Source of the DNA: Pyrodictiaceae archaeon
GTDB taxonomy: Archaea; Thermoproteota; Thermoprotei_A; Sulfolobales; Pyrodictiaceae
NCBI GenBank assembly: GCA_027036135.1
Contig: JALVSY010000007.1
Coordinates: 388,880-452,879, forward strand
Length of the DNA stretch: 64,000 nucleotides
Direction of reading: 5' to 3'
The position numbers were made by a program, and so were the translations under genes. The notes beneath the pieces were generated by a model. The model was given only the letters and a program-made list of their open reading frames with translations. It was not told the DNA's origin and did not search any database. This document shows, piece by piece, positions 1-64,000 of the stretch (position 1 is its first letter; the number at the start of each line of letters is the position of its first letter).

Positions 1-1005
1 CTTCTTTGCCTCCTCGGCTAATATATCAGCATCTTCTCGCTCTTCGTCAACTATGAGGTACTTTAGGGCACCCATTTGTAGAGCTGTTTTAACGTCTCTA
101 TCACCGTATATTGCTAGTCCGTCATCCTTTGCTAAGTGTATTTTGAACTCCTCTATGGCCTTGTGTAGCTCGGCGTACTTGTTCTTCTCTATAATGTCGG
201 CGGCCTTTATTACGAGTTCGCGTAGCCCTGCCTCGCCTTGGTATGCCACGTCAACTGTTTGTGGCGCTATCTTTTGGCGCACACGGTAATCTAAGAAGTC
301 CTTTGCCTCTTTCATGAAGTCTTGTTTAGCGTATGCTGGGCCTCCGAGGATAATTGCTCTTAGCTTCCCTTTCTCTATTAGTGGCAGGAAGTGCTTGTTC
401 ATTGCCTCGGCTACTTCTTTGTAGAAGCCCTTAACGAATTGCTCTATTTGTCTATCGAATCGGCGCTGGCTTTGACCTCCTCTATGATGTTTTCCTGGAA
501 CATAGCCTTCGAGTTCCTCGAGTACCTGTATCCGGCTACCCTTTAGCAAGCCTATGGTTGCTTCATCTCTCTCAACGATTACTAGTCCGTAGGTCTCCTC
601 GCTCTCAACCATTTCCTCAAGGAACTCGGTGTGGAACCATTTATCGGTCCTATAGAAGAATACTGGTACAGACTCTGGCGGCGAGAACATTAGGCATATG
701 AAGTCATTCGTGTCCATATCCTGGCCACAGAAGAGTACTAGCCCGTTGGGCGGTACCTTCTGCACCTTAGTAAGCCTATCCATAGCAGCAGCGAGTGCTC
801 GTTGTACTGCGTCACGGGTCCGCTTGAGCTTAATGTTATCAGTTATCGAGTACTCTGTGCGCAGCAAGCTAACAACGTCGCTTATAGGCCTCCCTGGCGG
901 AATATAGAGGCTTAAGAGCACTGTTGCTGGCGCCTTCCATTTCTTAAGCTCTCGTATTATCTTTTTCAGCGTGGTCTTATCGACTTCTAGCCTCGCTGTA
1001 CTCAT
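1..1005 (-). CDS. prf1: Peptide chain release factor aRF1 (3' end runs off window)
   Basis: Manual translation from ATG 1005: [10 protein letters not shown]...[11 protein letters not shown]...[11 protein letters not shown] (NIKS-like motif)...[15 protein letters not shown] (GGQ motif). Absent from ORF track because it is truncated. Confidence 0.95.
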
Positions 1006-1134
1006 AGAGTTCCCCCTTCACACTAGGAATAACGCCATACACTTATAACGATACAAGCTCCTCTACAAGGGTATTACTTAGCCCTTTGTTTTAGAAAAGC
1101 GTATTAGCAGTAACAATTATCTCGGGGATTAGCA

Positions 1135-1437
1135 GTGATAATGGAGGTAACCGTATTTCATGGCTATGGTTCACTAAGCCAAGGAGTCCTTAAGAATATT
1201 AGGAAAGCTACAGAGATCCTTCGTGACCAAGGCTACATAGTCATTATCCGTGAAGTAACGGTTCCAGCACTTGATGCTGAGGATGACTTTACCCCCTTTG
1301 TTATGGTTAATGGTGTTGAACTTCACATACCCTTTGTTGAGGTCGACGAAAATATTCTTGCCCAGTACATCGTAGAAAGTATTGAGGCCTATGAGAACAT
1401 GCTAGGGTTACCCGCACCACCAGTTGCTATTGCCTAG
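1135..1437 (+). CDS. Hypothetical small protein, thioredoxin-like fold without CXXC; resembles 29312..29734
   Basis: 100-aa ORF with PFVMVNG motif and GGGG SD-like element upstream. Confidence 0.7.
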   Translation: MIMEVTVFHGYGSLSQGVLKNIRKATEILRDQGYIVIIREVTVPALDAEDDFTPFVMVNGVELHIPFVEVDENILAQYIVESIEAYENMLGLPAPPVAIA

Positions 1438-1865
1438 GCTACTTGCTCTGTCTTCGATCTAAGGCCTAGCTTGTAGAACGGGCATGTGCTCCAGTATTTT
1501 TCGCACCTAGCTACCTCGCTCCGCGTAAGAAGCCGATTAAGTACAGTACAGTAGGCCAGGTACCCGCCTCCATAGGTATATATCTTTATAAATGGGCAAT
1601 CCGAGCGAGGCTTAGACGATAACAAGTGTATAGCGGGGTAAGGTCTAAGCTGCTTCTCCAAAGCCGGTTTCATGGCTTGCTCAAGCGGTGATTTCCTCGT
1701 AGAGGCCTCTGGGTCAACGTAGAACCTGCATGACTTATACTCAGCCTCTGAGCCTAGGCACCTCTCCTTAGAGACCACTGCTGCAGAGGGCTTGCTAAGT
1801 TTCGGAGAGGTACAAACACCTCCCTGATACCACGGACACGGCATTACCGAGTCACCGCTACTCAA
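1434..1865 (-). CDS. Conserved Cys-rich hypothetical protein (two CPxY/F modules)
   Basis: CPWY..C..C..CRFY and CPFI..C..C..CPFY repeats. Confidence 0.8.
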   Translation of the reverse strand: MSSGDSVMPCPWYQGGVCTSPKLSKPSAAVVSKERCLGSEAEYKSCRFYVDPEASTRKSPLEQAMKPALEKQLRPYPAIHLLSSKPRSDCPFIKIYTYGGGYLAYCTVLNRLLTRSEVARCEKYWSTCPFYKLGLRSKTEQVA

Positions 1866-1903
1866 GGTACTATGTTACTGTACCAGGGCTGTGTATTAGA
1901 GGA

Positions 1904-2137
1904 TTAGTTCTCTTCCTGCTCTTTTCTATCTCTGCATTTCTCCAGTTCTCTTCTAAGACGCTCATTCTCTTCAGATATTGCTTCGATGCGTTGCTCAAGC
2001 TTCCTTATAATTGCTAATAGCTCTTTAACTTCTTCCTGGGAATTACAAGAGGTTATGCACTGGGATAATTGGTATCTTAGCTCCTCGTTCTCTTTTCTAA
2101 GAAGCATGGCTTCTCTGCATTGCTTGTTAGCAGTCAC
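1904..2137 (-). CDS. Small coiled-coil protein
   Basis: Heptad-rich E/K/L sequence; GGTG SD upstream of GTG. Confidence 0.7.
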   Translation of the reverse strand: MTANKQCREAMLLRKENEELRYQLSQCITSCNSQEEVKELLAIIRKLEQRIEAISEENERLRRELEKCRDRKEQEEN

Positions 2138-2194
2138 GAGGAGGCACCGTCCTCGATATGTCTTAGTACTAACCTCTTAGCCTCTTGAAGAGAG

Positions 2195-2581
2195 TTAGGC
2201 TAGGTTGCAGCAAGGAGGATTCTTGCAGCAAGGATCAAGGCCGCTTTGGCATCTAGTTTTAAACCATTCTCTAATAAGGAAAGCAGCTCTCTCATCGAGA
2301 ACCATCAAGCCGCTTATGATATACGTGTTTGCATGGCAGTAGCCCTCTTTTTTCATAGTCTTAATTATTGGTGATAGAAGGGACTTTATAAGAAATAACC
2401 ACAAGTTCCAGTCGGGTAACTCGAAGATCTCGGATTCATTCGTTATACCATAAGTGGCTAACGCCTCCTCGGCAATAACAAGTACCTTTGCAGCTACTTG
2501 CCCTGGCACCTTGGCTGCCCTGAGGCTAGTTCGCAATGCATCCAGTAACTTCAATACCTTTCCCTTGTAACACGGACACAC
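2195..2581 (-). CDS. Hypothetical protein with Cys-rich termini
   Basis: 128 aa; CPC at N-terminus, CQSGLDPCCKNPPCC at C-terminus. Confidence 0.7.
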   Translation of the reverse strand: MCPCYKGKVLKLLDALRTSLRAAKVPGQVAAKVLVIAEEALATYGITNESEIFELPDWNLWLFLIKSLLSPIIKTMKKEGYCHANTYIISGLMVLDERAAFLIREWFKTRCQSGLDPCCKNPPCCNLA

Positions 2582-2697
2582 ATGGGTACCATATAGTCTT
2601 TTACTATATCATATCGCATTAAGCGATATAGGTTTCTGAGAAATGCGAAGCTATTGCCTAAACAATATAATCTCCTAGGAAACGGAGATACCTTCTA

Positions 2698-2763
2698 GGG
2701 GATGATAATAAAAGGCCTCTACTGATGCACACCTCATTGATGACGCTTTAGGCCGTTGACCCC
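2698..2763 (+). ncRNA. Box C/D sRNA
   Basis: C GATGATA, D' CTGA, C' TTGATGA, D TTGA, terminal GGG/CCC stem; D guide CGCTTTAGGCC is antisense to archaeal 16S GGCCTAAAGCG. Confidence 0.8.
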
Positions 2764-2784
2764 GCTAAGGTGCCTTACTCTAGG

Positions 2785-3150
2785 CTAAAACACCTTTAAT
2801 GGGTCTCTTTCCGGCTCTCCGTAGAGTAGTCTCTTGAGCTCGTAATGAATCTCGTATACTGTCGCTCTTATAGCTCCTGGCACGAACTGATTACTTATGA
2901 TCCTTGTGTATAGCTTATCTAGTTCGTTGTAGGCGGAAAACATGTTAGGAGAATCATTGCATAGCATCTTCTCAACCCTGCTTAATGCAAGCACAATGTA
3001 CTCAAGATTATCAACAACTTTCCTTAAGACCTCTGAATTACCGCTACTTAGTCGCTGTAGGTAATTCTCATAGTATGTCTGAGTAGTACTTATACCGTAG
3101 TGTAAGTGTTCGCATACAGAGATAAGCTCTAGCTTACTGTTAAGAATCAC
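2785..3150 (-). CDS. Hypothetical protein
   Basis: 121-aa helical ORF with GGGGA SD. Confidence 0.65.
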   Translation of the reverse strand: MILNSKLELISVCEHLHYGISTTQTYYENYLQRLSSGNSEVLRKVVDNLEYIVLALSRVEKMLCNDSPNMFSAYNELDKLYTRIISNQFVPGAIRATVYEIHYELKRLLYGEPERDPLKVF

Positions 3151-3293
3151 TTGTCAGTCCCCCAAGTAGCTATGATTATAGATAATAGGGGCAAGCTGTG
3201 TGCTCAAAGCGGTTCGGGGCAATAATACCCTTCAAGAGTAAGGTTTATCCCTTTAAAATGTAAGGGCTATAAAAGGGTGTGGGCTCGGAATAA

Positions 3294-3617
3294 ATGCATG
3301 GAGGCGGATTCGCAGTGGCAGCAGATCCCAGGCGCCGAAATAGCTCTGAAGAAGTATTTGTTTATGACCAAGGAATAGTACTTGATAAGCTATACGAGGA
3401 CGACGATGTAGTCGTTGTCGTGGCTCCTAATGAGGACCAACTCAGGGATATTATACTCGAGCTTCTCCAGGAAAGGCCAATGACTGTTAGAGAACTCCAT
3501 AGCAAGCTATCTGGGCTCGCAAGCGAGGACAAAATAAGGTATGCACTTAACAAGCTCATTGAAGAAGGTATTGTAGAGGGGGATGAGGAAGGTCGTTACT
3601 ACGCTCTATATACATAG
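3294..3617 (+). CDS. Winged-helix (ArsR-like) DNA-binding protein
   Basis: PMTVRELHSKL...KIRYALNKLIEEGIV wHTH signature. Confidence 0.8.
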   Translation: MHGGGFAVAADPRRRNSSEEVFVYDQGIVLDKLYEDDDVVVVVAPNEDQLRDIILELLQERPMTVRELHSKLSGLASEDKIRYALNKLIEEGIVEGDEEGRYYALYT

Positions 3618-3828
3618 TATTAATTACCAGTATATTCTAGGCCTAATAGTTTCGGCTTACTTTTATACACTGGTGGTGTCTTCTTTTATCTAATACAAAA
3701 GAAGAAAATTAGGTACACCCTAACAGTTTCTCTTAAACATTAAACTCCTACTGCTAGTTGTGCTAGGGTGCTTTAATATGGCTCTATTATTGCTGCTTAG
3801 TAGTTTTGTGTTGCTTCTTTTGTATTAG
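3583..3828 (+). pseudogene. Possible decayed membrane-protein gene (two in-frame TAA)
   Basis: ATG 3583 with GAGGGG SD: MRKVVTTLY...LVVSSFI*YKRRKLGTP*QFLLNIKLLLLVVLG...LLLLY*; hydrophobic segments continue in one frame. Confidence 0.35.
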
Positions 3829-3859
3829 TACAGTAGTAGTTTCGATATAGGGTCTCTCT

Positions 3860-4244
3860 ATGCGGGTTATGCTTACCTTATTGGTTCCGCTGATTTATCT
3901 AATATTGCATGAATTTGTGCACTTTGCTGCTGCGCGTTTGCTAGGCCTTAGTGCATGTATCTATCTTAGTAGTGATAGCGTCCTTCCATCGCTTGGTGTT
4001 AACGTTGTTGGCGAAGTTAGTGGTGTTAATAGGTACCTGGTATTATATTCTCCTTATGTGATTAATATCGCAATGCTCCTTAGTGGCGGCAATTGTTTTT
4101 ATAAAAGTATTTAGTCTACTTACTCTAACGAATGCTGTACTCGAAGAAGAAAATAATAGACGTTTTAGACTAATTATTGCATTGGTAATATTCATGTTAA
4201 TGATATTGTTTTTAGAAAAATATGTACTTTTTAGTTGCTCTTAG
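3860..4244 (+). pseudogene. Membrane zinc metallopeptidase-like (HEXXH) gene, frameshifted
   Basis: ORF 3860..4114 has LHEFVH; the +1 frame (open from about 4063 to 4244) continues with hydrophobic VFSLLTLTNAVL...LIIALVIFMLMILF. Confidence 0.55.
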
Positions 4245-4255
4245 TTTCTCGGGAT

Positions 4256-4588
4256 TTAGACTGCTAGTGTCAAGTCTAGGAAGTCCATGGGTAGTGGTCT
4301 TCCCTTTGACTTAAGCTCGTCATACTTCTGGGATAGCCACTCAATGAAGACCGGGCATCCGTCAAACTTGCCATCACGTTCGCAGCGCTCTCCTAGCTTG
4401 AGGAAGCACTTGCCTGTTCTCTTATCGTAGTATGGGCACATTTTGTGGTATTGCTTAGCGCTTCTTAGCATTCTCATAATCCATCGCTTTTTCGGGTCTT
4501 TCCGTTCCTTCTCCTCTGTTTGGCTTAGTATGCGCTCGAGTTCTTCATTTGATATATGTCTTGCTGTCACGGGTATCACCCCTTGCAT
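4256..4588 (-). CDS. Conserved crenarchaeal Cys4 hypothetical protein
   Basis: CPYY...C...C...CPVF motif. Confidence 0.8.
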   Translation of the reverse strand: MQGVIPVTARHISNEELERILSQTEEKERKDPKKRWIMRMLRSAKQYHKMCPYYDKRTGKCFLKLGERCERDGKFDGCPVFIEWLSQKYDELKSKGRPLPMDFLDLTLAV

Positions 4589-4780
4589 GTGCTACGTATA
4601 TGTGAGGGGTAAGGGGCAAAGATATAGAGCCCTTTATGAGCCTCGTGGCATTGATACGAGTCTCTATCGTGGGTTATGCCAGTGTTTAGGTACTACATTA
4701 AAACTACCTATATTTTTGGCGGTTCAGTGTCCTATTCTACCTCGAGTTCTACGCGTCCTAGACGAGGGGTTTAGTGCGGC

Positions 4781-5830
4781 ATGTCTGATGTTCATAACTC
4801 TATCACGGTGCTCGGTGGCGGTGTTGCTGGCTCAGTACTGGCCTACTTAGCTAAGCGCGGCAACTTGGATGTGCAACTATATGATATAGTTCCTAAATAT
4901 GCAAAAGCTTGTGGAGAGGCAATTCCTGCACAGATATCTCAAGTCTTGTTAAAGAACGGTGTTCCTGAACCACCTATTATAGATAAGATACGCGTTTTTA
5001 GTATATATGGCCCGCTTGGCAAGATAGTTAGACGCGTCGTGTTCGAGAAACCGGTATGGTACATAATAGATAAGGGTAAATGGCTCAATAGATTACGGGC
5101 TAGTGTAGGGACTAGACTCGTTAAAGGAAAACAAGAGTGCGGTTCCCCTGGGCTCTCTGGCATAGTATTTGATGCACGTGGCCCCTTCAGCTCAGAGGGA
5201 GCCAAGATAGTTGTATGGCAAGCCTATGTGGAAAACATGATCGGTATTCGGGAAGAAGCATTACAAGTGGTTGATTTTCGGTATTCTCCTGGTCTTGTCT
5301 GGGCGTTTAGCAAGGGTGACGAGATCAATGTTGGTGGTGGTTTTGTTGGTGTTAATAATCCTCGGCATAGAAGTATAGAGATACTTGAAAAAATATTTAG
5401 TATAAATAATATAGATAAATACATAGTTAGAGAAAATTATTCTATTCTTACACTTATTCCGAGAATAAAGATCTTTGAAAAGAACTGCATACGAGTTGGC
5501 GAGGCTGCAGGACTTATCATGAGCCTCGGAGGCGAAGGCATAAGACCAGCTATTTTATCAGCAATAGCTGCGTATAAATCACTCAAAATAAGCAATAATG
5601 CCTTGAGCCTTGATATCAATGAATACGTTGCACAGATAAGACCGCTTATTTATCAAACAAGGCTCCATAGACTCATTTTCAGAGTTGGTGCTAGCCTAGG
5701 TCAACAAATTATTGAGAAAATATTAGGGAAAGTTGATGAAGATATGTTAGAGGAGTGGTTTAGTGGAAATCTTGGGCTTAAGACAAAGCTCGCAAAACTA
5801 ATCCATAATATTATCGTAGCATTGCTCTAG
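4781..5830 (+). CDS. FAD-dependent oxidoreductase, geranylgeranyl-reductase family (divergent)
   Basis: GGGVAG dinucleotide-binding motif, KACGEA, VGEAAGLIMSLGGEGI. Confidence 0.85.
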   Translation: MSDVHNSITVLGGGVAGSVLAYLAKRGNLDVQLYDIVPKYAKACGEAIPAQISQVLLKNGVPEPPIIDKIRVFSIYGPLGKIVRRVVFEKPVWYIIDKGKWLNRLRASVGTRLVKGKQECGSPGLSGIVFDARGPFSSEGAKIVVWQAYVENMIGIREEALQVVDFRYSPGLVWAFSKGDEINVGGGFVGVNNPRHRSIEILEKIFSINNIDKYIVRENYSILTLIPRIKIFEKNCIRVGEAAGLIMSLGGEGIRPAILSAIAAYKSLKISNNALSLDINEYVAQIRPLIYQTRLHRLIFRVGASLGQQIIEKILGKVDEDMLEEWFSGNLGLKTKLAKLIHNIIVALL

Positions 5831-6420
5831 CTAGTAAGCTTCAATAGCTTATCTACAAACTCGTCCTCATTAGCTGCGCTAAGTCCATGTACCTCAATGT
5901 CTGCTATTATTTTCGAGTCTTTCACTCTAGCTCCTAGAATTCTTATCCGCATAGCATCTTTAGATACCTCTATTAGTGCTTCCTTTTCATTAACTCGGAT
6001 TATTCTGAAGCCCTTCTCTTGGAGCTTCTCAGCCAGCCTTCTAATAGGGTGTTCTCTGCGAATCTCTCCCTTAATGGGTTCTCCTAGCTCTTTTAGCCTC
6101 TGTTCAATAGCTTCCACTACTTCAGGTATATCGCTGTAGGCCTTTTTTGCCTCTTCTAGTATTCGCCTAAGCACGTCCAGTCCTTCAGGAGTACTCTTTA
6201 GTATATTGACTAAGTCGTCAAAGTCTCTACTCCTAATGTAATCTGCCAGCCTTTTTACATCCCCACTAAAGGCATCAAACTTGAAACGATCCTCCGCTCT
6301 TCCCACCGCCTTCTTAATATCGTCTATTATTTGTTGGGATACTTTGCTACTTGCAAGCACCCTATTCACTATATGACGAAGGAAATCTATACGACGCTGT
6401 TGGCTCAGAGACTGTGTCAT
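5827..6420 (-). CDS. Hypothetical protein
   Basis: 197-aa ORF, host-like composition, GGGTG SD. Confidence 0.75.
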   Translation of the reverse strand: MTQSLSQQRRIDFLRHIVNRVLASSKVSQQIIDDIKKAVGRAEDRFKFDAFSGDVKRLADYIRSRDFDDLVNILKSTPEGLDVLRRILEEAKKAYSDIPEVVEAIEQRLKELGEPIKGEIRREHPIRRLAEKLQEKGFRIIRVNEKEALIEVSKDAMRIRILGARVKDSKIIADIEVHGLSAANEDEFVDKLLKLTS

Positions 6421-6586
6421 AGCTTTGCACCCAAGTATCTAGGTAGACCCATTTAGTTGTCCTTGCAGCCCAGCTTCCCCAATAATGAACCGGTCTCCTT
6501 TCTTACCAAACTTATCTGTTTCCGATAAAGTATACTATTCTACACCATTACACAGCTCTATGCGGCTAGGATAGGAGAGAAGGGTA

Positions 6587-6958
6587 TTGGTCATCATGAT
6601 TCTAAAATCAAGGATTATTCACAATAATGTAGTTGGTATAAAAGTACGAGAGCTTGACGATAGGGTAGAGATAGTCGTCGAGTGCTTAGCAGAGGGAAGA
6701 GTACTAGTAAATAAGCATAGGATATATGGTCGTCTTGATTCTGTTGATCTGAGGCTTAAGGGTGAAGCTGTGTATACTAGTATGTATGAAATAAAGTTTA
6801 AGAATCCTATAAATTGCTTAATTCTGGGTATAGATACGCTTATTGAGGATAAGAAGCAGCCACATGTTAGCATTCAGCTGGATGAATGTGATAAGGTTGC
6901 CACGGATACGGTTATCGATGAAATGTTCTCATATACTGATTTTGGTCGTTCTAGTTAA
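6587..6958 (+). CDS. Hypothetical protein
   Basis: 123-aa ORF with GGAG/GGGT SD. Confidence 0.55.
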   Translation: MVIMILKSRIIHNNVVGIKVRELDDRVEIVVECLAEGRVLVNKHRIYGRLDSVDLRLKGEAVYTSMYEIKFKNPINCLILGIDTLIEDKKQPHVSIQLDECDKVATDTVIDEMFSYTDFGRSS

Positions 6959-7009
6959 AGCCTATAGGTAATCTAATCCCTAATATCATTTAGTGGGGGA
7001 GATTGGTTC

Positions 7010-7516
7010 ATGGTTGAACTATCTCCTAGGATAAAAAAGATAGATGTTGTTGACGTACCTATCCCGGAGGGAGCTAACGTAATTATAGGACAAGCGCACT
7101 TTATTAAAACTGTTGAGGATTTGTATGAGGCCCTTGTTACAAGTGTACCTGGAATAAAATTTGGGCTCGCGTTTTGCGAGGCAAGCCAGAAGAGGCTAAT
7201 TCGGTTTGAGGGCAATGATGAGGAGCTGAAGAAGTATGCTATTGAGGCTGCTAAGCGTATTGCAGCGGGCCACGTTTTCGCAATATATATACGTGATGCA
7301 TGGCCAATAAACGTGCTTAACGCATTAAAGCATGTACAGGAGGTCGTAACACTTTATGCAGCTACAGCTAATCCATTGCAAGTAGTTGTCATCGAAACCG
7401 ATCAAGGGCGAGGGATAATAGGAGTAGTTGATGGCTATACTCCTGTCGGTGTAGAGGCTGGCAATAATATAGCTGAGAGAAGAGCATTCCTAAGGAAAAT
7501 AGGATACAAGAAATAA
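7010..7516 (+). CDS. Adenosine-specific kinase family protein (DUF355/COG1839)
   Basis: [44 protein letters not shown]. Confidence 0.9.
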
Positions 7517-7528
7517 TGGTGTAAGAAA

Positions 7529-7611
7529 GGCCTCAAGGCCCGGCTGACTCATCATATCTTTCTTGAGCCCTCGTATCAGCTCCGCCGTAGTTGAGGAACT
7601 CTTCATAGGCC
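7529..7611 (-). ncRNA. Box C/D sRNA
   Basis: C ATGAAGA, D' CTGA, C' ATGATGA, 12-nt guide, D TTGA, terminal GGCC/GGCC stem. Confidence 0.75.
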
Positions 7612-7738
7612 GTTTTTACCTAGTACATGTGCCCAGGCTATATGAGGTTGCCTGGTCTAGAGACTTAATTACGGAGGCAGAGCCAAGGAGGATTGTTTTA
7701 AGCTTAGTTATCCCCAACTATGTGAGGAGGAAGCAAGC

Positions 7739-8206
7739 ATGGTCAGCCAGGTCACGGTACGCGTCTTCAATTCAGAAAAAAAGGATGTAGAAGGAGTTAG
7801 CTTAACAGTTTTACGCCTAGAGAAGGAATGGAAGATGAGTGCTAGAGATTTCTATGAGTTAGTAGCAGATATGAAAGAGAGATATAAGTCGACGCCAAAC
7901 AAGGTGATAGTTCTAATAAGGCCTGGGCGAGGCTCTTCCGAGGCCGAGTATATAGCTTCTATATCAACTATTGATAAAGGTGTGTTGTTGTTCCCGGAAC
8001 CTGCGAAGCTTAAGGCGATTTACATAGCTGGCGAGGATTTGAAGCCAAGGGTTAAACAAGCCCTGTCTCTGTTCAAGCGCATAGAATTCAATGATGATGT
8101 TTACGTATATCAGGGCGATATAGTGCTAGGAGACGGAGTAAAACTTGTTGTATTAGAGACAGAGAAAGGCATCAAGGTGATAACTAGAGGCTCAATAAAG
8201 GAGTAA
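7739..8206 (+). CDS. Hypothetical protein
   Basis: 155-aa ORF with GAGGAGG SD. Confidence 0.75.
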   Translation: MVSQVTVRVFNSEKKDVEGVSLTVLRLEKEWKMSARDFYELVADMKERYKSTPNKVIVLIRPGRGSSEAEYIASISTIDKGVLLFPEPAKLKAIYIAGEDLKPRVKQALSLFKRIEFNDDVYVYQGDIVLGDGVKLVVLETEKGIKVITRGSIKE

Positions 8207-8223
8207 AAGTAAGGGAGAACCAT

Positions 8224-8294
8224 GGGGATGAAGATAGACTCCAATTATGAGCTCCACTCATGGAGCTGTGAGTAAGCTCCGCCCCTCCTGACCC
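8224..8294 (+). ncRNA. Box C/D sRNA (16S dual guide)
   Basis: C ATGAAGA, D' ATGA, internal GCTCCA/TGGAGC hairpin, C'-like GTGAGTA, D CTGA; guides GACTCCAATT and GCTCCGCCCCT are antisense to neighbouring archaeal 16S segments AATTGGAGTC and AGGGGTGGAGC. Confidence 0.85.
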
Positions 8295-8302
8295 GTTGAA
8301 AT

Positions 8303-8620
8303 TTACGTGTTCTTTAATCGCCAGAGATACTCCTCTAGTTCTCGGCGTGCAAGCTGGTATACGTGATCTAGATGTACACGCCTTATGTGTAAGTATAGTC
8401 CTTTCTTCGTAAAAGGTCCTCTTCCACATAACTTGCATCGCAGCGTGTCTCTATCATGTAGGACGAGCTGTGACGCTACATGCTCGATTATTTCTCGGGC
8501 AGGTTTCCTAAGGCTTGGAGGCAGATTCTCTAAACTATACTGTAAGCCGCAAGCCCGTCTTATCGCTAGATCAGCTATCTTTGAAACTATCTCAACTAGT
8601 TGTACGCTCTGGCTATCCAT
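8303..8620 (-). CDS. C2H2-type zinc-finger protein
   Basis: CKLCGRGPFTKKGLYLHIRRVH. Confidence 0.85.
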   Translation of the reverse strand: MDSQSVQLVEIVSKIADLAIRRACGLQYSLENLPPSLRKPAREIIEHVASQLVLHDRDTLRCKLCGRGPFTKKGLYLHIRRVHLDHVYQLARRELEEYLWRLKNT

Positions 8621-8623
8621 TTC

Positions 8624-9100
8624 TTATCCCTGGGCTGGAGTTATTAGGAGAGCTATTGACGCCGACCTCGTCCCCCAGCATTCTGCCTCCCTAGCCTTTT
8701 CTATTATTTTAGACCGTACTGGTTCCGCAACTCCTAGGTCATCCATAAGTAGATGGAGTGTTTGTATTTCCTCTCTTGGCTCGCACGCGCCGCTCTCTAG
8801 AGAAGATAGTATAAGTTCTAAGCCCTCTTCACCATACAAATCTACAAGGTGACTAATCTCCTTCTCCTTATAGCTGCACAACTCTATTAGCCCTTCTATA
8901 TATGTATAGGGCGTCCGAGAAGCCCATATAGCTAGGAGGTCATAGAGGTGCTCACGTATATCCTCGGCATGCAGCCCTAAGTTACTCAGAAACGAATACA
9001 TTGATGCTACTATTGTTATTTGCCTAACGAGGTCTTTTTCATTTATCTCATTCATTAATGCGAGGCCACTATACTGGTTCCTGGTAATAGCCTCGCTCAA
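8624..9100 (-). CDS. Hypothetical protein
   Basis: 158-aa ORF ending 3 nt before the zinc-finger gene. Confidence 0.7.
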   Translation of the reverse strand: MSEAITRNQYSGLALMNEINEKDLVRQITIVASMYSFLSNLGLHAEDIREHLYDLLAIWASRTPYTYIEGLIELCSYKEKEISHLVDLYGEEGLELILSSLESGACEPREEIQTLHLLMDDLGVAEPVRSKIIEKAREAECWGTRSASIALLITPAQG

Positions 9101-9225
9101 GGCCGAGCCCCCGCATAGTAGTTATTGCTGGTTGTAGTGAAGGGGGATTCGGATAAGTAATACTGGAACGGTTCTGAGCAATAAGCTGTTATCGGGGATC
9201 CCTTACTCGTGGAGTGTAGGAGAAG

Positions 9226-9285
9226 AGTTCAGATGGACTAGGATACTTCATCGCTGTGCTCTGGCCGGGTACATTTCATCATTAC
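9226..9285 (-). ncRNA. Box C/D sRNA
   Basis: C ATGATGA, 12-nt guide, D' CAGA, C' ATGAAGT, 12-nt guide, D CTGA. Confidence 0.85.
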
Positions 9286-9359
9286 TATTCTTGCTTCCAT
9301 AAAGATATTTTCATTAGTTCCTGTCCCCATAGATGTAGAATAAGTAGGGGCTTGCTAAA

Positions 9360-10091
9360 ATGGGTAACATATGTGCCAGATGCGGTAGACCATTAGAGCC
9401 AGGTAAGCATGTTGGAGCCCTCTGTCTCGATTGTTTCTTAGAGACTACTAGGCTACTCTGTATAGAGTCTAGGCTTGAATTCGAGTACTGTAAGTATTGT
9501 GGAAGTATACGGCTTGGCCATAAATGGGTAGAGGGCGGGGACTTAGAGGAGGCCACGAGGCGGTTCCTTGAGTGGTATGTTAATGAGCATGTAAGGCCTT
9601 GCACTAGCTTAGTAAGAGAGTATAGATTCATAAATATGTATGCTGAGACCGTGCCTTCTTGGAGAACAGTTTATAGACTAGAATTTGAATTCATATTGGA
9701 AGGTATTGATGAACCCGTGACTCAATCGTATAGAGTGACTATTTATGCAAGGCCAACTATATGTCCTCTATGCAAGGATGCCCGTGGAGGAGACCATAAT
9801 GTCCTCGTCCAGCTTAGAGGAGTAGAGCCTAGAAGGCTTGCTGAGAAACTCTCAGTCCTCTTTAACAGTAATAGTCACCTAGTAGAAAGCATCATAGACA
9901 TAGTTGAGCTAAGGAACGGCGCTGATATATTCCTATCTGATAGGGGTAGTGCCTCAAGAATTATCAGGGAGCTGAGGAAGCATTTTAGCGTAAGAGTAGT
10001 AACAACTGGCGAGGATGTCGGCATATCCTCGAGAGGAAAACTTCGGCGGAGACTCGTCTACTCTGTTAGGCTTAGGGAAAGAAGGCGATAA
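9360..10091 (+). CDS. nmd3: NMD3-family protein
   Basis: CARCG...LCLDCF...CKYCG...ICPLCK Zn motifs and LVQLRG. Confidence 0.85.
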   Translation: MGNICARCGRPLEPGKHVGALCLDCFLETTRLLCIESRLEFEYCKYCGSIRLGHKWVEGGDLEEATRRFLEWYVNEHVRPCTSLVREYRFINMYAETVPSWRTVYRLEFEFILEGIDEPVTQSYRVTIYARPTICPLCKDARGGDHNVLVQLRGVEPRRLAEKLSVLFNSNSHLVESIIDIVELRNGADIFLSDRGSASRIIRELRKHFSVRVVTTGEDVGISSRGKLRRRLVYSVRLRERRR

Positions 10092-10428
10092 AGTCTTGGA
10101 AGGGAACAAGTCTCTAGGCCTTGATTATGTGCCGGATGACGTATTAGAGGAGGTTTTGCAAGAAGAAGAGAAACTTAGGCAAAAACATAAGAAGAAATAT
10201 CCATACCCAAGTTCGAGAGATGTTGTTAACGCCGTTATCGAGGCTGTTAGGAGTTTTAGTGGTCATCCAGACGAGTTCCCGGATCACGTGATAGAGCTGC
10301 TCAGGGATAAAGGGTTCGATACAAGGCATGTAACTATTAAGCGTATATGGAGAACGTATGAGCTCCTTGTGAGAAAAGGAGTTATATCTGACCGCTTAGG
10401 TGTCGTGATCAGAGATTATGAGGATTGA
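10015..10428 (+). CDS. Conserved hypothetical protein (true start probably TTG near 10096)
   Basis: HPDEFPDHV...TIKRIWRTYELLVRKGVISDRL. Confidence 0.75.
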   Translation: MSAYPREENFGGDSSTLLGLGKEGDKVLEGNKSLGLDYVPDDVLEEVLQEEEKLRQKHKKKYPYPSSRDVVNAVIEAVRSFSGHPDEFPDHVIELLRDKGFDTRHVTIKRIWRTYELLVRKGVISDRLGVVIRDYED

Positions 10429-10489
10429 TGCCACAATAGAGTTTATCTTATTAGTGTACTATTCCTCTTAGACACTGGCGGGGAATAAG

Positions 10490-10924
10490 GTGCGGGTGCT
10501 AATAAAGCACGGCGATGTATGGTTGCAGTTAAAGGAAGTCTATGTTCTTCAGAGGAGACCTCGGAAACGTGGACGAAAAAGCGCCTCGTCAAGGGCATCG
10601 CCTTATGGAATGGTTGCTGAAAGCGTAGACAAAATCAACGTCAATGGATACAAGTATAGTGAAGCAATAATAGTTCCGGCTAGCAAGGTTAGTAGGTTTG
10701 CTTCGCGTGCTCACCTTACCCCTCTCGATGCGGTTGTAGTTATAGAGCCCGAGGCCGCGGATAAATATAGGGCAACTATATATGCACGGTCTAAGAGGGA
10801 GCTAGAGGCTGCTAGAGAGGCAGCGTTGAAGATTCTATCATCACTATACTCGAGGCGTGGGGCAGGGGAAGAGGAAGCCGAAGAGGAGAGTGAAGAGGAA
10901 AGTGAGTCAGAGGAGGAAGAATGA
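10490..10924 (+). CDS. Hypothetical protein, basic N-terminus and acidic tail
   Basis: RRPRKRGRK patch and poly-Glu C-terminus. Confidence 0.75.
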   Translation: MRVLIKHGDVWLQLKEVYVLQRRPRKRGRKSASSRASPYGMVAESVDKINVNGYKYSEAIIVPASKVSRFASRAHLTPLDAVVVIEPEAADKYRATIYARSKRELEAAREAALKILSSLYSRRGAGEEEAEEESEEESESEEEE

Positions 10925-11279
10925 GTGTGAGATATGTGGTGCGCCTGCGAGCCATGTTTGCCCCATATGCGGCCGTGTTGTATGTGATAGGCATTGGGCT
11001 GGAGATAAGTGCATAATATGTGCCGAAACCATCTGCGCAATATGTGGGAAGAGACTATCCATCGCGACATGCGCTATATGTGGTAGACCCGTTTGCGAAG
11101 AGTGTTCCATACAAGTTAACCCCGTTGTCCGTGTATGTGTTAAGTGTGCGGAAAAGTATAGCATAGGGACCGGGGCCAGGGACTGGCCTCCCAGGGACAT
11201 TGTAGAGCTAGAGCTTAGGAAACTCTCAACTCGGCTAGAGGAGTTCGTTAAGAAATGGAGACTAGTCGCTAGGTCTTAG
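10857..11279 (+). CDS. Multi-CxxC zinc-binding protein (start likely GTG 10890 or 10902)
   Basis: Repeated CxICG / CxxC(H) motifs. Confidence 0.8.
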   Translation: MGQGKRKPKRRVKRKVSQRRKNECEICGAPASHVCPICGRVVCDRHWAGDKCIICAETICAICGKRLSIATCAICGRPVCEECSIQVNPVVRVCVKCAEKYSIGTGARDWPPRDIVELELRKLSTRLEEFVKKWRLVARS

Positions 11280-12230
11280 AAATGAGTCTAGTCTCCTAGC
11301 TTCTCTCCTAGCCAGCTGTACACGGTTAGGAATTAGGTGAGAGCCGTCACATGTAGGCGCGGTATGTAGGTGTGCGAATCCCTCGCGGCATGTAGCGTAC
11401 TCCATTCCTAGCCTCAGAGCTTCCTCTCTTACAGTCAATAGTATACGTTTCCTTACTTCTAGAGGCAGGTATCTATATCCATACAAGCGTTCTCCTTTAA
11501 TCTTATAGAGTTCTTTATACTTTTTCTCAAGCTCTGGAAACGCCTCTATTATTCTCTTGAAGTTATCTGGCTTTGCTTTATAAGTTGAGGTTACGACGAA
11601 GCGGGCGCCAGCTAAACGAGCTGCCTCCAGTACTTCCCTTATACTATCTCTCGAGTCATTGAGAAAAGGAAGTATGGGGTCAAGTCTTATACCAACAGGT
11701 ACCCCATTGCTCGATAGTTCTTCCAAAGCCCGTATACGTAAACGAGGCAGCGAGGCTCCTGGCTCAAGTTTCCTAGCTAGAGACGTGTTGAGAGTGGTTA
11801 TTGTCATTGTTACAGCAGCGTTTCCTTTGGAGAGTAGCTCCTTGTCTCTAGCAACTAGGGCGCCCTTCGTTATTATGAGCACCTTAAATCCTCTTGGCAG
11901 GAGTTGCTCGAGGCTCCACCTAGTTAGCTGATATTGTTCCTCTTCTGGGGGGTAAGGATCGCTGCTTGTAGAAATATCTATGTGGTAACGCGGATCAATA
12001 ACGTGGGCAATGTCGTATAGTAACCTTTTTTTGTAATCCTTCTTCGGCGTACTTGGTCTAAGCCCGATATATGATGTGGCATAGCAATAGAGGCAGAAAT
12101 GGCTACAACCGGTGTATGGGTTAAGGGAGTACTTAGGTGGACATGTGCAGAGAGGGTTGCCCCAAGGATCAAACGCGTTTACTACCTTGCCGCTCCTAAG
12201 TAGCGTTCTTCTCCTAGTAGCGCTGGGCAT
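11262..12230 (-). CDS. SPL-family radical SAM protein (COG1533)
   Basis: LNPYTGCSHFCLYCYA, SDPYPPEE, LEPGAS. Confidence 0.9.
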   Translation of the reverse strand: MPSATRRRTLLRSGKVVNAFDPWGNPLCTCPPKYSLNPYTGCSHFCLYCYATSYIGLRPSTPKKDYKKRLLYDIAHVIDPRYHIDISTSSDPYPPEEEQYQLTRWSLEQLLPRGFKVLIITKGALVARDKELLSKGNAAVTMTITTLNTSLARKLEPGASLPRLRIRALEELSSNGVPVGIRLDPILPFLNDSRDSIREVLEAARLAGARFVVTSTYKAKPDNFKRIIEAFPELEKKYKELYKIKGERLYGYRYLPLEVRKRILLTVREEALRLGMEYATCREGFAHLHTAPTCDGSHLIPNRVQLARREARRLDSFLRPSD

Positions 12231-12285
12231 TCCTCTGTCAGGTCCCCGCTACCCGAGGACTATGTATCTCTAGTTAGCGGGTGTC

Positions 12286-12888
12286 TTAGAGCTCTATATT
12301 TGCGTGTTTTGCTCGAAGGTCTTTCTCACTTTTGCCGAGGCGGTGCATGAGCTCTACTGTGACTCCGTCGAGGAAAACCATTGCTGTGTCCTCAAATAGT
12401 GTCCCTAGGGGTGCTAGGGGCTCGTGTATACCGAGTATCTGTCTAGCAAAGTAATCTATATCGGGTGCAAGCTTCGTCCTTCCAGGTATTTCTACAACAA
12501 TGTCTGCTAGCTTGGCTAATGGGCTATCAATATAGCTTGTGATTGCTATTATCTTCGCTTTTACCTTCTTAGCCGCCTCCGCGGCTGTTACTATTAGCTG
12601 TGTGCGGCCCGAGCCAGATATAGCAACAACAACGTCGTTCTCACCTATACTGGGTGTAATAGTTTCACCGAGAACATAGACGTTAAACCCTAGGTGCATA
12701 AGCCTCATTGCAAAAGCTCTTCCAACGAGTCCACTTCTACCAGCACCCATGACAAGGACCTTGCGCCCATTCCTATACGCATCAACAAGAGTGTCAATCA
12801 TGGCTCTTACTTCATCGTCTTTAAGCCTCTCTATTACCTTGTCGATGAATATCACTATTTCCTTCATAGTCTTTTTGACATACTCCAT
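12286..12888 (-). CDS. hxlB: 6-phospho-3-hexuloisomerase (SIS domain)
   Basis: [38 protein letters not shown]. Confidence 0.95.
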
Positions 12889-13099
12889 TAATAGCCCCCC
12901 ACAAGCTCCTCCATCATATGGCTCCCAGTAGTCAATAAATTATTTTCACTGCCAGATGGTAAGACGAGCAATGGTATCTGCGTCAACTTTTTATCCAGTA
13001 GGGATCATCAAGCGATGCAATGGCTATAGCAGTGTGGCACCCCCAAAGAAGCAAGGTACTTGGAGCTCGGAATGAAGGGAAAAGGAAGGGTGGTTAGTT

Positions 13100-16072
13100 A
13101 TTGCTTCGTCACCAGTTACTAGAAAAGAACCCATTAATGAGTACGCAAAATACCTCTTCGAAGTAGCGCAGAAATGGCAAAAGGCCTGGAGAGAAGCAAG
13201 GATACTTGAAGCAGACATAGATGAGACTAGGCCCAAATTCTTCCTAACAGCGGCCTTCCCATACCCTAATAGCCCGCTACACCTTGGACACGGAAGAACA
13301 TATACAATAACTGATGCATACGCCCGCTATCTAAGAATGAAGGGATACAATGTATTATTCCCAATGGGATTCCATTACACTGGCACGCCAATCCTAACAA
13401 TGGCTGAGCAAATAGCCGCTGGAGACCGGGAGCTAATAGACCTCATGATAAATGTTTATGATGTACCGCCAGAGGATATTGAGAAGCTAAAAGACCCGTT
13501 ATCGCTTGCTAGGTACTTCCATAATGATGCAAAAACAGCTATGAGTGAGATGGGTTATAGCATCGATTGGCGAAGAGAGTTCACTACAATAGATCCCGAA
13601 TTTAAGCGCTTCATTATCTGGCAGTTTACGAAGCTTAAGGAAAAAGGCCTACTAACCAAGGGCACTCACCCTGTTGGTTGGTGCCCGCGACACAATATGC
13701 CAGTCGGGATGCATGATACCAAGGGCGATGTTGAGCCAGAGATAGGGGAGTTTACTCTAATACTATTCCAACTAGATGACTCAAGTTACCTACCCGCCGC
13801 AACACTACGCCCGGAGACAGTCTTTGGAGTCACTAATATATGGGTAAACCCGGAGGCAGAGTACGTCTTTGTCGAGATAGATGGCAAGAAATACGTTGTA
13901 AGCAAACGTGCAGCTTTCAAGCTAAGGTTCCAGAGGGATAACGTAAAGGAAGGCAAGATAATTAAAGGAAGCGACTTGATAGGAAAACAAGTACTTAATC
14001 CGGCAACTGGTGAGAAGGTACCGATACTCCCAGCAAAATTCGTTGACCCTGACACGGCTACAGGTGTTGTAATGAGTGTACCTGCTCACGCACCCTACGA
14101 CTACGTAGCTCTTAAGGAGTTACTTGAGAAAAATAAAGAATTGTTAGAAAAACTTGGAATAGACGCAACGAGGCTTTCACCAATTCCCCTCATACGTGTT
14201 CCGGGTTATAGCGAGATACCCGCAAAAGATATCGTTGAGAAGATGGGAGTAAAGAGCCAGCTCGATACAAGACTCCTGGATGAGGCAACTAAGAAGCTCT
14301 ATAGCGATGAATTCAACAAGGGTGTTATGAGGGAAGATATAGTAAATAGAGTGTACCGGGATGTACCTGAACAATATAGGAAGTTTATAGTAGCAGCAAT
14401 AAAGTCGTGGATAGTTGGTCGCTCCGTGAAGGAAGCGAGGGATGCTACAACTAGCTGGTTAAATGCACTCGGCTACGCGGATAAGATGTACGAGATACTC
14501 AATAAGCCTGTCTATTGCCGCTGCGGGACAGAGATAGTAGTAAAGGTGCTAAAGGACCAGTGGTTCATAAACTATGGCGATAAGGAGTGGAAGGCAAAGG
14601 TTCTAGAACTACTAGGCAGCATGAGAATTGTTCCGGAGATAATGAGAGAAGAATTCATCAAGGTAATTGATTGGTTGCATGAACGCGCAGCAGCCCGTAC
14701 AAGGGGCCTCGGTACAGAGCTACCCTGGGCTAAGGGATGGATAATAGAGAGTTTAAGCGATTCAACAATATACATGGCATTCTATACCGTTATACATAAG
14801 ATAAGAGCCTATGATCTCAAGCCCGAGCAACTATCAATAGAGTTCTGGGACTATGTGCTCCTAGGTAGAGGCGATCCAAGGAAAGTATCAAAGGAGACTG
14901 GTATACCACTAGGAATCCTCGAAGAATTGCGCAGAGAATTTGACTACTGGTATCCACTAGACTCAAGACATAGTGGCCGCGACCTAGTACCCAACCATCT
15001 AACATTCTTCCTATTCAACCACGCAGCTATATTTCCGAAGGAGAAGTGGCCTCGGCAAATAGTAGTAAATGGCTTCGTGTTACTAGAAGGAAAGAAGATG
15101 AGCAAGAGCCTACGAAACATAGTGCCGCTAAGGAGAGCACTAAGAGTATATGGTGTCGACACTGTTAGGGCGACTCTCCTAGCAGCTGCGGAGATTCTAC
15201 AAGACGCTAACTTCACAGAGGACCTAGCAAAGAGTGTAATGTCGCAACTAAGGAAAATAGAGGATATAGTGGCTAGAGTCCAAGAAGCTGATACAGAAAC
15301 AAAGCTCATAGATAGATGGTTGCTGAGCAGATTACAGAGCCACATAAACCACGTTAGCAAGTCTTTCGATGAGCTAAGAATCAGGGCTGCGACCATAAGG
15401 GTGCTCTACGAGATGGAGAACGATGCTGAGAAATATCTCGAGATACGCGGGCACCCGGGACCTGCACTTAAGGAATACGTATCCGCGTGGATAAAGATGC
15501 TAACTCCAATAGCGCCTCACTTGGCTGAAGAGCTCTGGCACAAGCTAGGCAATAAGACGTTCGTCTCGCTGGAGCACTGGCCTGTAGCTGATAAGTCTAG
15601 GATAGATGATATCGCGGAACTCACAGTAGCATATATCAACAAAGTGATAGATGATATAAAGTCTATACTACGTGTATACAAGGGTACGGCATCCAAAGCA
15701 TTAATTATAACAGCTAGGCCGAGTGACTGGGTATACGCATCAATAACTGCTTCTATGATTTTAGAGAAGAGGCAGCTCCGTGATATAATACGCGAATTGA
15801 TAGCTAAAGGGGTACCCGGTGCAACAGCAGCTAAACTAGCGAAGAGGCTATATGAACATCTAAGAGGATTAGACGAGGAAGCGTTAAGAAAAATAGCGTC
15901 AGTTAAAGAATTCAATGAAAAGGAGGTTCTTGAAGAATTCAAGGAATATGTAGCAAGAAAGACTGGTATCCGTGAAATAAAAGTCGTTATCGTTGATGAG
16001 GCGCCGTTGAGTGCTCCACGCCAAAAGATAGAAGCGGCAATACCATCACGTCCAGCAATTATCATAGAATAG
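13100..16072 (+). CDS. leuS: Leucine--tRNA ligase; probable non-canonical ATT start at 13100
   Basis: Frame is open upstream of ATG 13337 and holds AFPYPNSPLHLGH (HIGH motif); KMSKS and CP1 editing motifs (ATLRPET, GTG-like ATGVVMSVPAHAPYD) lie downstream. Confidence 0.92.
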   Translation: MASSPVTRKEPINEYAKYLFEVAQKWQKAWREARILEADIDETRPKFFLTAAFPYPNSPLHLGHGRTYTITDAYARYLRMKGYNVLFPMGFHYTGTPILTMAEQIAAGDRELIDLMINVYDVPPEDIEKLKDPLSLARYFHNDAKTAMSEMGYSIDWRREFTTIDPEFKRFIIWQFTKLKEKGLLTKGTHPVGWCPRHNMPVGMHDTKGDVEPEIGEFTLILFQLDDSSYLPAATLRPETVFGVTNIWVNPEAEYVFVEIDGKKYVVSKRAAFKLRFQRDNVKEGKIIKGSDLIGKQVLNPATGEKVPILPAKFVDPDTATGVVMSVPAHAPYDYVALKELLEKNKELLEKLGIDATRLSPIPLIRVPGYSEIPAKDIVEKMGVKSQLDTRLLDEATKKLYSDEFNKGVMREDIVNRVYRDVPEQYRKFIVAAIKSWIVGRSVKEARDATTSWLNALGYADKMYEILNKPVYCRCGTEIVVKVLKDQWFINYGDKEWKAKVLELLGSMRIVPEIMREEFIKVIDWLHERAAARTRGLGTELPWAKGWIIESLSDSTIYMAFYTVIHKIRAYDLKPEQLSIEFWDYVLLGRGDPRKVSKETGIPLGILEELRREFDYWYPLDSRHSGRDLVPNHLTFFLFNHAAIFPKEKWPRQIVVNGFVLLEGKKMSKSLRNIVPLRRALRVYGVDTVRATLLAAAEILQDANFTEDLAKSVMSQLRKIEDIVARVQEADTETKLIDRWLLSRLQSHINHVSKSFDELRIRAATIRVLYEMENDAEKYLEIRGHPGPALKEYVSAWIKMLTPIAPHLAEELWHKLGNKTFVSLEHWPVADKSRIDDIAELTVAYINKVIDDIKSILRVYKGTASKALIITARPSDWVYASITASMILEKRQLRDIIRELIAKGVPGATAAKLAKRLYEHLRGLDEEALRKIASVKEFNEKEVLEEFKEYVARKTGIREIKVVIVDEAPLSAPRQKIEAAIPSRPAIIIE

Positions 16073-16702
16073 CTATAGTTCGTGAATACGTATTTTCTTA
16101 TTCTTAACATCTATATCTATACAGCCTTTTTCTGACAAGCTAGCTATAATCTCCCGTGCCCTAGTTTTTGGTATTCCTAAGTCTATTGATAAAGCCTCAA
16201 TAGCCTCTCTAAGCAGTATTTCACCTAGCCCAAAGTATTTCTTAAGAATTTCAAGAGCAGTTATGTCTTTACAAGGACTAGGAGATCTTATGATATTATA
16301 ATTATTATCTATCGTTACATATTCCCTAAGAGTAGTATTGTTTAAATGAATCAGTAAAAGATATGTGCCCTGAGAAGCTCTTTTAACATCTACTTTTTCT
16401 AATCCACAGCTCCTATAATTTCTTATAATGGTGCCAGCTGCCAGTATGAGCCCCTCTGTGCACGTTCCCGGGCACCATAATAATGCATAGTTATTCTCGT
16501 TGTAGCATTCTTTGCAACTTTTGACTATTTCCTCGTTTAGTACGCTTAAAGCAATTCCTCTTAACGTGTCATAGGCGCAGATGGTAAAGTCCCTGAAAAT
16601 GCTAGCTGCGTACTTGGCAAGAGCTAGCGCTAGTCGTTGAGGAGACTTGGGCATGTATAGCCTGTGTCGCTTATCTAGAACCGAGAGAATCAGTGGTTTC
16701 AT
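16073..16702 (-). CDS. Hypothetical protein with C-terminal wHTH-like segment
   Basis: 209-aa AT-rich ORF. Confidence 0.6.
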   Translation of the reverse strand: MKPLILSVLDKRHRLYMPKSPQRLALALAKYAASIFRDFTICAYDTLRGIALSVLNEEIVKSCKECYNENNYALLWCPGTCTEGLILAAGTIIRNYRSCGLEKVDVKRASQGTYLLLIHLNNTTLREYVTIDNNYNIIRSPSPCKDITALEILKKYFGLGEILLREAIEALSIDLGIPKTRAREIIASLSEKGCIDIDVKNKKIRIHEL

Positions 16703-16730
16703 TCCTATCCCCGTGCCATACCATACTCGG

Positions 16731-16795
16731 GGCCGGGATCAGCGTAGCTCAGCTTCCTCACCGCTCAGCGTTCGTTCCCTCGTCATATCCCAGCC
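16731..16795 (-). ncRNA. Box C/D sRNA (D guide matches tRNA D-arm)
   Basis: C ATGACGA, D' CTGA, C' GTGAGGA, D CTGA, long terminal stem GGCTGGGAT/ATCCCGGCC; guide AGCTGAGCTACG. Confidence 0.9.
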
Positions 16796-16871
16796 AAATA
16801 AATAATCAAGTACTGGTATAACTTCATAAATTCAGCGCGGTGCACTAGGTTAGAAGCAACGCTGTTCCAAT

Positions 16872-16943
16872 TATCGTGATGAATAAGAGGGTCTCTGATT
16901 CATCGAGTAATGGGGTAGTGATGAGCGCCGGATAATGCTGATA
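16872..16943 (+). ncRNA. Box C/D sRNA
   Basis: Consensus C GTGATGA, D' CTGA, C' GTGATGA, D CTGA; D' guide TAAGAGGGTC is antisense to archaeal 23S helix 69 GACCCTCTTA. Confidence 0.92.
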
Positions 16944-17020
16944 CAAATCCTGGGCGTGCCTCATATATGTCTTGATACTATACGCTTTTAATTAACCTAT
17001 GGTTTTATGCTGTTTTAGAA

Positions 17021-17087
17021 TGGAGGCCTCGCAACAGCTCCGTAGGGAGCAGGATGAGCGGGGCCGGGACGTATTCACCGCGCCTCC
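17021..17087 (+). ncRNA. Atypical H/ACA-like guide RNA candidate (16S-antisense)
   Basis: GGCCTCGC/GCGGGGCC stem, GGATGA motif, GCTCC-GTAG-GGAGC apical hairpin, 17-nt GGGACGTATTCACCGCG antisense to 16S; TTTTAATTA TATA-like element about 30 nt upstream. Confidence 0.65.
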
Positions 17088-17111
17088 TATCCTCTTCGTT
17101 TTCATCAAACG

Positions 17112-17837
17112 ATGAAAAAGGGATGGTGGGCTCTAGTGTTGACGATAATGGCTACATCGGATGTTCATAGTCCGAGATTCTTGTTGCATTACATGGGCGC
17201 TTTGAGTAAGCATCGTGAAGAATGTAATAGAGTTGAACTTGTGCTTTGGGCCGGAGATATGGTTGAGAAAGGCAATGTTGGGGCCCTTAGGAGCGTTTTA
17301 GAAGCAACCAAACGTATTTGTAATCGGGCTAGAATAGTAGCAGTATTCGGCAACGAGGAGTTCATGGATAGGGAGCACGAGTTTGTTAAAAGTTATCCTG
17401 AGATAGTCTGGCTTAATGACAGTTACTATATTTTTGTCTCGTCAAAGGGCGAGGAGATAGCAATATATGGTACAAGGGGCTCATTAGACAGACCGACAAG
17501 GTGGCAGCGAAAACACATACCGGGTATTGAAAGAATTTATAAAGAGCGTGTAGAGAGGCTTAGAAAAATAGTCAAGGAGCTGAAAAAGAACTATGATAAA
17601 GTTGTAGTGCTCACGCACTATGCGCCAACCTATGTCACCCTAGAAGGCGAAGATAGAAGAATATGGCCCGAGGTTGGTAGCCTATTAATGGAGGCAGCCA
17701 TAAAAGAGGTAAAACCCGCAATCGTTATACACGGTCATGCTCATAACTCTAAGAGGCTTGAAGCGTATATTGACGGTGTGCGTGTGGTTAATGTTGCTTT
17801 TCCCGCGCGAAAAGACGTAGTGATACTAGGTCTCTAG
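17112..17837 (+). CDS. Metallophosphoesterase (calcineurin-like)
   Basis: SDVH, AGD, GNEE, THYAP, HGHAH motifs. Confidence 0.9.
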   Translation: MKKGWWALVLTIMATSDVHSPRFLLHYMGALSKHREECNRVELVLWAGDMVEKGNVGALRSVLEATKRICNRARIVAVFGNEEFMDREHEFVKSYPEIVWLNDSYYIFVSSKGEEIAIYGTRGSLDRPTRWQRKHIPGIERIYKERVERLRKIVKELKKNYDKVVVLTHYAPTYVTLEGEDRRIWPEVGSLLMEAAIKEVKPAIVIHGHAHNSKRLEAYIDGVRVVNVAFPARKDVVILGL

Positions 17838-17899
17838 CCGATGATACAGGGCCGCCTTTGCTGAAGACAATATGATGAATCTTTTACGGCGTTGAGGCT
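17836..17899 (+). ncRNA. Box C/D sRNA
   Basis: C-like GATGATA, D' CTGA, C' ATGATGA, D TTGA, AGCC/GGCT stem. Confidence 0.75.
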
Positions 17900-17957
17900 C
17901 AGACAGCCGCCACACCGTCATCGCTGCCTCATTGATGTCGGGATGGTCATCACAGCC
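17896..17957 (-). ncRNA. Box C/D sRNA, convergent with the previous one
   Basis: C GTGATGA, D' ATGA, C' ATGACGG, D CTGA, GGCT/AGCC stem; guide GTGGCGGCTG pairs with 16S CAGCCGCCGC. Confidence 0.85.
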
Positions 17958-18038
17958 TAGGTACTTGTTAACTCTACTAAGACTAATTTAAGTCTCTGTG
18001 TCTACTTAGGTGCAGAAGTAAACTGGGTGGCGAGATAA

Positions 18039-18800
18039 TTGACAATGATGATTGATATTCATAGTCATATACACGAGTTCGATGTTGAAGAGCTAAAGGC
18101 CTTACTCAATCAAGCAGAGAATATAGTCATAGTTGGTGTAGGCGACGATCTAGAAAGTTCTAAGAAAGTCATAGAGTTATCCAAGAATTATAATCAGATA
18201 GCACCATGTATTGGTCTTCATCCATGGAGTGTTAAGAGGAAAGAATCAATTAAGGAGGCTTTGCTAATAGTTAAGCTAGCGCTTGAGAACAATATAAAGT
18301 GTCTAGGAGAAGTAGGTCTTGACACGAAATTCGTGCCTCAGACGATAGAGCTGCAACGAGAGGTTTTCAAGGTATTTCTTGAAGCGGCGCGCGATCACGA
18401 TATGTTCCTTAACCTACATACAGCTGGGACCTGGGAGGAAGTATTCAATCTACTAGTTCGATACGATATAGGTGCAGCTAATTTCCACTGGTATACAGGG
18501 CCTAGAACATTACTCAAAGATATAGAGGCACATGGCTACACGATATCCATTAACCCGGCAGTAAAGATACAGAAAAAACATCAAGAAATAGTACAAGTAG
18601 CGCCGATCGAGATAATGCTTACAGAATCCGATTCACCTTATGAGTATAGAGGCTTAAGATTAACGCCATTAATGATAAGCGAAACACTGAGAATTATAGC
18701 AAATATCAAGGCGTTGGGGGTAGAAGAAACTGCTAAAAGTATTTGGGACAACTTTGTCAAAAAATACCTAAAATATTTTGATAATTGGCTAAAGCTTTAA
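18039..18800 (+). CDS. TatD-family hydrolase
   Basis: DIHSH, GLHPW, GEVGLD, FHWYTG, LTESDSPY. Confidence 0.93.
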   Translation: MTMMIDIHSHIHEFDVEELKALLNQAENIVIVGVGDDLESSKKVIELSKNYNQIAPCIGLHPWSVKRKESIKEALLIVKLALENNIKCLGEVGLDTKFVPQTIELQREVFKVFLEAARDHDMFLNLHTAGTWEEVFNLLVRYDIGAANFHWYTGPRTLLKDIEAHGYTISINPAVKIQKKHQEIVQVAPIEIMLTESDSPYEYRGLRLTPLMISETLRIIANIKALGVEETAKSIWDNFVKKYLKYFDNWLKL

Positions 18801-18806
18801 GAAAAA

Positions 18807-20633
18807 TTAGTCCTCCTTATGCTTGCCGTACAGTATCTCGTCGGGTACGATGCCTCTATAAGCTTCATAGTATATTGGTGTGCTTTTTAGTAGCTTTATG
18901 TTCCTAACATACTTGACATTGGGTCCTACGCCTTTGCCACCATACTTCTTCTTGTATTCTTCAAGCGGTATACCGTATTTCTTGATCACGTAGTCCCTAT
19001 AGAGATCATTTAGCACGTTGTATGCACAGAACGGCACTATTCTGCCATCTGGCATTAGGTAGTGGATGTTGCATCGCATAACTCTCTCAACATCGTAGTT
19101 ATACTGGTCCATGAAGTGCATGTTGCCCAGGAATAGTAGGCGGTAGTGTAGTTCGCCTAGCGCCTCGTAGTTGCGCTTTATAAATACGTTAACTAGTAGC
19201 TTGGTTATATTGAGGTCTCTTGGTATTTTCTCCTTTATAGTAAACTTTGGTAGGTCTTTGACTATGGATGCAAGCCTAAGCGTTTTTCTAAACCTAGCAC
19301 CAAAGCTTTCTGCATCCTTTCTAAGCTCTTGTGTCTTCTGATCCATGTACTCTATGAAGCCCTCAACATCGAAGAACTCTGTTATGGGTATGAATTTCTT
19401 GGGTAGACCATCAGCTCCCCGCTCAACAAAGACATAGGTCGCTGAGCCACATGCGGGATGGTTACCCATACACACTTTAAGCTCGCCACTCACAGCTTCA
19501 AGGAAATAAGCGAACTTGGCGGCCACAGGTATAGGGAACCACGCATCCATGGGTATTTGGCCGTCCGTTTGCTCTTCCACCCATTTCAGGACATCCGGTA
19601 TGGTTACTCTATACTTTCTTCTCTCATCTCGTTTCATCCTACCAGTAAGGCTCACTGGCTGGAAGTTTACACCTCTCACAACATCTATGTGCTTTGCTGC
19701 AAACTTTACTATAGCTCCCAGTTCCTGGTCATTTATAGTCTTGATAACCGTTGGTACTAGTACAACGCTGGTCATCCCCGCTTTACGAAATACCTCGAGT
19801 GTGTATGGGGCCTCCCAGTGATTCTTTGGATTCGCCCTAGGTGTCACGCCGTCAAAACTCATGTAGACGGTGTTTACTCCCGCCTCTCTGAGAACCCGTG
19901 CATATTCGACAGCAGCCTCCGGGCTTTTCTCGAACCATAGTCTCGCAAAGGTTATCCCATGCGTATTAAGCTGTATATGTGTCACACCCTCCTCCTTTAG
20001 CATCTTTATTATCTCCGGCAAATCCTCCCTAAGCGTCGGCTCTCCACCAGTTATCTGGACAGCCATTGAGACTCCTTGCTTCTTATACTGACGAATCATC
20101 TTTCTAATCTCTTCAAGACTAGGCTCGTACACATAGCCCATTTTCTCTGCGTAGAAAAAGCAGTACCAACACGACAGGTCACAACGATTAGTCACGACAA
20201 GATTTGCCAAAGCTGTGTGATTCTTATGCATTGGGCAAAGTCCACAGTTAAACGGGCAAGGCGCCTTAAGCTTTACATAGGGTACTACTCCAACTCCTTC
20301 CTCCTCGTACTTGAAGAAACGATGATATGTTCTTGCATCACCAAAATATAGTTCCTCAATCTCGCCGTGCTCCGGGCATACCTTCCTTATATAGACCTTA
20401 TTGTCTCTCTCAAATATTATCGCTGGTAATAACCTAAGACAGTATGGGCAAATGCTAGTAGTATATGCTATGAATTTTTCGCCTTCTTTGAGCTTCGGTA
20501 TCGGTCCTCCTATCTTTATTTCTCTCCCAGCAATTCTTATCGTCTTAGTCTTTGGGTCATATGTGCCTGGCGCTTCTAGTACCACATTCCCGTCGGTACT
20601 AGAGATTATTCTCTTAGCGTGAGTACTCGCCAA
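18807..20633 (-). CDS. tes: Tetraether lipid synthase (GDGT-macrocyclic archaeol synthase), radical SAM
   Basis: TTSICPYC...CPEHG, CPFNCGLC, TNRCDLSCWYCF, HPACG, RCNIHY...PFCAYN match the Tes/MJ0619 family. Confidence 0.9.
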   Translation of the reverse strand: MASTHAKRIISSTDGNVVLEAPGTYDPKTKTIRIAGREIKIGGPIPKLKEGEKFIAYTTSICPYCLRLLPAIIFERDNKVYIRKVCPEHGEIEELYFGDARTYHRFFKYEEEGVGVVPYVKLKAPCPFNCGLCPMHKNHTALANLVVTNRCDLSCWYCFFYAEKMGYVYEPSLEEIRKMIRQYKKQGVSMAVQITGGEPTLREDLPEIIKMLKEEGVTHIQLNTHGITFARLWFEKSPEAAVEYARVLREAGVNTVYMSFDGVTPRANPKNHWEAPYTLEVFRKAGMTSVVLVPTVIKTINDQELGAIVKFAAKHIDVVRGVNFQPVSLTGRMKRDERRKYRVTIPDVLKWVEEQTDGQIPMDAWFPIPVAAKFAYFLEAVSGELKVCMGNHPACGSATYVFVERGADGLPKKFIPITEFFDVEGFIEYMDQKTQELRKDAESFGARFRKTLRLASIVKDLPKFTIKEKIPRDLNITKLLVNVFIKRNYEALGELHYRLLFLGNMHFMDQYNYDVERVMRCNIHYLMPDGRIVPFCAYNVLNDLYRDYVIKKYGIPLEEYKKKYGGKGVGPNVKYVRNIKLLKSTPIYYEAYRGIVPDEILYGKHKED

Positions 20634-20740
20634 CGGCGAATCCCTCTAACTACCTAACCCTAAAATAATAGGTGCTTTTTCACGCCCATTTAAATAGTAC
20701 AGTTCATAATGCTATCTCTACTCTTTAACACAATCGGGGG

Positions 20741-22471
20741 TTAGCATGTATGTCCTCTTATACTAAAGAACTTCGAATTCTCGCCAAGAACTTCTCTAAT
20801 CTCGTGGTCATTCTTAAAGGGCTTGCTGAGAGCGATTCTCCGAGCTAGTCTCTCTCCCACTATTTTCGACATAATAGTAAGTGCTGATTTGTTAGGGTTG
20901 AGGGGTATAGGTATTCCCCTAACGCTTCGAGCGGAATGAGAATATACATAAACATCTATAATTCCTCGCCGCGTTAGTCTGCATGGAATTTCAACTACTA
21001 TTGGATAGCTTCCTGCTTGTCGGGCGAACGTTACCTCGAGCCTCGGGTCATAGTATTCGATGTATACATAGCGAAGAATGGTACCGCTTGGCACTACTTG
21101 TTGAAGAAAGAGCCTTGAGTAATGCAATACTTTTTTCTCGAACCTCTTAGCAAGAGCTCTATACTTATCTATGAACCTTGTACCATATTTGTAGAGCTGC
21201 GTTCCTGGGAGTACGAGCACTTTCCTAACATTTATCCTTCTTACAAGTACCTTTCTCGAGTAGAGTTTTTCTATAAATTCCTCATTCAGTTTATACGTGA
21301 GTGGGCTCTCACCTATAAGCCCAAGCACGAAGTTTATCCCAGGCAAGAGCTCTGGTAATCCATTATACCCACGTCTTGATCCAAGCTTGGCTATAAGCTC
21401 GATGGCCTTTAGGGATTCATCTGGGTAGGTCTTTAGGTTATTAAGTTTAATAACCCTTGGATCAGCTGTCTCAATACCTAGCGCGGCAACATCGCCTGGT
21501 GTATGGTACTTAATGATAACCTTAAGCGCCTCAATGCTCTCCCTCTCGTGACGCACTATTGTACCTGCATTCGCGTTATCTATATGGAGCGTAAAGAGAC
21601 CGGGTGCAGCAACTCTGATGCCATAAAGTAGTTTCTCTAGTTCATTAGGGTTAGGCTTGGGCCACTCCCCTGTACTAAGTTCATTGCTTCCAAACACGAG
21701 TATGTCGGCTTGCCTACCGAGCCGGAAATGTCTAACTCCATGATTATAGAGAGCTTCAACCTCTCTAACAATATCTTCCACGCGTCGTTGCCTTGGCTTG
21801 CCGTAGAGCTTTGTAACGCAGAAGCTACAACCACCACTAATCCAACGAGGGCAGCCTCTATACGTCTCTATCTCTGCTATGAGATTGTAGCCGTGATTTG
21901 GGTGTTGTTCAACAATTTTTGCGCCTAGTATCGCGAACCTAGACACTGGTTCGAGATACTCGTTGTCAATTATTGCCCATGGTCTTGCTCTCTCCTCGCC
22001 ATACTTTACAAGCTCATAGATATATGCCTCAGGCTCGCCGGTCACGATTACGTCGAAGTTCTGCTTAACGGTCCGGGGGAGTGCTGCTACGCTTCCCCCG
22101 ATGTTTCCTATCCCCCATCGGGCTGCAGCACCTACTAGTACTTTGAATGGCTTGTTAATGAGTTTAAACCATGTCTGAAGCTCTTGGAGTGTTATAGGTG
22201 TTCCGCCAAGATATCTGCCTGGAACAACTGCTCCAGCTACTACTATGAGTAAGTCATACGTGTTTGCCCTCTTAATGAACTCCGGTATGTTGTTCCTAGC
22301 CTCGTCAATGGTGAGATAATGAACTGTTATACTTTTATCAACACTCCATATTGCCCCAGCAATATATCTTGGATAAACATCAATGTAGGGAGGTACGCCG
22401 AAGCCTGCAGGCTCGTCAGTATAACCATCAAGTATTAGCACCTTGCTTGGCCTAGCCAAGGCATGATTCAC
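20741..22471 (-). CDS. Radical SAM protein with N-terminal B12-binding-like domain and C-terminal HhH-like region (COG1031-like)
   Basis: ILDGYTDEPAGFGVPPY, ETYRGC...GGCSFC, RLGRQAD, LHIDNAN. Confidence 0.85.
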   Translation of the reverse strand: MNHALARPSKVLILDGYTDEPAGFGVPPYIDVYPRYIAGAIWSVDKSITVHYLTIDEARNNIPEFIKRANTYDLLIVVAGAVVPGRYLGGTPITLQELQTWFKLINKPFKVLVGAAARWGIGNIGGSVAALPRTVKQNFDVIVTGEPEAYIYELVKYGEERARPWAIIDNEYLEPVSRFAILGAKIVEQHPNHGYNLIAEIETYRGCPRWISGGCSFCVTKLYGKPRQRRVEDIVREVEALYNHGVRHFRLGRQADILVFGSNELSTGEWPKPNPNELEKLLYGIRVAAPGLFTLHIDNANAGTIVRHERESIEALKVIIKYHTPGDVAALGIETADPRVIKLNNLKTYPDESLKAIELIAKLGSRRGYNGLPELLPGINFVLGLIGESPLTYKLNEEFIEKLYSRKVLVRRINVRKVLVLPGTQLYKYGTRFIDKYRALAKRFEKKVLHYSRLFLQQVVPSGTILRYVYIEYYDPRLEVTFARQAGSYPIVVEIPCRLTRRGIIDVYVYSHSARSVRGIPIPLNPNKSALTIMSKIVGERLARRIALSKPFKNDHEIREVLGENSKFFSIRGHTC

Positions 22472-23636
22472 CTACTTGCCGGCTCATACAGTATGCCCAG
22501 CTTCGCTGCATAGGCCATTACTTCCTCTACTTCATCTCTATAGACGGGGCGAGCTAGCTCCGGCCATCTTTTCGGATATCGAGCTACAAGATTCTCTGGA
22601 CGATACTGGTCCATTATGTTCACGAGTATTCTATCCCGCGGCAGATTATTAGCTATCCATCTCATTATGGCTTTACTGCAACAATTGACATGTCCAGGTA
22701 ATACTAGGTGGCGGATAATCATGTCGCCTTCCTTGGCCGCTATTATGTGATTCCGTGACACTATGCTAAAGTAGTTCCTAACACCAGATAACCGGAATGC
22801 ACACTTATCATTACCGTACTTGAAATCGGGTAGCCACAAATCAATAACGTCTGTTAGGACCCTAGTTACCTGCTCTGTCATGTACATATTACTGTTCCAT
22901 ATCTGAGGAACATTCGTGTCAAGGTACTTGAAGGACTCTATTATAGTATGTAAACTAGGTGTAGGTTCACCGCCAACGTGATTAATATTACGTGCACCCA
23001 TTACACGTAGCTCGTGCTGAATCCGAGCTAACTCGCGGGGAGTAACTACATCACCACCCCTAGGATATTTTTGACTTATATCATAATTTTGGCAAAAGAC
23101 ACAAGTAAAGTTACAAGCACCGTAGAAAATAGTCCCACTAGGAACAAGAGGAGCTTCTTCGCCTAGGTGATGGAACCAACTATGTACATACGTCTTCTCG
23201 TCAAGCCGGCATGCACCGAGTCTCCTACTACGATCAACGAGGCACCTCCTTTCACAAAGCCTACATGGCTTGAATATTCTCTTAATAATCTCCACGTCTA
23301 GGTCCAAGAGCGAGACTATATCTCGAATTCCTCTCCTATCAACAATGTAGTCTTCAAGGAGATACCGTTCTTTGAGGGCCTTGTTCACGAGCCCACGATG
23401 CTCCCTGACACTTTTTCACGTAGATCCAGCAGGGTCTCCTCATCAAGTTTTTCTAGCTCCTTCTCGCCTATCTCAACTATCTTGGCTAAGAGGAAACGTG
23501 CGGGCACGCGATCAATCATCACTAAATAGTACCATTTAAGCCTCTTCCTTACCTCCTCGTTCTCCCAAACATATATAGCATCGGGTCTTAATCGCTGCCA
23601 TATGTGTTCCGGGACGAATCTTTCAAAGAATAGCAT
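22468..23636 (-). pseudogene. PflX-like radical SAM protein (COG1313), split into 83-aa and 306-aa ORFs by a frameshift at an A5 run
   Basis: CRLCERRC, HLGEEAPL, GACNFTCVFCQNYDIS, DFKYGND; adding one A at 23412-23416 fuses the frames (LREK-SVREHRGLVNKALKE). Confidence 0.7.
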
Positions 23637-23684
23637 AGAGACCCCTTACCAGGAATACAGAACTAGCAGAGATGATGCAAGTCA

Positions 23685-23975
23685 TTAGTCTGACTGAGAG
23701 GCTCCTCCTTTCTCGGTCCGCTCTTTGACTATTTTGTATGCCTTCCAGAAGGGTAGTCTAACATAGTACTCTGCTAGCTCTAAGAGTTTTTCGAGTTCCT
23801 CGCGAGTTGCGTAGTCTATGGGCTCGCCCTCGTGCCCAGCTTCCTCCCACCTACTATGTAGCTCAACGACTAGCTTCTCTACATAGGGGTCACTGTAAAA
23901 GGCTGCCTTGTTTATCTGCGGAGCAGTTTCTACGAGAGAAAGTATCCGTTCCTTAAGCTCCACCTGTCTCACCAC
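23685..23975 (-). CDS. Conserved hypothetical protein
   Basis: 96-aa ORF directly downstream of serS. Confidence 0.75.
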   Translation of the reverse strand: MVRQVELKERILSLVETAPQINKAAFYSDPYVEKLVVELHSRWEEAGHEGEPIDYATREELEKLLELAEYYVRLPFWKAYKIVKERTEKGGASQSD

Positions 23976-23993
23976 TCGCCCTAGGCTCTCGCC

Positions 23994-25376
23994 TCATTTT
24001 TCTCTACGCTTAGCCGGGTATATTGCTTCCTTTGGCGCCTTCTTAAACGGCTCTAAGTACTTCCTAAGAACTCTTGGAATAACTACAGTGCCGTCCGGTT
24101 CTTGGAAGTTCTCAAGTATCGCTGTGATAGTTCTTGTTGAGGCTATTGCTGTTGAGTTTAGTGTATGGACATATTCTCTTTCCATGCCCTTTCTCCTCAC
24201 AAGCCTTATGTTAAGACGATAGCTTTGCCAATCAGTTGTATTACTAGCGCTCACCATTTCACGGTACCTGCCCTGTGCGGGCATCCACACCTCTAAGTCA
24301 TACTTCTTAGTAGCTGGTGCGCCAAGCTCGCCGGAAACAACATTAACAACCCTGTAAGGGAGCCCAAGGCCTTGGAACAATTCCTCCGCATTCCTTATGA
24401 GCTCTTCATGTATCTGCCAGCTCTCCTCGGGCTTCGCGAACACGTATTGCTCAACCTTATGGAACTGGTGAACTCTAAATATTCCCTTGAGGTCACGGTT
24501 ACCTGCTCCCGCCTCGCGGCGGAAACAGGGACTAATACCAACAAGTTTTATTGGCAGTTCGTCTTCCATAATTTCCTCATTATAGTATAGAGCTGCTAGA
24601 GAGTGCTCAGCCGTAGCTATTAAGTAAAGATCCTCCCCCTCTACCTTGTATATAGCGTCCTTAAATGTCTCTAGATCTATTACGCCCATCATTATCTTGT
24701 GCCTAAGCATGTAAGGTGGTTGCACAAGCTTATAGCCCTTAGAGGTTAAAGTATCTATGGCATATAGTAAGAGAGCGAAATCAAGCCAAACTAGGTCATC
24801 GAATAAGTAGAAGAACCTAGAACCTGCTACCTCGGCAGCTTTCTGCGTATCACCTAGCTTGAGGACGTGCTCTAGCATATCTGCATGGCCAACAGGTTTC
24901 CAGTCAATTAGTTCATAATCTATCTTAAAGCCCCATTTCTCTGTCTGCTCCTTAAACTTGTCCAAGTATCCAATATATACCCGAGGCCTACCCCAGAACC
25001 GTACTGGCACGTTCTCTTCATCAGAGAAACCTACCGGCACTGACTCGTGCACTATATTAGGTAATGAAAGAAGCACGCGCTGTCTTTTCTCCTCAATCTC
25101 GCGTAGACGCCTTTCAAGCTCCTCTCGGGCCTTAAGAAGCTTCTTAGCCTCCTCAATAAGCCTTCTTCTCTCTTCCTCGTTTCTAGCCTTGGCGATGCTT
25201 CTCGTGATAACATTGTGCTTATGCCTTATCTCATCTACTTCTCTCTTGAGCCTTCTCCACTCCTCGTCAAGCCTCCTAGCCTCGTCAACTAGGCTCTCAT
25301 CCATTCCTCTTTTCCGAAGACTCTCTCTAAGAATTTCAGGATTTTCTCGCAAATATTTCAGAATACTCCACGTCAA
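23994..25376 (-). CDS. serS: Serine--tRNA ligase
   Basis: N-terminal coiled coil, [31 protein letters not shown]. Confidence 0.97.
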
Positions 25377-25520
25377 GCGAGAACCTCCCTCGCAATACCT
25401 TGTAGCTCTAAGTAGTTCTCCGGGTTAAAAGACAGTAACACTGAATGACGAAAACTAGGCTTTTATTCGCACAAACCTTAATACCCTATAAATACTCCTC
25501 AAAAATCCAGAGGATGCACA

Positions 25521-25673
25521 ATGACCCTTAAATCATGTGAAGATATCTGTAGTGAGCGCTGCATTCCATATGAAAACAGCGGATTCGAAGCCTATAACTC
25601 ATGCGTAGAAGAGTGTATATACCAATGCGCTACAATGAAAGATCTCAAAATAATAGATAAAAGACATAAATAG
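25521..25673 (+). CDS. Unannotated 50-aa Cys-rich peptide (twin CX3CX3C)
   Basis: MTLKSCEDICSERCIPYENSGFEAYNSCVEECIYQCATMKDLKIIDKRHK; GAGGA SD; AAACCTTAATA promoter-like element near 25473. Confidence 0.65.
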   Translation: MTLKSCEDICSERCIPYENSGFEAYNSCVEECIYQCATMKDLKIIDKRHK

Positions 25674-25721
25674 CTAGACTGATGTCGCAGCATTAAGAGA
25701 TAGGTCCTTATCATTTCCTCT

Positions 25722-26141
25722 CTAGCCTTGTTTATTTTGCTGGCCTTGTTGACCATATATCTCATCGTAGCGCTGAATCCATTCCTCAACAACATCGTAT
25801 CCAAAGAGTTCCTTGAGCTGTTTTCTACCTTCTGGAGTAACTCTGCGAGGATCCCATGGTGTTTCAAGATCAAGCTCTATCTCAACATCCTCTGCCTCGG
25901 GCACTGCTTGGCGAATCGCCTCCTCGGCCATAAATGCAATCTGGCCAGCTATGGGGCAGCCAGGCGCTGTTAGTCCTAGCCGTACCTTGATTTTCCCATC
26001 ATCTATTTTAAGATCGTATACTAGTCCTAAATCATAAATGTTTACAGGGATTTCTGGGTCATAAACGTTTCTAAGAGCTTCTATAACTTTCTTCTTAACC
26101 TCTTCCGGGTCAAGCTTTTTTACAACTTTTTGCTCGCTCAT
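25722..26141 (-). CDS. DUF59/SufT-like metal-sulfur cluster assembly factor
   Basis: VYDPEIPVNIYDLGLVY, LTAPGCP, PW. Confidence 0.92.
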   Translation of the reverse strand: MSEQKVVKKLDPEEVKKKVIEALRNVYDPEIPVNIYDLGLVYDLKIDDGKIKVRLGLTAPGCPIAGQIAFMAEEAIRQAVPEAEDVEIELDLETPWDPRRVTPEGRKQLKELFGYDVVEEWIQRYDEIYGQQGQQNKQG

Positions 26142-26233
26142 ACGCTTCTCTCCTTTAACTAGTGTAAAAGGGAGTATCGTTTATATAGTCTACTCCTTCT
26201 TCTCAGAAACTCTTCACGTCCACTATGAACTCC

Positions 26234-26419
26234 TCATACATGTGTCATTCTCTTCGTAATGTAGTAGGCTATAAAGGGCGATAGCACTACTAGTACTGTT
26301 ACGGCATAAACGCCATATATACTCCTAGCTCTGATAAAGACATAAAGTAGAATAAATAGTGTTACAACAATAGGAATAAGCACAATGTTATATAACTTAA
26401 TAAGCCTAGAAAAACTCAT
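26234..26419 (-). CDS. Small two-helix membrane protein
   Basis: ATGA overlap with the upstream gene; two hydrophobic segments. Confidence 0.6.
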   Translation of the reverse strand: MSFSRLIKLYNIVLIPIVVTLFILLYVFIRARSIYGVYAVTVLVVLSPFIAYYITKRMTHV

Positions 26420-27192
26420 TTCCCAGCACCCGCGAGTAATCTATCAAGCTCTTCTAGTACAAGTCTTGCCTTTCTCTCAGCTTCTTCACACTTCTCGGCA
26501 GAAGCGAGAACCTTAACATCAATAATAGGCTTTTCGAGCTCGTGTCCCTTGGGATGACTCTTAACATAACAATCTGGGCACTTTTTTGAAGCCCTGCGTA
26601 GTAGTGGTGCTAGACTCGACTCGGGTATACCCTTGATTTCCTTGCCTAGTTCCCGGATACATATCTCTGGGAAAACGTGTTGTATCTTATCAAGGGCTAA
26701 GGGTAGCATTGCCTCCATTTCGCGGGGAACACCTGGCAGCGAAATTATGTAAGTTCCATCAGCGAAGAGAAGTGAGCCAGGAGCAGCTCCTACTGGATTG
26801 GGGATAGGAATCGCTCCTGCTGGGAGATAGGCCATTTTTACACGTTCCCTTGTTAGTTGTAGTTGTTTGCGTGAGTAGAACTCATTAACCATTCGGAGAG
26901 CTTTCTCGTTTAACACTAGGGCTCTATTAGTAGCAGCAGCTATTGCCTCAAGGGTCTTATCATCATCTGTTGGCCCGAGCCCCCCTGTCGTAACCAATAT
27001 ATCGGCTCTTGATATGCCACGGCGCACTTCATTGACGATATCATCGATAGAGTCCCCAACATCAATGATTCTGTCAACGATTGCGCCACGTAGTGTTAGC
27101 TCCCTCGCTATATGGGAGGCGTTTGTATTAACTATACGTCCTATCAAGAGCTCGTATCCAATAGTTATTATCCATGCCCGGGGCCTGTACAT
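26416..27192 (-). CDS. CinA-like molybdopterin-binding-domain protein
   Basis: IGYELLIGRIVNTN, TTGGLGPTDDD, NPVGAAPG, LPGVPREM, YVKSHPKG. Confidence 0.9.
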   Translation of the reverse strand: MYRPRAWIITIGYELLIGRIVNTNASHIARELTLRGAIVDRIIDVGDSIDDIVNEVRRGISRADILVTTGGLGPTDDDKTLEAIAAATNRALVLNEKALRMVNEFYSRKQLQLTRERVKMAYLPAGAIPIPNPVGAAPGSLLFADGTYIISLPGVPREMEAMLPLALDKIQHVFPEICIRELGKEIKGIPESSLAPLLRRASKKCPDCYVKSHPKGHELEKPIIDVKVLASAEKCEEAERKARLVLEELDRLLAGAGK

Positions 27193-27238
27193 CTCAAACG
27201 ATACCTAGAAAACCCTATTCCAGGAACTCCTATTCAAA

Positions 27239-27310
27239 ATGCGCGCCGCCCCCCAGACAGCCCCGCGGCACGGGGCATGGATGAAGGTAAGGGGACTTGC
27301 CTCCCGCACC
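27239..27310 (+). ncRNA. Atypical H/ACA-like guide RNA candidate (16S-antisense)
   Basis: CAGA/GGATGA K-turn-like pair, GCCCCG/CGGGGC apical hairpin, 14-nt GACTTGCCTCCCGC antisense to crenarchaeal 16S GCGGGGGGCAAGTC; GC-rich island in an AT-rich gap. Confidence 0.55.
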
Positions 27311-27425
27311 TTTCTAATAAATATATTATAGTCAAACAATGCCTTATTGTTAGTATTAGAGAGAACAATAGAGTATACCTAATAACATAGATAATAATAG
27401 ATAAAAGTGAGAGAAAAGAGTATTA

Positions 27426-28763
27426 TTACATGAGTAGGTAGAGTTTACCATCTCTAATCGTGTTTATGTCAAAGCAGTACTTAACCTCAGTATACTCTCT
27501 TCTATACTCTGTTACCTCTTTTGCAACTCTCTTCGGATCTTCCTTGTCTATTAATACCCTCCTCATGAACCTTGCAATATCCTTCATATTGTCCTCTTTC
27601 ATACCATACCTAGTCATTTCCTGGACGCCGAGCCTCAGCCCGCTTGGATCTTTTATCGCGTCGGGAGGATCATAGGGTAAGAGATTCTTGTTAACTATGA
27701 TGTTAGCTTCCTCTAGTAATTGGGCAGCCTTAGCTCCCCCGCCCTGCGGCCTCACATCTAGTACTACTTGGTGGCTTCTAGTGTAGCCTAGATGTTCCCC
27801 TAACACCTTAAAGCCTTCAGCTGCAAGGGCCTCGGCTAGTGCCTTTGCGTTTCTCACTACTTGGTCTGCATATGCTTCTCCGAAGTATTTCATCTCTATC
27901 GCTGTCACAGCTAGTGCCGGCAATCTATGTAGGTGATGGTTACTGACGAAATAGGGGAATATCGCCTTACCTATGGACTTATAGAGTTTTTCGTCACGTG
28001 TAGCGACTATGCCGCCCTGTGGTCCGGGAAAAGTCTTGTGGGTAGATGCGGTCATTACGTCGGCTCCATGGTCTAGTGGGTTTCTCCATCTCTTACCAAC
28101 GATTAGCCCCAGTACATGTGCTGCGTCATATACTAGTTTTCCACCAACGCTATGAATAGCGTCGGCAATCTCCTTAACAGGATGTGGGAATAGGTAGACG
28201 CTGCCTCCTAGAACAGCGAATGACGGCTTAATCTCCTCTATGAGTTTTACTGCTTTATCCGCATCAACGTTCAAGTTCTCAGCATCGTATGGCATCTCTA
28301 TATGTTCTATGCAAAGTGCTCCCAGCGTGCCGAACTTTGTGTGGCTGACATGTGCTCCAGCTTGTACCGGGGCTATTACTGCCCTAGAGCCGCACTTACC
28401 TAGTACGCGAAAGACGGATGCATTAGCTGTGGTACCGCTTATAGGACGAGGATCGACTAAAGCTCCTCCGAGAAGCTCACCCATTATCCTTGAGACACGT
28501 ACCTCTACTTCATCAACGTATCTTGTTCCTTGATAGTATCTCTTGAACGGCTTACCTTCAGCATATCGATGCATCATATCAGATACATAAGCCGATAGGG
28601 CTAGCGGACTCATAGCATTCTCGCTCGCTATTAGGTTTATGGTCTCTTTCTTTCGCCAAATATTATGCCTCATAGTATAGTCTATTATTTCCCTTAGCTC
28701 TGGCGGTATTTTTGAGGAAGCTTCTACCCAGAACTCGTTGGACAAAAGCCGCACCAATAACAT
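27426..28763 (-). CDS. glyA: Serine hydroxymethyltransferase
   Basis: [44 protein letters not shown]. Confidence 0.97.
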
Positions 28764-28796
28764 GAAAACACGTATTCTTCTTTAGTAAACCTAGCG

Positions 28797-29105
28797 CTAC
28801 ATGTTACCAGCAGAGGCTTTCCCCGAAAGATCAGAGCTAAGGGCGGCCCCGTGTAGCTTCATCTCTACGTGTCTTAGTCGGCGGGTCAGCTTGAGCTCAC
28901 GTATAGCTATTTCGTAGGCCTTTTCAACGATATCATAGGTAATGGGAACTCCTACTTCATCCTCATAGCGGCGAAGAAGCCAATAAGCCTCAACGATGCT
29001 ATTCCACTCTCTGTAATGCTCCACAAGTATTCTTGCAGCTTTCTGTGGGGCCTCACGGAGACGCGGATCAATGTAGTCTCTCGTACTCTCTTTATTGTCT
29101 CGCAC
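28797..29105 (-). CDS. Hypothetical protein
   Basis: 102-aa ORF with GGGT SD. Confidence 0.65.
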   Translation of the reverse strand: MRDNKESTRDYIDPRLREAPQKAARILVEHYREWNSIVEAYWLLRRYEDEVGVPITYDIVEKAYEIAIRELKLTRRLRHVEMKLHGAALSSDLSGKASAGNM

Positions 29106-29311
29106 TACCCGATACCCGTAATACTATATAAGTAGTACTACCCTATTTTGGTGTTACAGCTCTTTAACAGTACTACTGGAAACGAATAAGAGGAGTTTAA
29201 CTAAGTGTAGCCTAGGTCTTGTTTGTATTCTAGTTTCAATACTTGTGGGCTTACTTGGGTTGAGTGCCTTAAACTTCTTCTTTGGAGGAGTAGTTACGCT
29301 GGGGTCTCACT

Positions 29312-29734
29312 GTGTCAGCTGTAATGGACTCTATAAATGTGTCAACACATGACGTTGGTATAAGTGCAGAAATTGAACTAGACATACCAGTTGATTTAGA
29401 GATAGTTGTGTATGGCGGCCTAGATCCAGCTACACAAGACCTCATAGATAATGTGCGTGAAGCTGTAGACAAGCTCTATAAGAACTATGGTGTAGAGGCT
29501 GTTTTTGTCCCAAGAATAGTGTATTGGGATGTCTTTGCTCTTGCCCCTATAGCTGATGCCGATATCCCGGTGCTAGTCATAAATGGTAAGGAAGTTATAC
29601 GTGGGCGTAGTGCATCTGTTGAAGAGATTATACGAATAGCTTTATCTATGCTTGGTATAAGGGAACAAGAGAAACCCCTCCCGCTCCTATCTAGGAGGGA
29701 TGGGGAGGTAGCCCAAGCAGCACTTATTGCATAA
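29312..29734 (+). CDS. Hypothetical thioredoxin-like-fold protein
   Basis: IPVLVINGKEVIRGR motif; similar layout to 1135..1437. Confidence 0.7.
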   Translation: MSAVMDSINVSTHDVGISAEIELDIPVDLEIVVYGGLDPATQDLIDNVREAVDKLYKNYGVEAVFVPRIVYWDVFALAPIADADIPVLVINGKEVIRGRSASVEEIIRIALSMLGIREQEKPLPLLSRRDGEVAQAALIA

Positions 29735-30673
29735 AAAGTGCTGTTTCTTGACCTTGCTATACCCTTCTGTGAAGGCTTCTTGGCATCTGCCGAACGAGAC
29801 TTTGTTCTTCTCTAGGCTAAGCAATATACATGCCGTTGCTGCTACGGCTCTAGCTACAGCTTCTCGTATTGTGAGTCCTTTACGGATTCCGTAGAGAATG
29901 AGTGTTGATAACATATCACCTGCTCCTATAGACTTGTTGGATACAGTTCGTGGGGCTATATGGGTGCACTCGTTACCTTTAATAATAATCGATCCATGTT
30001 TCCCCATAGTTAGTACTAGCGGTATTGAGTACTCATGTGCAATACTAATAATGATATCAATTATTAATGAGTTGTAGTCTATGTCCTCTATGCTTAGTTT
30101 GATAACAACATTATCGGTCGCGCGGAGAGTATTCATAATAACGGGGACAAATACAGCGTTGTTAATTATTTTCCCGTCGCTGAGCCTAATTCTTGTAAAC
30201 CCTTGCAGGTCTACAACGCTTAGTACATGCGACGTAATTATCTTTAGCAGGTCGTAGGAGCTTATTTCGAGCTGGAGAGGCGATATAAGCGCATATTCTC
30301 CTAACGTGGTTAGGGGGTATCTTTTAATAGTGTTGAGTAGTCTTAGCTCGCGTCCATCGTTTCTAGTGGTTATATTGAATAAAAAAGTATAGCCATCTAT
30401 GTGGATGGGATCCATACTTAAAGGATCGAGATATTTTGAAACTAATTCGGTATTAGCAGGAATGCTTAGGTATACCTTGTACTTGGCCCCGACCATGTAG
30501 AGTGCTAGAGAGGCGTAGTAAGCAGGTCCTCCCTTCACTCTTAAATAATCATCTATAATGTCTATCGTTGGCGCAGAGTACACATCTAGTAAGAAAAAAT
30601 CATTCCTCCCCATACTCCTCTTCGCCTTCCTCTTCAATGGGCTTTGTTGGTACAAAGACTTGGTGTCTCTCAA
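29687..30673 (-). CDS. PfkB-family carbohydrate kinase (divergent)
   Basis: GGPAYY, DLQGFTR, LTMGKHGS, IGAGDML. Confidence 0.8.
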   Translation of the reverse strand: MRDTKSLYQQSPLKRKAKRSMGRNDFFLLDVYSAPTIDIIDDYLRVKGGPAYYASLALYMVGAKYKVYLSIPANTELVSKYLDPLSMDPIHIDGYTFLFNITTRNDGRELRLLNTIKRYPLTTLGEYALISPLQLEISSYDLLKIITSHVLSVVDLQGFTRIRLSDGKIINNAVFVPVIMNTLRATDNVVIKLSIEDIDYNSLIIDIIISIAHEYSIPLVLTMGKHGSIIIKGNECTHIAPRTVSNKSIGAGDMLSTLILYGIRKGLTIREAVARAVAATACILLSLEKNKVSFGRCQEAFTEGYSKVKKQHFLCNKCCLGYLPIPPR

Positions 30674-30860
30674 TTCTCTTAGTGTGCGAGAGTATATGTC
30701 TTATCAGGTCCTCAACGCTGAAAAAGTATATTGCATTATCACCTTCGCCACAGATAGGGCATGCTAGCAACTTAGTTTCCTTGTCTCTTTTCACTCTTAG
30801 CCTTATACCATGGCTTTCAACTACCACTTCCTCCCATATAGGTGTCCATTGGAGCGCCAT
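30600..30860 (-). CDS. Small C2H2 zinc-finger protein
   Basis: ATG 30860 MALQWTPIWEE...ACPICG...DLIRHILSH. Confidence 0.8.
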   Translation of the reverse strand: MALQWTPIWEEVVVESHGIRLRVKRDKETKLLACPICGEGDNAIYFFSVEDLIRHILSHTKRIERHQVFVPTKPIEEEGEEEYGEE

Positions 30861-30864
30861 TGCG

Positions 30865-32229
30865 CTACCCTTTCTCTGCAAGTTTTGCCTCAAACTCTGA
30901 GAATATTCTCTCAATGCTGGTTATCCATTGCGGTAGCTTCTCCGGCTCTTCGGGATACTCTAGGTAGGCTTGCTTCGCCTTCTTCATATAATCAGCAACT
31001 ATTTTGAGCTTGGCCAAGAGACTTGGTCTCCTAAGACCTCGTAGAACTATCTTAGCCTTCTCCAATGTACTTATTTTTATCTCGCCGGCCGAGCTAGTGT
31101 ACAGTACATCCTGTTCGGGGATAAGTTTCTTCTCCATACCATATCTTATTTCATCGTTTGATAGTCTTTGAAGGAATCGGCGGAATATGTCAAGTGCTGC
31201 TTGCTTTGCACCGAGTCCTCTCATGTAGTTAGTGTTTAAGCTCCATAGTCCTTTCTCGCTAAAGTCTCCCCTATTATGAGCCTCCTCTATCGCCTTGGCA
31301 GCGTAGTAGGCCGCTCTGAAACCGTACCCCATGCCTCCACCATGTACAGGATTCACGGTATAGCCTGCGTCTCCTATGACTAGAACGCCGGGACCAACAA
31401 GGGTGTTTGAGGGTCTTCGTGTAGGTAATGGCGCGCCAGCAGCCGTTACTACTTTATAGTTCCTTGATAGAAGTGGGTGTTTGGTTAACTTCTCTCTATA
31501 TATTTGCATTGGGTTGGGGTATCCCATGCCGCCCTGTACGCCAAGGCCGACATTTACTCCATGCTTTGACTCAGGGAAGTACCACCAGTATCCCCCGGGA
31601 GCTATTTCTTGGTCAAGATATATTCTTATTACCTCCGGTTCCTCTATTTCGTAGTCTTCATACTCTATAATCTCTCTATAGGCTATGTTCGTGTCCTTCG
31701 GATCTATAGGCTCATATATAAGCCAGTTGTGAGGTAACTTATTTCGAATCGCTCTCGAGAACCCTGTGGCCTCTATGACAACATTCGCGTGGAACTCCTC
31801 TACGCGGTCGCCTATACGGACTCTTATCCCTTTAACACTGTTATTCTTTATTATGGGTTCTAGCACCTTGGCGCCTAAAAATACGTCAACATTGTCTTTA
31901 TCGATAACATCGCTTAGCAGCCATTTACCGAACTTATTCCTATCAATAATATAGCCGTCGCCATATACGCGGTACCTTACCTTTTCACCAGGAGCATATA
32001 TATCTATAGCTTTAACAGTATTCTTTATAGTTGAGCTGGGTGGATCAGGTAGCCCTGCTTCACGTGGATGGTGTGCACCAAGTGCATCACCGCAGGGTTT
32101 ACCCCAAAGCGTGTCGCTTGTTCTCCAATCAAATGCCGCTACGTAGAACCCCATGCGTGCGAGATGCCAGAGCGCTACTGTTCCTGCAGGGCCTAGTCCA
32201 GCGATAATGACATCATACCTTTTGTTCAC
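30865..32229 (-). CDS. Digeranylgeranylglycerophospholipid reductase (GGR)
   Basis: GLGPAG, KPCGDA, PGGYWWYFP, IGDAG..VNPVHGGGM. Confidence 0.93.
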   Translation of the reverse strand: MNKRYDVIIAGLGPAGTVALWHLARMGFYVAAFDWRTSDTLWGKPCGDALGAHHPREAGLPDPPSSTIKNTVKAIDIYAPGEKVRYRVYGDGYIIDRNKFGKWLLSDVIDKDNVDVFLGAKVLEPIIKNNSVKGIRVRIGDRVEEFHANVVIEATGFSRAIRNKLPHNWLIYEPIDPKDTNIAYREIIEYEDYEIEEPEVIRIYLDQEIAPGGYWWYFPESKHGVNVGLGVQGGMGYPNPMQIYREKLTKHPLLSRNYKVVTAAGAPLPTRRPSNTLVGPGVLVIGDAGYTVNPVHGGGMGYGFRAAYYAAKAIEEAHNRGDFSEKGLWSLNTNYMRGLGAKQAALDIFRRFLQRLSNDEIRYGMEKKLIPEQDVLYTSSAGEIKISTLEKAKIVLRGLRRPSLLAKLKIVADYMKKAKQAYLEYPEEPEKLPQWITSIERIFSEFEAKLAEKG

Positions 32230-32427
32230 GAAACCACCTCGTTGCCTCTAAGGGTAGAGTTCCGGGCATTCTCCCTAAAGGTACTAAGCCCTAATTAGTG
32301 CTAGTACACTTGAAAACATAACACATTACCATATCTACGCCTCGCATAGACTATGTGTTCTCTAAAACACTCGCCGTGATAATATTAGGGGGCATACACG
32401 AAATTATAGAATGGAGGGGACAAGACA

Positions 32428-32982
32428 ATGGGGTATCCCTGGAGACGTAGATTTAGTCTAGGAGACATTTTTGATGAAATTGAGGAAACAATACGCGAAA
32501 TGGAGCGATTCGTATCAAGAATGATGGAGGAGTTCGAGGCCAGAGCCCTAAGACCAGCTATCGAGACCAAGGGAGAAGTTAGAGGCCCCATAGTCTATGG
32601 AGTAAGAATAACCATAGGGCCCGATGGACAACCAATAATAGAAGAGTTTGGAAACGTAAAGAGAATTGGTAGAAAGGCAATAGTAGAGGAAACAGTTGAG
32701 CCGCTCGTTGATGTTATTGAGGAAAAGGACAAGGTTACAGTAATAGCTGAGGTACCCGGCGTTGACAAAGATAAGATAAAGATACGTGTAAAGGACAACA
32801 AGCTGATAATAAAGGCTGAGGACAAAGATAGGAAATACTACAAGGAGATAGAATTACCTACAGAGGTTAAGCCGGAGACGGCGAAGGCAAGGTACAGGAA
32901 CGGGATACTTGAGGTTACTTTTGAGAAGAAAACTAAGGAGAAAGAAGAAGAAGAGGAAGGCATAGAAGTAAAAGTTGAGTAA
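32428..32982 (+). CDS. hsp20: Archaeal small heat-shock protein Hsp20
   Basis: YGVRITIGPDG.P.IEEFGNV, EPLVDV, ARYRNGILEV. Confidence 0.95.
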   Translation: MGYPWRRRFSLGDIFDEIEETIREMERFVSRMMEEFEARALRPAIETKGEVRGPIVYGVRITIGPDGQPIIEEFGNVKRIGRKAIVEETVEPLVDVIEEKDKVTVIAEVPGVDKDKIKIRVKDNKLIIKAEDKDRKYYKEIELPTEVKPETAKARYRNGILEVTFEKKTKEKEEEEEGIEVKVE

Positions 32983-32993
32983 GCATAAACAAG

Positions 32994-33563
32994 TCATTCC
33001 TTTTCACCGCTTCGTCTATTAAGGGGCTCGGTCCTTGCCTTATCGCTAATTATTGTGCTAACGCCTTCGGGATCATCAATAATTACAGTGAATTCTTTTT
33101 TCCCGTTTTTTGCATCTTGGATCCAACTTAGTAGCTCGTTACATTTCTGTTTATTGGCTCCGGGGTCTCGGCAAGCAAGCTCTATGGCTTCTTTAAAGCG
33201 TTCAAGAAGTCCCTCAACAGTTGTTATAAAGCCCTGAGACGCAGGTCCTGGGTGCATTTCAAGCCCCGTCTCAGGTATTATAATTGATGCGGTAGATGCT
33301 CTAACAACCAATGCGTTTAGGTCGCGTTGGTTAGTGACTCTAAGTATTATTCTCCTTGGAGGATTGGTTTCCGCTAATCGTACGTCATTGTACTTATATC
33401 CACACTTTGTACACTTGCCAGTTGTAAGAATAACTCTACCTACAAGTGGTACATCATATAAGTAATCTGTTATTCTGAGGGATTTTGTTCCGCATACGGG
33501 GCAAGTAATTGTTGCTTCACCTATTTTTACTAGTTTCTCGTTTTGCAGTATCTTGTCCACCAT
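32994..33563 (-). CDS. ZPR1 zinc-finger protein
   Basis: CPVCG...CTKCGYK, PGPASQGFITTVEGLL, DDPEGVS. Confidence 0.92.
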   Translation of the reverse strand: MVDKILQNEKLVKIGEATITCPVCGTKSLRITDYLYDVPLVGRVILTTGKCTKCGYKYNDVRLAETNPPRRIILRVTNQRDLNALVVRASTASIIIPETGLEMHPGPASQGFITTVEGLLERFKEAIELACRDPGANKQKCNELLSWIQDAKNGKKEFTVIIDDPEGVSTIISDKARTEPLNRRSGEKE

Positions 33564-33745
33564 TTAGGTGCACCAAGTATTTGACGGGTTGTAGAGGGTC
33601 CTAATGTATCATGTTGCCCTCAGAGGGTATTACCCTTGACAATGTTTCACGGATTCAGTAAAGTATTTCAAGAATATGCCTCAAGGAAGTTAACTGAGTT
33701 TATGAAAAGCTTTCTATATTATGGTTTAACACTAGACTATGAAGT

Positions 33746-34090
33746 GTGCGGGACATGTGTGCGGTGAAGCTTATGGCTAGGACTGTGCATGGTGAGGATT
33801 TTGACCTAGTAATACCGTCGCCTAAGAGAGTGGTTAGTATAAAACTTGAGGTAGATCTAATAGAGGAAATTGATAGATTATGGCGAAGCCTTGGCTATAC
33901 CTCGCGCAGCGAGTTTATACGCGAGGCAATAATATATTATATGCAAATAGTTTCTTTAAGAAGTGGGGAAAAACAATCAATGGTAAAGGCTACTAGTAAT
34001 GATCTAGAAGAGCCCAAATCCCGCAGTGAAGGGTCATTGAGAAAGGATGAGCCTTATTTAGTCATTGATACCACGACTGATATTGCCTAG
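33746..34090 (+). CDS. Ribbon-helix-helix (CopG family) regulator
   Basis: VSIKLE...IDRL....GYTSRSEFIREAI. Confidence 0.85.
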   Translation: MRDMCAVKLMARTVHGEDFDLVIPSPKRVVSIKLEVDLIEEIDRLWRSLGYTSRSEFIREAIIYYMQIVSLRSGEKQSMVKATSNDLEEPKSRSEGSLRKDEPYLVIDTTTDIA

Positions 34091-34109
34091 TTTTCCTTGG
34101 TTCCTATTT

Positions 34110-34508
34110 TTACTTCTTTAGTTGCTTAAGTAGGTTTTGTAATACTTCTCTATATATTTTAGCACAATGTTCGAAATCTTCTATAATCTTATTTATAACT
34201 TTTTCTGGGTCAGATATATAGTATTTATATTTAGGTCTTCCGGCTCCTCCCTTCTTTTCACGTGTCCTCGTTACAAACCCTATTTCTACAAGCTTTGTAA
34301 GGCCTCTATTGACGGTGGCTTTGCTTAGTTTAAGTTTTTCGGCTAATTCATCCACAGTATACTCTTTTCCTTTAAGTAGCTCGAAGAGTATAGCTGTATC
34401 TGTTTCGCTAAGGTCGTAGCAGAAGCGGAGGCCCTCAACTATATTGGCTTCCCTCCCTGTTGGTAACCTTAATCTTAGCTCCTCTATTTCAGTAGCCATG
34501 TGCATCAC
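34110..34508 (-). CDS. HTH transcriptional regulator (TrmB-like)
   Basis: FCYDLSETD, TVDELAEKLKLSKATVNRGL, GRPKYKY. Confidence 0.85.
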   Translation of the reverse strand: MMHMATEIEELRLRLPTGREANIVEGLRFCYDLSETDTAILFELLKGKEYTVDELAEKLKLSKATVNRGLTKLVEIGFVTRTREKKGGAGRPKYKYYISDPEKVINKIIEDFEHCAKIYREVLQNLLKQLKK

Positions 34509-34569
34509 CTATTAGGCTAGTTTCTTCACCATTTTTGATAATATAGTTAGACTATTTATTATCTTTTTC

Positions 34570-35118
34570 TCAGTCAGTTACCAGTGAAGCGATTCTTGCT
34601 GTGATAAATGCCTCGATAAATGCGGCTATGAATAAAATTATGGCTGCGTATAGTAATCCATATAACTGGCTAGTTAATATTTCTTTCACATTGTTTCTTT
34701 TTCTTAGGACATTAAATGGTAGCGATATGGCTGCTGCAGATGCGTATATAAAGGCATAGAGCTCGAAGATGCCGTGAGGCGCTAATAATAGGAATACAGT
34801 AAGTCCTCCTACATTCTTTGAGCCAATAGCAGCAACGCTACCTATAATGTAGCCATTATTGAACAGGATTATGAGTCCAGGGATTATGACCACAGATAGA
34901 GCATACAATAATATCATTACAGACGTATTATTCATATATATCGCTATCATTTGCCATGCATTACTAAGTCTAGTTACCTTTTCCAAATCCTTGTTTTGCT
35001 CTAGAGCCTTAAGGGAGGGATTACTAATACCGTAAAGTATTCCGGCAATAAGCACTACTAGCGAGATAATAGCAGCCCATTTACCAATATTACCTCCTAT
35101 TCTCGTTATATAAGGCAC
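34570..35118 (-). CDS. SpoIIM-family membrane protein
   Basis: IYMNN, NGYIIG, PHGIFEL, AAFIEAFIT. Confidence 0.85.
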   Translation of the reverse strand: MPYITRIGGNIGKWAAIISLVVLIAGILYGISNPSLKALEQNKDLEKVTRLSNAWQMIAIYMNNTSVMILLYALSVVIIPGLIILFNNGYIIGSVAAIGSKNVGGLTVFLLLAPHGIFELYAFIYASAAAISLPFNVLRKRNNVKEILTSQLYGLLYAAIILFIAAFIEAFITARIASLVTD

Positions 35119-35202
35119 CGCTATTCCCTTCTCCTACCCTAGTGCAGTGATACACGTATAGCTGGGGAAAATTACTTTCATCCCTCCACGCTCTATCAGT
35201 AA

Positions 35203-35262
35203 ATGGATGATGAGCGATTCCGGGCGGAACCACAATGAAGAGCCGTGTGAGGACTGAAACAT
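35203..35262 (+). ncRNA. Box C/D sRNA
   Basis: C ATGATGA, D' CGGA, C' ATGAAGA, 12-nt guide, D CTGA. Confidence 0.85.
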
Positions 35263-35293
35263 ATCGTTCTAGATAAAACATTACGAGCAGCAA

Positions 35294-35368
35294 GCTATGA
35301 AGAAGCCCCTACACAGTATTGATACCGAGCGGAACACCGGTAGATGAAGAAGTGGTCCTTCGCTGAGC
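35294..35368 (+). ncRNA. Box C/D sRNA, in tandem with the previous one
   Basis: C ATGAAGA, D' TTGA, TACCG/CGGTA hairpin, C' ATGAAGA, 12-nt guide, D CTGA. Confidence 0.8.
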
Positions 35369-35456
35369 CTAGCACTTATTTATTTGTTAGCCTTTAATGG
35401 CGTATATGAAACTACTTTAGCGCATAACTAGTCTAAGTGCATGGGGGCTGCTCGGT

Positions 35457-36329
35457 ATGAGAAAGCTAGTTTTCGCTGATGCGCATGCTCATACATCTCC
35501 CGAAGGCCTAGGGGCGTATAAGGTTGCATCCAGGTTCCGTGAGCACGATGGCTGGTTCATGGCTCTGGTTATGCTTCCTCCCTGGCACTATGGTGTTTCG
35601 CTGTCTCCTAAGAGCCTCGTAGAGGGCTATAGTAAAGCCATTGAGATCTTCCTAGGTGAGTGCAGTGCTGCCAGGGAGGCTGGGATAAAGGTATCGTGTC
35701 TCGCTGGATTTCATCCAGCCGAGGTGGATAAACTAATAGGTATTGGAGTAAAGCCCGAAGATGTATTAGCACTTGCTGAGCAGGTATTAGAAATGGAAGC
35801 CTCGTTGTGTAGGAAGGGCATAATTCAAGGTATAGGTGAGGTTGGTAGACAGCATTATAAAACCATGCCGGAGCGGGTAGCTATAGTAACAAGTATCATG
35901 ATTAAGGCCTTTGAGTATGCTAGGGATTATGATTGTCTTGTCCATCTTCACTTAGAGAATGCAGGGTATGTGACTGTTCGCACAGTTAATGATCTTGCTC
36001 GCCTTGTAGGTGTGCCACCTCATCTCGTAGTGTTTCACCATGCTTCGCTAAGGGTTGCTGAGGCGGCGGAAAATAATGGTTACTATACAACTCTGCCGGG
36101 AAAGAAAGAGCTACTAAGCCGTGCATTTAGTAAGAATATACCTATAGAGACACTGCTCATAGAGTCCGATTACATAGATGACCCTAAAAGACCGTGTGTA
36201 TCTTCTTGCCCCTGGGAGATTATTGAGAACGAGCTAGCACTTATGAGAGAAGGCATTGTTGATGAAGAAACTCTGTTTAGAATAAACGTTGATAATGTTG
36301 TAAAATACTATGGTGTCGAGCCTCCCTGA
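35457..36329 (+). CDS. TatD-related metallohydrolase (COG1831-like)
   Basis: DAHAH, GFHPAE, GEVGRQHY, HLHLE, ESDYIDDPKRP. Confidence 0.88.
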   Translation: MRKLVFADAHAHTSPEGLGAYKVASRFREHDGWFMALVMLPPWHYGVSLSPKSLVEGYSKAIEIFLGECSAAREAGIKVSCLAGFHPAEVDKLIGIGVKPEDVLALAEQVLEMEASLCRKGIIQGIGEVGRQHYKTMPERVAIVTSIMIKAFEYARDYDCLVHLHLENAGYVTVRTVNDLARLVGVPPHLVVFHHASLRVAEAAENNGYYTTLPGKKELLSRAFSKNIPIETLLIESDYIDDPKRPCVSSCPWEIIENELALMREGIVDEETLFRINVDNVVKYYGVEPP

Positions 36330-37636
36330 CCTAGCATAACTACTTTTAGTGCTTCCTGTCTATCTAGCTTTGTTGCGACCATGTAGCTCTCTGATATTGC
36401 TCGAAGATCCGGGTTATTGCCGTGTATCATGACTGTGTGTAGCCTGGCATTGGCGCGGGCTAGGCCCTTCCTAACCATGTCTATAGCTACTCGATCCTCG
36501 CCATCTGTTATCAAGATTATATCTGATACCCTAGACCGAGGCGTCGTCGATACTATGTCGTCTACAGCTGTTAGTATCGCTCTTGTTATATCGGTTCCGC
36601 CGTTTGCCCTTATTCGCGCAAGATATTCGAGAAGCTTAATTACGTCTCTTCCGTGGATTCGTCTAGAAATATGAATGGGCGGGTAGGGAATGCTATCAAA
36701 GAATCTAACATAGAACTCTCTGCGCTCCCTTACAGCTCGCTGAGCTAGAGCCAGGGCTACTGCTTTTGCCCAGATTATCTTTAACCCCATCATGCTCCCG
36801 CTCTTGTCAAGTAGTATGTAGAACTTTCCATAGTCTCGGGAGACTACTTTGCGGTAGAGAAGAAGGTCTCTTTCAGCATACTTTACTAGGAAAAGTTCCT
36901 TGGGTAGCGCTAGTTCACTAGGAACTATCTTTTCGACATCGTTCCCTAGTTCGTATCCTTCTAATTCTCCTCGCGGACTTGGGATCTTTTTTACCCTTAT
37001 ATAGGTATCAGTCTCCTCTATCAGTTTCAAGACCTCGAGGATTGCTTTCACATTGGTATTTTTGGCTAGGTTTATTACGTCCTGGATTACGTCATCGAGT
37101 GAAAGCATTGAGGCATTCCCAGCAGCGAACTTCATGGCAAGATTCGTTATTTCCTTGGCTTGTTTGGCTATGTCCTTTACTGATTCCAGGGCCTTATCCA
37201 CAGCATTAGAGAGATCGGTGCTCCTAGATTCTCCAAAAGGCGTGTTTTGATTTTGCTTTGCGTTCATGTCGCCGCCGTGTGGCTGCCCCATTCTCTGTAG
37301 CTCTTCTACAATTGTTTCAAGGAATACTGCGGATACGACAGTACTTGTTGTTGAATCTGCTACTGTGTGCTGCTTAACTGCTCGGAGATTATTCGACGAA
37401 AGAAGAGCAGATATGAGCGCGTATTTTGTTAGCTCCTTTGGATCCCTCTTCTCAGGCTCCTTGAGTATCGGGTATGGGAGGAAGAGTGCATAATATATGG
37501 ATATAGCTAGTTTTTCGTCCAGAAAATCCGGCTCATTTGGGGAGTCTGGCATTAGTTTTCTTAGAAGCGAGATTATACGCTCGGCCCTATACTTAGTCGG
37601 TGGATCATCGAGTCTTACTCCTCGGATATATGGCAT
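36308..37636 (-). CDS. VWA-domain protein (ViaA-like)
   Basis: PSELAL, LDKSGSM MIDAS, GGTD, LITDGED. Confidence 0.9.
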   Translation of the reverse strand: MPYIRGVRLDDPPTKYRAERIISLLRKLMPDSPNEPDFLDEKLAISIYYALFLPYPILKEPEKRDPKELTKYALISALLSSNNLRAVKQHTVADSTTSTVVSAVFLETIVEELQRMGQPHGGDMNAKQNQNTPFGESRSTDLSNAVDKALESVKDIAKQAKEITNLAMKFAAGNASMLSLDDVIQDVINLAKNTNVKAILEVLKLIEETDTYIRVKKIPSPRGELEGYELGNDVEKIVPSELALPKELFLVKYAERDLLLYRKVVSRDYGKFYILLDKSGSMMGLKIIWAKAVALALAQRAVRERREFYVRFFDSIPYPPIHISRRIHGRDVIKLLEYLARIRANGGTDITRAILTAVDDIVSTTPRSRVSDIILITDGEDRVAIDMVRKGLARANARLHTVMIHGNNPDLRAISESYMVATKLDRQEALKVVMLGQGGSTP

Positions 37637-37641
37637 AGTGG

Positions 37642-38796
37642 TTACATCCCCAGTTTATAGGATATTTTCTCTAGTAGCTTGTCTATTTCCTCTAATGTCT
37701 TCTCAGCAAGGGCCTTTACGCTTTGGTTATCAGTTTCTTTAAGTATATTAACTATTCTACTTTTAGCTATCTTTAGGCTTCGGAACAGATCTACAAGCCT
37801 GGGATCATAACTTCGCATTGTGTCAACTAAGTGGTAGGTCTCTCTAACATTAGCTCGTATATCATTTAGTTCCTTAATAAATCGTTCTGGCATTTTCAAC
37901 TCTTCCGACAATATTATATTGACTTTCTCGAAGTCCTCTATATCCCTAGGCGCTACATACTTTAGCGCAACTAGGTCTTTTTCCTGAGTAATGATTCTTC
38001 CCTCCAGGAGGGCATGGGCAGCAATAACTTTTAGCGCCTTAGCCTTTCTCCTATCTGTTAAATGTATTCCCCTCTCCTCAAAGATAGCGTAGAGTCTTAA
38101 CAACTTGGACTTAATAGGTGACAAGTCAACTCTGAAAATCAATTTATGTATCTGGGCAAGTGTATCCATATCTAGTACAGGCTCTGCTGGCGGTATTTGT
38201 CCCGACTCAATTCTCCATCCAGCATCTAGTAGCTCGTTCCACTTATTCTCAGGCACGGGTTTAGCGTACTGACGAACAAGGAACCTATCATATACTGCTT
38301 CAAGCTCTGGCTCCTCAGGAACCCGGTTCGTAGCGCCAATAAGGGTCCATAAAGGAACTCTTATCTCTGTGTATCCATCGTACCATACTCTCTCCTGCAT
38401 TATACTGAGAAGCGCGTTAAGTATAGCTGAATTTGCGTTGAAGACCTCATCTAGAAACACTATCTCGGCTTCCGGCATCTTTCCCTTTGTTATTCGGACA
38501 TACTTGCCCTCCTTCAACGCATTTAGGTCTAGAGGGCCGAAGAGCTCGCTTGGCTCAGTGTACTTCGTCAAAAGATACTTGAAGAAATTCGCGTTAATGA
38601 GCTCAGCAGTTCTTCGAGCAATTGCCGACTTAGCTGTACCTGGCTCTCCTATTAGTATCACGTGCTCGCGCGCCACAAGCGCTAGTGTTAGTGCCTTGAT
38701 CTCGTCCTCTCTAGCGACGAAGGGCTCTTGTAGAACCTTGTAGAAAGTTTGTATCTTTTCTATTAGCCCTGAAGCACCCCGTTCTGGCGTTATCAA
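37642..38796 (-). CDS. MoxR-family AAA+ ATPase (RavA-like)
   Basis: GEPGTAKS, TEPSELFGP, FLDEVFNANSAILNALL, AVYDRF. Confidence 0.92.
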   Translation of the reverse strand: MITPERGASGLIEKIQTFYKVLQEPFVAREDEIKALTLALVAREHVILIGEPGTAKSAIARRTAELINANFFKYLLTKYTEPSELFGPLDLNALKEGKYVRITKGKMPEAEIVFLDEVFNANSAILNALLSIMQERVWYDGYTEIRVPLWTLIGATNRVPEEPELEAVYDRFLVRQYAKPVPENKWNELLDAGWRIESGQIPPAEPVLDMDTLAQIHKLIFRVDLSPIKSKLLRLYAIFEERGIHLTDRRKAKALKVIAAHALLEGRIITQEKDLVALKYVAPRDIEDFEKVNIILSEELKMPERFIKELNDIRANVRETYHLVDTMRSYDPRLVDLFRSLKIAKSRIVNILKETDNQSVKALAEKTLEEIDKLLEKISYKLGM

Positions 38797-38911
38797 TTAC
38801 TTTCTCCCCTTTGTCCAATAATACCCTTATTCTTAGCAGGGAATATATTTACTGCCTAGCCCTCTTATTAGCCATTATGGTAATAGTGTGGACTGCATAC
38901 TTTTTCGCGGG

Positions 38912-38980
38912 CGGGGATGAGCCCGGTTTTCAGCTGACCGCTGGCTACCGGGGATGACGAGGAGTTGCTCAGCTGAGTAC
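38912..38980 (+). ncRNA. Box C/D sRNA
   Basis: C GGGATGA, D' CTGA, C' ATGACGA, 12-nt guide, D CTGA. Confidence 0.82.
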
Positions 38981-39083
38981 TAAGAGGCATCAATATCGCT
39001 TCGTTCTTGTAATGAAGGCTTCTACTGCAAAAATGTTAGAGTATGGTTACAAAGCAGAACCTCTCTTCACCTTGGCGTAGAAG

Positions 39084-39152
39084 CCGGGGGATCGGTAACC
39101 GGTGCATTCTTCATCTATTGGTCAAGAGACGGGGTTTATCCTCATTCCCCGG
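39084..39152 (-). ncRNA. Box C/D sRNA
   Basis: C ATGAGGA, D' TTGA, C' ATGAAGA, D CCGA, CCGGGG/CCCCGG terminal stem. Confidence 0.78.
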
Positions 39153-39238
39153 ATCATTTATTACCAGATTGCTCTATCTCATAAAAATAGCTCGCTTCAC
39201 CATTGTTACTAGGAGGAGTGCTTATTCTTAGTCATAGG

Positions 39239-39298
39239 GCAATGATGAAGATTGCACGTCAGTGATAAAAATATGAGCGGCCTCCACCGGTACTGAGC
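39239..39298 (+). ncRNA. Box C/D sRNA (23S dual guide)
   Basis: C ATGATGA, D' GTGA, C'-like ATGAGCG, D CTGA; guides TTGCACGTCA and GCCTCCACCGG are antisense to neighbouring LSU segments TGACGTGCAA and GGTGGAGGC. Confidence 0.85.
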
Positions 39299-39369
39299 AA
39301 TAGCTCTTCTCACCTAGCCTTTTAAATGCCACTTAAACACTACTAAATAGCATTGGAGGGCGTATCATA

Positions 39370-39723
39370 TTGTCTAACGAGAGCATTATTAGGTCTATTG
39401 AGCGTTGTCTTTCCTATAGTCTTCAAGATTCCTCGATAGCTCTTAGGAATAATTGCGATAAACCTGTAAACATAAAAGCTATTGAGATAGAATATTATAT
39501 ATACATTCATCGTGCGTCAGCGGCCCAGTCGAGCGAGAAGGTTGAACTCGGGCATCTCCGTAGAAGAGTTGTTGAAAGAATAAGTATAGAACAATCTATT
39601 GAACCTGGTTCTGTTCTAAACATATACTTTGGTGCGCTAAAGAATATCGAGAATGTATTCGCAATAATAGAGTATGATGACAAGGAGTATAAAATTAGGG
39701 TAAGTCAAGAGAAGCAAAGCTAG
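39370..39723 (+). CDS. Hypothetical beta-rich protein
   Basis: 117-aa ORF, GGAGG SD, TTTTAAA TATA upstream. Confidence 0.7.
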   Translation: MSNESIIRSIERCLSYSLQDSSIALRNNCDKPVNIKAIEIEYYIYIHRASAAQSSEKVELGHLRRRVVERISIEQSIEPGSVLNIYFGALKNIENVFAIIEYDDKEYKIRVSQEKQS

Positions 39724-39776
39724 TACTTTATGGCAAGGATAACAATAGTTGCAGCAGCCATGGCAAAAACTAGTGA

Positions 39777-40400
39777 TTAGTGCCCTGTGTATCTTATTGC
39801 TTCTAGTATTCCTGTTCTTATCATAGATATAGCTATTGCTGCGAGCATCATTGACATTATTTTTGATAATGCTAGTGCCCCGTTTTCTCCCATGACTTTT
39901 AGCATTTTGCCACTATTTGTCAGCATAATATATGTAATAGCTATATTGGCAACTATGCTTATCAATGAGTACAATAATCCATAAATGGCCTTTATGTATA
40001 GCACGGTCGCGATTGCTGCAGGACCAGCTAGTAAAGGAGTTGCTAGAGGTACTATAGCTATTGCCTCTGCCTCCTCTGGATGCCTTATGCCGGCGGCCTC
40101 GGTCCATCCAAGTATTCCTGCAATGCCATAGATTAGTAATATTATTCCACCTGCTATTCTGAAATCAGCAAGCGTTAGTCCAAAATAATAGAGAATTAAG
40201 TCACCAATGAGAGCGAATAATAGTAGGATTAACGATGCAATTTCACAACTATTTTTGACAATTTTCTCCCTCTTCTCATCAGAAAGCATTGTGGTTAGGC
40301 TATAAAATAATGGAGCATTTCCTAGGGGGTCGATTGCTATAAATAGAATTGTTACCGAGTGAATGAGGAACGTTATATTTATGTCAATGTTTGGCAACAC
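39777..40400 (-). CDS. MarC-family membrane protein
   Basis: IDPLGNAP, FRIAGGIILL, VPLATPLLAGPAAI. Confidence 0.92.
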   Translation of the reverse strand: MLPNIDINITFLIHSVTILFIAIDPLGNAPLFYSLTTMLSDEKREKIVKNSCEIASLILLLFALIGDLILYYFGLTLADFRIAGGIILLIYGIAGILGWTEAAGIRHPEEAEAIAIVPLATPLLAGPAAIATVLYIKAIYGLLYSLISIVANIAITYIMLTNSGKMLKVMGENGALALSKIMSMMLAAIAISMIRTGILEAIRYTGH

Positions 40401-40728
40401 GTTGGGCGTACCTCTCTAGTATCTCCGCTATTTTCGCTATTATCTCGCTTCGACATTTATCCATGCACTCACTAGTACATTTAGGATCATCTCCGCAACT
40501 CGAATTACACGACACTTTGCAGCGTCTATCTATCGGTACAAGTGCATATATTCTCTTCTTTGGATCAAGCAATGCTACACTTAACGCGAGATTCACGCCA
40601 GCTTCACGAATTACTTCAATTACGGTGCTGTGCTTATCTAAGTCATCCTCATATATAAAGCCTCCATAATATCGTAGCGCACTAGCTATTCTTCTCGCTA
40701 GCAGGGTCTTCTCCTCCGTATTTGTCAT
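40384..40728 (-). CDS. Hypothetical protein with C-terminal twin CX3CX3C motif
   Basis: CKVSCNSSC-GDDPK-CTSECMDKC. Confidence 0.75.
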   Translation of the reverse strand: MTNTEEKTLLARRIASALRYYGGFIYEDDLDKHSTVIEVIREAGVNLALSVALLDPKKRIYALVPIDRRCKVSCNSSCGDDPKCTSECMDKCRSEIIAKIAEILERYAQRVAKH

Positions 40729-40814
40729 CTTAACCCCCTATTGGCGCATGAAGGCAGGGGCCTAAAAATAAATACGTAAATACGATTAGGTATGTTTTAG
40801 GGCTATCTTTTAAC

Positions 40815-41003
40815 TTGGGGTGTAGAAGGATAAACGTAGCAATACTTGCCTCCGCTTTACTACTAATCATAGGTATATTAATATTTGATAAACTTGTCGA
40901 GATGGAAGGAGCTAGGCATAAATATATAGCAATCACTAATTATTTAGCACTAAGCATTGCCGTCACATCGCTATTAGTATTTTTGTTAAGGAGTTGTGCA
41001 TGA
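40815..41003 (+). CDS. Small membrane protein (uncertain)
   Basis: Two hydrophobic helices in 62 aa. Confidence 0.4.
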   Translation: MGCRRINVAILASALLLIIGILIFDKLVEMEGARHKYIAITNYLALSIAVTSLLVFLLRSCA

Positions 41004-41087
41004 GAATGTCTTCACCCGTAGCTATTATTTAGGATTATTCTAGCGTTTTTCTAGGGGACTTGGTGGATACCCAAGTGGTGTTGAGTA

Positions 41088-41372
41088 GTGGTTAAGCCGG
41101 GCTACGAGAAGATACATGTCGCGCATCTTGAAGGATTAGTGGCGCTGGGTAAGGCTAAGAGATACTGGTGGGAGAAATGTAATGTCCCTAATATGGTAAG
41201 ATTTTACGTTGAAACAAAAGATGGTAAAATATATGAGACAAAGTGCATTGATGAGAGAGGTGCTAAGAAGGTAATAACTTACCTGGGTATAGCCTTGAAG
41301 CTGAGTAAAGACATCGTCCTCGATATAGAAGTCAACAAGGATGAAGTCTTTATCCCTGAAGATGAGGGCTAG
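41088..41372 (+). CDS. Conserved hypothetical protein
   Basis: 94-aa ORF with GGTG SD. Confidence 0.75.
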   Translation: MVKPGYEKIHVAHLEGLVALGKAKRYWWEKCNVPNMVRFYVETKDGKIYETKCIDERGAKKVITYLGIALKLSKDIVLDIEVNKDEVFIPEDEG

Positions 41373-41483
41373 GATAAGCTACAGTGGGATACAAGGTAAT
41401 TTTAACAGCAAGTTAATTAGGATGCTTCGTGCTTGCAACATTTGGTGCCTTGGGTAAATGGCTAGGTGTAAGCAGTTATAGGG

Positions 41484-41825
41484 GTGAATAACATGGGTAA
41501 GCGAATGAGGATGACGTTGCCTAAGAAAGAAGAAGATTTACAAAAAGTAGTGGAAGAAGTAGAAGAGACACATCATGATCATCATCATCACGAGCATGTA
41601 GAGGGACTTGACGAGATTCTTCACACCATTGACGTATTAATGGATGTTATGAATACGCGTATTACTGATTTAGAGGAGAAGGTCGAATTTCTTAGGGACG
41701 AGATAATTAACTTATACAAGCTCTTTGGTGCAGTAGTTGAGGCGCTGACGAGCCAGAGCGAGGAGGAGCGTAAGGCTGCTATAAACAAGGCTTATGAAAT
41801 ACTGAGCAAGTCTTTAAAGAAATAA
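41484..41825 (+). CDS. His-rich coiled-coil protein
   Basis: HHDHHHHEH followed by heptad repeats. Confidence 0.8.
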   Translation: MNNMGKRMRMTLPKKEEDLQKVVEEVEETHHDHHHHEHVEGLDEILHTIDVLMDVMNTRITDLEEKVEFLRDEIINLYKLFGAVVEALTSQSEEERKAAINKAYEILSKSLKK

Positions 41826-41889
41826 CTTGATTATATGGTTAATTAAGAAACCATGATATATTTTCGCTAAACGTTTCTTTGAGATATGG

Positions 41890-42921
41890 CTATTCTCTGT
41901 ACATAAATGTTTTAGACTCTGCAACGCCTACTACTATTGCATCCAGGGTCTCTCCGCCTAGGATTATCTTTGCCTTAATACCTTGTACAACTACTTTGCC
42001 TCCTTCAAATAATAAGGGAACATATATACCGTCGTAAGAGACTATGTGTTCATTGCTTGTCTCAACTAAGCCGGGGTAATCACCTGCACTTATCTGATAG
42101 GGTTCAATGTATACTTCTTTTCTCACAACCTTATTAGTTAGCACAAATATCCTCGTCTCTGGTTTTAGCCGGGAGCTAACATTTACAAGTGATATACTTA
42201 TATCTGTTGTACCTATTCGCAATCGTTGCCATTTTCGCAACGCTTTTCTCAAGATCTCGGTACCTATGTCTCTCCATTTTGCTTCCCGTGCTATGTATTG
42301 AGGCGTTAGCGCCGATTGTAGTTTATTAGGCGAAGACGTGTAGAAGCTCTCTACGAGCTCTATGGTCCTCTTATAGCAGCTGGAGGTATCTATGCGGAAA
42401 ACTATATCGATATCAGAGAACTCTCTAAAGGAGCCTAGCAGTAGGGAGCCCGTAGGCCATATGCACTCATTTAGTGCATTTATTTCTAGTAAGCCTATTT
42501 CTTCAACTAGATAGCTAATGATATTTGACCACTTGTAGTTGCTGTACTTATCTAATTTACTTATATCTCTTATTGGATCTATGTTGCTGCCGGAGCAAAG
42601 ATATATGTGAGTCATATTGCTGGACACGGCCTCTACTGGTATCGGTACTCCATAGTGAGGACTATACTTAACTATAGTATAGGTCAATGTGCTCTTTACT
42701 GCCTTTGGTGCATATAATTCTATAAGACGATGTAATGAGCCAAGGTACTTTGTACTCCACGGTCCTCTGCTCAATGCTCTATACTTTGGTATAACAAGGT
42801 ACTCATTATCTATTATTTTCCTAACTACTACTGAGATGAGTCCTTTTTCTTCGTTAATTACAAGGTCGTTGGGCAATACCTCGTTAGTGGGTCTACCGCA
42901 CCAGTTTGGTACTGATAGCAT
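41890..42921 (-). CDS. Nucleotidyltransferase-domain protein (COG1665-like, divergent)
   Basis: PTGSLLLG...SDIDIV motif. Confidence 0.7.
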   Translation of the reverse strand: MLSVPNWCGRPTNEVLPNDLVINEEKGLISVVVRKIIDNEYLVIPKYRALSRGPWSTKYLGSLHRLIELYAPKAVKSTLTYTIVKYSPHYGVPIPVEAVSSNMTHIYLCSGSNIDPIRDISKLDKYSNYKWSNIISYLVEEIGLLEINALNECIWPTGSLLLGSFREFSDIDIVFRIDTSSCYKRTIELVESFYTSSPNKLQSALTPQYIAREAKWRDIGTEILRKALRKWQRLRIGTTDISISLVNVSSRLKPETRIFVLTNKVVRKEVYIEPYQISAGDYPGLVETSNEHIVSYDGIYVPLLFEGGKVVVQGIKAKIILGGETLDAIVVGVAESKTFMYRE

Positions 42922-43026
42922 GGTCTTGCGCCGTGGATAGATATTATTTATAGGAGCAGAACTCCGGGCACGGCCTCGACATGTTGTATCGCGTAGAGCC
43001 TTATGAGATGAGGGAATTTACGCAAA

Positions 43027-43104
43027 TGGCGGGCCCGCGGGGATTTGAACCCCGGACTACCGGCTCCGCAGGCCGGCGTCCTATCCTGGCTAGACTACGG
43101 GCCC
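43027..43104 (-). tRNA. tRNA-Arg(GCG), intronless, CCA encoded
   Basis: GGGCCCG acceptor stem, anticodon arm CCGGC-CTGCGGA-GCCGG, GGTTCAAATCC T-arm, 3' GCCA. Confidence 0.97.
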
Positions 43105-43245
43105 TCCTTAGGCCCGTGTTCATAGTTTTCTATCTCCTTTTTGCCTTTAAAAGCCTTGTTTGAATCCCGTTTCATAGAGCTAATGTCTAAGTGCTCTTAT
43201 ACGGTGTTACATAAAGATAGTATGAAATACGGGTGTTTCCAGTAC

Positions 43246-46179
43246 ATGCCTGCTAAGAAACGGAAAAGGCCTAGCGATGGTACGAGAAGTCTCCTATTCT
43301 ATTTAAAGAATTTGAAGAATTCTGAGGGCATTAGCGTTAATGAGAGGCAACATGGCTCGGAACACAAGCGTATAGATAGTGGTAACGATACAATAGATGA
43401 GGCTCTAAGGCAGAGGGAGGAGTATTTTGAAGAGTTATTAAAAGAATTAAGGAGAAAAAGTGTTGCTTCTTCGCAGAGTACTGTTGGTATTGAAATGAGT
43501 GTTGAAAGGAATACTGGGATTGGAAAAGACTTGGTAATTACGGATACTGAGAAAGGAAATCAGGTAGAAAGCAAAGCAGTGATTCCAGCGGCTACTTTGC
43601 TTAAGTCACTTCAGGGAGGGGGCGTTAAGGAGCTTGAAAAACTAGGGGATAAGCCGCTGGTGAGGTTTCCAAAAGAGGCGGAGAATGGAGATGAAGGATT
43701 TCTTTTGCAGACGTTCTATGATGGAGATAAAGAAGTTGCCGTTGCTAAACTTTACGATGATTCAACCGGAGAAATAATTTTATACCACGATAAGACGGGG
43801 TATAGGCCTTACTTCTTAACAGATATTCCCCCTGATAAGTTGCGTGAAATACCTGAAGTGGTTAGACATAAAGGATTTGAACGTGTTGAAGTAGTGGAGA
43901 AATTTGATCTCCTGCGTTGGCAGAAGAAGAGAGTTACTAAGATAGTTGTAAAGACTCCGGATGTTGTGAGAATATTAAGGGATAAGGTTCCACGTGCATG
44001 GGAAGCTAACATAAAGTTTCATCATAACTACATATATGATTATGGATTAATACCTGGAATGAAATATAGAGTCATCAATAATCGTCTCGAGCAAGCTGGC
44101 GATGTAATTGCCGAGGACAACAAGATAAGAGAAGTCTTTAGAGACGAAGACAAAGAAACTATAGAACTGGCAGTAAAGTGGCTACCCATATTTGAGGCAT
44201 CCCCACCCAAGCCTCGCCGAGTCGCGGTCGACATCGAGGTATTTACTCCCTTCAAAGGTAGAGTACCTGATCCCAAGACGGCTGCATATCCTATTATTAG
44301 CGTAGCATTTGCTTTCGAGGACGGTAGTCAAGCTGTATTCGTTCTTGCACGTCCTGGTCTCCAGCCAGGGGTTTTAAGAGATAGACTACCTGAGAGAATT
44401 CACATAGAAATATTTGATGATGAAAGATCCTTAATTCTTGAAACGTTTCGTATATTGTCTAACTATCCTATAGTTATAAGCTTTAATGGCGATCACTTCG
44501 ACTTTCCCTACCTATATATGCGTGCTCTTCGCCTCGGTATCGATAGGGATTATATACCGTTTCGCATAACTAGGAACTACGTTTCGTTAAAATATGGTGT
44601 ACATATTGATTTATACCAGTTTTTCAACATAAAGGCTATACAGGCATATGCGTTTGGTAATGCTTACAAAGAGTTCACGCTTGATGCTATAGCCTCTGCA
44701 CTGCTTGGCGAGCACAAGGTAGAAGTAGAGTCATCTATAAGTGACCTCTCTATGCTTGAGCTAATACGCTATAATGCTAGAGATGCTTACCTTACGCTTA
44801 AACTAACTAGCTTTAATAGCAACTTAGTATGGACACTAATAATCCTGCTCATGCGAATATCGAAGCTGCCTATCGAGGATGTAACCCGCAGTCAAGTATC
44901 AGCATGGATTAAGAGCCTATTTTATTGGGAGCATCGAAGAAGGGGCTATCTTATACCAACGCGAGAAGAAATAATAAAGCTAAAGGGTGGAACTAAATCA
45001 GAGGCTATTATTAAGGGTAAGAAGTATCAAGGAGCAATAGTTCTTGACCCCGCTAGTGGGGTGTTCTTTAATGTTGTTGTGCTAGATTTTGCGAGTCTAT
45101 ACCCAAGCATTATTAAGCAATGGAATCTAAGCTATGAGACAGTAAACCCAGTTTACTGTCCGGGTTCAAGGCTGGTTGAGGTTCCGGGAGTTGGGCATAA
45201 AGTATGCATGAGTATACGTGGATTAACTTCGCAAATAGTAGGTTTGCTAAGAGATTATCGTGTAAGGATATATAAGAAGAAGGCTAAATCAAGGGAGCTT
45301 CCCAAGGAAAAAAGAGAATGGTACAATACCGTCCAAGCCGCTATGAAAGTATACATAAACGCCAGCTACGGGGTCTTCGGGGCGCCTTCATTTCCTCTAT
45401 ATGCACCTCCTGTAGCTGAAAGTGTTACCGCCATAGGGCGCTATACGATTAAGCAGACGTTAGAGAAAGCCTCAGAACTAGGTCTTCGCGTGCTGTATGG
45501 CGATACTGATTCCCTATTCCTATGGAACCCCGATAAAAATAGCCTAAGAGAGCTCCAAGACTATGTGGAAGAAAACTTCGGGCTTGACCTCGAGGTCGAT
45601 AAAGTCTATAGATTTGTAACATTTAGTGGATTAAAGAAAAACTATATAGGTGTTTACGAGGATGGAAGTGTTGATGTTAAAGGCCTTGTCGCAAAGAAGC
45701 GAAATACCCCTGAATTCCTTAAGAAGGAATTTGCCGAAATAATAAAAGTAATAAGCTCAGTGCGGTCTGCCGAGGAGTTCATCAAGGTACGTAACTATAT
45801 TAGGGAGAGGCTAAGGCTGATGTACAGAGGCCTTCGTGACCTAGAGTATAACTTAGATGAACTCGCTATTAAGATGGCTCTTAATAAACATGTAAATGAA
45901 TATACAAAGAATACTCCTCAACATGTTAAGGCAGCTCGTCAACTTCTTCAAGTAGGTGTCCAAGTTCTTCCGGGTGATATTATCTCCTTTGTCAAGGTTA
46001 AAGGAAAGGAGGGAGTAAAGCCAGTACAATTAGCCCGATTAACGGAGGTTGATATTGAGAAGTATATTGATAGTATGAAGAGCGTGTTCGAACAACTTCT
46101 ATCAGCTATAAATATGGGTTGGGATGAGATAATTGGTGCATCAAGGCTTGAAGCGTTTTTTGCGCCAAGAGCCAGATAG
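43246..46179 (+). CDS. polB1: DNA polymerase B1 (likely ATG 43246) with long N-terminal extension
   Basis: AWEANIKFHHNYIYD, VDIEV, DFASLYPSII, KVYINASYGVFG, YGDTDS, KKNY. Confidence 0.95.
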   Translation: MPAKKRKRPSDGTRSLLFYLKNLKNSEGISVNERQHGSEHKRIDSGNDTIDEALRQREEYFEELLKELRRKSVASSQSTVGIEMSVERNTGIGKDLVITDTEKGNQVESKAVIPAATLLKSLQGGGVKELEKLGDKPLVRFPKEAENGDEGFLLQTFYDGDKEVAVAKLYDDSTGEIILYHDKTGYRPYFLTDIPPDKLREIPEVVRHKGFERVEVVEKFDLLRWQKKRVTKIVVKTPDVVRILRDKVPRAWEANIKFHHNYIYDYGLIPGMKYRVINNRLEQAGDVIAEDNKIREVFRDEDKETIELAVKWLPIFEASPPKPRRVAVDIEVFTPFKGRVPDPKTAAYPIISVAFAFEDGSQAVFVLARPGLQPGVLRDRLPERIHIEIFDDERSLILETFRILSNYPIVISFNGDHFDFPYLYMRALRLGIDRDYIPFRITRNYVSLKYGVHIDLYQFFNIKAIQAYAFGNAYKEFTLDAIASALLGEHKVEVESSISDLSMLELIRYNARDAYLTLKLTSFNSNLVWTLIILLMRISKLPIEDVTRSQVSAWIKSLFYWEHRRRGYLIPTREEIIKLKGGTKSEAIIKGKKYQGAIVLDPASGVFFNVVVLDFASLYPSIIKQWNLSYETVNPVYCPGSRLVEVPGVGHKVCMSIRGLTSQIVGLLRDYRVRIYKKKAKSRELPKEKREWYNTVQAAMKVYINASYGVFGAPSFPLYAPPVAESVTAIGRYTIKQTLEKASELGLRVLYGDTDSLFLWNPDKNSLRELQDYVEENFGLDLEVDKVYRFVTFSGLKKNYIGVYEDGSVDVKGLVAKKRNTPEFLKKEFAEIIKVISSVRSAEEFIKVRNYIRERLRLMYRGLRDLEYNLDELAIKMALNKHVNEYTKNTPQHVKAARQLLQVGVQVLPGDIISFVKVKGKEGVKPVQLARLTEVDIEKYIDSMKSVFEQLLSAINMGWDEIIGASRLEAFFAPRAR

Positions 46180-46201
46180 TCATCTAGTCATAATATATCA
46201 G

Positions 46202-46738
46202 CTATTTACTCTTCTTTCGTCTCCTTCGGCTCTTCTTCGGTTTTTGCTCTTCTAGCTCTTCTAATCCCTCTTCAAGTCTTCTTAGCTCCTCCTCTCCTAA
46301 TGCTAATTCCCCGCCTTCTTGTTGTATTTTCTTCGGCTCCTTAGTAGCGTCTATGAGGTAGTCCTCAAGCTGTTTTACTTCATTGTCATCTATGTATGGT
46401 GCTATTATGTACATACGTCTATCTAGGTATGAGTCCCCTAGCCACGCATTGTCAAAACTTATTGTAAGTACGGGTATATTTACTACAAGTTCGTTACCTT
46501 CTCTAAACATTTCTAGGTTGAGCTCTTGGAGAGTGTCGTATAGCTCTGGATTTATAGGTAGCTTGTACCTGACTTCGAACTTTGTCCGTATAGCAGTAAA
46601 GTCGCTATTCTCGGGATTCCACTCTTCAAGGGCTTTTTTAGCTATGTTCTTTGCTACTTCGCTATAGGGCTCATCTAGTATATCTTTTTGGGTAATTTTC
46701 CCCTCGTCTGAGCGTAGCACTACTACCTTTATCATCAA
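46202..46738 (-). CDS. Conserved crenarchaeal protein (DUF2286-like)
   Basis: ALEEWNPENSDF...PVLTISFDNAW; basic tail. Confidence 0.75.
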   Translation of the reverse strand: MMIKVVVLRSDEGKITQKDILDEPYSEVAKNIAKKALEEWNPENSDFTAIRTKFEVRYKLPINPELYDTLQELNLEMFREGNELVVNIPVLTISFDNAWLGDSYLDRRMYIIAPYIDDNEVKQLEDYLIDATKEPKKIQQEGGELALGEEELRRLEEGLEELEEQKPKKSRRRRKKSK

Positions 46739-46779
46739 TCACCATGATATAGAGGCTTCTATTAGGCTATTTTTAAATT

Positions 46780-47292
46780 TTAAGTTTCATTTGCTGAGTC
46801 AGAAAAGCCCCTAACATAGACGTATATGTTGTGCGAAACTCTACCATCATTTATCGTTGAAAAGATTATTGGATTCCATTTAGTTATTCTGAATTCGTGA
46901 GAAACTATTCGCGCCCCCTTCTTTAGCTCTGTCCGGAACTTTTCTGCAAGTGCATCATTTACGCTCGTTAGCAAGAAGAGTGTAACTATGGTAGCTTCGC
47001 TAATATTTATATTAAACATATCATTATTAATAACTATTACTTTATTTTCAAGATTTAACGCTTTAATGTTCTCTTTAGCTTTTTTGGCTAATTCTTTCCT
47101 AATCTCTATGCATACAGCTTTACGGACACCAAACTCTCGAACAGCTATAATCGGTATTCGTCCGTCACCACAGCCTAAATCATAAACTATATCGTCATTA
47201 CTAGCATTGACTAGCTCTAGCATCTTACGTGCAACAGGTAAGGGTGTAGGCACAAAAGGGACGAGTATAGTCATATGATACCATGCACCCAA
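46780..47292 (-). CDS. Protein-lysine N-methyltransferase (aKMT-like)
   Basis: VPFVPTP, YDLGCGDGRI, TLFLLTSVN, RIVSHEF. Confidence 0.85.
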   Translation of the reverse strand: MGAWYHMTILVPFVPTPLPVARKMLELVNASNDDIVYDLGCGDGRIPIIAVREFGVRKAVCIEIRKELAKKAKENIKALNLENKVIVINNDMFNINISEATIVTLFLLTSVNDALAEKFRTELKKGARIVSHEFRITKWNPIIFSTINDGRVSHNIYVYVRGFSDSANET

Positions 47293-47336
47293 ATAAATTA
47301 TACATTATAAACTTAAGGGAAATGTATTATAATCCT

Positions 47337-47651
47337 TTACTGTAGTTCCTCGAGCCTTTTCATCACTTCCTTCTTTGCTAACTCTAGGCTTGGCTGCAGA
47401 TTTTCATCAAGGGGCATTCTGGATAGGAGGAGTTTTATTTCACCATTATCCAGTTCCACTAGTAACTGCGGGAGCCACGCCATACCAAGGTCATCTGTGT
47501 CACCGTGCTCAACTAGAAGCACATAGTCTTCTATTCTAACCTCTTTATCAAGACTTTTCTCATTAGCTACTTCTTCGAGTAGTTGTATCCAGAGCTTATG
47601 TTGAGGATGATGTGGTGCTGTAACTAATATTAATTTGCGAGGTTTTGCCAC
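47337..47651 (-). CDS. Conserved hypothetical protein
   Basis: TAPHHPQH, HGDTDDLGMAWLPQL. Confidence 0.8.
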   Translation of the reverse strand: MAKPRKLILVTAPHHPQHKLWIQLLEEVANEKSLDKEVRIEDYVLLVEHGDTDDLGMAWLPQLLVELDNGEIKLLLSRMPLDENLQPSLELAKKEVMKRLEELQ

Positions 47652-47872
47652 GGCTCTTTTTCACCAGGCACAAGCTCCGTGATGAGGAGCTTATATGTTC
47701 TCTTGCTCCACCTTTCTACGAGGCCTCTTCTCTTCATCTCTGCTAATATACGGCCAGCAGTTTTTGTTGATACTCCTAAGAGTCTTGCCAATTGATCGAC
47801 AGATATGTAGACGAGACCTAACGCTACGAGTGTTGAGGCGAGTTTCTCTACTTGTAGCCTTATCTGCGGCAA
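47630..47872 (-). CDS. Small winged-helix protein
   Basis: QLARLLGVSTKTAGRILAEMKRRGLVERWS. Confidence 0.75.
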   Translation of the reverse strand: MPQIRLQVEKLASTLVALGLVYISVDQLARLLGVSTKTAGRILAEMKRRGLVERWSKRTYKLLITELVPGEKEPWQNLAN

Positions 47873-48013
47873 AGCTTTGCCCCATGTATGTGTCTAGTGA
47901 TTGTAGCCTATGGCGAGGTGAGAGCCGGGCGAAGATATTCGGTATATTGGCGGAAAAAGCAAAAAAGAACACACACTTAGCTCCAAGGAATTAATGGGGG
48001 ATGTAGTAGCGCC

Positions 48014-49585
48014 GTGAGTATAGTAAATGAGGCTATTACGCCAATCTATGTACCTGATACTAGTGTCTTAATAGAGGGAATAGTCTCTAGGCTTGTAGAA
48101 GAAGGCAGAATAAGCGGTAAGATAATAATACATAGGGCGGTGTTATCTGAGCTAGAGAACCAGGCTAATCAAGGCAGAGCTACTGGTTACGCAGGGCTTG
48201 AGGAGGTAAAGAAGCTCCGCGAACTTGCGCGCCGAGGTAGAATAGAGCTCGAGATAGCAGGTGCCCGACCGTCGCCCAGCGAGATACGATTAGCAAAGAG
48301 CGGTACTATAGACGCCTTAATACGCGACTACGCTTACGAGGTTGGAGCTACTCTAATAACCTCTGATAGAGTTCAAGCTCTGGTAGCTGAGGCAATGGGA
48401 ATGAGTGTAATCTATATTCCTCCTAGGGTAACTAGTCTAGAGCAACTACGCATAGAGAAACTATTTGACGAGAACACAATGAGTATTCATATCAAGGAAG
48501 GCGCGCCAATAGTTGCAAAGAAAGGCACACCCGGTAACTGGGTCCTAGTCGAACTCACGTCTTCGCCGCTAAGCAGGGAGCAGGTAGAGGAAATTGCTAG
48601 GGAAATCGTAGAGGCGGCGAGAAGACGCCAAGATGGATTCATCGAGATAGATAGAGAAGGTTCTACTATCATACAGCTAGGAAGCTTTAGAATAGTTATA
48701 ACGCGGCCGCCTCTAAGCGAAGGCTGGGAAATAACAGCTGTAAGACCTGTTAAGAAGCTACGGCTCGAGGATTATAAGCTACCAACAAAACTACTCCATA
48801 GGCTCGAGTCAAAAGCAGAAGGTATATTAATAGCAGGCGCGCCAGGTATGGGTAAAACAACGTTTGCACAAGCCCTAGCCGAGTACTATGCATCCAAGGG
48901 CAAGGTCGTAAAAACCATAGAATCGCCTCGGGATATGAAGCTACCACCGCAAATAACCCAGTACTCAAAGAGCTTTGCACAACTAGGTGAACTTCACGAT
49001 ATACTCCTCCTAAGCAGACCCGACTACACGGTATTTGATGAGCTACGTACAGACGAGGACTTCAAACTATACATAGACCTTAGACTCGCAGGAATAGGTA
49101 TGATAGGAGTCGTTCATGCAACTTCGCCCATTGATGCTATTCAGCGCTTTATACGAAGAGTAGACATAGGTATACTTCCAAGCATAATTGATACAGTAAT
49201 ATTTATCGATAAAGGCACTGTTGATAAAGTTTATGGTTTAAGAATGACTGTAAAGCTTCCTACGGGCCTCCGAGAAGCTGAGCTAGCTCGTCCAGTCGTC
49301 GAGGTACGTAATGTCTTAACCGATGAACTTGAGTACGAGATCTATACATTTGGGGAACAAACAGTAGTCGTGCCAGTAAAGACTGTACAAGCTCCTATGC
49401 AAGGAGATAAAATAAGACGAATAATAGAACGAATAATACCGGGAGCGCAGGTAGACATACACGATAACGTAGTGGTAGTCAATGTCCCAAGGTTAGCAGC
49501 AAGAACTTTAATGAAGAAGATGAAAAAGATAAGAAAACTCGAAGAAAAATACGGCGTCACAATACGAGTAAACATGATTGGGTAG
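48014..49585 (+). CDS. PINA: PIN-domain ATPase with KH domain
   Basis: PDTSVLIEG PIN motif, GAPGMGKTT, ESPRD, RPDY..FDELR, GMIGVVHA. Confidence 0.92.
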   Translation: MSIVNEAITPIYVPDTSVLIEGIVSRLVEEGRISGKIIIHRAVLSELENQANQGRATGYAGLEEVKKLRELARRGRIELEIAGARPSPSEIRLAKSGTIDALIRDYAYEVGATLITSDRVQALVAEAMGMSVIYIPPRVTSLEQLRIEKLFDENTMSIHIKEGAPIVAKKGTPGNWVLVELTSSPLSREQVEEIAREIVEAARRRQDGFIEIDREGSTIIQLGSFRIVITRPPLSEGWEITAVRPVKKLRLEDYKLPTKLLHRLESKAEGILIAGAPGMGKTTFAQALAEYYASKGKVVKTIESPRDMKLPPQITQYSKSFAQLGELHDILLLSRPDYTVFDELRTDEDFKLYIDLRLAGIGMIGVVHATSPIDAIQRFIRRVDIGILPSIIDTVIFIDKGTVDKVYGLRMTVKLPTGLREAELARPVVEVRNVLTDELEYEIYTFGEQTVVVPVKTVQAPMQGDKIRRIIERIIPGAQVDIHDNVVVVNVPRLAARTLMKKMKKIRKLEEKYGVTIRVNMIG

Positions 49586-49593
49586 AGGACACA

Positions 49594-50046
49594 GTGCCGA
49601 GGAATCGGCGAAGAGGCTTCCAAGCAGAAAGAGAACTAGTGAAAAAACTATGGGACCACGGCTTTGCAGTAATAAGGGCACCAGCCAGCGGCTCCGGTGC
49701 ACGTAGAATTTTCTACCCAGATATTGTCGCAATATATCATGGCAAAATATTTGTCATAGAGGTAAAGTATCGTTCATCCAATGACCCTATCTATATGAGT
49801 AAGGATAAGATAGATAAACTACTAGATTTCGCCAAACGTGCTAATGCCCGAGTATTTATCGCAATAAAGATTAGGAGCAGAGGCTGGTACTTAGCACCGC
49901 TTATGGAAGCATGTGTCGCAACTCTTCAAGGCTGCAAAATAGAAATTAATGATAATAGTATTATATCTTTAGAAGATTTTATAAACAGGATTACAAATGA
50001 TAGTTTAGATAAATATATTAGTAGCAACGCTTTATCAGCCGGATAA
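49594..50046 (+). CDS. hjc: Holliday junction resolvase Hjc
   Basis: GFQAERELV, RAPASGS, PDIVA, IEVK. Confidence 0.92.
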   Translation: MPRNRRRGFQAERELVKKLWDHGFAVIRAPASGSGARRIFYPDIVAIYHGKIFVIEVKYRSSNDPIYMSKDKIDKLLDFAKRANARVFIAIKIRSRGWYLAPLMEACVATLQGCKIEINDNSIISLEDFINRITNDSLDKYISSNALSAG

Positions 50047-50089
50047 GTTATCGTCATCTATTATCAGGCCGGGAGTAATTCATCACGTA
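50033..50089 (-). ncRNA. Box C/D sRNA overlapping the hjc 3' end in antisense
   Basis: C GTGATGA, D' CTGA, C' ATGACGA, D CTGA with 12-nt guides. Confidence 0.9.
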
Positions 50090-50125
50090 TCTGCTCTTTA
50101 CTGTTAGTCTTGGATGGGCTCACTT

Positions 50126-51124
50126 TTATGAAGGTCTAATCTTTTTCTCAACGATATACGTATTATCCTTAAACCGCCATATAGCTCGTATAATATTAAG
50201 ATGGTCTGGCTTCATCTTTATAACAATATTCTTCTTTTCGCCCGCCTCTATTTGTTCGATAACTTTTCTATCTACAACAGTACCTACAGCGATATCAACA
50301 ATGACAACATTGGTTGCAACATTATTACCATTATTCTCTACTACTATCTCAGCTTTACTATTATTAAGTTTTCTAATATTAATATCTATATTCGGTCTAG
50401 GTATGTTTGTTTCGTAAATTAGGAGTGAGGAAACTATAATTTCCTTAGGAAGGTAGGCACCACTACCTATATGAGCTATAGTCAGTGCTTGAACTTCCTT
50501 AATGTTGTCTGTATACTCAAGTGAACCCTGATACCCAGAGATTTCTACTTTTGAATGGTTACTCGCCAATATTAATTGTGCCGAGGAATGAGGAATTGTA
50601 AGAGTCATTTTGATGTATGCGTCCCCAAGCCTAAAGGGAAGTCCTATACGAGTTTTTTCGCCAGGACCTAGTATTAGGGGTTCATTTAGATAGACATACT
50701 TTGTATGTGCTTTTTTGTTGCTCGTAAGTGTTAAGAACCCTATATGAAGCAAGTTAATTTCGTTATTCATTTCGGGATAAAATATGCTGACCCTATACCT
50801 TGCTGAGGGCTTAGACTTTACTATAGGAGTGACATCGAATACAATTTTACATACATAACCATTACTATATCTTTTACATACTTGCGGCTTAAACTCACGT
50901 GTTAGGACAACATCGGATAACTCTATTTTCCATTTTCTCGCATTATTACTTTTAATGGATACAACTATATCAAGTAAAGCTCTTACTATTTCTTCCGAAC
51001 CATAAGAGGCGATAGCAAAGTCAATGTAGTAATGTGTCTTATTTCCGACACCGCCTAGAATTACTTGAGGAGCAATGGCCTCGTATGCTAAATCAAAGCT
51101 ACCACTCTCATGTACTACTTGCAT
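50126..51124 (-). CDS. Hypothetical beta-rich protein with C-terminal CARDB-like domain
   Basis: IVVENNGNNVATNV...IEAGEKK; GGAGGTGA SD. Confidence 0.7.
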   Translation of the reverse strand: MQVVHESGSFDLAYEAIAPQVILGGVGNKTHYYIDFAIASYGSEEIVRALLDIVVSIKSNNARKWKIELSDVVLTREFKPQVCKRYSNGYVCKIVFDVTPIVKSKPSARYRVSIFYPEMNNEINLLHIGFLTLTSNKKAHTKYVYLNEPLILGPGEKTRIGLPFRLGDAYIKMTLTIPHSSAQLILASNHSKVEISGYQGSLEYTDNIKEVQALTIAHIGSGAYLPKEIIVSSLLIYETNIPRPNIDINIRKLNNSKAEIVVENNGNNVATNVVIVDIAVGTVVDRKVIEQIEAGEKKNIVIKMKPDHLNIIRAIWRFKDNTYIVEKKIRPS

Positions 51125-51215
51125 AGTTATTGCATCTTCACCTCCTTCTCTGCTCCAATCATTATTGCTTACCGCTACTATAAGGAAGTTTAATCCTTAC
51201 CCCCCCATAGTAATC

Positions 51216-52886
51216 TTACACAATTAACCCTAGGTATTCTTGCGCCTTGCTTAGTACTTTTTTCATAGTTCTCTCTTCTTGGGTATCTTTGAGCGCCACA
51301 TAATAAAGTCGAGCGGTTTTTCCCTCGGCGGGTCTAAGTAAGCGCCCCAATCTCTGTATGAATTGGCGTGTAGACGAGGTACCTGAAACTATTATTCCTA
51401 CATTCGCATCTGGTATATCTATACCTTCATCACCAAGCGTTGTCAATATTAGTACTTTATATCTATTATTCTTAAATAAATTAAATACAAGGTTCCTAGT
51501 ATTCTTATTGGTCTTGCTAGTGACTACTGGTGCTCCAAGTTTCTTCCCAAGTTTTTTCGCTTGTGATACATATTGCGTAAATATTATTATTTTTGAATTA
51601 TTTTTTAATTCTCTTTCAACTATTTCTTTTACTGAATCAAGCTTCTTTTCAGAGCTTAATAATATCCTCCTTATTTCGTTCATTATTTGTAATGCCTGCT
51701 TAGCCGATTCCTCGCCAAAAGCAGCTGCTTGTATAAGCTCACGTATTTCTCTACCCTTGGCAAGGGCAAAGAAACGTTTCCTTAGTTCTTTATATTTTGT
51801 GCGAAGTTTCTCCTCTAATGGAACCACAACTGGTATTATATTAAAAGGTGCTATAAAGCCAGCACTTATTAGATCAGCTAAACTCCTTGAATAGACTATG
51901 CCGCCTACAAGACTGAATAACTCTTCGTGTTTGCCGTCCTCTCTATAAGGTGTTGCCGATAAACCTAGGCGATAAGGTGCTAAAATACCCTCTGCAATTG
52001 CTCTAAATTTGTCGGCTGGGAGATGATGTACCTCATCAATTATTATTAGAGAGAACTTGTCTTTAAGGAGATTAATGTTGCGAAAAGCTGATTGATAAGT
52101 AGTTACTGTTATAGGTTTAATAATTTTCTTTTCGGAGTAGAATTCGCCGATAAGCCTAGTGGATCCCTTTACAAATCTCCTTATCTTATCAAGCCATTCG
52201 CTCAATTGCTCTTTTGTGTACACAACTATGAGAGTCGGCACACTTAGCTTAACTAAAGCTCCAAGACCTATAATAGTCTTGCCAGCACCGGTAGGAAGCG
52301 CTATCACTCCCCGGTATCGATGTCTTATCCATTCATTGAGCGCTTCCTCTTGATAGGGCCTTAGCGGAACACTAAGTTCCAAATCCCCTATTTTCTCATT
52401 TGCAATAATGAGACCTGTCTTATCAATTATCCTAAGACCTTCGCTTTCTAAGCGTGCTATTACATCGATAATAGCATAAGGTTTTACAAGGAATCCCCTA
52501 TGAAGACGAGAATACCAGACTACACGTTTCTCCTTAAACACTTGAAGATAGTCATTTAAATATATCGGTGAGCGGAGAATATACATATTGTTGTGTTTAT
52601 ATATTTCAACAATTCGAAATTCTCTTAGTCTATTAATAATATCGTTTTTTGATCCTCCTACAATCTCTGCGCCGATTTCATCGATAAGGTCAAGTACCTT
52701 CTCCATAGCTGAAATATTATTCGCATCCACTAAGAAAGTGCTGCACCCATTCTCTCGGCCTATATATGTAGCAAATTCTATAATTTTGTTAAACTCTTCT
52801 TTCTCGAGCCAGCGGCAAACCCTAAGCTTGATAAGCAATCTATAGCCCCTTTTTCTAAATTCTTCTTGTCTTCTCTCTATGAACAC
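51216..52886 (-). CDS. xpb: XPB-family SF2 helicase
   Basis: LRPYQEEAL, LPTGAGKT, DEVHH, LSATPYRED (RED motif), QRLGRLLRP. Confidence 0.9.
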   Translation of the reverse strand: MFIERRQEEFRKRGYRLLIKLRVCRWLEKEEFNKIIEFATYIGRENGCSTFLVDANNISAMEKVLDLIDEIGAEIVGGSKNDIINRLREFRIVEIYKHNNMYILRSPIYLNDYLQVFKEKRVVWYSRLHRGFLVKPYAIIDVIARLESEGLRIIDKTGLIIANEKIGDLELSVPLRPYQEEALNEWIRHRYRGVIALPTGAGKTIIGLGALVKLSVPTLIVVYTKEQLSEWLDKIRRFVKGSTRLIGEFYSEKKIIKPITVTTYQSAFRNINLLKDKFSLIIIDEVHHLPADKFRAIAEGILAPYRLGLSATPYREDGKHEELFSLVGGIVYSRSLADLISAGFIAPFNIIPVVVPLEEKLRTKYKELRKRFFALAKGREIRELIQAAAFGEESAKQALQIMNEIRRILLSSEKKLDSVKEIVERELKNNSKIIIFTQYVSQAKKLGKKLGAPVVTSKTNKNTRNLVFNLFKNNRYKVLILTTLGDEGIDIPDANVGIIVSGTSSTRQFIQRLGRLLRPAEGKTARLYYVALKDTQEERTMKKVLSKAQEYLGLIV

Positions 52887-53346
52887 TAGGAGTCAAGCGT
52901 CCGTTACTCGTTTTTGAGGAGGTAATACATTCTATTTGTTCTCTCAGATCACTAATTTCGTTTAAACATAGCATGCTTCGTCTCTTGCTGTTACTTAGCC
53001 CTAAGCACTTCATTATCTCTTGGTATTCGTTTTCGTCATCAAGAACTAGTAGAGTATAAGGGCCCTCTTTAACTATATATAATATATTATTGATATTTAT
53101 ATTTTTTATACAATTATAATTATTTGTACAAATTATGTAACCATAGAGAAGTACACCGGGTACATTATTATTATCTATCGGTAAATCTATTTTAAATATG
53201 CAGCCAGTAATAAGATCGTCTGAGTCATGAAGAGAAGCTACCAGGTGACAGTCCCAGATACTAGCAAACGCAGCAACATACGTATAATCCACTTTACAAA
53301 GCTCCCTGCGTGGGTTCGTCATCACATATCCCTTTTTCTTCAGCAT
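52855..53346 (-). CDS. Hypothetical protein (AT-rich)
   Basis: 163-aa ORF in operon-like arrangement. Confidence 0.5.
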   Translation of the reverse strand: MLKKKGYVMTNPRRELCKVDYTYVAAFASIWDCHLVASLHDSDDLITGCIFKIDLPIDNNNVPGVLLYGYIICTNNYNCIKNININNILYIVKEGPYTLLVLDDENEYQEIMKCLGLSNSKRRSMLCLNEISDLREQIECITSSKTSNGRLTPSVHREKTRRI

Positions 53347-53358
53347 TTAAAACCCCGG

Positions 53359-54165
53359 TCATCGCTCAAGTATACACTTGATACTCATTCCACCATATTT
53401 CTTCAATTCACTTCCGCAAACTATAATTAGTGGAATGACTTCTTTTATCTTTAGTACACTCCTTATACGCTCACAAATAGTTCCTATTGCCTCAACATTA
53501 ATAACCAAAGGAAAGACTAGCAAAGCGTGGGAAGCTCTTGTCCTAAGCGCATCGTATCTAGTGCACGCAAATATAGCTATTGGGTTTGTTGCAATGGAAA
53601 AACATTCGGCACGAGTTCCCGGCACAATAGGGGCGAAATAAAGCACAACTAGGTTCTTCATAAACGCGTCACTAAGCTTCATAGCAAGTGAAATAGACGG
53701 GTCATTAAACGATATAATGACGTCTGCGTTGATGACTTCATTGGCGAATTTCCTTATTGTGAGTAAAAGCAGTGTGTTGGCTACAACGTCATTATATAGT
53801 AGGTCGGGATTTTTTCTTATAAGATTAGCTATTTCTTTCGATATTTTTGAATTAGCAATAAAATTATTAATTATTTTTTCGGCAATATTCTTTCCGGGTA
53901 AGCTGTGTCTATGCAAGTACCTGCTTATCATCGAAGGCGGTATTCCCAGCATTGTTGAGATATCTTTATAGCTATAAAATTTGTGCATTAATTCTATAAT
54001 ATCCACGGCCATGCGTCTATAGTCGATTAGCCTAGTAAATACATTGTCTCTCCGCATAGTATCCAGCCTGGTGTTTCCATTACTCTGATTAAGATGATTA
54101 ACTTGAACAACTATTACCTGGTTGTATGTGATTTTCTGCTCGTATAGGACTTTAACACACGGCAA
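53359..54165 (-). CDS. HTH plus degenerate phosphoribosyltransferase-like protein (start likely downstream of TTG)
   Basis: SYKDISTMLGIPPSMISRY...LPG HTH. Confidence 0.65.
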   Translation of the reverse strand: MPCVKVLYEQKITYNQVIVVQVNHLNQSNGNTRLDTMRRDNVFTRLIDYRRMAVDIIELMHKFYSYKDISTMLGIPPSMISRYLHRHSLPGKNIAEKIINNFIANSKISKEIANLIRKNPDLLYNDVVANTLLLLTIRKFANEVINADVIISFNDPSISLAMKLSDAFMKNLVVLYFAPIVPGTRAECFSIATNPIAIFACTRYDALRTRASHALLVFPLVINVEAIGTICERIRSVLKIKEVIPLIIVCGSELKKYGGMSIKCILER

Positions 54166-54223
54166 TTTAATAAGAGCTTCCTTTCAACAGAAGTGTGCCT
54201 TGGAGGAGTGAGGGAAAAAGTGC

Positions 54224-55093
54224 ATGTCATCGCAGCAAAAAGTGCCTCCTGAGGTAAAAGCTCGTATAGAAGCTATTAAGCGAATTAGAGAACAGGAGGA
54301 ACAAGTTCGGAAAAATCTTGAGAAAATAAAGTACAAGATAGCAATTCTTAGCGGTAAAGGTGGAGTAGGTAAGTCGTTTGTTACAGCTAGTCTCGCTTTT
54401 GCACTGGCTTACTTGGGTAAACAAGTTGGTGTGTTGGATGCGGATATTTATGGGCCATCAATTCCTAAGATGATGGGGGTTGCTGGTCAGCCTGTTATGG
54501 GTACACCGGATGGGCGTATTATACCAGTTGTGGCTCCGCTTGGTGTAAAAGTACTCTCTATAGGTGTTATGCTTCCATCCGAGGACACGCCAGTTATATG
54601 GCGAGGGCCAATGTCTACGTCAGCTATTCGAGAAATGTTGGCGTATGCGGATTGGGGTGAGCTTGATTATCTGCTAATAGACCTACCTCCAGGCACAGGG
54701 GACGAGCAGCTAACTATTCTTCAGCTCATTAAGGACTTGACTGGCACGATAATAGTCACAATACCATCTGATGTGTCTAGAGTGGTTGTTGCTAAAGCAA
54801 TAAACTTTGCAAGAAAGCTCAATGCACCAATACTAGGCATAATCGAGAATATGAGTTATTTTACATGTCCTGATGGTACAAAGCACTATATATTCGGCCA
54901 GGGAGCTGGTAAGAAAATAGCTGAAAAATACAATGTAAGATTTCTTGGCGAAATACCAATAGATCCTAGAATATCCAGAGCCAATGACGCGGGTGAACCC
55001 TTCTTTGTGAAATATCCTGATAGCGAGGCAGCAAAGGTTCTACTAGAGTTAGCCCAGAAAATAATTGAAATTGTTGAAGGAAAAACTCAGTAA
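54224..55093 (+). CDS. Mrp/Nbp35 Fe-S cluster carrier ATPase
   Basis: SGKGGVGKS, DADIYGPS, WRGP, DLPPGTGD, ENMS. Confidence 0.95.
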   Translation: MSSQQKVPPEVKARIEAIKRIREQEEQVRKNLEKIKYKIAILSGKGGVGKSFVTASLAFALAYLGKQVGVLDADIYGPSIPKMMGVAGQPVMGTPDGRIIPVVAPLGVKVLSIGVMLPSEDTPVIWRGPMSTSAIREMLAYADWGELDYLLIDLPPGTGDEQLTILQLIKDLTGTIIVTIPSDVSRVVVAKAINFARKLNAPILGIIENMSYFTCPDGTKHYIFGQGAGKKIAEKYNVRFLGEIPIDPRISRANDAGEPFFVKYPDSEAAKVLLELAQKIIEIVEGKTQ

Positions 55094-55148
55094 CAAATAG
55101 TTAAAACAAAATCCATTTTAAGTTTTAACTATAACTTGTGGTAAACGG

Positions 55149-55568
55149 TTGGGATTTATGAGAACAACCGAGATAGTGAAAGTTGATAGCAAAGGTAGAG
55201 TTACCATACCTCTCGTAGTGAGAGAAGCATTAAACATTGTTGAAGGGATGAATCTAATTCTCATAGCTGACACGGATAGGAGAGAGATAATACTTACGCC
55301 TCTGCCTAGTATTGAGGCAAAGCTATATGAGCTTAGAATCGAGGTCAAGGATGTTCCTGGAGCTCTAGCCAAGGTTGCTGGTAGATTAGCAGAGCTTGGG
55401 GCTGATATAGTAATATCTCAGTGCACGTCAATTAAGAGAGGAGAGTTTGCCGAGTGTGTTATCGTAGTGGATGTATCCAGGTCTAATAAGGATATTGAGG
55501 AAATAAAGTCCGAGCTCTCAGCGCTAGACGTTGTTAGATTCATTCAAGCTAGGTCCCTAAAGCGTTGA
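55149..55568 (+). CDS. AbrB/MazE-domain plus ACT-domain regulator
   Basis: VDSKGRVTIP..VRE, DVPGALAKV. Confidence 0.88.
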   Translation: MGFMRTTEIVKVDSKGRVTIPLVVREALNIVEGMNLILIADTDRREIILTPLPSIEAKLYELRIEVKDVPGALAKVAGRLAELGADIVISQCTSIKRGEFAECVIVVDVSRSNKDIEEIKSELSALDVVRFIQARSLKR

Positions 55569-55648
55569 GGATAATGATAGCATAAGGACACGAGATATCC
55601 AAGGCAGCACTCAATTTTTCTTCTGCGTATTGTTTCTAAAGGTATCGG

Positions 55649-56482
55649 ATGGGCTCTATGACTAGTGAGCGATATGTCTCAATCTATGTCGGTTGTTGTG
55701 GTTTTCCTATGGCGCGTTCACGTTATTATAGGACTTTCAAGACAGTTGAGATCCAGCAGACGTTTTACAATTTACCAACGGCTAATACAGCTATGCGTTG
55801 GCGTGAGGAGGCACCAAGCGATTTTATATTCAACATGAAGGCGTGGCAGGTCATAACGCATCCTCCAAGCAGCCCTACTTGGAGAAGGTTAAGATCCGAG
55901 CCTCCAGGTAATAAGAAGAACTATGGCCTACTCAAGCCAACTGAGGAAAATTTCTCTGCGTGGAGACGCAGTCTGGATATCGCCAGAATTTTAAGAGCTC
56001 GATTGATTGTTCTCCAGACGCCTCCCAGTTTTGGCTATAGCGATGAACATGTTAACTGGGTTAATATTTTCTTTTCACGCGCTGTAATTGAAGCTAATCA
56101 GTTGGGTGTGCTAGTTGGGTGGGAACCTAGGGGGAGCTGGCGAGATGCCCTAGAGACCGTAAAGGAGATTGTATGCAAGCACGGGGTTATTCATATTGTT
56201 GACCCGCTGCGCCTTGACCCGGTTATTTGTGAGAAGCAGACAGTTCTATACTTTAGGCTTCATGGTCTAGGGGGAAAAGAGGTAAATTATAGATATAAAT
56301 ATAGAGACAATGATTTAGTTTTATTAGCTAATAAATTATCTAACTATCTAGAGACTCATAAAGATTTAGAAGAAGTATATGTTATGTTTAATAATATCTA
56401 CATGTTAGATGATGGCATTAGATTTAGGCAGATAGCTTCTGAACACCTTAGCAACAAGTATCCACGGATTAAGATATACTAG
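55649..56482 (+). CDS. DUF72 family protein
   Basis: VGCCGF, VEIQQTFY, KAWQVITH, QTPPSF, WEPRG, YFRLHG, MFNN. Confidence 0.92.
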   Translation: MGSMTSERYVSIYVGCCGFPMARSRYYRTFKTVEIQQTFYNLPTANTAMRWREEAPSDFIFNMKAWQVITHPPSSPTWRRLRSEPPGNKKNYGLLKPTEENFSAWRRSLDIARILRARLIVLQTPPSFGYSDEHVNWVNIFFSRAVIEANQLGVLVGWEPRGSWRDALETVKEIVCKHGVIHIVDPLRLDPVICEKQTVLYFRLHGLGGKEVNYRYKYRDNDLVLLANKLSNYLETHKDLEEVYVMFNNIYMLDDGIRFRQIASEHLSNKYPRIKIY

Positions 56483-56515
56483 ATGTTAAGCTGTATGTCG
56501 CTCCATTTTACAGTG

Positions 56516-56583
56516 GGCTCAGTCGGTGGTTAGTTCTTCATCTATTGCGGCACGGTCAAGGCGGGTAGAGCGCCATCATCGCC
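56516..56583 (-). ncRNA. Box C/D sRNA
   Basis: C ATGATGG, D' TTGA, C' ATGAAGA, 12-nt guide, D CTGA, GGC/GCC stem. Confidence 0.82.
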
Positions 56584-56657
56584 ATCTATAGCATAAGTCC
56601 CTAGGTATAAATAAAGCTGAAAGTTCTCTACTAAAGATAACGTACGGAGGGTGAGGT

Positions 56658-57419
56658 ATGAGCTTTAGAGCCATTTATCCCGCGGCTACGAAGTTTAAAT
56701 ATATAGTTCAGACACTTGCAAAGGTGATGGACGAGATACCCTTTGTAGCCACAGCTGAGGGGCTCGAAGTTAAGGCGCTAACGCCTGATAAAACTACAAT
56801 GATAATTTTACGTCTCCCATCAACTGTCTTTGATTCTTTTGAGTTAGCAGAGGAGAAGAAAACCTTCATAGTCAGTGCTGACGAGTTAAATAGGATTGCC
56901 AAGCGAGGTACACGCAATGATATTGTTGAGCTAAAACTTGATGAAGAACATCGTAGGTTAGAGATAAACTTTCACGATAAGAAGACAGGTGTAGTTCGGT
57001 CGTTTTATGTGGCTCTCCGGGAGGGCATAGTTGAGGAGCTAAGTGAGCCTCAAGTGGAACTGAGTGTTACTGCGCGCATGATGGCAGAGGACTTCAAGAA
57101 TATAATTAATGATGCTAAGATAGTCAGTGACGAGGTAGAGTTCAAAACATATGAGGATAAGATAGAGGTTCTAGCTGAAACTACCCAGAAACGCTATCGT
57201 GGTGTCCTGGTGCAGGGAGATCCGCTGCTTAGCTTAGATGTTAGTGGGAATCCTCCTATATCAGCTAAGTACTCTATAGATCTATTGAAGGCTACGCTGA
57301 AGGCGACGAGTGCAGCTGATACAGTAACCTTGCAATATGGAGAATCGCTTCCTATGAGGCTTAGCTTCGATCTACCTGGTGGAGGCATACTCGTGTACTG
57401 GGTGTCTCCTAGAATCTAA
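56658..57419 (+). CDS. pcn: DNA sliding clamp PCNA subunit
   Basis: 253 aa; ALTPDKTTM, AKYSIDLL, PMRLSF, YWVSPRI. Confidence 0.92.
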   Translation: MSFRAIYPAATKFKYIVQTLAKVMDEIPFVATAEGLEVKALTPDKTTMIILRLPSTVFDSFELAEEKKTFIVSADELNRIAKRGTRNDIVELKLDEEHRRLEINFHDKKTGVVRSFYVALREGIVEELSEPQVELSVTARMMAEDFKNIINDAKIVSDEVEFKTYEDKIEVLAETTQKRYRGVLVQGDPLLSLDVSGNPPISAKYSIDLLKATLKATSAADTVTLQYGESLPMRLSFDLPGGGILVYWVSPRI

Positions 57420-57655
57420 CTTCCTTCCAGTTTCCTCAGTAGTTCTTCAAGTGCTTTCTTTGCCTCTTCCTTTGTCTCTGTTACTCTAGGTACTACTCCT
57501 CTTAGTGAAGGAAACCAGGCTGGTCGAGGACACTGGTTTCGTTCTGGACAAGCTAGACAGCAATATGGGCACACACTTCTCTCGGGATGAAGCCAGCATT
57601 GACGCGTAGGTCTGTGTCGTCCACATACATCGCATCTTTCCCAATAGATGCTCAT
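57416..57655 (-). CDS. Small Cys-rich zinc-binding protein
   Basis: ATG 57655: WERCDVCG...C..H...CPYCCLACP...C. Confidence 0.8.
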   Translation of the reverse strand: MSIYWERCDVCGRHRPTRQCWLHPERSVCPYCCLACPERNQCPRPAWFPSLRGVVPRVTETKEEAKKALEELLRKLEGS

Positions 57656-57906
57656 TCCCGACCCCAGTACTCCTATTGATGCTTGAGGCAAACTAAAAAG
57701 GAGCAAGGCCTTAAAGTGTTATTAAACAAGTCTTATAAGAATACCATATAGATGGCTGACCGATGATAAGCGGTAATCGCGGCGGGGTATATCTCTTACA
57801 AGAGCCCCGTGGAGTAGGCCGCTCAGAGGGATGATGCCGTTAGAGACTTCTCTAGCTATTTATTAGGTGTGTGCTATCCTCTAAGGGGTTAACTGAGGGA
57901 TAAGGG

Positions 57907-58287
57907 ATGAAGCGAATAACCATAGAAATCGATTTCGCGAAGTATAAATCAGTAAAACTTCCTAAGGATGAGGCCGAGAAACTCCTCCAGACACTTACCG
58001 AGATACTGGGTAAGAAGCCCAATGATATACAGGAGACACTTAGGTATATCAAGAACTTTGACGAGTTCTTTGAATATATGAGGAAAAAATTCAAGGACTA
58101 TCTCGCGCCACCGCATAGGGCTGATGACTATATTAGAGGTGAAGCAGTTGTTGACAAAGTTAAGTTGCTAAAAAGGAATAACGAAAAATATGTTATGATA
58201 ATATTTGATAGACGTGTTAAGGAAGACTTGATTAGAAAGGCTTTAGAGCAGCTAGGGTACGAGGTCGAAATAAAGAAGGTATTCTGA
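57907..58287 (+). CDS. Conserved hypothetical protein
   Basis: 126-aa ORF with GAGGG SD. Confidence 0.78.
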   Translation: MKRITIEIDFAKYKSVKLPKDEAEKLLQTLTEILGKKPNDIQETLRYIKNFDEFFEYMRKKFKDYLAPPHRADDYIRGEAVVDKVKLLKRNNEKYVMIIFDRRVKEDLIRKALEQLGYEVEIKKVF

Positions 58288-58304
58288 TCCAGTTCTTAAT
58301 CAAA

Positions 58305-58556
58305 TTATTTCTTCTTTTTACGCCTCTTTGAACCAACAGTAGGTATAGCCACCGCTTGTAGCGAGGAAATAGCCTCTTCAACGCTAAGTTCTCCGTGCAA
58401 AACCTTTTCTAGGATATCTGTGCGCTTCACCATTGCCTCAAGTAGCGACGCGTTTATGTCGATATCGATCGCCTCTTCTAACTCTTCTCCTTCAGCGCTG
58501 CTGGTCTCACTTGTCCCAGTCTCTTCAGCAATTACCGGCTCCTCTGCCTCGGACAT
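58305..58556 (-). CDS. rpo13: RNA polymerase subunit Rpo13
   Basis: Acidic N-terminus, MVKRTDILEKVLHGELSVEEA helix-turn-helix core (cf. Sulfolobus LMKNTEIWDNLLNGKISVDEA), basic tail. Confidence 0.75.
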   Translation of the reverse strand: MSEAEEPVIAEETGTSETSSAEGEELEEAIDIDINASLLEAMVKRTDILEKVLHGELSVEEAISSLQAVAIPTVGSKRRKKKK

Positions 58557-58635
58557 TCAATTTCACCTTCTCTCTTCGCTCACTTCTTGCAGCTTATAAC
58601 CTTTTGCGTTGCCTATTAAAATACTTCATTGTCCA

Positions 58636-59649
58636 TCAGCTTATACGCAGCATTAATGGAGTATTAATATCGTAGTCGCGGACAACGGCGTAACCTTTGG
58701 GTAGTAAGCCGAGTGTTTCCGTAAGTATATCTATCTCGTCGCGATTATTACTAACAGCTATACTTTCCGCAACATATTTTGCTAGTTTTGGTTCAACTTG
58801 CCGTAATGCTATCTTTGTACCAGTATTAGCCAAGATTGATTTGTCTAGGTCGTCTAGGCGCTGTGTTATCAGTATAAGTGCAAGCCCATATTTCCTTAAC
58901 TCAGTAGCCATGTTCGCTACAATATTTCTCCGTGAATTCTTAGATGCAACAAGATGAGCCTCATCGATTACAAGTACTGCCCTAACGGTTTTTGCCAGGT
59001 CTCTTTCCTTCATAGCTATATATAGTTTTTCGAGAAACAACTCTATGTATAGACTTTGCCACGATCTCTCTCCAATACTTGATAAATCTATTATTACTGG
59101 CTTCTCTGAACCAAAGATAGTATCTATTGAAATATTTGTTTTCGCGAATACTCTTGAGGCAAGCGACTCTACATATGTTGCAACAATATATGCTCGCTTC
59201 TCTCTACTAGCAATCCGTCTCAGTATCTGAGCAACATCAAGTAAAGTAGGCGGTGTTCTTCTCCAAGTACTTGGCTCATTCTCTATTATGCCTTTTGCCT
59301 CGTAAGCGAGAAGTATAGCGTCTTCCAGTAAGCGTTCTTGAAGCGGTCCCAGCTTAAAGAGCGATGATATTAGGGAAGTGATCTCGATTGCTCGTTGCCG
59401 TGGACTTTTTCCATGTAGGTCTAAAGGATTAATGGATGAAGTAGAGGCATCTATGACTATGCTATCGTTTAACAAGTTCTTATACTCACCATGAGGATCG
59501 ATGATAATTACACTCGATTTGGCTGATTTGGCTATCTGAGTAGCTATCCTCGCAGCTGTATACGATTTTCCGGATCCCGATGCCCCGCTAATCACAATGT
59601 GGGGGTTCGTATGCACGCCAATACTTATCTTATTATGAGTGGTGCCCAA
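58636..59649 (-). CDS. HerA/VirB4-like ATPase, probably the C-terminal part of a split membrane ATPase
   Basis: NPHIVISGASGSGKS, IIDPHGEY, INPL, IDEAH, ELRKYG, ITQR. Confidence 0.85.
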   Translation of the reverse strand: MGTTHNKISIGVHTNPHIVISGASGSGKSYTAARIATQIAKSAKSSVIIIDPHGEYKNLLNDSIVIDASTSSINPLDLHGKSPRQRAIEITSLISSLFKLGPLQERLLEDAILLAYEAKGIIENEPSTWRRTPPTLLDVAQILRRIASREKRAYIVATYVESLASRVFAKTNISIDTIFGSEKPVIIDLSSIGERSWQSLYIELFLEKLYIAMKERDLAKTVRAVLVIDEAHLVASKNSRRNIVANMATELRKYGLALILITQRLDDLDKSILANTGTKIALRQVEPKLAKYVAESIAVSNNRDEIDILTETLGLLPKGYAVVRDYDINTPLMLRIS

Positions 59650-60410
59650 TCATATGAATACCTACGAGTAATTCGTATGTTCTCGTCACGATACCTCACG
59701 AGAGGAGATTCTATTAGGGCTGCAATAGCTTGGCCTAGTTCAGCCCCCTCTCTATTCCGAAGCATTTCAATTACTTCTATCGTTTCTGCGTCCTTGAGGT
59801 AATATAATAAAAGTACTAATGGAGGATATCGTAACGACGATACAAAGACTAATGAGGAGACTACTTGGAGCAGTGGGATGTCTTGTACTGGTGCTATGAA
59901 TAGATATAGAGGTATTGATACGATATAAAGATATATTATATTAGGTGGTATATGTGGGCTTAGAATCCATAGCAAAAGAGTTAGTATGGCGACATAGATT
60001 AATTGGTTCCTAAAACTTGTACTATAATCTTCTAATATGTTTTTATAATATCTTAGAATATTTATTACGCTAGCTAGGAAACTATCTTTTATATTATTTC
60101 TTTTAATATTAATTATTAGAAGTACTATTAAATATATGATTAGTATTGACTCCGTTATTGATACAGCCATTGTTGGTACTAATGTTGGTAATTGGTTATT
60201 AAAATTTGTTATAAGTATTGTTCTCTCTAATATTTTAAAAAATATTACTATATTCATAATAAATATAAGAATTGTAGCTAATATTGATTTGAGTATTAAA
60301 GCAACGAGAATCCCTATTAAAGGGTATACAATACTAGCGTATTGACTAGGCACGAATAATACAGTAGCGGCAAGGAATAACGAGAGAATAATACTAAGTT
60401 GTTGTCTCAT
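59625..60410 (-). CDS. Multi-pass membrane protein, probably the N-terminal part of the ATPase
   Basis: Several hydrophobic helices followed by a soluble tail ending YDWAP; 25-nt overlap with the ATPase ORF. Confidence 0.7.
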   Translation of the reverse strand: MRQQLSIILSLFLAATVLFVPSQYASIVYPLIGILVALILKSILATILIFIMNIVIFFKILERTILITNFNNQLPTLVPTMAVSITESILIIYLIVLLIINIKRNNIKDSFLASVINILRYYKNILEDYSTSFRNQLIYVAILTLLLWILSPHIPPNIIYLYIVSIPLYLFIAPVQDIPLLQVVSSLVFVSSLRYPPLVLLLYYLKDAETIEVIEMLRNREGAELGQAIAALIESPLVRYRDENIRITRRYSYDWAPLIIR

Positions 60411-60443
60411 TAGCACTCTTCCAAGCTCTGAGGTGAACTGGTA

Positions 60444-63260
60444 GTGCAACAAGATAATGTTTTTTCTCTACTCGACACGCGGCTCTATAAAGTGCTCAGT
60501 AAATATGGATATAGAGAACCTACTCCCATACAGTCGGCAGCAATTCCTTTTATTCTTACTGGCTATAGTGTTCTGATAGCTGCTCCCACTGGGAGCGGAA
60601 AAACAGAAGCAGCTTTGTTTCCTGTAATGTCCATGATACTTAGAAACAGACTCTCCGGGATACGTGCTCTCTATATTACTCCTCTTAAGAGCTTAAACAG
60701 GGACATTTTCCAAAGAATGGCACGTATTGCCGAGGAGGCTGGTTTAAGTCTTAGAGTTAGGCATGGTGATAGCAGTGCGTCGGAGAAAAGAGAATTCTTG
60801 ATGAATCCTCCAGCAATAGCTATTATGACTCCCGAAACTTTCTACTTACTTTTATCCTCGGAGCCTTTCAGGAGATCATTAAGATATTTGGAATACGTAA
60901 TAGTAGATGAAGTTCACGAGCTCTTATCGAGTAAACGTGGTGTAGAGTTATCTCTAGCGATAGAGCGTGTTGATGCTCTTTATTCAAGGAAACACCTAAA
61001 GATTATAGCATTATCGGCAACGCTAAGCGATCCATTTGGTGTTGCGAGGCTCATCATGGGGCATAGAGTATTTAGGGTTATTAATGCAGATAGATTAGTA
61101 AAACGCTATGCAATAGAGGTTGATGTGCCATGCCCTAAGGAATCCTGTTCCGATTCGCTAGAGTCTCTTAATGCTAGAGTGAATTATATAGCTAACAAGG
61201 TGGCGAGTTCTCGCGGAAATGTTTTGCTGTTTACGAATACTCGTGACACAGCAGAGGTGCTCGGCGCTTTACTTAGGAGTAGGCTAGGCAATATTGTCCG
61301 TGTTCATCACGGTAGCCTTAGTAGGGATGAACGAATAGAGAGTGAAACATACTTCCGGGACGGCAAGGTGAGATTGCTTATAGCGACTTCAAGCCTAGAA
61401 CTGGGCATCGATATAGGGCGTGTTGACTTAGTTATTCAGTACTTATCTCCGCGCCAAGCCTCTAGGCTTGTTCAGCGTGTTGGTAGGGCTTCACATAAAT
61501 TAGGCTTAGTATCGAGGGGCATCATAGTTGCATCACCTAACGTTTTTGACATCCTTGAATCAGCTGTTATAGCTGCTAGAGCTATGCGAGGCAACTTAGA
61601 GGACCTCTATATACATATGAATGCACTAGACGCTTTGGTTCATCAAGTTGTGGGCTTGGTTATAGAGAGGGGTTCAATAAAGTTACTAGATGCTTACAAT
61701 ATCATTACACGTAGTAAATTCTATGAAAACCTTGACATAGATCAGTTTATTCAAGCAATCAGTGTAGCAGATTCTGTTGGCATTCTTCGTTTTAATGGCA
61801 ACGAGATTAAGCCTGGACCGCGTAGTAAGAGTTACTACTTCTCTACAACGATGATAACAGAGACTAAGCAATATGATGTAATCGACTCCATTAGTGGTAA
61901 GAAGATAGGCGTACTTGACGAGGAATTTGTCGCAACACTCGATAAGGGTGATGTCTTCGTACTAGCGGGTAGGGTTTGGGAGGTAATAGATATCACAAAT
62001 GATGTTGTGCGCGTAATTCCTCAAAGTAATACAGAGCGATTAATGCCTCCAGCATGGGAGGGCGAGCTAATACCAGTCGAATACGGTGTTGCACGTGAGG
62101 TTGGAAGTATTCTGAGAAGATTTAAGGAAAACAATAATGTTTTAGAGAATTATCCCCTATCCGAAAATGCTAAGGCCCTGGTGAATAGAAAGCTTATGAA
62201 TTATCTCAAAGATATAGGAGAACTACCTAGCGATAGAAGCTGCGTCATAGAGCACTATGGTGACGTCTTCATTATTTATAGTTTCTTGGGGTCTAGAGGG
62301 AATAAGGCTCTTGAGTACCTTATCTCAGCGTACATAGCTGAGATAGAAGGCTTTAATCCATCAACAGCCAGTACGCCCTATGTAGTCGCGGTTCGTCTTC
62401 CATCGCGCCGCTCAGCATCTTATGTTAGACAAATACTGCAAGGGCTAATGATGCTAAGTGATAAAGAAATAATAGAGCTAGTTAAAAGGGCAGTTAAAAG
62501 AAGTAAAATGTTTGAGTGGACTCTCTACAGAGTTAGTGTAAGAAGTGGTGCTATTCAGCGCGAGGTAGTTGATACCACGCTTTTGAAGAGAACACTAAGA
62601 AGATTAGCTGATACCATTCTCGGTGAGGAGGCTTTCAGAGAGATCCTTGTGAGAAAGATTGATATTAATGCGCTCTTACAATTCATTAAGGAGTTAAGAA
62701 AAGGAATACGTAAGTTAAAAGTCGTTGAACTAAGAAATATATCCATTTTAGCAGAGGACGCTGTATCAGAGGCAAGGTTTAGTGACAAGATAATTGCAAA
62801 ACAACTACCATCTACTATCATCGCTGAGGCTATTAAGAGAAGACTATCTCGGAAGGAGGTATACCTAGTATGTCTTATGTGTGGTTCGATTAAGAGAGAG
62901 TTAATCTCGAACATAGAAGATACTCCGAAGTGCGAAGAATGCGGCTCGAGAATGTTAGCACCATTTACCAGCATGGAAGAGGCCAAGAAAATCGCTAATA
63001 TTGTAAGGAAGAGACGCCAGCTAAGAACCCTTACGAAAAGCGAGGCTAGGTTGCTAAGAGAGGCTTATGAGAGGGCAAACATAGTGCTTAATTATGGTAA
63101 AAAAGGTATCGAGGCCTTATCTTGGATCGGCATTGGTCCGTCAACGGCTAGAAGGGTTCTGAAAAAACTTGTATTCGGTGAAGAGGCGTTTTATAAAGCT
63201 CTTATAGAGGCAGAGGTTCAATTTCATAAGTATAAGCATAAGCTTCAAAGAAAGGAATAG
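60444..63260 (+). CDS. lhr: Lhr-family SF2 helicase with C-terminal Cys4 zinc motif
   Basis: PTPIQ, APTGSGKT, DEVHEL..SKRG, HHGSLS, SSLELGID, QRVGRASH, PAWEGE, CLMC..CEECGS. Confidence 0.93.
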   Translation: MQQDNVFSLLDTRLYKVLSKYGYREPTPIQSAAIPFILTGYSVLIAAPTGSGKTEAALFPVMSMILRNRLSGIRALYITPLKSLNRDIFQRMARIAEEAGLSLRVRHGDSSASEKREFLMNPPAIAIMTPETFYLLLSSEPFRRSLRYLEYVIVDEVHELLSSKRGVELSLAIERVDALYSRKHLKIIALSATLSDPFGVARLIMGHRVFRVINADRLVKRYAIEVDVPCPKESCSDSLESLNARVNYIANKVASSRGNVLLFTNTRDTAEVLGALLRSRLGNIVRVHHGSLSRDERIESETYFRDGKVRLLIATSSLELGIDIGRVDLVIQYLSPRQASRLVQRVGRASHKLGLVSRGIIVASPNVFDILESAVIAARAMRGNLEDLYIHMNALDALVHQVVGLVIERGSIKLLDAYNIITRSKFYENLDIDQFIQAISVADSVGILRFNGNEIKPGPRSKSYYFSTTMITETKQYDVIDSISGKKIGVLDEEFVATLDKGDVFVLAGRVWEVIDITNDVVRVIPQSNTERLMPPAWEGELIPVEYGVAREVGSILRRFKENNNVLENYPLSENAKALVNRKLMNYLKDIGELPSDRSCVIEHYGDVFIIYSFLGSRGNKALEYLISAYIAEIEGFNPSTASTPYVVAVRLPSRRSASYVRQILQGLMMLSDKEIIELVKRAVKRSKMFEWTLYRVSVRSGAIQREVVDTTLLKRTLRRLADTILGEEAFREILVRKIDINALLQFIKELRKGIRKLKVVELRNISILAEDAVSEARFSDKIIAKQLPSTIIAEAIKRRLSRKEVYLVCLMCGSIKRELISNIEDTPKCEECGSRMLAPFTSMEEAKKIANIVRKRRQLRTLTKSEARLLREAYERANIVLNYGKKGIEALSWIGIGPSTARRVLKKLVFGEEAFYKALIEAEVQFHKYKHKLQRKE

Positions 63261-63317
63261 TTTCACCTACCCCATTCCCGGATATTGTTTCTACGAACAA
63301 AGAATCTACGGGGTAAG

Positions 63318-63593
63318 TTGAGCGATATAGTGAGTTTCATAAACACACTCACTACCCGGATAGTTACCATAGCATGGGGATTATTCCTTTTAACATGGAG
63401 CATTGGCTGGCTTCTCAAAGGCTCTCCCATACCCTTTATGAGAGTAAAGAGAGCCGGGCAAGACCTAGTTGAGGATGCTGTCTGGGCTGCCTTCTGGCTT
63501 GCACTAGGCTCATCAATATTCGCGCTAATATCATATATTGTTAATATGGTTGTTGGGTCACCAAGCATCAATGTAACCTCGGTACAACCCTAG
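63318..63593 (+). CDS. cedA1: CedA1-like small membrane protein (DNA-import pilin)
   Basis: TTG 63318; IAWGLFLLTWSIGWLLKGSPIPF.RVKRAGQDLVEDA..AAFWLALG matches CedA1. Confidence 0.85.
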   Translation: MSDIVSFINTLTTRIVTIAWGLFLLTWSIGWLLKGSPIPFMRVKRAGQDLVEDAVWAAFWLALGSSIFALISYIVNMVVGSPSINVTSVQP

Positions 63594-63609
63594 TAGGTGA
63601 TAATAAGCC

Positions 63610-64000
63610 ATGGTAGTACTAAGTCCCTCAGCTCTGCTTTTATTAGCCACACAGATATCTGTACTCACGTACCATGTTGGTGTGCTAATCTACTTGGCTC
63701 CAATACCTATACGTAGTCTAAAGAGGTGGGCACCGCTCCTTATTCAGGATAGTATATGGGCCGTGATACTAGCGCTTTCCTTCTCGGCTCTCCTATATCT
63801 TTCAGACCTTATTGCATCATGGAGTGGATATACGCTTCAGGACGTAGTACTTTATGCAAAATCTCGAATGAGTGCAATACTTACAGCACAATTTATACTA
63901 AAGATGTTTATGATGATGACGTCTATATTTGCATCGGCTTTTAATAAATTCTTCTCCTTTTTCCTAATACCTCTTACACTAAATTTTTATGCACTAATAT
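63610..64000 (+). CDS. cedA: CedA DNA-import membrane protein (partial)
   Basis: ATG 63610 with AGGTGA SD; LTYHVGVLIYLAPIPIRSLKRWAPLLIQDSI; open to the window end. Confidence 0.82.
   Translation, partial: MVVLSPSALLLLATQISVLTYHVGVLIYLAPIPIRSLKRWAPLLIQDSIWAVILALSFSALLYLSDLIASWSGYTLQDVVLYAKSRMSAILTAQFILKMFMMMTSIFASAFNKFFSFFLIPLTLNFYALI

What the first reader, a model, noticed from the sequence alone, without database searches (positions are those of the whole stretch)
17021..17087. ACA-less H/ACA-like hairpin with a 17-nt antisense arm to 16S rRNA
Seen: a GC-rich hairpin (GGCCTCGC/GCGGGGCC stem, GGATGA motif, GCTCC/GGAGC cap) flanked 5' by GGAG and 3' by GGGACGTATTCACCGCG, with a TATA-like element upstream and no ACA box. 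Recalled archaeal 16S reads CGCGGTGAATACGTCCC-TG-CTCC. The 3' arm pairs with the 17 nt before the UG and GGAG pairs with CTCC after it, which is pseudouridylation-pocket geometry (U near E. coli position 1384). Inference: an atypical Cbf5 guide of the ACA-less kind reported in Pyrobaculum, or a new long-antisense rRNA guide/chaperone class. The terminal GGAGGC/GCCTCC pairing could give an alternative closed conformation.
Basis: partly seen in the sequence, partly recalled or inferred. Interest (0 to 1): 0.78.

Follow-up and report, generated by a model that had tools for sequence, protein, structure and literature searches.

The report
ACA-less pseudouridine guide for 16S neck
A conserved kinked hairpin in heat-loving archaea carries a tail that pairs perfectly with the organism's own small-subunit ribosomal RNA, and it is likely a small guide RNA predicted to direct conversion of one uridine at the ribosome's neck into pseudouridine: a known kind of RNA with a target I found in none of the papers searched.

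Summary
The feature is real. Window 17025-17065 forms an 8-bp stem with a K-turn-like loop and a cap. The arm at 17066-17083 matches this genome's 16S at 18 of 18 bases, and the next 16S base is U1347 (E. coli 1384, numbering recalled). I collected 76 distinct copies from Desulfurococcales-type archaea. The stem covaries strongly, and the arm starts 8 nt after the K-turn in 72 of 76, the 10-layer spacing of productive archaeal H/ACA guides. Cbf5, Nop10, Gar1 and L7Ae genes are present. Other hairpins of this build in the genome also place a U at that point. Best reading: an atypical (Pyrobaculum/Sulfolobus-type) H/ACA guide with one long 3' guide. It is a new member with a probably new target, not a new class. 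Transcript, protein binding and modification are untested. The scan noted ACA-less guides for other targets, and the tRNA-Tyr intron module seen in passing, on other DNA, but not this family.

The parts
16986..16995 (+). TATA-like AT-rich element, predicted promoter; would put the start near 17015-17021
   Evidence: Sequence. In the family, A+T rises to about 70-80% at 27-35 nt upstream of the stem, and TATA-like hexamers occur within 50 nt in 46 of 76, mostly 27-43 nt upstream. Archaeal TATA spacing is recalled; the start site is inferred.
17022..17025 (+). Optional 5' guide (GGAG), complementary to 16S 1349-1352; overlaps the first stem base
   Evidence: 4 bp or more in 15 of 76 copies against about 1% of 1900 upstream control positions; duplex only -5.1 kcal/mol
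17025..17032 (+). 5' strand of the 8-bp stem below the K-turn
   Evidence: Covariation: 159 double-change cells against 51.5 shuffled, 0 of 500; pairs 2-7 kept in 50-52 of 52 unbulged copies
17033..17035 (+). Non-bulged strand of the predicted K-turn (AAC; A at the 2n position makes it a non-standard K-turn)
   Evidence: GAC 45, AAC 25, TAC 4, CAC 2 as parsed (three rows later re-registered to GAC); its C pairs with G17052 in 74 of 75 rows; A.A at 2b.2n folds and binds L7Ae in other RNAs (PMC4316175 passages)
17037..17050 (+). Apical cap hairpin (5 bp, 4-nt loop); sequence and length vary across the family
17052..17057 (+). Bulged strand of the predicted K-turn (GGATGA), predicted L7Ae site
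   Evidence: GGATGA in 64 of 76, G-N-R-TGA in all 76 (the pattern required part of it, that did not); same motif pair as Pyrobaculum sR205
17058..17065 (+). 3' strand of the stem; the 8-nt ruler between K-turn and guide
   Evidence: 8 nt in 72 of 76, 9 nt in 4; 27 of 28 among copies found without any spacer constraint
17066..17083 (+). 3' guide, 18/18 Watson-Crick complement of own 16S nt 1329-1346; next target base is U1347
   Evidence: arms of 14-18 nt across the family; G.U-preserving variants in L134 and L136
17084..17103 (+). Pyrimidine-rich tail, likely the 3' end or terminator; no ACA box in this copy
   Evidence: 73% pyrimidine on average after the arm across the family; terminator role inferred

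Best explanation
This conserved K-turn hairpin with an 18-nt tail complementary to the host's 16S rRNA is likely an atypical (lower-stem-less, here ACA-less) H/ACA guide RNA that is predicted to bind L7Ae and Cbf5-Nop10-Gar1 and would direct conversion of 16S U1347 (E. coli position 1384, recalled) to pseudouridine. Shown: hairpin, covariation, fixed 8-nt spacing, complementarity, U next to the duplex, host genes. Inferred: transcription from the upstream TATA element; L7Ae on the K-turn; the 10-layer stem setting the register; the long guide-substrate duplex (14-18 bp) stacking under the stem and standing in for the missing short guide plus lower stem (14-16 nt in classic guides); action on pre-16S before the neck helix closes. 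U1347 is complementary to A894 at one end of that helix, so the modification would likely stiffen a terminal A-U pair at high temperature.
For: 18/18 match to native 16S with U next. 76 distinct copies with one anatomy; a covariance model separates 26 of 151 genomes at 44.9 bits or more from 16S-antisense hits at 36.2 or less. Stem covariation 0.570 against 0.170 shuffled and at most 0.155 for slid partners. 8 bp plus two sheared pairs equals the 10-layer stem of 14 of 15 productive P. abyssi guides (PMC4652768). Target is U in 85 of 86 16S matches. ACA follows the arm in 31 of 76 against 12.3 +/- 3.0 shuffled, a trace of H/ACA ancestry. Arm variants keep pairing through G.U. Nearest Rfam family is the H/ACA-like PyrR205, 22.2 bits, E 0.022. 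Cbf5, Gar1, Nop10, L7Ae families each hit the genome. Siblings in G000 with arms of 8.5 points or more at the 8-nt register and a well-formed stem point at U in 3 of 3 (16S U45, 23S U314, 23S U929; rule set after seeing the list; U is 12-13% of rRNA); the U45 guide pattern is in 19 of 29 family genomes. The same hairpin in the tRNA-Tyr intron puts U35, a known H/ACA target (PMC2651775, PMC11077068), at the same point. A single 3' guide suffices for sR148 in vivo; 3' pairing matters most and ACA is dispensable in typical geometry (PMC7075261).
Against: No transcript, binding or modification data. Pseudouridine at this site is not in the S. islandicus list or the P. abyssi table (only 20% of 16S probed). 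Only 15 of 21 predicted P. abyssi sites were modified in vitro, so geometry is not proof. For a classic Haloferax guide, pairing on both sides was needed in vivo, yet 61 of 76 copies lack a 4-bp 5' arm. The arm is far longer than classic 5-6 nt 3' guides, partly because the searches demanded 13-14 matches. The target is almost invariant, so guide-target covariation could not be tested. The base facing the target U is A in 22 of 76 copies and could pair with it. A looser sibling scan showed no excess of U (9 of 35; its tRNA set was contaminated by false introns). Folding z-score is -0.97. Kin are not independent in any of the counts.
Confidence: 0.8

Rival explanations
1. The RNA binds L7Ae/Cbf5 and pre-16S but works mainly as a folding chaperone: its long arm holds the segment just before the 3' strand of the neck helix open during 30S assembly, with little or no modification.
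For: The 14-18 bp duplex is very stable (-38 kcal/mol at 37 C, -8 at 95 C) and longer than catalysis needs. Guide RNAs acting as chaperones on both strands of helix 28 were proposed for N. equitans C/D RNAs (PMC4644070 passages). The 5' guide is mostly absent.
Against: A chaperone has no need to fix the arm exactly 8 nt from the K-turn with a U next; siblings with other targets use the same ruler and also end at U. The family was not found in family f13 (0 of 26; no high score among 34), whose 16S has the same site, so it is not needed for assembly in general.
Confidence: 0.11
2. It guides a different change at or near this site: another base modification by an unknown K-turn-binding enzyme, or pseudouridine at a neighbouring U such as U1350 by a shifted pairing.
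For: Atypical guides can serve two nearby uridines (sR148). Several modifications in crenarchaeal 16S are unassigned. L137 pairs with a 4-nt target bulge, so the register is flexible.
Against: Geometry matches the Cbf5 rule exactly; ACA is enriched after the arm; no box D (CUGA) follows the arm in this copy, which rules against a C/D guide.
Confidence: 0.06
3. It is a cis element in the leader of the downstream metallophosphoesterase gene (an L7Ae-bound K-turn controlling translation), or a relic of inverted 16S sequence.
For: It lies about 30-50 nt before that ORF, and the same gene follows in 16 of 75 loci. L7Ae control of mRNAs is reported (PMC5539422, search listing and abstract start only).
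Against: Other lineages have unrelated neighbours in varied orientations; the arm is conserved while flanks are not; a relic would not keep a covarying stem or G.U-preserving arm changes.
Confidence: 0.03

Closest known systems
Atypical H/ACA RNAs of Sulfolobus islandicus (sR109, sR136, sR148, sR563; PMC11077068)
   Same: Single K-turn hairpin, no lower stem, no ACA, rRNA-complementary single-stranded flank; sR148 has only a 3' guide.
   Different: Different target (their 16S sites are U8, U747, U1009, U1162); here the 3' guide is 14-18 nt; this family was not found in the f13 genomes searched, and no Sulfolobaceae name is among the 77 records.
Pyrobaculum H/ACA-like sRNAs sR203-sR210, nearest Rfam RF02803 PyrR205
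   Same: Same hairpin build; sR205 has the same AAC / GGAUGA K-turn halves; many keep a vestigial ANA box (PMC4652768 section 16).
   Different: Score 22.2 bits against a cut-off of 35.6, hairpin only; the first six letters of this arm occur 0 times in the supplement that lists those RNAs; they have long 5' flanks, this family mostly does not.
Classic archaeal box H/ACA sRNAs (P. abyssi Pab19, Pab91 and others; PMC2377435)
   Same: 10-layer stem from pocket to K-turn; target U at the stem base; Pab19 tolerates three unpaired target bases as this copy would if the bottom pair stays closed.
   Different: They have a lower stem, a 5-6 nt 3' guide and ACA 14-15 nt from the pocket; this copy has none of these.

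Membership tests
Atypical H/ACA (H/ACA-like) guide RNAs | Single hairpin with K-turn or K-loop | tested here: met
   sequence-level K-turn with A at 2n in this copy, G in most copies; 3D fold not shown
Atypical H/ACA (H/ACA-like) guide RNAs | About 10 stacked layers from pocket to the K-turn G.A pairs | tested here: met
   8 nt plus 2 sheared pairs in 72 of 76; rule
Atypical H/ACA (H/ACA-like) guide RNAs | Lower stem and canonical ACA box missing | tested here: met
   No ACA in this copy; only a 3-6 bp unconserved end closure; ACA vestigial in 31 of 76 relatives
Atypical H/ACA (H/ACA-like) guide RNAs | 3' guide pairs with a host RNA and leaves a U at the stem base | tested here: met
   18/18 to own 16S, U1347 next; U in 85 of 86 16S matches
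Atypical H/ACA (H/ACA-like) guide RNAs | 5' guide (usual, absent in sR148) | tested here: inconclusive
   4 bp possible here at the cost of the bottom stem pair; 15 of 76 copies
Atypical H/ACA (H/ACA-like) guide RNAs | Host encodes Cbf5, Nop10, Gar1, L7Ae | tested here: met
   all over Pfam cut-offs (catalytic residues of Cbf5 not inspected)
Atypical H/ACA (H/ACA-like) guide RNAs | Expressed as a discrete RNA bound by Cbf5 and L7Ae | not testable with these tools
   Needs RNA-seq and pull-down
Atypical H/ACA (H/ACA-like) guide RNAs | Target U is pseudouridylated in a guide-dependent way | not testable with these tools
   Needs mapping or reconstitution
Classic box H/ACA sRNAs | Lower stem of about 8-9 bp | tested here: not met
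Classic box H/ACA sRNAs | ACA/ANA 14-16 nt from the pocket | tested here: not met
   Absent here; ACA starts at arm position 16 in only 5 of 76 relatives
Rfam RF02803 PyrR205 | Score at or above 35.6 bits and the same guide | tested here: not met
   22.2 bits, model positions 4-47 only; no gathering-level hit
Box C/D sRNAs | Guide directly followed by box D or D' (CUGA) | tested here: not met
   No CUGA after the arm; Rfam C/D hits fall on a different neighbour, not on this element

The most novel reading that the evidence does not exclude
The family is a substrate-completed H/ACA RNA: the 14-18 bp duplex with pre-16S rebuilds the missing lower stem, so the RNP only takes its active shape on its target, and by gripping the strand next to helix 28 it doubles as an assembly chaperone for the 30S neck in archaea living near boiling point, an archaeal counterpart of the processing-type H/ACA RNAs of eukaryotes.
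Probability: 0.15. Interest if true: 0.68.

Novelty: new member of a known kind. Interest (0 to 1): 0.4.

Why it matters
It extends atypical H/ACA guides beyond Pyrobaculum and Sulfolobus, whose wider spread the 2024 S. islandicus paper lists as open, and predicts a pseudouridine at the end of the 30S neck helix that I found in no paper searched. The 76 natural variants form a series (5' arm present or absent, ACA present or absent, arm 14-18 nt) that makes it testable how Cbf5 finds its target without lower stem and ACA. The rule found here (K-turn, 8 nt, arm, U) also yields further unannotated guides in the same genome.

Tried and rejected
RNA runs: no RNA holder was listed; this says nothing on expression. 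Rfam at gathering level: only a tRNA in the window. Single-sequence folding: not above shuffles; two hand-written structures were mis-registered or incomplete, so their energies were discarded and redone. Closed GGAGGC/GCCUCC form: -28.6 against -29.3 kcal/mol at 37 C and -1.2 against -4.1 at 90 C, feasible here but a 6-bp closure in only 5 of 76; rejected as a family feature. A second pairing of 17042-17053 with 16S 1345-1356 (12 bp): the needed GGAGC is in 8 of 76 related copies only; treated as incidental. Guide-target covariation: not testable, site nearly invariant. Wider phylum search with a loose pattern (53 of 301 genomes): 10 outside-class hits were fetched and none showed both hairpin and long arm; the rest were not inspected. 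Two blast near-matches elsewhere in the genome look like coding sequence. Sigma-70 scan does not suit archaea. Loose sibling scan with tRNAs was uninformative. Rows dropped before the count of 76: L005 (no hairpin), L004 and L075 (cut by contig end), L085 (16S itself), nine records with bacterial or Micrarchaeota titles and no hairpin (L048, L063, L069, L073, L096, L099, L101, L107, L108), 19 duplicates. The two G034 matches were not counted as guides: one lies in its variant 16S, the other was not inspected. Bernick et al. 2012 is not held. Supplements of PMC11077068 could not be read, and the modification table of PMC11698992 was not found as text; either could list this site.

Full report
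Observation. The element lies in a 409-nt gap between a 209-aa ORF of no clear family on the minus strand (ends 16702) and a metallophosphoesterase ORF (from 17112). The genome holds one 16S gene. The arm 17066-17083 is its exact complement over 18 nt (16S 1329-1346), followed in the rRNA by U1347, G1348 and CUCC. GGAG and the stem share G17025, so the two-sided pocket needs either the bottom stem pair to open or three unpaired target bases; the latter is tolerated by P. abyssi Pab19 (PMC2377435 passages). Folding energy alone is unremarkable (z -0.97), but the central stem pair has probability 0.99 at 37 C and 0.59 at 90 C without protein.

Family. A pattern for the arm that excludes normal 16S genes matched 42 of 201 genomes of the order, with no match for the reversed control in most; 28 of the 30 loci fetched show the whole hairpin, one is cut by a contig end and one is a chance match. 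A scan of the named genome collection gave 77 stretches, of which 66 show the hairpin; their titles include Pyrodictium, Hyperthermus, Aeropyrum, Staphylothermus, Thermogladius, Ignisphaera and many unnamed Desulfurococcales or Thermoprotei. Near-identical copies of the window element are in records titled Pyrodictiaceae (L083, L084). After removing 19 duplicates, 76 distinct copies remain. A covariance model found 26 of 151 genomes of the class at 44.9 bits or more; the next scores (36.2 or less) are 16S antisense where inspected (L138, L140) or partial hairpins. The spread is patchy: 18 of 27 in the own family, 0 of 26 in f13. These are samples with incomplete genomes. Gene neighbours differ between lineages.

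Anatomy. The stem covaries: 159 cells with change on both sides against 51.5 +/- 5.5 shuffled (0 of 500), score 0.570 against at most 0.155 when partners are slid (related sequences inflate the shuffle test). In 52 unbulged copies, pairs 2-7 hold in 50-52, while the bottom pair holds in only 32. The internal loop reads as a K-turn: NAC on the 5' strand, G-N-R-UGA on the 3' strand, with a C-G pair in 74 of 75 rows. This copy has A at 2n; such K-turns fold and bind L7Ae (PMC4316175 passages). The arm starts 8 nt after the last GA in 72 of 76 copies, and in 27 of 28 found without any spacer constraint. Eight pairs plus two sheared pairs give the 10 layers found in 14 of 15 productive P. abyssi guides and in the crystal structures (PMC4652768 passages). 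Arms are 14-18 nt (searches required 13-14, so shorter arms are missed). Two variants change A to G opposite a target U, and one has lost 4 nt. The target base is U in 85 of 86 16S matches; the site is too constant for a covariation test.

A 5' arm of 4 bp or more occurs in 15 of 76 copies, well above the 1% control but a minority. ACA is absent here but follows the arm in 31 of 76, against 12.3 +/- 3.0 in shuffles (0 of 1000), mostly 18-22 nt from the pocket. The closed end-to-end fold costs only 0.7 kcal/mol at 37 C in this copy but is not conserved.

Internal controls. Cbf5, Gar1, Nop10 and L7Ae families each hit the genome. A scan for the same hairpin gave 46 candidates. Among those with at least 6 Watson-Crick stem pairs, a 5-bp cap and an rRNA arm scoring 8.5 or more at the 8-nt register, all three besides ours end at a U (16S U45, 23S U314, 23S U929), where U is 12-13% of the rRNA. 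That rule was set after seeing the list, and a looser scan showed no excess (9 of 35). The U45 pattern recurs in 19 of 29 family genomes. The tRNA-Tyr intron carries the same hairpin with 4-8 nt complementary to its own anticodon arm, ending at U35, in 21 of 22 loci parsed out of 24 examined. U35 is a proven H/ACA target in Sulfolobales (PMC2651775 abstract and passages; PMC11077068 section 19).

Mechanism. Shown: structure, spacing, complementarity, host genes. Inferred: the RNA is transcribed from the TATA element, binds L7Ae and Cbf5-Nop10-Gar1, pairs with pre-16S through the long 3' guide and presents U1347 for isomerisation. In classic guides, the 3' guide helix and lower stem stack to span 14-16 nt; the 14-18 bp substrate duplex could replace both, which would explain the arm length and the ACA remnants behind it. 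U1347-C1352 is complementary to 16S 889-894, which I recall as helix 28, the 30S neck, with U1347 equal to E. coli 1384. Against this: no expression or modification data, 6 of 21 predicted P. abyssi sites failed in vitro, and a classic Haloferax guide needed both arms in vivo. Confidence 0.8. Rivals: chaperone (0.11; precedent in PMC4644070 passages), other modification or site (0.06), cis element or relic (0.03).

Comparison. It works like, and meets every testable feature of, the atypical H/ACA RNAs of Pyrobaculum and S. islandicus (PMC11077068 passages and sections 19, 24). It is not a classic H/ACA, not C/D, and not a member of Rfam PyrR205 (22.2 against 35.6 bits). The site is absent from the S. 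islandicus table and the P. abyssi table, and the start of the arm is absent from the supplement listing Pyrobaculum sR203-210. Human and Arabidopsis have a pseudouridine in helix 28 (PMC8351944 passage), by my recalled numbering 7 nt further 3'. Paper searches showed no description of this family. The library lacks most subscription papers, Bernick 2012 is not held, and two supplements were unreadable. The scan's own index has no look-alike of this sequence, but has ACA-less guides for other targets and the tRNA-Tyr intron module in other genomes; those are unchecked AI notes.

Verdict. A real, conserved RNA gene; a new member of a known kind with a probably new target.

Noticed in passing
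G000:C16:294120-294290 (L142); relatives L166-L187: tRNA-Tyr(GUA) has a 96-nt intron holding the same K-turn hairpin. Eight nt after the K-turn, 4-8 nt pair with the tRNA's own anticodon arm and end at U35 (21 of 22 loci parsed; two copies change a G.U to A-U), and a C-run before the stem can pair with G37 and the intron start. It looks like a cis-acting guide for pseudouridine 35. The scan had noted this module in other genomes; a 2014 review calls the tRNA-Trp C/D intron the unique case.
   Followed up: partly
window 16737-16790, minus strand: Probable box C/D sRNA, divergent from the finding (Rfam sR2 28.8 bits, E 0.0002, below cut-off). Its D guide is complementary to the 11-nt D-arm sequence of several tRNAs; no rRNA target was found for the D' guide.
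   Followed up: partly
G000:C7:697973 (+), L143: Sibling K-turn hairpin with a 12-nt arm placing 16S U45 at the pocket; pattern in 19 of 29 family genomes.
   Followed up: partly
G000:C7:296175 (-), C7:992003 (-), C16:239563 (+), C7:925993 (+): Further candidate guides: 23S U929 (9-bp 3' arm plus 7-bp 5' arm with a two-base gap), 23S U314, 16S U184 (just after the SRP RNA gene), and 23S U2099 in helix 69 (helix name recalled).
   Followed up: no
G000:C16:150326, C7:738620, C16:126471, C7:340226: Well-formed hairpins of the same build with no rRNA arm scoring 8 or more; possible tRNA guides or orphans.
   Followed up: no
L137 (G014:C1:532810-532891): Family member whose arm lacks 4 nt, so the 16S would bulge four bases between a 6-bp and an 8-bp helix.
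   Followed up: no
G034:C201:1845-1895: The only 16S of 86 with C instead of U at the predicted target position; whether that genome has the guide was not checked.
   Followed up: no
window 16073-16702, minus strand: 209-aa ORF with no Pfam family above cut-off, kept next to the RNA in 15 of 75 loci.
   Followed up: no
window 17098-17120: Small AT-rich inverted repeat just after the tail, also seen in the closest relatives; may mark the 3' end.
   Followed up: no
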